Below, one piece after another: positions 1 through 21,550 of a stretch of 21,550 nucleotides of DNA. Location: NCBI GenBank assembly GCA_025057345.1, contig JANWXX010000016.1, positions 1-21,550 on the forward strand, in the 5' to 3' direction. The position numbers were made by a program, and so were the translations under genes. The stretch's first letter is position 1. Every line of letters begins with the position of its first letter. A model generated the notes under the pieces. The model had not been told where the DNA came from, searched no databases, and saw nothing but the letters and a program-made list of their open reading frames with translations. This stretch comes from Polyangiaceae bacterium. GTDB lineage: Bacteria; Myxococcota_A; Polyangia; Polyangiales; Polyangiaceae.

Positions 1-1321
1 TGGGAATTTCGGCAAGGGGGATGGAGGGGGCAAGCTGCTCCCGAGCAGCCTGGATGGCCTGAGATGTGGCCAAAAGCTGCTCAACAGCCTGGGAGTCGGT
101 GGCAGGCTCCTGGCTGTTGGGCATAGGCTCTTGGGTGATTTCTTGCAACTGTGCCTCCAAGCGCTGCACTCGAAGCGCTTTCTCGCTGGGGAGGGGGATC
201 TTCTCGGAGATGTCGTCTGTCTTGCTGGTGCTCACTACCGAGCCCAGCTCGGCCAGAAGTTCGCGTCGGAGCTGAGCTGTACGGGAGAGAGGGGCCTCCT
301 CCTCGGATTCCGTCTCTGCAAGAGCGGGTGCCTCTCCACTGGGGCGAGGGAGGATGGCCATCAAATCCTCCCGAGACATGACCTCCGTGGAATCTTCGGA
401 GGAGGTGGCCGCGGGGGCCGGGGTAGAGCGATGCGAGGAGGGTGTGAGGGAAAGGTGGATAAGGACTTCCTCCAAGCGTGTGGCAAGCTGGGCAGCGCTG
501 GCAAGGCGCCGGTTGCGATCCTTGATCAAGCAGAGGTCGACCAGGTCACTGAGGGGTGCTGGCACCGAGGGGACCACCTCCCGCAGCGGGCGATGCCGGG
601 AAGTGAGGATCGCCGAGAGTACTGCGTTGTAATGGCCTGGGGGAAAGGGTAGCTCGCCCGAGAGGGCTTCGTAGAGAACTACTCCCAGAGCCCAGATGTC
701 CGTACGATGGTCGATGTCGGACTGTCCACGCGCCTGCTCTGGGGACATGTAGAGCGGTGAGCCGAGGACCGAGCCTACCCGGGTGATCTCCAACGTGGCA
801 TCTCGCCCTTCCAGGATCTTGGATACCCCGAAGTCGAGGAGCTTGGGCACTACCTCACCGTTTCGAGTCCGGTGGAGGAAGATGTTGGAGGGCTTCACGT
901 CCCGATGCACGATCCCTTGCTGATGGGCCTGGTCCAGCGCACTGGCGATCTCCACGAGCAGGGGGCAAAGCTGTATGGGTTCTATTTTACCCATACGCTC
1001 CAGCATGGCATCCAGACCCTCACCTCGGAGGAGTTCCATGACCAGGAAGGGAGCGCCTTCCAACTCCTCGGCGATGCCGAGGTCGTAGATCTCGACGATG
1101 GAGGGGTGGTCGAGTCGACCGCAGATCTTGGCCTCGTTCAAGAAGCGTTGAACGAGCGTGGGCTCCTCGGCGTACTCGGGGAGCATGAACTTGATGGCGA
1201 AGGCGCGGTCGGTGAGCTGGTTACGAGCAGCCCAAACTGCACCCATGGATCCAGAGCCGAGGAGCTTTTCGAGGCGATACTTCCCGCCAACAACGTCGTT
1301 AGGTTGGAGGTATTGGATCAT
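1..1321 (-). CDS. Ser/Thr protein kinase, Hanks type. The N-terminus is intact; the C-terminus runs off the left edge of the window.
   Basis: Minus-strand translation starts MIQYLQPNDVVGGKYRLEKLLGSGSMGAVWAA (Gly-rich loop), then AIKFM (VAIK-like Lys), HRDVKPSNIF (catalytic loop), DFGVSK (DFG) and SPEQ (APE-like). An in-frame TAG lies 6 codons upstream of the ATG at 1319-1321. It is absent from the ORF track only because it has no stop inside the window. The 872..1624 + ORF is its antisense shadow. Confidence 0.85.
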   Translation of the reverse strand, partial: MIQYLQPNDVVGGKYRLEKLLGSGSMGAVWAARNQLTDRAFAIKFMLPEYAEEPTLVQRFLNEAKICGRLDHPSIVEIYDLGIAEELEGAPFLVMELLRGEGLDAMLERMGKIEPIQLCPLLVEIASALDQAHQQGIVHRDVKPSNIFLHRTRNGEVVPKLLDFGVSKILEGRDATLEITRVGSVLGSPLYMSPEQARGQSDIDHRTDIWALGVVLYEALSGELPFPPGHYNAVLSAILTSRHRPLREVVPSVPAPLSDLVDLCLIKDRNRRLASAAQLATRLEEVLIHLSLTPSSHRSTPAPAATSSEDSTEVMSREDLMAILPRPSGEAPALAETESEEEAPLSRTAQLRRELLAELGSVVSTSKTDDISEKIPLPSEKALRVQRLEAQLQEITQEPMPNSQEPATDSQAVEQLLATSQAIQAAREQLAPSIPLAEIP

Positions 1322-1746
1322 CGCCCGTGGGGGGAGAGCCTACGGGTCTCCGGGGAGCCGGTAAAGATCTTGGCGAGGTGGGGTAGGGATGACAAGGGGC
1401 CTCAAGTTCACCCCCGTGGAATTCTCGCTGGAGATTACCACCAGTTCGGCAGGGTGCTTCATGTTTGCGAGCCTCCTCCTGGGCGCACACGAAGGCGGGC
1501 ACTGGGGCTGGCAGCGGGTCTTCCCCCAGATGGTAGCGACTCAGTCCGGCACGAACCTACCTCGCTTGGTCGTCCGCGATCCCGTTGCTCTGCGCATTCA
1601 CGGTACTCGTCTTCCTCCCCATAGGTCACGCTGGTGCCTGCGATGGCTCTAGGGGGTACAGGGGAGATACACGGTGGAAACGGACGTTGTGGTCCTCACT
1701 TAAAGTCTTCTTCTCTCGGCTGTGAAGTTCTACTAGCTATATCGGC

Positions 1747-2523
1747 ATGCGAACGTTTCTTGTCTTGTTCTTTCCCCTGCTGACTGTTATGTGTGCTGCT
1801 TTCCTGGGCTGCGGAGACGAGGATCACACCACCACCGACGTCAACCAGGCTGCCGGAGGGCGCAGTGGTTCAGCCTCTGGTTCATCCGGAACTTCTGGAC
1901 AGAGCGGTTCCGCCGGAGCTTCAGGAGAAGGAGGCGCCATACAAGGGGGCTCCGGAGGGGCTGAGGCAGGCAGCGGCGGTGTCGTAGCCGCTGGTGCCGC
2001 CGGCTCTGTCGGGGGGCCGGAGGGAGCGGGTGGTGGAGCCGGGAGTGGGGGCTCTGATGCTGGGGCCAGCGGGAGCGACCCAGGGCAGGGGGGGAGCGAC
2101 GGGGGAACTGGGGGTACGGATGCCGGTGGAGGTGGATCTACGGAGGCTGGCGCAGGCGGATCCGGTGGTGTACACGACGGTCCCTCGGTAGCGTGGAAGG
2201 ATAAGCCGACAGAGCCCTACTTCATCAAGTGGCAGATCGCCCTCGATTGGGTTTTTTTCTATGAGATCCAGCTCCAAGGGAAGCCCGAGGAAGATTTCCA
2301 ACTTGAGGTGGAGCGCTGCCAGAAGCCTGCGGGTCAGCCAGAAAGCTGCAGCCTAGGGGGCAAGCAGCCGGCGAAAGAAGGCAGCGGGGCGATCAAATAC
2401 GGGGTCGATCCGAGCCAGTATGCCGTTGGAGAAAATACGTACCGACTTGTCCTTCGGCTCTACGAACAAGATGATCTGGTTTCCATGGATGCGCTGAAGA
2501 TTGTCGTCATTGCCGAGCCCTGA
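1747..2523 (+). CDS. Secreted lipoprotein with a Gly/Ser/Ala-rich low-complexity linker and a C-terminal globular domain of unknown function
   Basis: The N-terminus MRTFLVLFFPLLTVMCAAFLGCG is a signal peptide with lipobox L-G-C. About 110 aa of G/S/A/D/T repeats follow, then a non-repetitive ~100-aa C-terminal domain (WKDKPTEPYFIKWQ...). High-GC third-position codon usage is maintained. Confidence 0.7.
   Translation: MRTFLVLFFPLLTVMCAAFLGCGDEDHTTTDVNQAAGGRSGSASGSSGTSGQSGSAGASGEGGAIQGGSGGAEAGSGGVVAAGAAGSVGGPEGAGGGAGSGGSDAGASGSDPGQGGSDGGTGGTDAGGGGSTEAGAGGSGGVHDGPSVAWKDKPTEPYFIKWQIALDWVFFYEIQLQGKPEEDFQLEVERCQKPAGQPESCSLGGKQPAKEGSGAIKYGVDPSQYAVGENTYRLVLRLYEQDDLVSMDALKIVVIAEP
1849..2175 (+). repeat. 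Low-complexity GGC/AGC/GCC-rich coding repeat (Gly/Ser/Ala linker) inside the lipoprotein gene
   Basis: Tandem degenerate gg(n)/ag(c) triplets encode GSGSASGSSGTSGQSGSAGASGEGG...GGSTEAGAGGSGG. A similar tract recurs at the right edge of the window (21390..21550). Confidence 0.6.
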
Positions 2524-2663
2524 TCTCGGCTGAATCGTTGTCGGCTTAGGAGTGCGTCGGAAGTAGCAGTTGGGTGGAGAGGGTTAAGTGGTAGTCAGGT
2601 GGGAGAGGGGTGGGACGTTCTTAGCAGAGGCATAGTCCGTCAAGCTGTCATGCGGGAGTACCC

Positions 2664-3293
2664 ATGGGAAACGATCAAGTCTCCGAGACGAGTAAGAAGT
2701 TGTCGTGGCTGTTGAGGCACGGGGCGGGGAAGGCTGGGCTCTCCATGGATGAGGCGGGGTGGGCGCCGGTGGAGGAGGTGCTAGCAAAGCTGCAGATCTC
2801 TCGGGAGCTACTGGTTCAGGCAGTAGAGGAGAACAGCAAGGCAAGACTAGAAATGGCGGGTGGTCGGATTCGTGCTTGTCAGGGACACTCCCTGGAAGGG
2901 ATGCCAGTCACTCGGGAGGCTTTGGAGGCGTCCTGGAGTGGGTATACTGGTGCTGGGCCGCTATGGCACGGGACGAGCGTGGATGCGGTTCCGTCGATTC
3001 TACGAGAGGGGATCCTGGCGGTTGGTCGTACCCACGTCCACTTGGCGGAGGCGACCGATAGCAAGGTGGGCAAGCGGGCTCGGGTTGATATGCTGCTGGA
3101 AGTATCCGTCGCAGGATTGAGGGCGGCCGGTCTAGGTATCTTCCGGAGCTCCAACGGTGTTCTTCTGGTGAGGTACGTACCGCCTTCCTGTTTGGTTGGG
3201 GTGATCGCACAGACTCCCTCCTGGCAGGTGCAAGCATCTTGGATAACTCGTTCTCGGTGTTCAGCTCACCCAGCCGATTCGAGCACCTCGTAA
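2664..3293 (+). CDS. kptA: RNA 2'-phosphotransferase, Tpt1/KptA family
   Basis: The SKKLSWLLRHGAGKAGLSMDEAGWAPVEEVL N-terminus, the IRACQGHS motif, LWHGTS and HVHL are the conserved Tpt1/KptA blocks. A GGGAG RBS lies 5 nt upstream of the ATG. The C-terminal ~30 aa may be a read-through extension. Confidence 0.8.
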   Translation: MGNDQVSETSKKLSWLLRHGAGKAGLSMDEAGWAPVEEVLAKLQISRELLVQAVEENSKARLEMAGGRIRACQGHSLEGMPVTREALEASWSGYTGAGPLWHGTSVDAVPSILREGILAVGRTHVHLAEATDSKVGKRARVDMLLEVSVAGLRAAGLGIFRSSNGVLLVRYVPPSCLVGVIAQTPSWQVQASWITRSRCSAHPADSSTS

Positions 3294-3356
3294 GTACTTG
3301 GAAGTGATGCTCGTGGGCGCAGTGCGTGATATCGAAGAGACTCTGAACATACTCAA

Positions 3357-4592
3357 GTGGTACGTTGTTGGAGAAGAAGTTGCTCCTTGCGTTCACGCAG
3401 ATCATCTGGGGCTACTTTCATAGGAACAGAAGAACCGAGATCGACTCCGTTTCGAGGGTGGCTCCTTGCGCTGCTTTGTTCTCTCCTGGTGGCCCTCCTC
3501 CCGGCAGAGCGTGTTCTGCGTGCAGCCGCCTTGCTGCATCGGCATGGTAGCTCTGCGCCACCCTCAGGGCTCGGTGTCTACCGGGCCAACTCTGTCGAGG
3601 AGGAGCTGGAGGAGCTTGGTACCGATGGGAGAAGGGTTCGCGCTCGGGCGTATCGCCCTACGGAGCGGAAGGATGCCCCTGCTTTGGTGCTGCTCCATGG
3701 GCTCCACCGCCTCGGCGTGGATGAGCCAAGGCTCCGGGGGTTCGCCCGAGCCCTCGCTAGCTCTGGGGTGCTCGTTTACACCCCCGAAGTAGTGGAGCTT
3801 ACTGACTACCGGATTGCTCCTGCCTCTATAGAAACCATTGGGAGGGCAGCAGTGCGGGCAAGTGAGATTACGGGTCGGAGTCAGGTTGGCGTGATGGGGT
3901 TCAGCTTTGCCGGGGGGCTAGCCCTGCTAGCTGCTGCGGACCACCGCTTCCGGGATAGCATCGCCTTCGTCGTCTCCGTAGGGGGTCACCATGATCTCGA
4001 TCGCGTCGCTCGGTTTTTCCTCGAGGATCGGATCGCCACGGCAGAGGGGAGTGAGCTTCGGATGAAAGCTCATGATTACGGTCTGCTGGTGCTCCTGTAT
4101 GGAGCAGCAGGAGATTTCTTCCCTGGGGAAGATGAAAAGCCTGCTCGGGAGGCCCTGAGGCTATGGTTGTCTGGCGAGCGGGAAGCAGCATGGAAGATAG
4201 CGGAAGGGCTCTCTCAAGCAGGGAGGAAGAAGATGGATGCGATTTTTGCTGAGAAGGGGGCCGAACTGGGTGAGGAGGTCAGGAGGGTGCTGGGCAAGCA
4301 GGAAGCGGCGATGGCTGCGGTATCTCCAGCGGGGAAGTTGAGAGGGGTGAGCGGTCATGTGTACCTGCTCCATGGCTCCGAAGATCGGGTGATCCCACCG
4401 AGTGAGGTGTTGTGGTTGGCTCGGGAGGTACCGGCCTCGCGACTGAAGGCGGTGCTCGTCAGTCCGGCGATCCAGCATGTGGAGCTCCAAGGGAAGCCCT
4501 CGTGGCTGGAGCAAGCTCGGGTGGTGGTTTTCTTGGCATCACTCCTGGATGCGGCGGAGAGGGAGCCGAGGCGGATATGGCTCTGTCCATGA
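3357..4592 (+). CDS. Alpha/beta-fold hydrolase (dienelactone-hydrolase / prolyl-oligopeptidase-like esterase) with an N-terminal membrane anchor. The start codon is uncertain.
   Basis: There is a hydrophobic helix WLLALLCSLLVALLP. The nucleophile elbow is G-F-S-F-A-G-G (GxSxG). The LLHGSEDRVIP acid-loop is present, with a C-terminal His (IQHVE). The track start is GTG at 3357; an internal start is possible. Confidence 0.7.
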   Translation: MVRCWRRSCSLRSRRSSGATFIGTEEPRSTPFRGWLLALLCSLLVALLPAERVLRAAALLHRHGSSAPPSGLGVYRANSVEEELEELGTDGRRVRARAYRPTERKDAPALVLLHGLHRLGVDEPRLRGFARALASSGVLVYTPEVVELTDYRIAPASIETIGRAAVRASEITGRSQVGVMGFSFAGGLALLAAADHRFRDSIAFVVSVGGHHDLDRVARFFLEDRIATAEGSELRMKAHDYGLLVLLYGAAGDFFPGEDEKPAREALRLWLSGEREAAWKIAEGLSQAGRKKMDAIFAEKGAELGEEVRRVLGKQEAAMAAVSPAGKLRGVSGHVYLLHGSEDRVIPPSEVLWLAREVPASRLKAVLVSPAIQHVELQGKPSWLEQARVVVFLASLLDAAEREPRRIWLCP

Positions 4593-4729
4593 ACTGTCAT
4601 CCAAGTGGGGCCATGCTGCCATGGCTGCTGCAGGGGTGACCCGGGGGTGTAGCAGGAGGTTTTCCCTCTTCTTGGTGAGTTGTCACTGTGCTGCCCTAAC
4701 GTGGGGAAGCGACACCGAAGGAGGTGACC

Positions 4730-5278
4730 GTGGCGTACCAGGTTCGTAACCTAGAGAGCAGTGATTTCCCTGCCTTGATGCGCATGGAACGGGAGATCTT
4801 TGGTGCGGCCGGGGAAGAGGTACTGGGGCCTTACTATGTGCGGCTCTGTTGTGATTTCTTCTCCTCGAACTGTTTCCTTGTACTCAGCGACGGGGAACCG
4901 GTGGGTTATCTGCTGAGCTTCCTGAAAGGCCGAGAGGCTTACTGCTCTACCCTAGCGGTGGCTCCTTCCCACCAGGGAACCCGGGCGGTCCACCTTCTCA
5001 TTCGCGCCTTTGTCCGTTCGATCATGGACCAGGTCGACGTCTGCTGGTTTACCGTCTCTGAGGAGAATCAGGCGGCTCGTGCGCTCCACCAGACCCTCGG
5101 AGCTACCGAGGTGGGTCGCCGTCACGATTTCTACGGTCCTGGTGATACTCGGATCGTCTCCTGCATCGACCGGGATGCGTTCCAGAAGCTTCGCCAGCGC
5201 TATGAGAAACTGGGGCTCGTTCCGCCTCGCCCTGCTCCCCGAGCAGAGCCAACAGTGCTTCTGGAGGCGGCCCAGTGA
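4730..5278 (+). CDS. GNAT-fold N-acyltransferase
   Basis: This ~180-aa protein has GNAT-like beta-alpha topology hallmarks (FLVLSDGEPVGYLL ... LAVAPSHQGTRAVHLL ... V..EN..A..L...LG). The strong SD GAAGGAGG at 4717-4724 is followed 5 nt later by GTG 4730, so this start is preferred over the track start of 4724. Its stop TGA overlaps the next gene's GTG (GTGA). Confidence 0.7.
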   Translation: MAYQVRNLESSDFPALMRMEREIFGAAGEEVLGPYYVRLCCDFFSSNCFLVLSDGEPVGYLLSFLKGREAYCSTLAVAPSHQGTRAVHLLIRAFVRSIMDQVDVCWFTVSEENQAARALHQTLGATEVGRRHDFYGPGDTRIVSCIDRDAFQKLRQRYEKLGLVPPRPAPRAEPTVLLEAAQ

Positions 5279-6027
5279 CTACTCTGGAGGCTTTGATACC
5301 CTCCTCCTGGGCACCTCCGCACCCTGGCGTTCTGGTCCTCCACCGGGCGCTCCGGTTGGCGGGTCAGATTGCGGCCGGCTCGCTGCGGGGGTTTGTGAGC
5401 GCTCACGCCGATGCTCTTGGACGGGCACGTTCCCTCCAGGAACAGCTCCGGAAGCTTATGGAGATTCATGGTATCCAAACCAGCGTTGAAGGGGTGCCTC
5501 CTGATGGGCCAAGCGTCGTGGTGTGCAACCACCTCAGCTACCTGGATCCGGTGATCGTTGGCTCGCTGCTCCCCTGCGCCCCTATTGCTAAAGAGGAGCT
5601 TGGAGGCTGGCCGGGCTTTGGTTCTGCTGCTCGGAGCTTCGGCGTGATTTTCGTGCGTCGCGGTGACCCATGGAGTGGGGCACGAGCCTTGCTTCGAGCA
5701 GCTCGCGTACTGCGTCAAGGCGTCTCGGTACTGGCGTTTCCCGAGGGGACTACCACTTCCGGGGAGGTGGTGCTGCGTTTTCGCTGGGGGGTGTTCGGAC
5801 TGGCACGGCGCCTCGGTGTCCCGGTGGTTCCGGTGCGCCTCGACTTCGAGGATACGACCCTAGCCTGGGTGGGGAGGCAGCTTTTCCTCCCTCACTACCT
5901 CCGCACAGCCGCGCGTCCGACTTCTCGGGTACGGGTACGCTTCCTCGACCCGATGTTTCCTCGACCCCATGATGAACCCCGTCTCCTGGCCGCTCATGCA
6001 CGCCAGCTGATCTTCCGAGCACGCTGA
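5275..6027 (+). CDS. Lysophospholipid / 1-acyl-sn-glycerol-3-phosphate acyltransferase family (PlsC-like, HX4D) O-acyltransferase
   Basis: VVCNHLSYLDP is the HX4D catalytic motif. FPEGTTT is the block-III motif, and VPVVPV is the block-IV-like motif. The start overlaps the GNAT stop by 4 nt, and the stop overlaps the next ATG by 1 nt. Confidence 0.8.
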   Translation: MTTLEALIPSSWAPPHPGVLVLHRALRLAGQIAAGSLRGFVSAHADALGRARSLQEQLRKLMEIHGIQTSVEGVPPDGPSVVVCNHLSYLDPVIVGSLLPCAPIAKEELGGWPGFGSAARSFGVIFVRRGDPWSGARALLRAARVLRQGVSVLAFPEGTTTSGEVVLRFRWGVFGLARRLGVPVVPVRLDFEDTTLAWVGRQLFLPHYLRTAARPTSRVRVRFLDPMFPRPHDEPRLLAAHARQLIFRAR

Positions 6028-6968
6028 TGCAACAGCCCGCCTTCGCCTACGTTCGTCACGGGCAAACGCCCTTCTTCCGCCTCCCCACTCGCGATGTTGG
6101 CGTTGATGCGGAAGCCTATCGAGGTATCCAGGCAGTATTGCTTGGCGTACCTTACGACGGAGGTTGTACCCACCATCCTGGCGCTCGTTTCGCCCCCTAT
6201 CATGTGCGAAGGGTCAGCGCGACAACGCAGAGCTTTCATCCATCCCACCGAATCGACGTATTTCAAGCACTCCGGTGTGTGGATGGAGGCAATGCGGCAC
6301 TCCCACCCTTCGCTCCGGCGATGGCCCGAGAGATTCTTCAGCAGGAGATCGGGGCTATCACTTCCGCCCGGGCGCGCCCCTTCGTGGTGGGAGGTGATCA
6401 CTCGATCACGCTTCCGGTACTCCGTGCGCTTGCGGAGGCTCATGGCCCGCTGGCTGTGCTCCACATCGATGCTCACCTGGATACCAGCACCGGGGAGCTC
6501 TGGGGTGATGCCTTCCACCACGGAACACCCTTCCGTCATGCCATCGAGGAGGGCCTCCTTGCCCGGGATGCACTTGTGCAGGTGGGGATCCGCGCGCCCT
6601 GGGGTACTCCGGAGGAGGATGCGCTGGTAAAGGGGTATGGAGGTCGTATCCTGTCGCCCTTCGAGCTTCAGGATCCACGTACTCTGGCTCGGGAGCTCCG
6701 TGGTCACTTCGGGGGTCGCCCACTCTACGTCAGCATTGATGTGGATGGGATTGATCCTTCCTTTGCCCCCGGTACAGGGACACCGGTCCCCTGCGGACTC
6801 ACCCCCCGGGAGGTCACCTCACTACTCCGGGGCCTTGCTGGCTGCCGTCTTGTGGGTATGGATGTGGTGGAAGTCTGTCCCGCCCTCGATCATGCGGACC
6901 TGACCTCGCTCCTGGCTGCCCATCTGATCTTCGAGGGCTTGGCGCTAGCAGCTCTTGCCGGTGAGTAG
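6027..6968 (+). CDS. Ureohydrolase of the arginase/agmatinase/formiminoglutamase family (agmatinase-like)
   Basis: The Mn-binding signature blocks are GGDHSIT, DAHLD(T) and SIDVDGIDPSFAPGTGTP. The ATG overlaps the upstream stop (TGATG). Confidence 0.85.
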   Translation: MQQPAFAYVRHGQTPFFRLPTRDVGVDAEAYRGIQAVLLGVPYDGGCTHHPGARFAPYHVRRVSATTQSFHPSHRIDVFQALRCVDGGNAALPPFAPAMAREILQQEIGAITSARARPFVVGGDHSITLPVLRALAEAHGPLAVLHIDAHLDTSTGELWGDAFHHGTPFRHAIEEGLLARDALVQVGIRAPWGTPEEDALVKGYGGRILSPFELQDPRTLARELRGHFGGRPLYVSIDVDGIDPSFAPGTGTPVPCGLTPREVTSLLRGLAGCRLVGMDVVEVCPALDHADLTSLLAAHLIFEGLALAALAGE

Positions 6969-7025
6969 AGCGAGGGAGAAGCCTGGGGGCTAGTGGATCC
7001 TCGGTGAGGGGGTAATGCCTTTCGA

Positions 7026-8108
7026 TCACTGGAGGCTTGTCGGTGCAGCTAGGTCGGTCCAACGCCAAAGCTCCCGGAACACCGGGCAGCGTCCTGGCTC
7101 TCCGAGACACAAGGAGGCACGCCCTGCCTCCAGCTCTTCTCGTAGCTCTTGTCCACTGACTCCCCATGCTCGGGCGCAGGCCAGGTTCCGTGCTGCTGCC
7201 GCCAGCACCAGCATTGGCTTGGGGGAAGGGAGTATCAACGGCGATGGAGGGCGTGGGCAGGCCTGCCGGTGCTCGGAGCGAGCAAGATCATCGGTAAGGG
7301 AAAATTCACCTCCTGGAAGGGATCGTGCTAGCCACCCGTGCCCTGCTAGGACTACTGCGCCGCTGGCCTCCCCGCAGGGCAGAGGTACCGTGGCCCGGAA
7401 TGGACCTTCCACCCGAAGATCGGGCCTCCCATCGCCATCCTCGTCGCTCGCCGCCAGGGGCCCCACCTCCCCAGCTATCCTTCGCGCAGGCTCATAGAGT
7501 TCAACTTGGTTAGTATGGAAAGTCCACACATCTGCCCGCTCATCAGCGATCTGGGCCTCGCGTCCGCAGGCGAAGAAGGCCCGGGATCTTCGGAGGAAAA
7601 GTTCGGGCTCGCCGTCGCTGTCCCAATCGTAGGCCAATGCCTGAACGATGCGGAGTGGGTGGCCGCCGACGAGATCCTGGAGGGTTGGTCCCGCGGTGAC
7701 TACGCCGGAGGGAGAGACATGGGCAACATGCCACCGGATCTGGGCACAGCTCCCGCCCTTGCAGGAGGTCGCGTTGGCCTTCTCGATAGCGAGGGCCCAG
7801 GAGGTACGGTCGAGGCATCCGCAGGGGGTGCGTGTCAGGTCTGGAACCGGGTCCCCTTGTAGCTCCTCGCTTGCGGCCAAGGCACGATTCATTGCCTGGC
7901 GGGAGGAGTCTTCGATTTTCCGGCAGGCCTCCTCGGCGGCGGGGGTACGAACGAAGGCAGGAGGAGGGGGAGAGGAAGATGGCTGAGGAGGTGTGGCAAA
8001 GGGCGGCACTGAAGGGGCATAGGTGAGCGAGGTAGGTCGTGGCAGGGGAGTGGGCGGAGCAGGGGAGGAGCAGGCGGCCAGCAGGAGGAGCAGGAGCAGA
8101 CGTCGCAC
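7026..8108 (-). CDS. Lipoprotein with a Pro-rich linker and FG-GAP/Asp-box-like repeats
   Basis: MRRLLLLLLLAACSS is a signal peptide with lipobox L-A-A-C. The repeats are DWDSDGEPELFL and ASDEDGDGRPDL (DxDxDG, calcium-binding beta-propeller-like). No antisense alternative has a convincing signal. Confidence 0.6.
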   Translation of the reverse strand: MRRLLLLLLLAACSSPAPPTPLPRPTSLTYAPSVPPFATPPQPSSSPPPPAFVRTPAAEEACRKIEDSSRQAMNRALAASEELQGDPVPDLTRTPCGCLDRTSWALAIEKANATSCKGGSCAQIRWHVAHVSPSGVVTAGPTLQDLVGGHPLRIVQALAYDWDSDGEPELFLRRSRAFFACGREAQIADERADVWTFHTNQVELYEPARRIAGEVGPLAASDEDGDGRPDLRVEGPFRATVPLPCGEASGAVVLAGHGWLARSLPGGEFSLTDDLARSEHRQACPRPPSPLILPSPKPMLVLAAAARNLACARAWGVSGQELREELEAGRASLCLGEPGRCPVFRELWRWTDLAAPTSLQ

Positions 8109-8216
8109 AGGGGCAAGGTAGCACGCTCGGACGGCCCTCCTGCCTAGGCAGGCAGCTCATCCGACGGAGTGAAGCGCAAGGGAGGCTCGCAGGGCCATGG
8201 CCTGTTCCCACATGGC

Positions 8217-10013
8217 TTAGCGCGGCTTCTGGCCTTGTGCTGGGGTTCTCTCCCAGCGGATCAGCACTCCATCTCGTCCTGCCGAAAGGAGCCCCCCTAC
8301 CTGAGACCAGCTCACCGCCGTCACCTCGTCTGTGTGGCCCCTCAGCTCCTCCACCACACGCCCGGTTTTCAGGTCAACTCGTCGGATCACACCATCCTGG
8401 CAAGCCGTTGCTGCGCTCCCTCCCTCGGGAGAGAGAGCTACTGACCACAGGCGCCCTCCAGGGAGGTCGATTCGGAACAGTCGCTCCGCGAAGCGCGCGT
8501 CGTACACCGAAAGGCCCCCCGTCTCTCCGCAGAGTAGGAGGGCTCCGTCTAGGGAGAAGGCCAGCGACCAGGCGGTACCTGAGGCCAACCGGCGCCATCT
8601 CCCGCGGCCATCCCCTAGGAAAATGTGCCCCTCCGCCGCTATCGCTGCCGCTTCGCCCTGGACCGTCAGCGCGCGACAGCCTACCAAACCTGGCTCCGTT
8701 GGTGTCATCCTCGGGATGATTGCTACCCGCCTCGTTCCCAACCCTAGCGTGGACATCAATGCCGACAGCGGCAACGACCATCGGCCGACGCCTCCCTCGT
8801 CCGCCACGAGCAGCGCGCCTTCCTGGAAGGCTAGCCCCTGGATCGCCCCAACCCCTTTCCCCTCGGCTCGCAGGTTTCCTCGCTTCGCCCCCCATAGCCT
8901 GACCAGGCCATCTTCCCCACCGGTCGCTAGCAAGGTCCCATCCGGTGACCAAGCTACCGTGTATACACCTCCCCCGTACTGTCCCATAGTCCATAGCCGC
9001 TCCCCCTCGGCGGTGTACACAGACGCGCTTCCGTTGCTGTGGCCAAGGACCCAGCGCCGACCGTCCGGCGACAGTGCCAGGGCCTCAATGCCTGGGTTCC
9101 CCACCTCTACCCGGTGCCTTGCCTTCGCCTCGGGCAGCCCCCACAGCACTACCTCTTGGTCTTCTCCTGCCGAAACGAGGCCAGCCCCTCCCGCTACGAA
9201 GGCGAGTCCTCGCACCGTGGCACGGTGCCCCTCCACAGCCCCCGCGTAGGTACCTCGCCTCCTGTTAGTAGGGAAGTTCCATAGTGCTACCGGCCCCTTC
9301 CGGTAGCCGACGGCTAGGCGCGGTGTGGACGGATCAAGGGCTAGCGCCGAGGGGATGCCGGGTTGGGGCTCCAGCTCGCCAGCGGGCTGGCCCTCCGGTG
9401 TCCAGAAGCTTATGGTACGCCCATGTGCGGCGATCACCAGGCCCCGCGGAGAAACCCGTAGGCAGGTGGCCTGAGCGGGAAGCTTCACCCGAGCAAAGAC
9501 TTCACCGGGATTGGTGATGAGATCCAGAAATAGCAGCGCCGCCTCCCCCGGTGAGGTTCCGCAGGCACATGCCAGGAAGGTCATCCCCGGGGCAAAGGCC
9601 AGCGCAACGGGGGTTGAGGCGAAGGATCGTGTGAGATGAGGGCCATCCGGGGTGCGAAGGGCGAGGTCACCCTCCGGAGTGACCCAGGCAGCCCACGAGG
9701 CATCCGGAGCGAGCGCCACTGGGCCCGAGGTGAGAGCTGGTCGCGGGGAGGCCAGAGCGGTTCCTGGGCCTTCCAGCAGCAGGCCTGCCGGTGTGAGTAC
9801 GGCGATCCGACGCCCATCTTCGCTGGCGGCAGCTCCTGCGCAGGGGAAGGTACGACTCCAGGCGGGGTGGTGTGCCCCCCAGTCCCACTCCTCCAGTCCA
9901 CCAGGGGACCACCTGGCGAAGCCCCGTTCACTCGCCCAGAGTAGCCCGCCCAGGCGCCCTCGCAGCAACCACCGGGGGGCAAGGGGCCGAGCCGGAAGAG
10001 AAGTGTTCGTCAT
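8217..10013 (-). CDS. WD40 / beta-propeller repeat protein
   Basis: SPDG-, GH..-, and WD/WS-ending blades recur every ~40 aa (LALSPDGRRWVLGHSNGSASVY, VAWSPDGTLLATGGEDGLVRLW, LRGHTDEVTAVSWS, RDGVLIRW). Its ATG overlaps the upstream ABC ATPase stop (ATGA). Confidence 0.8.
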   Translation of the reverse strand: MTNTSLPARPLAPRWLLRGRLGGLLWASERGFARWSPGGLEEWDWGAHHPAWSRTFPCAGAAASEDGRRIAVLTPAGLLLEGPGTALASPRPALTSGPVALAPDASWAAWVTPEGDLALRTPDGPHLTRSFASTPVALAFAPGMTFLACACGTSPGEAALLFLDLITNPGEVFARVKLPAQATCLRVSPRGLVIAAHGRTISFWTPEGQPAGELEPQPGIPSALALDPSTPRLAVGYRKGPVALWNFPTNRRRGTYAGAVEGHRATVRGLAFVAGGAGLVSAGEDQEVVLWGLPEAKARHRVEVGNPGIEALALSPDGRRWVLGHSNGSASVYTAEGERLWTMGQYGGGVYTVAWSPDGTLLATGGEDGLVRLWGAKRGNLRAEGKGVGAIQGLAFQEGALLVADEGGVGRWSLPLSALMSTLGLGTRRVAIIPRMTPTEPGLVGCRALTVQGEAAAIAAEGHIFLGDGRGRWRRLASGTAWSLAFSLDGALLLCGETGGLSVYDARFAERLFRIDLPGGRLWSVALSPEGGSAATACQDGVIRRVDLKTGRVVEELRGHTDEVTAVSWSQVGGLLSAGRDGVLIRWERTPAQGQKPR

Positions 10014-10681
10014 GGTTCCTTCAACTGCCCCTGATCGAGTCGAAGGCGGCGATGAATCCCGGCATGTTCGATGACCCTTGGGTCATGGGAGGCGAGGACC
10101 AGCGCTGTCCCTTGCTGAGCAAGGCCTTCCAGGTCATCGAGGAGGGCGGCGGCACGATCGGCATCCAGGTGGGCGGTGGGCTCGTCCAGGAGCAGCAGCG
10201 GTGGGTTACGGATAAGGGCGCGAGCCAGCGCAATCCGCTGACGCTCACCCCCAGAGAGCCCATCGACCAAGGCTGTGGCGTAGGACTCGACACTGAGGCG
10301 GGCAAGGGAAGCGAGGGCGAGTCGCTCTGCCTCCCGGGCTGAGATACCGTCAGGGATCAACGGGAGTGCAACGTTCTCAAGGACGGACATCCCCGGGACA
10401 AGGGCGAGATCTTGGAAGAGGTAACCGACCTTGCGGCGGCGGATCTCGGCACGGTGCTGATCCCGCAGGCGGGAGACAACCTCGCCGTCGAGGAGCACCT
10501 CGCCGCTGCTGGGCAGGAGCATACCGCCAAGGACGCCAAGAAGAGTAGTCTTGCCGCTGCCACTGGGGCCGAGGATCACGACCATCTGGCCCCGATCCAC
10601 CGAGAGGTCGATGCCCCGGAGCACATCTCGACGCCGCTGTCCGTCGCGGACCCAGCGGGTGACGGCGCGGGCGGAGAGCAC
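10010..10681 (-). CDS. ABC transporter ATP-binding protein (LolD/FtsE/MacB-type nucleotide-binding domain) with no adjacent permease
   Basis: Walker A is GPSGSGKTT. The Q-loop is YLFQ, the signature is LSGGERQR, Walker B is LLLLDEPT and the H-loop is ASHD. Confidence 0.9.
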   Translation of the reverse strand: MLSARAVTRWVRDGQRRRDVLRGIDLSVDRGQMVVILGPSGSGKTTLLGVLGGMLLPSSGEVLLDGEVVSRLRDQHRAEIRRRKVGYLFQDLALVPGMSVLENVALPLIPDGISAREAERLALASLARLSVESYATALVDGLSGGERQRIALARALIRNPPLLLLDEPTAHLDADRAAALLDDLEGLAQQGTALVLASHDPRVIEHAGIHRRLRLDQGQLKEP

Positions 10682-10685
10682 CGGT

Positions 10686-11501
10686 TCAGCCTCGCTTCGG
10701 CAGGGAGCCGCGGTAAATGTTTCCCGCCTGCCAGGCTACTAGTCCCGGGGGAGCTACCCTGGAAATTAGCGCTGTCAGCCTGTAGAAGGGCCCCGGGACG
10801 AAGAAGGTCTTGCGCGCCCGGAACCCCTCGATGGCCAGGCGAGCACACCGGTCTGCAGGCATTAGGAAGGCCTTCAGTGACGAGGAGCTGGAGGTGATCC
10901 CACTCTTCTGCGCCATCTCCGTGTCGATTCCGCCGGGAGCAAAGGTGGAAATGGTGACCCCGCGACCTCGAAGCTCCTCCGCAAGCGCCTGGCCGTAGCT
11001 GTTGAGGAACGCCTTGGTCGCCGCGTAAGCCGCTTGGTAGGGCAGTGGAGATATGCCGGCTACACTGGATACGAGCATGATCCCTCCGCCATTCTGTCGC
11101 TCCATCAGATAGCGGGCGAAGGCATTGGCCAGCCGCGTGGTGCTCATGAGGTTGGTTTCCACCAGCGCCCTCAGCTCGCTGTCAGGGATCTCCAACGCAT
11201 GCCCGAAGAAGGTCACCCCTGCGTTGAGGATGGCTGCGTAGAGTTCCTGCCCTCGAGTGGCCTCGTCGATGACCCGGTCCACATCCTCTGCACGAGTCAT
11301 GTCCGCTACGATTCGGGTCACCTGCACCCCGTAACTCCGCTCCAGCTCTCCCTGCAGCTCCTCTAGTCGTTCTCGCCTCCGGGCCACGAGTACCAGGTGG
11401 GCTCCGTGGGCTCGCGCTAGTTCCCTCGCCATCTCTAGGCCCAACCCTGACGAGGCTCCTGTGATCAGTACGTGACGTCCTCGGAAATCCATGGCTCCCA
11501 T
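10686..11501 (-). CDS. Short-chain dehydrogenase/reductase (SDR) family oxidoreductase
   Basis: ITGASSGLG (TGxxxGxG), NAG, and the S...YxxxK triad (SSVAG...YAATK) are present. The track's TTG start at 11615 adds a non-SDR, Pro-rich 38-aa extension that overlaps the PAP2 gene's tail. The internal ATG (MGAMDFRGRHVLITG) at 11501, or the one at 11492, is preferred. Confidence 0.8.
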   Translation of the reverse strand: MGAMDFRGRHVLITGASSGLGLEMARELARAHGAHLVLVARRRERLEELQGELERSYGVQVTRIVADMTRAEDVDRVIDEATRGQELYAAILNAGVTFFGHALEIPDSELRALVETNLMSTTRLANAFARYLMERQNGGGIMLVSSVAGISPLPYQAAYAATKAFLNSYGQALAEELRGRGVTISTFAPGGIDTEMAQKSGITSSSSSLKAFLMPADRCARLAIEGFRARKTFFVPGPFYRLTALISRVAPPGLVAWQAGNIYRGSLPKRG

Positions 11502-11520
11502 GAGCAGCGGTCTACTCAGC

Positions 11521-12348
11521 TCAGAAGGTCGTGGCGAGGGAGATTTGAACAGGGGGGGTAGAAATGGGCACCCTCGGGGCGGGAGGGAAAATCGTGCGAG
11601 AGTGGAGATACGCAACGAGGAATCCTGAGGAAGCTCCCAGGAGAAGACCGGTGCTGGTGTCTACCCAGGAGTGGGCCCCGGCGAGGGGCCGGAGCGCCAC
11701 CATGGCGAGGGCGAGGGTGCCGGTGACCAAGGTGAGAGGGAAGAAAGTAGGGTTGCGTCTGGTGGGTAGGAGCCAGAGGCCCGCGGAGGCCCCGGCAAGG
11801 GCGGCGAGGGGAGCGGTGTGGCCGGAGGGGAAGGAGCGATGCGCCTCGTCGAGGCGATCTTCGGCGCTGCGGTGGCGCTCTCCCCGATCCGGGTCACAGT
11901 GCGAGCGACTGTCATCCCAATCCCGAGGGCGGCAGATTCCAGCGGCATTCTTGGCGACGTGGACGAGGGCAGAAGCAAGCATCACCGACTCAGTCAGTAC
12001 CAGCGGTGCACGCCACTGGTCGATGCCATGGCGTCCCATACCGCGCTCCATGGCCTTGGCCATGGCAAGGCTCCCGAAGATGCCAGCGGAAACCACCGCG
12101 TCGGACAGGATCTCGAAAGGTTCGCTTCGAGGGCGGTGACCTAGGCCGTCGAGGGGTGCACGCTGGGCCAGGCTGGGCTTGAGGGCGAAGGTGCCCACCA
12201 GGAAGGCCGCTCCAGAAGCCGCTGCAAGCCCAGCGTCTAGGCGCCAGTCCCCCCGGAGGAACGTAGTGGTCTCGCGTTGCTCCTGGGCGGAGGCTGCTCC
12301 TGGGGCTAGGAGCAGTGCCACGAGGAGAGCAAGGACGAGGCCGCGCAT
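11521..12348 (-). CDS. PAP2-superfamily (acid phosphatase / lipid phosphate phosphatase) protein with a signal peptide
   Basis: The signal peptide is MRGLVLALLVALLLAPGAASA. The PAP2 motifs are KNAAGICRPRD (KxxxxxxRP), SFPSGH (PSGH) and RPLAGAHSWVD (SRxxxxxHxxxD). Its start lies 3 nt after the upstream lipoprotein's stop. Confidence 0.8.
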   Translation of the reverse strand: MRGLVLALLVALLLAPGAASAQEQRETTTFLRGDWRLDAGLAAASGAAFLVGTFALKPSLAQRAPLDGLGHRPRSEPFEILSDAVVSAGIFGSLAMAKAMERGMGRHGIDQWRAPLVLTESVMLASALVHVAKNAAGICRPRDWDDSRSHCDPDRGERHRSAEDRLDEAHRSFPSGHTAPLAALAGASAGLWLLPTRRNPTFFPLTLVTGTLALAMVALRPLAGAHSWVDTSTGLLLGASSGFLVAYLHSRTIFPPAPRVPISTPPVQISLATTF

Positions 12349-12351
12349 GGT

Positions 12352-13698
12352 TTAGGGAGCGGTGAGGCAGTCGAGCTTGAGGGTACGCATCTGGGCGCGC
12401 ATCCCACCGGAGAAGGTGAACACAACACCGAGCCAGTCTTCCTCAAGAACTGTCAACGCAGGGGGCGCTTCCACAGAATCTTTGGTATTTTCAGAAACTA
12501 GCAACAAACCATGCCCGGCGGGGATCCCCCGGGCATTCACATGGACCAACGCCGGGTTGCCTGCTTTGGGATCTGTTCCGCGGAGGAACAAGAGCGCTGC
12601 ACCCAGCCGAGTCGTCACTAGGGTCGGGTGAGTGCCCCGGTCGATTCGCCGGGCTCCTTCAAGGGGCTGCAGATCTTTATGGAAGGCCTGAACGATCACC
12701 TCATCTCCCTGGTTTCCCCCCTCAACCCAGGCTGCTAGTACCGTGTCGCCATGGAGCGCCAAGGCCGGTTGCCGGGCAGTGATGCCTGGGGTCGAGAGGA
12801 TCCGATGCGATTCCAGTTCACGGCCGTTGCTGTCAAAGGAAGTGAGAGCAATCACAGAAGGTTTGCCGTCCCCCAGGGTATCCTGCCAGGCCAGATAGTA
12901 GCGCTCGGATGAGGCGACGACTGCAGGGTGGACAGGTCGCACCGCCTGATGGGTAGCACCGATAGCCTTGACCTCCTCGGCAATCTGCTCTCCTGGCAGA
13001 AAGGTGAAGAGACCGAGCTGGGAGGTGGGTTCCATCCCTAGGGGGGCGATCCCTAGCAGGGGACCTTCCGGTGTCATCCGGAGGATGGCCACCCGGTCCG
13101 CCTCTTCGACGGAGATAGCGGCAAACCGGGCAATCTTGCTTACTGAAACTGTCCATCCGGTATGGGTGAAGACTAGCCCCTTGCTGTCGAACCAGAAGAC
13201 AACCCAATCCTCCCTCCGGGGGAAGATCCAGGTCCGGAGAAATCGCGCTTTCCCCAGGCCGTAGGAGGTGGAAACAGAGCGGGTTTGGAGGTCGTAACCC
13301 CCAAAAGCAAGTTGACCTTCTCCTCTGTTCCCGGTGCGCAGGAAGCGAATAGCGGACATTTCCTTGCCCCGGGCGGCGACGTTGACGAGGCCATAAGCCA
13401 GGTTTTGGTCCAGCTCGCGGCCGTAGGCGGGACAGCCTTTGCGGCTCTCGGGGGCGTTCCAGGTCGTGACACCGCCGGTGGGGGGACCGGAAGGAATCGC
13501 AGACGCTTGGGAGGCAGAGGCTGCCACGACTATCGAGGTCGAAGCAGATGGAACTGGAGAAGCGGAAGGGGAAGGTGGGGAAGCAGAGGTAGAGGCGTAA
13601 GGAGCGGGGTCTGTTGAGACCCGATTGGAGCGTGGGCAGCCGGAAAGCAAGCCCAGCATCATGACCATGACGACCCAGCACCTCTCCGGAGGTTTCAT
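12352..13698 (-). CDS. Lipoprotein of unknown function with a Ser/Pro/Ala-rich linker
   Basis: MKPPERCWVVMVMMLGLLSGC is a signal peptide with lipobox L-S-G-C. A low-complexity STSASPPSPSASPVPSAS linker precedes a 380-aa domain with coding-like composition. Confidence 0.6.
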   Translation of the reverse strand: MKPPERCWVVMVMMLGLLSGCPRSNRVSTDPAPYASTSASPPSPSASPVPSASTSIVVAASASQASAIPSGPPTGGVTTWNAPESRKGCPAYGRELDQNLAYGLVNVAARGKEMSAIRFLRTGNRGEGQLAFGGYDLQTRSVSTSYGLGKARFLRTWIFPRREDWVVFWFDSKGLVFTHTGWTVSVSKIARFAAISVEEADRVAILRMTPEGPLLGIAPLGMEPTSQLGLFTFLPGEQIAEEVKAIGATHQAVRPVHPAVVASSERYYLAWQDTLGDGKPSVIALTSFDSNGRELESHRILSTPGITARQPALALHGDTVLAAWVEGGNQGDEVIVQAFHKDLQPLEGARRIDRGTHPTLVTTRLGAALLFLRGTDPKAGNPALVHVNARGIPAGHGLLLVSENTKDSVEAPPALTVLEEDWLGVVFTFSGGMRAQMRTLKLDCLTAP

Positions 13699-13761
13699 CT
13701 CGGGTCGGATACTAGACTGCAGCGGCCAAGGCTTGCGAATTTGATTTGAGTAGCAAGGGGG

Positions 13762-14334
13762 CTAGCCGTCGATGGCCTTCCTCATGCTCGCCTTGAGCAA
13801 GGCGATCCCATCAGGTGTGTAAAAGTAGGGGAATTTAGGGTTCTGGCTAGTGATCTCGGGGCGGACCGTCCCATCAGGGGAGAGGAAGAAGATCCGAGGG
13901 ACGTAGCCGCCATAGGCGCCGACCTTGGCGCTCAGCCAAGAGGCTCCCTCGTCGTCGGCGTCCTGGCGAATCATCACCATGCGCCCAGCAAGCTGCTCTA
14001 TCTCGCTGTCCGCGAAGACCGCCTTGAGGTTGCGGCAGTGGGGACACCAGTCGGCATACACCAGCAGAAAAATCGGTTTGTTGCTCTCCCTGGCCAGCTT
14101 CAAGCCCTCCTCCCAGGAAGACCAATGAATCTTGTCATCCCATACAATCGCGTTCGCTTTGGCCCGGGTGTGCTTAGAAGGAGCAGAAGTCGGTGGATGG
14201 GGAAGGTCAGGCTTGGGCGGAGCGCTGGGCTGCGTTCCCTGCGATCGACTCGGAATACGTTCGTGGTCAGCGTTGAGTGCAGGATCCTTGCAAGCAGCAA
14301 ACAGGAGGGGAAAAGCCAGCCAGGCGAATCTCAT
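13762..14334 (-). CDS. Thioredoxin-fold thiol:disulfide oxidoreductase lipoprotein (TlpA/ResA-like)
   Basis: The WCPHC active site is present, with a lipobox signal MRFAWLAFPLLFAAC. The second ATG (14334) is preferred because GGAG lies 6 nt upstream; the track's longest ORF starts at 14358. Confidence 0.8.
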   Translation of the reverse strand: MRFAWLAFPLLFAACKDPALNADHERIPSRSQGTQPSAPPKPDLPHPPTSAPSKHTRAKANAIVWDDKIHWSSWEEGLKLARESNKPIFLLVYADWCPHCRNLKAVFADSEIEQLAGRMVMIRQDADDEGASWLSAKVGAYGGYVPRIFFLSPDGTVRPEITSQNPKFPYFYTPDGIALLKASMRKAIDG

Positions 14335-14397
14335 GAAGCTCCTCAGATGCGGGAGCATACCGTTCCCTGCCTACGGTTCCAGGATTTCGTTGTCGAG

Positions 14398-15363
14398 CTA
14401 CCAGCGAGCACAACTGAGGCATACCATGGGGCGCATCTCCTCGCGACGCAGGGCCGTCCAGGTGGCCTCCCCCGCTTGCCCCTCGTAGCGTTGTGCCAGT
14501 GCCTTGGCAGCTTCCTCGATCCGGACTAGGCGGCGCTGGAGATAGCGAAGGTGCTCCTTCTGCCACTTGTCGAGTGCTCTCCCTTCCGGTGAGGAGGGGG
14601 GACAGAGGGGAGAGAGATCCCGGAGATTGCTGGTAAACGCCCGCAGCTTATCGGCAAGCGGCTTCAGGGTGCTTTGGCAGCCATCCTGACACTCCCGAGG
14701 GAAGCTTTGCTCTATCTCCTCGATCTCCCTACGCATCTCGCGGAGGAGCTCTGCGAGGTCGACTCCTATCTTTCGGTACTTCCCTACTTCGAGAGGGGGT
14801 TCCAGCGAGGGAGGGGGTTCTTCTGGAGGAGGGAGTCCTGGGCCCTCGGGGGAGGGAGTCAGTGGGGTACCACCAGCAAAGGCCTCAGGCATCAGGGCGG
14901 TAACAGGTGGAGGAGCGGTGCCGCCTTGGCGCTCACACCCTGCCAGCACCGCGAGGGCGGAGGAGAGAAAGACCGCACGGCGCCGGAGGATCTGTTCCCG
15001 ATCGTTCATCGAGGGGATACTGTACTGCGACTGTCGTAAACCTCGGTAAAGGATCCAACGCTCTCCGAGAGGCCCCTGCCCAGGTTCGAGGCGATAGATC
15101 AGTGCATCGCGGGGAGGACGGAAGCCCTCGGGGCAAGGCCTTAGTCGGACGGACGTAGGCTCGACCCTAAAGATCTGGGCCAGCAATGCACGGGCCTCGT
15201 AGGCCGAGGGGGCAACGGCAAACACCGGGTCATCGGGAAGCTGAGTTCCACCGAGGGTTTGAAGCTGGAAAAGGAGGCCTGGTGTAGCCACAGCGGCAGC
15301 CTCTAGCACAGGCTGAGGCTCGGTAGGTGCTGCTGCAATCGAACCATGCCTCCGCTCGTTCAT
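14398..15363 (-). CDS. Cys-containing envelope protein of unknown function. A lipoprotein-type signal is embedded at residue 119, giving an alternative start at 15009.
   Basis: The internal MNDREQILRRRAVFLSSALAVLAGCERQ is a textbook lipoprotein signal (RRR n-region, lipobox L-A-G-C). The C-terminal part has a Pro-rich linker, a coiled-coil stretch (LAELLREMRREIEEIEQ) and Cys motifs (RECQDGC, LCPP, CLSC). Confidence 0.5.
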   Translation of the reverse strand: MNERRHGSIAAAPTEPQPVLEAAAVATPGLLFQLQTLGGTQLPDDPVFAVAPSAYEARALLAQIFRVEPTSVRLRPCPEGFRPPRDALIYRLEPGQGPLGERWILYRGLRQSQYSIPSMNDREQILRRRAVFLSSALAVLAGCERQGGTAPPPVTALMPEAFAGGTPLTPSPEGPGLPPPEEPPPSLEPPLEVGKYRKIGVDLAELLREMRREIEEIEQSFPRECQDGCQSTLKPLADKLRAFTSNLRDLSPLCPPSSPEGRALDKWQKEHLRYLQRRLVRIEEAAKALAQRYEGQAGEATWTALRREEMRPMVCLSCARW

Positions 15364-15519
15364 AGCCTGCCCTCGTTACCAGATAAGTCCGCACTTCTTG
15401 TGGAGCGCCCGAGAGGAGCCACCTTGGAATCTTCTACCCAGTCGCCGGTTGCGGCCTGACCGAGAACCCATGGGAGGTGTAGCCTGACAAGGTAGCCGGC
15501 TGCTTTTCGTGATTGACTG

Positions 15520-15540
15520 TGTAAGGCAGACTGCCTTACA
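15520..15540. promoter_or_regulatory. Perfect 10-bp inverted repeat TGTAAGGCAG-a-CTGCCTTACA; a putative operator for the adjacent XRE regulator
   Basis: The palindrome is read directly from the sequence. It lies in the divergent intergenic region and abuts the first possible start codon of the HTH gene. Confidence 0.6.
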
Positions 15541-15915
15541 GTGCAGTCCATGGCTTGTCGACCGCACTCGTTTGGGATGTTCATCCGAAATCAGCGGATT
15601 GCAGCAGGGCTGAGCCTGCGTGAAGTTGCCCGGGGGATGGGGATCACGGCGGTGTACCTAGGGGAGGTGGAGCGTGGGGTGCGGGGCCCCTTCGTGCGAG
15701 AGCGGTGGATGGATCTGGTGCGGCTGATCCCGGGGGTGACGCTGGATGCGCTGGAGCGCCAGGCAAACCTGTCAGGAGGGGTCAAGATTGATCTGAGCGA
15801 CGCCCCGCCCGAGTACCAGGATCTCGGGCTGGCTCTCGCACGCCGGATTGAGCGCAGGGATCTGGAACCTACGGAAGTGACCTCTCTGCTGAGAATCCTG
15901 CGTGGGGACGCATGA
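15541..15915 (+). CDS. XRE-family helix-turn-helix transcriptional regulator. The likely true start is ATG 15577, or 15550.
   Basis: IRNQRIAAGLSLREVARGMGITAVYLGEVERG is a canonical HTH_XRE (Cro/C1-type). Its stop overlaps the next gene's ATG (ATGA). Confidence 0.8.
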   Translation: MQSMACRPHSFGMFIRNQRIAAGLSLREVARGMGITAVYLGEVERGVRGPFVRERWMDLVRLIPGVTLDALERQANLSGGVKIDLSDAPPEYQDLGLALARRIERRDLEPTEVTSLLRILRGDA

Positions 15916-16586
15916 GTCAGCTCCTCAACGAAACCGTGGTGGCGGTGCCACCGCTGTCGCTTCGAGCGATTGAGGAGCGTGCGGCAGAGATCCGGGCTCT
16001 GCTGGTTGCTCTTACGAAAGTGTCGGGATTGGCCTTGCCCTGGGATGAGCTGGTGGATCGGCACCTACCTAGGGTGGGGCTGCTGTTTTACCCAGCATCC
16101 GCAGCCGAGTTGGGAGATCGGGAAGCAGCCACAGATCCGTCCGGAGAAGAGGCAATCCACATCTTGATGCGTCCGGAGCTCTACGAAGCCCTCACGATCC
16201 GTGGGCCAGGAGGGAACCGGGCCCGAGCTACGGTAGCTCATGAGCTAGGTCACGCGGTCCTCCATGTCCCGTTCCTCCGGCGGCAGCGAGGCCGGGCACA
16301 GCCGTTGACGAGGGTGAGCCGAGCTCAGCTAGCGCCGTTCCGGGATCCCGAATGGCAAGCGTGGGCTTTTGCAGGGTGTCTCCTCATGCCTCGTTCCCAG
16401 CTTGCAGCTATCCGCAAGCCCCCGGAGGAAGTGGCACAGCTCTATGGTGTAAGCATTCCGTTCGCGGTGGCTCATTACGCAAGGCTCCGCTTGCCGGTGG
16501 GGGGGGCTGAGACCAGCCTTGGCTCCTCGCTCCTCTTGGCGCGGGCAGCACAACCGGCTATCGCGCGAGCACGTCGGGCAAGGTAG
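15912..16586 (+). CDS. ImmA/IrrE-family (COG2856) Zn-metallopeptidase
   Basis: The HEXXH motif (VAHELGHAVLH) is followed by the family-typical E...FAGCLLMP block. It is translationally coupled to the XRE gene, as in the ImmR/ImmA and DdrO/IrrE pairs. Confidence 0.8.
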   Translation: MSQLLNETVVAVPPLSLRAIEERAAEIRALLVALTKVSGLALPWDELVDRHLPRVGLLFYPASAAELGDREAATDPSGEEAIHILMRPELYEALTIRGPGGNRARATVAHELGHAVLHVPFLRRQRGRAQPLTRVSRAQLAPFRDPEWQAWAFAGCLLMPRSQLAAIRKPPEEVAQLYGVSIPFAVAHYARLRLPVGGAETSLGSSLLLARAAQPAIARARRAR

Positions 16587-16589
16587 CCC

Positions 16590-21550: not shown

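Follow-up and report, generated by a model that had tools for sequence, protein, structure and literature searches.

Pairs formed by an XRE-family repressor and a COG2856 metallopeptidase are already well known as switches, and the mechanism by which such pairs operate has been established (10.1101/2022.04.27.489752; PMC6868357). Among the members described are ImmR/ImmA of Bacillus subtilis ICEBs1, DdrO/IrrE of Deinococcus and CapH/CapP, pairs like the last having been reported together with ubiquitin-like operons and other defence systems (10.1101/2022.04.27.489752). The peptidases differ in their build. CapP and IrrE consist of a peptidase domain, an HTH-like linker and a GAF domain, ssDNA being bound between peptidase and GAF in a groove of which the GAF domain provides half (10.64898/2026.05.16.725639), ImmA is devoid of the GAF domain (PMC6868357), and a cysteine-switch loop is present in about a third of CapP proteins.

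The window considered here, that is, the whole stretch of 21,550 nucleotides that was analysed, carries a pair that belongs among these switches (Table 1). The region around it can be regarded, with moderate confidence, as an autoregulated repressor/anti-repressor module of the ImmR/ImmA, DdrO/IrrE and CapH/CapP kind with a conserved protein of 194 residues, ORF194, as its cargo.

Table 1. Features of the switch locus and its neighbours, with positions counted from the first letter of the window.
Feature	Position	Strand	Basis or remark
Small conserved ORF, ~90-109 aa	15037..15363	-	In all related loci; no family match
-35-like hexamer TTGACT, predicted xre promoter	15513..15518	+	Consensus scan
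Candidate operator palindrome TGTAAGGCAG-a-CTGCCTTACA	15520..15540		Fills the promoter spacer and covers the first four -10 bases
-10-like hexamer TACAGT, predicted xre promoter	15537..15542	+	Consensus scan; 18-nt spacer; 7 nt before the ATG
XRE-family repressor, 121 aa	15550..15915	+	Pfam HTH_31 / HTH_3
M78/COG2856 zinc metallopeptidase, 224 aa	15912..16586	+	Peptidase_M78 2.8e-7
ORF194, conserved protein, 194 aa	16653..17237	+	Sole gene always behind the pair in the clade
Motif CTGGGCA-N12-TCTGCAA upstream of MVP	17275..17300	+	Kept in L005, L125 and L001
MVP-like gene	17371..20163	+	MVP_shoulder 2.7e-23

A preliminary description of this DNA had recognised an XRE gene coupled to a COG2856 peptidase gene, with a perfect inverted repeat at the 5' end of the pair, and all of this holds. 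The first reading frame matches the Pfam families HTH_31 (1.2e-7) and HTH_3 (2.3e-6), the second matches Peptidase_M78 and carries an invariant HExxH motif and Glu, the two genes overlap through ATGA at 15912-15915, and the palindrome has perfect 10-bp arms. The XRE protein has an HTH at its N terminus and a conserved region (DAPPEYQDLGLALARR...LL.IL.G) at its C terminus, and it is conserved over its entire length, at 82-94% identity in related loci and 39-56% in distant family loci. A GTG at 15541 was rejected as the xre start, only the ATG at 15550 being conserved.

It is evident that the two proteins have evolved together. Their identities to the window pair (repressor/peptidase) fall in parallel from 94%/84% down to 39%/43%, and in the related and distant loci examined the XRE gene lies directly upstream of the M78 gene, overlapping it wherever start and stop were compared; in the distant pairs, whose peptidases are 38-49% identical, the repressor gene always overlaps the peptidase gene. 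Three relatives (L087-L089; L087 9418-10579) have the M78 gene deleted and have kept the repressor, the operator and ORF192, the homologue of ORF194. Because these survived the loss, the repressor has a role without a cis-encoded protease, and judging from these sequences it evidently works without one there.

The peptidase has its zinc motif, H110-E111-xx-H114, at 16239-16253 and a downstream Glu, E147, at 16350-16352 that aligns with the third zinc ligand of CapP. Across 56 homologues T74, T107, H110, E111, H114, H118, E147, Q149, A150, P160 and S181 are invariant, and the AlphaFold model (pLDDT 89.9, pTM 0.86) shows a zincin fold, as befits a member of M78/COG2856. The best PADLOC model for the ORF is capP (8.9e-11). 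In the AlphaFold model residues 1-195 are structured and comprise the peptidase domain and a three-helix HTH-like domain with no GAF domain; the protein ends about 30 residues past the HTH-like helices, and the tail from about residue 196 is modelled at low confidence and is probably disordered. No Cys lies between H114 and E147, so that the cysteine-switch loop is absent. A profile search of 1.84 billion representatives returned 123 proteins at E <=1e-30, and since nearly all members of this GAF-less subfamily are 190-220 aa long and match from end to end, the short architecture is the rule within it. That the peptidase acts without proteolysis, binding the repressor and disrupting its oligomers as Rir/Crh of phage TP-J34 does, draws on a mechanism known to exist in the COG2856/XRE group (PMC6868357), but seems very improbable for a protein whose zinc ligands and catalytic Glu are invariant in all 56 homologues and whose extended motif aligns with that of CapP.

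The DNA in front of xre is equally informative. A consensus scan of 15200-17500 found one sigma-70-like site, TTGACT and TACAGT, and the palindrome is set into it, ending 9 nt before the xre ATG. With arms no shorter than 10 nt and a loop no longer than 3 nt as the limits, the window contains no other perfect inverted repeat. In first-order Markov simulations matched to the window in length and composition, about 14% of sequences held such a repeat anywhere in 21.5 kb and 0.055% held one within the 186-nt intergenic region; the significance of the palindrome lies in its position and conservation and not in the repeat by itself. A terminator was considered and rejected, the genes on both flanks pointing away from the palindrome. 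The sequence evidence thus supports a conserved candidate operator within the promoter of xre itself. With 7 nt between the -10 hexamer and the ATG at 15550, and no Shine-Dalgarno sequence in front of that ATG, the xre mRNA is probably leaderless.

Three approaches supplied the related loci: scanning genomes with MVP (L005), looking up peptidase and ORF194 homologues (L075, L076/77 and L087-L091) and scanning a metagenome collection with the operator (L125). The pattern TGTAAGGC[A/G]GA[C/T]TGCCTTAC holds throughout an alignment of six sequences (the window, L005, L075, L091, L076 and L087) and recurs in the same layout in L125. In the relatives TTGAC-like bases come before the operator and ATGGC[T/G]TGTCG follows 8 to 10 nt after the palindrome, the -10 position reading TACGAT, TACAAT, TACAAC or TACATC; the TTGAC of the -35 is retained in distant family loci as well. 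Further upstream the DNA is unalignable in L076, L087 and L091. With the spacing between promoter, palindrome and ATG fixed across seven related loci that have unalignable flanks, the control region is, as far as sequence comparison tells, a phylogenetic footprint of a promoter with its putative operator. The identical pattern also stands before a 55%-identical XRE gene in L150, and other distant pairs have palindromes of their own downstream of a TTGAC box. No second operator or half-site occurs in the 21.5-kb contig, including 17238-17370 near MVP.

The metagenome scan for the operator gave 68 matches, two of which adjoin an XRE/M78 pair; the other 66 were set aside as unrelated, for example as a VapB-PIN operator or a repeated element. 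In the first of these groups the palindrome GTAAGGCGGATTGCCTTAC lies just before an AbrB/VapB-like antitoxin gene (L105 1438-2000; also L098, L100, L103, L140, L145, L148 and L149), and the gene that follows resembles, by eye, one for a PIN-domain toxin. The match is coincidental, because the contigs are unrelated, from freshwater and of 64-68% GC. In the second the same 19-nt palindrome is followed by tcaccatatatagcccc.gttg.cagaaga on contigs of 41-49% GC, twice in some (L093, L097, L112, L115, L122, L124, L143, L146, L153, L156, L158 and L159), and looks like part of a repeated element from an unrelated organism.

What might such a switch control? ORF194 is likely the cargo of the pair because it is the only gene that always follows it in this clade. 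The gene had also been read as a longer ORF of 215 aa; the 194-aa reading was preferred because it comes with a ribosome-binding site and is in line with both the relatives and the NCBI gene call. A degenerate M78 paralogue was also considered for ORF194 and rejected (hhalign probability 0.2%). One gene order is kept in all related loci: orf448, a thioredoxin-like gene, a lipoprotein gene and the small ORF lie on the minus strand, and after them XRE, M78 and ORF194 lie on the plus strand, M78 being absent in L087-L089. The upstream block is kept and the genes after ORF194 vary, so a synteny break lies just behind ORF194. In L005, L075 and L125, as in the window, MVP comes next; in L091, where the peptidase is 81% identical, the next gene is an unrelated one on the minus strand; and a different minus-strand gene and a metallophosphatase follow in L087-L090, with no MVP within 10 kb. 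The successors of ORF194 in L091 and L087 share no homology with each other, so no single ancestral neighbour can be reconstructed. The cassette is on the conserved side of the break and MVP on the variable side.

The same conserved block invites the thought that the cargo is the divergent minus-strand operon (the small 90-aa protein, lipoprotein, thioredoxin-like protein, orf448 and PAP2). The small ORF heads this group, is divergent from xre and shares with it the 186-nt control region, an arrangement typical of CapH/CapP, whose relatives have been reported upstream of an operon on the opposite strand (10.1101/2022.04.27.489752), and all related loci show synteny between the divergent genes and the cassette. 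Yet the single operator is centred on the xre promoter, some 160-210 nt from the divergent start codon, and the consensus scan found no minus-strand promoter-like site in the region. Distant family members, moreover, keep no divergent partner and have variable cargo downstream on the same strand, and synteny within one clade may reflect vertical descent, all of which makes control of the divergent genes quite unlikely. Within this group the 321-aa ORF at 14398-15363 (-) is probably two genes, the small protein of about 90-109 aa and a lipoprotein starting at Met119 with the lipobox LAGC, and the relatives encode the two separately.

What ORF194 does is the sole difference between the preferred reading and a three-component toxin-antitoxin or abortive-type module, in which ORF194 would be a toxic effector, the XRE protein its repressor or antitoxin and the peptidase the trigger. 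Toxin genes often occur in the predicted operons of COG2856/XRE pairs (PMC6868357), XRE and ORF192 stay together where the peptidase has been lost, and the module has weak NCBIfam matches to antitoxins of the HipB type (1e-3) and the spr1629 type (0.01). Against this, ORF194 matches no toxin or defence family, no gene of a toxin family adjoins as it would in a type II toxin-antitoxin locus, and the block is chromosomal and vertically conserved in a window without signs of mobility. A toxic role for ORF194 is thus regarded as unlikely.

Returning to the autoregulated module with ORF194 as cargo, a dimer of the XRE protein would bind the 21-bp palindrome between the -35 and -10 hexamers and block RNA polymerase at its own promoter. 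The transcript, probably leaderless, would run through xre and the overlapping peptidase gene and across a gap of 66 nt into ORF194. By analogy with the described pairs, a stress signal, for which DNA damage and phage infection are the candidates, would lead the M78 peptidase to inactivate the repressor, a cut within the conserved C-terminal region of the latter being the likeliest means. The signal may activate the peptidase or give it access; the operon would then be derepressed and the xre-m78-orf194 transcript would rise. In this Polyangia clade ORF194 would be the gene carried along with the pair as its cargo.

The gene behind ORF194 in the window is the MVP-like gene. Its start codon is the ATG at 17371, preceded by a GGAGGG ribosome-binding site, and it has the shoulder domain and vault repeats of the MVP family, its Vault_3 and Vault_4 matches falling slightly under the cut-offs. 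The available part of 10.1101/872010 already describes MVP homologues of Myxococcales and other gliding bacteria, and describes no regulator for them. The pair had been placed 0.7 kb upstream of MVP on the same strand. Distance and strand are right, but the 0.78-kb gap between M78 and MVP is not empty: it contains a conserved gene, ORF194, which the preliminary description had left out.

Could the switch nevertheless reach MVP? Read-through from the operator-controlled promoter via ORF194 would make the locus a lineage-specific, GAF-less ImmA/CapP-like switch before MVP, with ORF194 and MVP expressed by read-through only after the repressor is destroyed and MVP induced upon its cleavage. The genes are on the same strand with gaps of just 66 and 133 nt, no terminator or unusual RNA structure is predicted between ORF194 and MVP (z = -0.2), the order XRE-M78-ORF194-MVP recurs in L005, L075 and L125, and related pairs lie directly before same-strand cargo, as with a pAgo gene behind a 33-nt gap. 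Opposed to this is a survey of 74 MVP loci from GTDB genomes. In 64 of these at least 2 kb of DNA precedes the MVP start, and among them tblastn and family HMM searches of six-frame ORFs found the cassette in one, L005, and neither XRE, peptidase nor ORF194 upstream in the remaining 63, including L001, whose MVP is 86% identical. Further, the four loci with the adjacency, the window included, represent only two close lineages, and cassettes without MVP, followed by unrelated minus-strand genes, are seen in two other lineages, L091 and L087-L090.

MVP also has a conserved upstream element of its own. The motif CTGGGCA-N12-TCTGCAA stands about 70-95 nt before its start in a spacer that otherwise diverges among the loci, differs from the XRE operator, and is found as well before MVP in the cassette-less L001. 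Most likely it serves MVP itself as a promoter or regulator site; a sigma-54 promoter was considered and rejected on inspection of the sequence, the GG-to-GC spacing being about 19 nt and not 10. The search for further operator half-sites, which had been proposed as a check, found none in 17238..17370 or the rest of the contig. The dedicated link between switch and vault gene that had been suggested is therefore not supported by the comparison of loci. On the sequence evidence MVP is not shown to belong to the switch and appears to be a lineage-specific neighbour with its own upstream element, reached at most by read-through, and induction of MVP in this way is considered rather unlikely. Were it to hold, the bacterial vault-like protein would become a stress- or phage-induced function and a first regulatory handle on the role of bacterial MVP would be gained. 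For vault biology the outcome is mostly negative: the cassette is no general companion of bacterial MVP genes, and therefore the function of MVP should not be inferred from it without transcript data.

A few neighbouring observations deserve a record. L001 is the closest MVP locus that lacks the cassette, and there (5954-9896) MVP has upstream of it a LysR-family regulator together with an AAA_15/AAA_21 ATPase whose type is often met in defence systems. The window itself encodes, at 8217-10013 (-), a 598-aa WD40-repeat protein that matches the model of the second beta-propeller of TEP1, an animal vault component, at 3.4e-11 among many generic WD40 matches; the TEP1 match seems generic too. Far from the cassette, at 2664-3293 (+), is a homologue of the RNA 2'-phosphotransferase Tpt1/KptA (1.2e-36).

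Beyond this clade, the pair behaves as a portable regulatory module whose cargo changes from genome to genome, since the same-strand downstream genes differ among pairs: the distant pairs are followed by a 601-aa ThiF protein in L078, a 153-aa protein and a VWA protein in L083 and two small ORFs in L081. In L085 (5642-10118), beside an IS21-type transposase pair, the genes behind the XRE/M78 pair encode a 767-aa Piwi-domain Argonaute, after a gap of 33 nt, and a DpnII/MboI-type nuclease. In L185 (5631-8068) and L186 (2061-5154) pairs come directly before Multi_ubiq, DUF6791-ThiF and BubE, the Bub (6e) ubiquitin-like operon.

Two family members reside in prophage regions with integrase, excisionase or Mu-like genes, and full-length members with an upstream XRE gene are found in viral (IMG/VR) contigs as well as beside integrases and Mu-like genes. 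These occurrences would suit a prophage remnant or integrated element that has its remaining genes beyond the contig, with the window pair as its immunity region. In the 21.5-kb contig, however, no integrase, tRNA or phage family was detected, Rfam and tRNA scans of the window returned nothing, GC content is uniform, and both flanks up to ORF194 are syntenic in relatives down to 62% peptidase identity, so that a prophage origin is regarded as highly unlikely. The suggestion of an integrated element on which MVP arrived, with the pair at its border, is likewise not supported, the window being free of integrase and tRNA and the cassette being syntenic in all relatives with the genes on its other side. 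The XRE/M78 module is chromosomal and vertically conserved in this clade.

The value of the locus lies in a cleanly footprinted switch, in which the putative operator, the promoter and the probably leaderless start are conserved in seven related loci. Moreover, about 120 representative clusters make up the compact GAF-less subfamily to which the pair belongs; its members precede Argonaute, ubiquitin-like (Bub) and prophage genes, and its peptidases would have to sense their signal without the GAF half of the ssDNA groove.

How, then, does the module compare with the systems already known? Like ImmR/ImmA and the repressor/ImmA pair of phage phi105, it has the XRE gene first and a short, GAF-less COG2856 peptidase gene next on the same strand. 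A putatively autoregulated promoter, and relatives of the window pair in prophages, add to the likeness with ImmR/ImmA, whereas the window holds no integrase, excisionase or other sign of a mobile element. Similarity to ImmA is confined to the HExxH core, the peptidase here being about 200 aa long with an extra N-terminal part and a three-helix HTH-like domain; ImmA itself is set apart by its description and not by direct comparison.

With DdrO/IrrE (PprI) of Deinococcus the module shares an XRE repressor that has a C-terminal domain, a COG2856 peptidase and a palindromic, putative operator overlapping the promoter of the repressor gene. It differs in that IrrE has a GAF-like domain and that a single operator, with no sign of a regulon, is seen in the 21.5-kb contig searched. 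The genes irrE and ddrO are not known to form an overlapping pair.

Likeness to CapH/CapP is carried by the PADLOC assignment to capP, by identical zinc ligands and by relatives of the window pair that precede Bub/6e ubiquitin-like operons and pAgo genes. Of the three domains of CapP, though, the peptidase here has the first two only, and because it has neither the GAF domain nor the cysteine-switch loop, it cannot build an ssDNA groove in the manner described for CapP. In addition, the pair is co-directional with the downstream ORF194 and MVP and not divergent from them, and neither its cargo nor the divergent operon matches a known defence system. Overall, judging from the predicted structure, the module resembles ImmA in architecture and comes nearest to CapP in fold; in its clade it is chromosomal.
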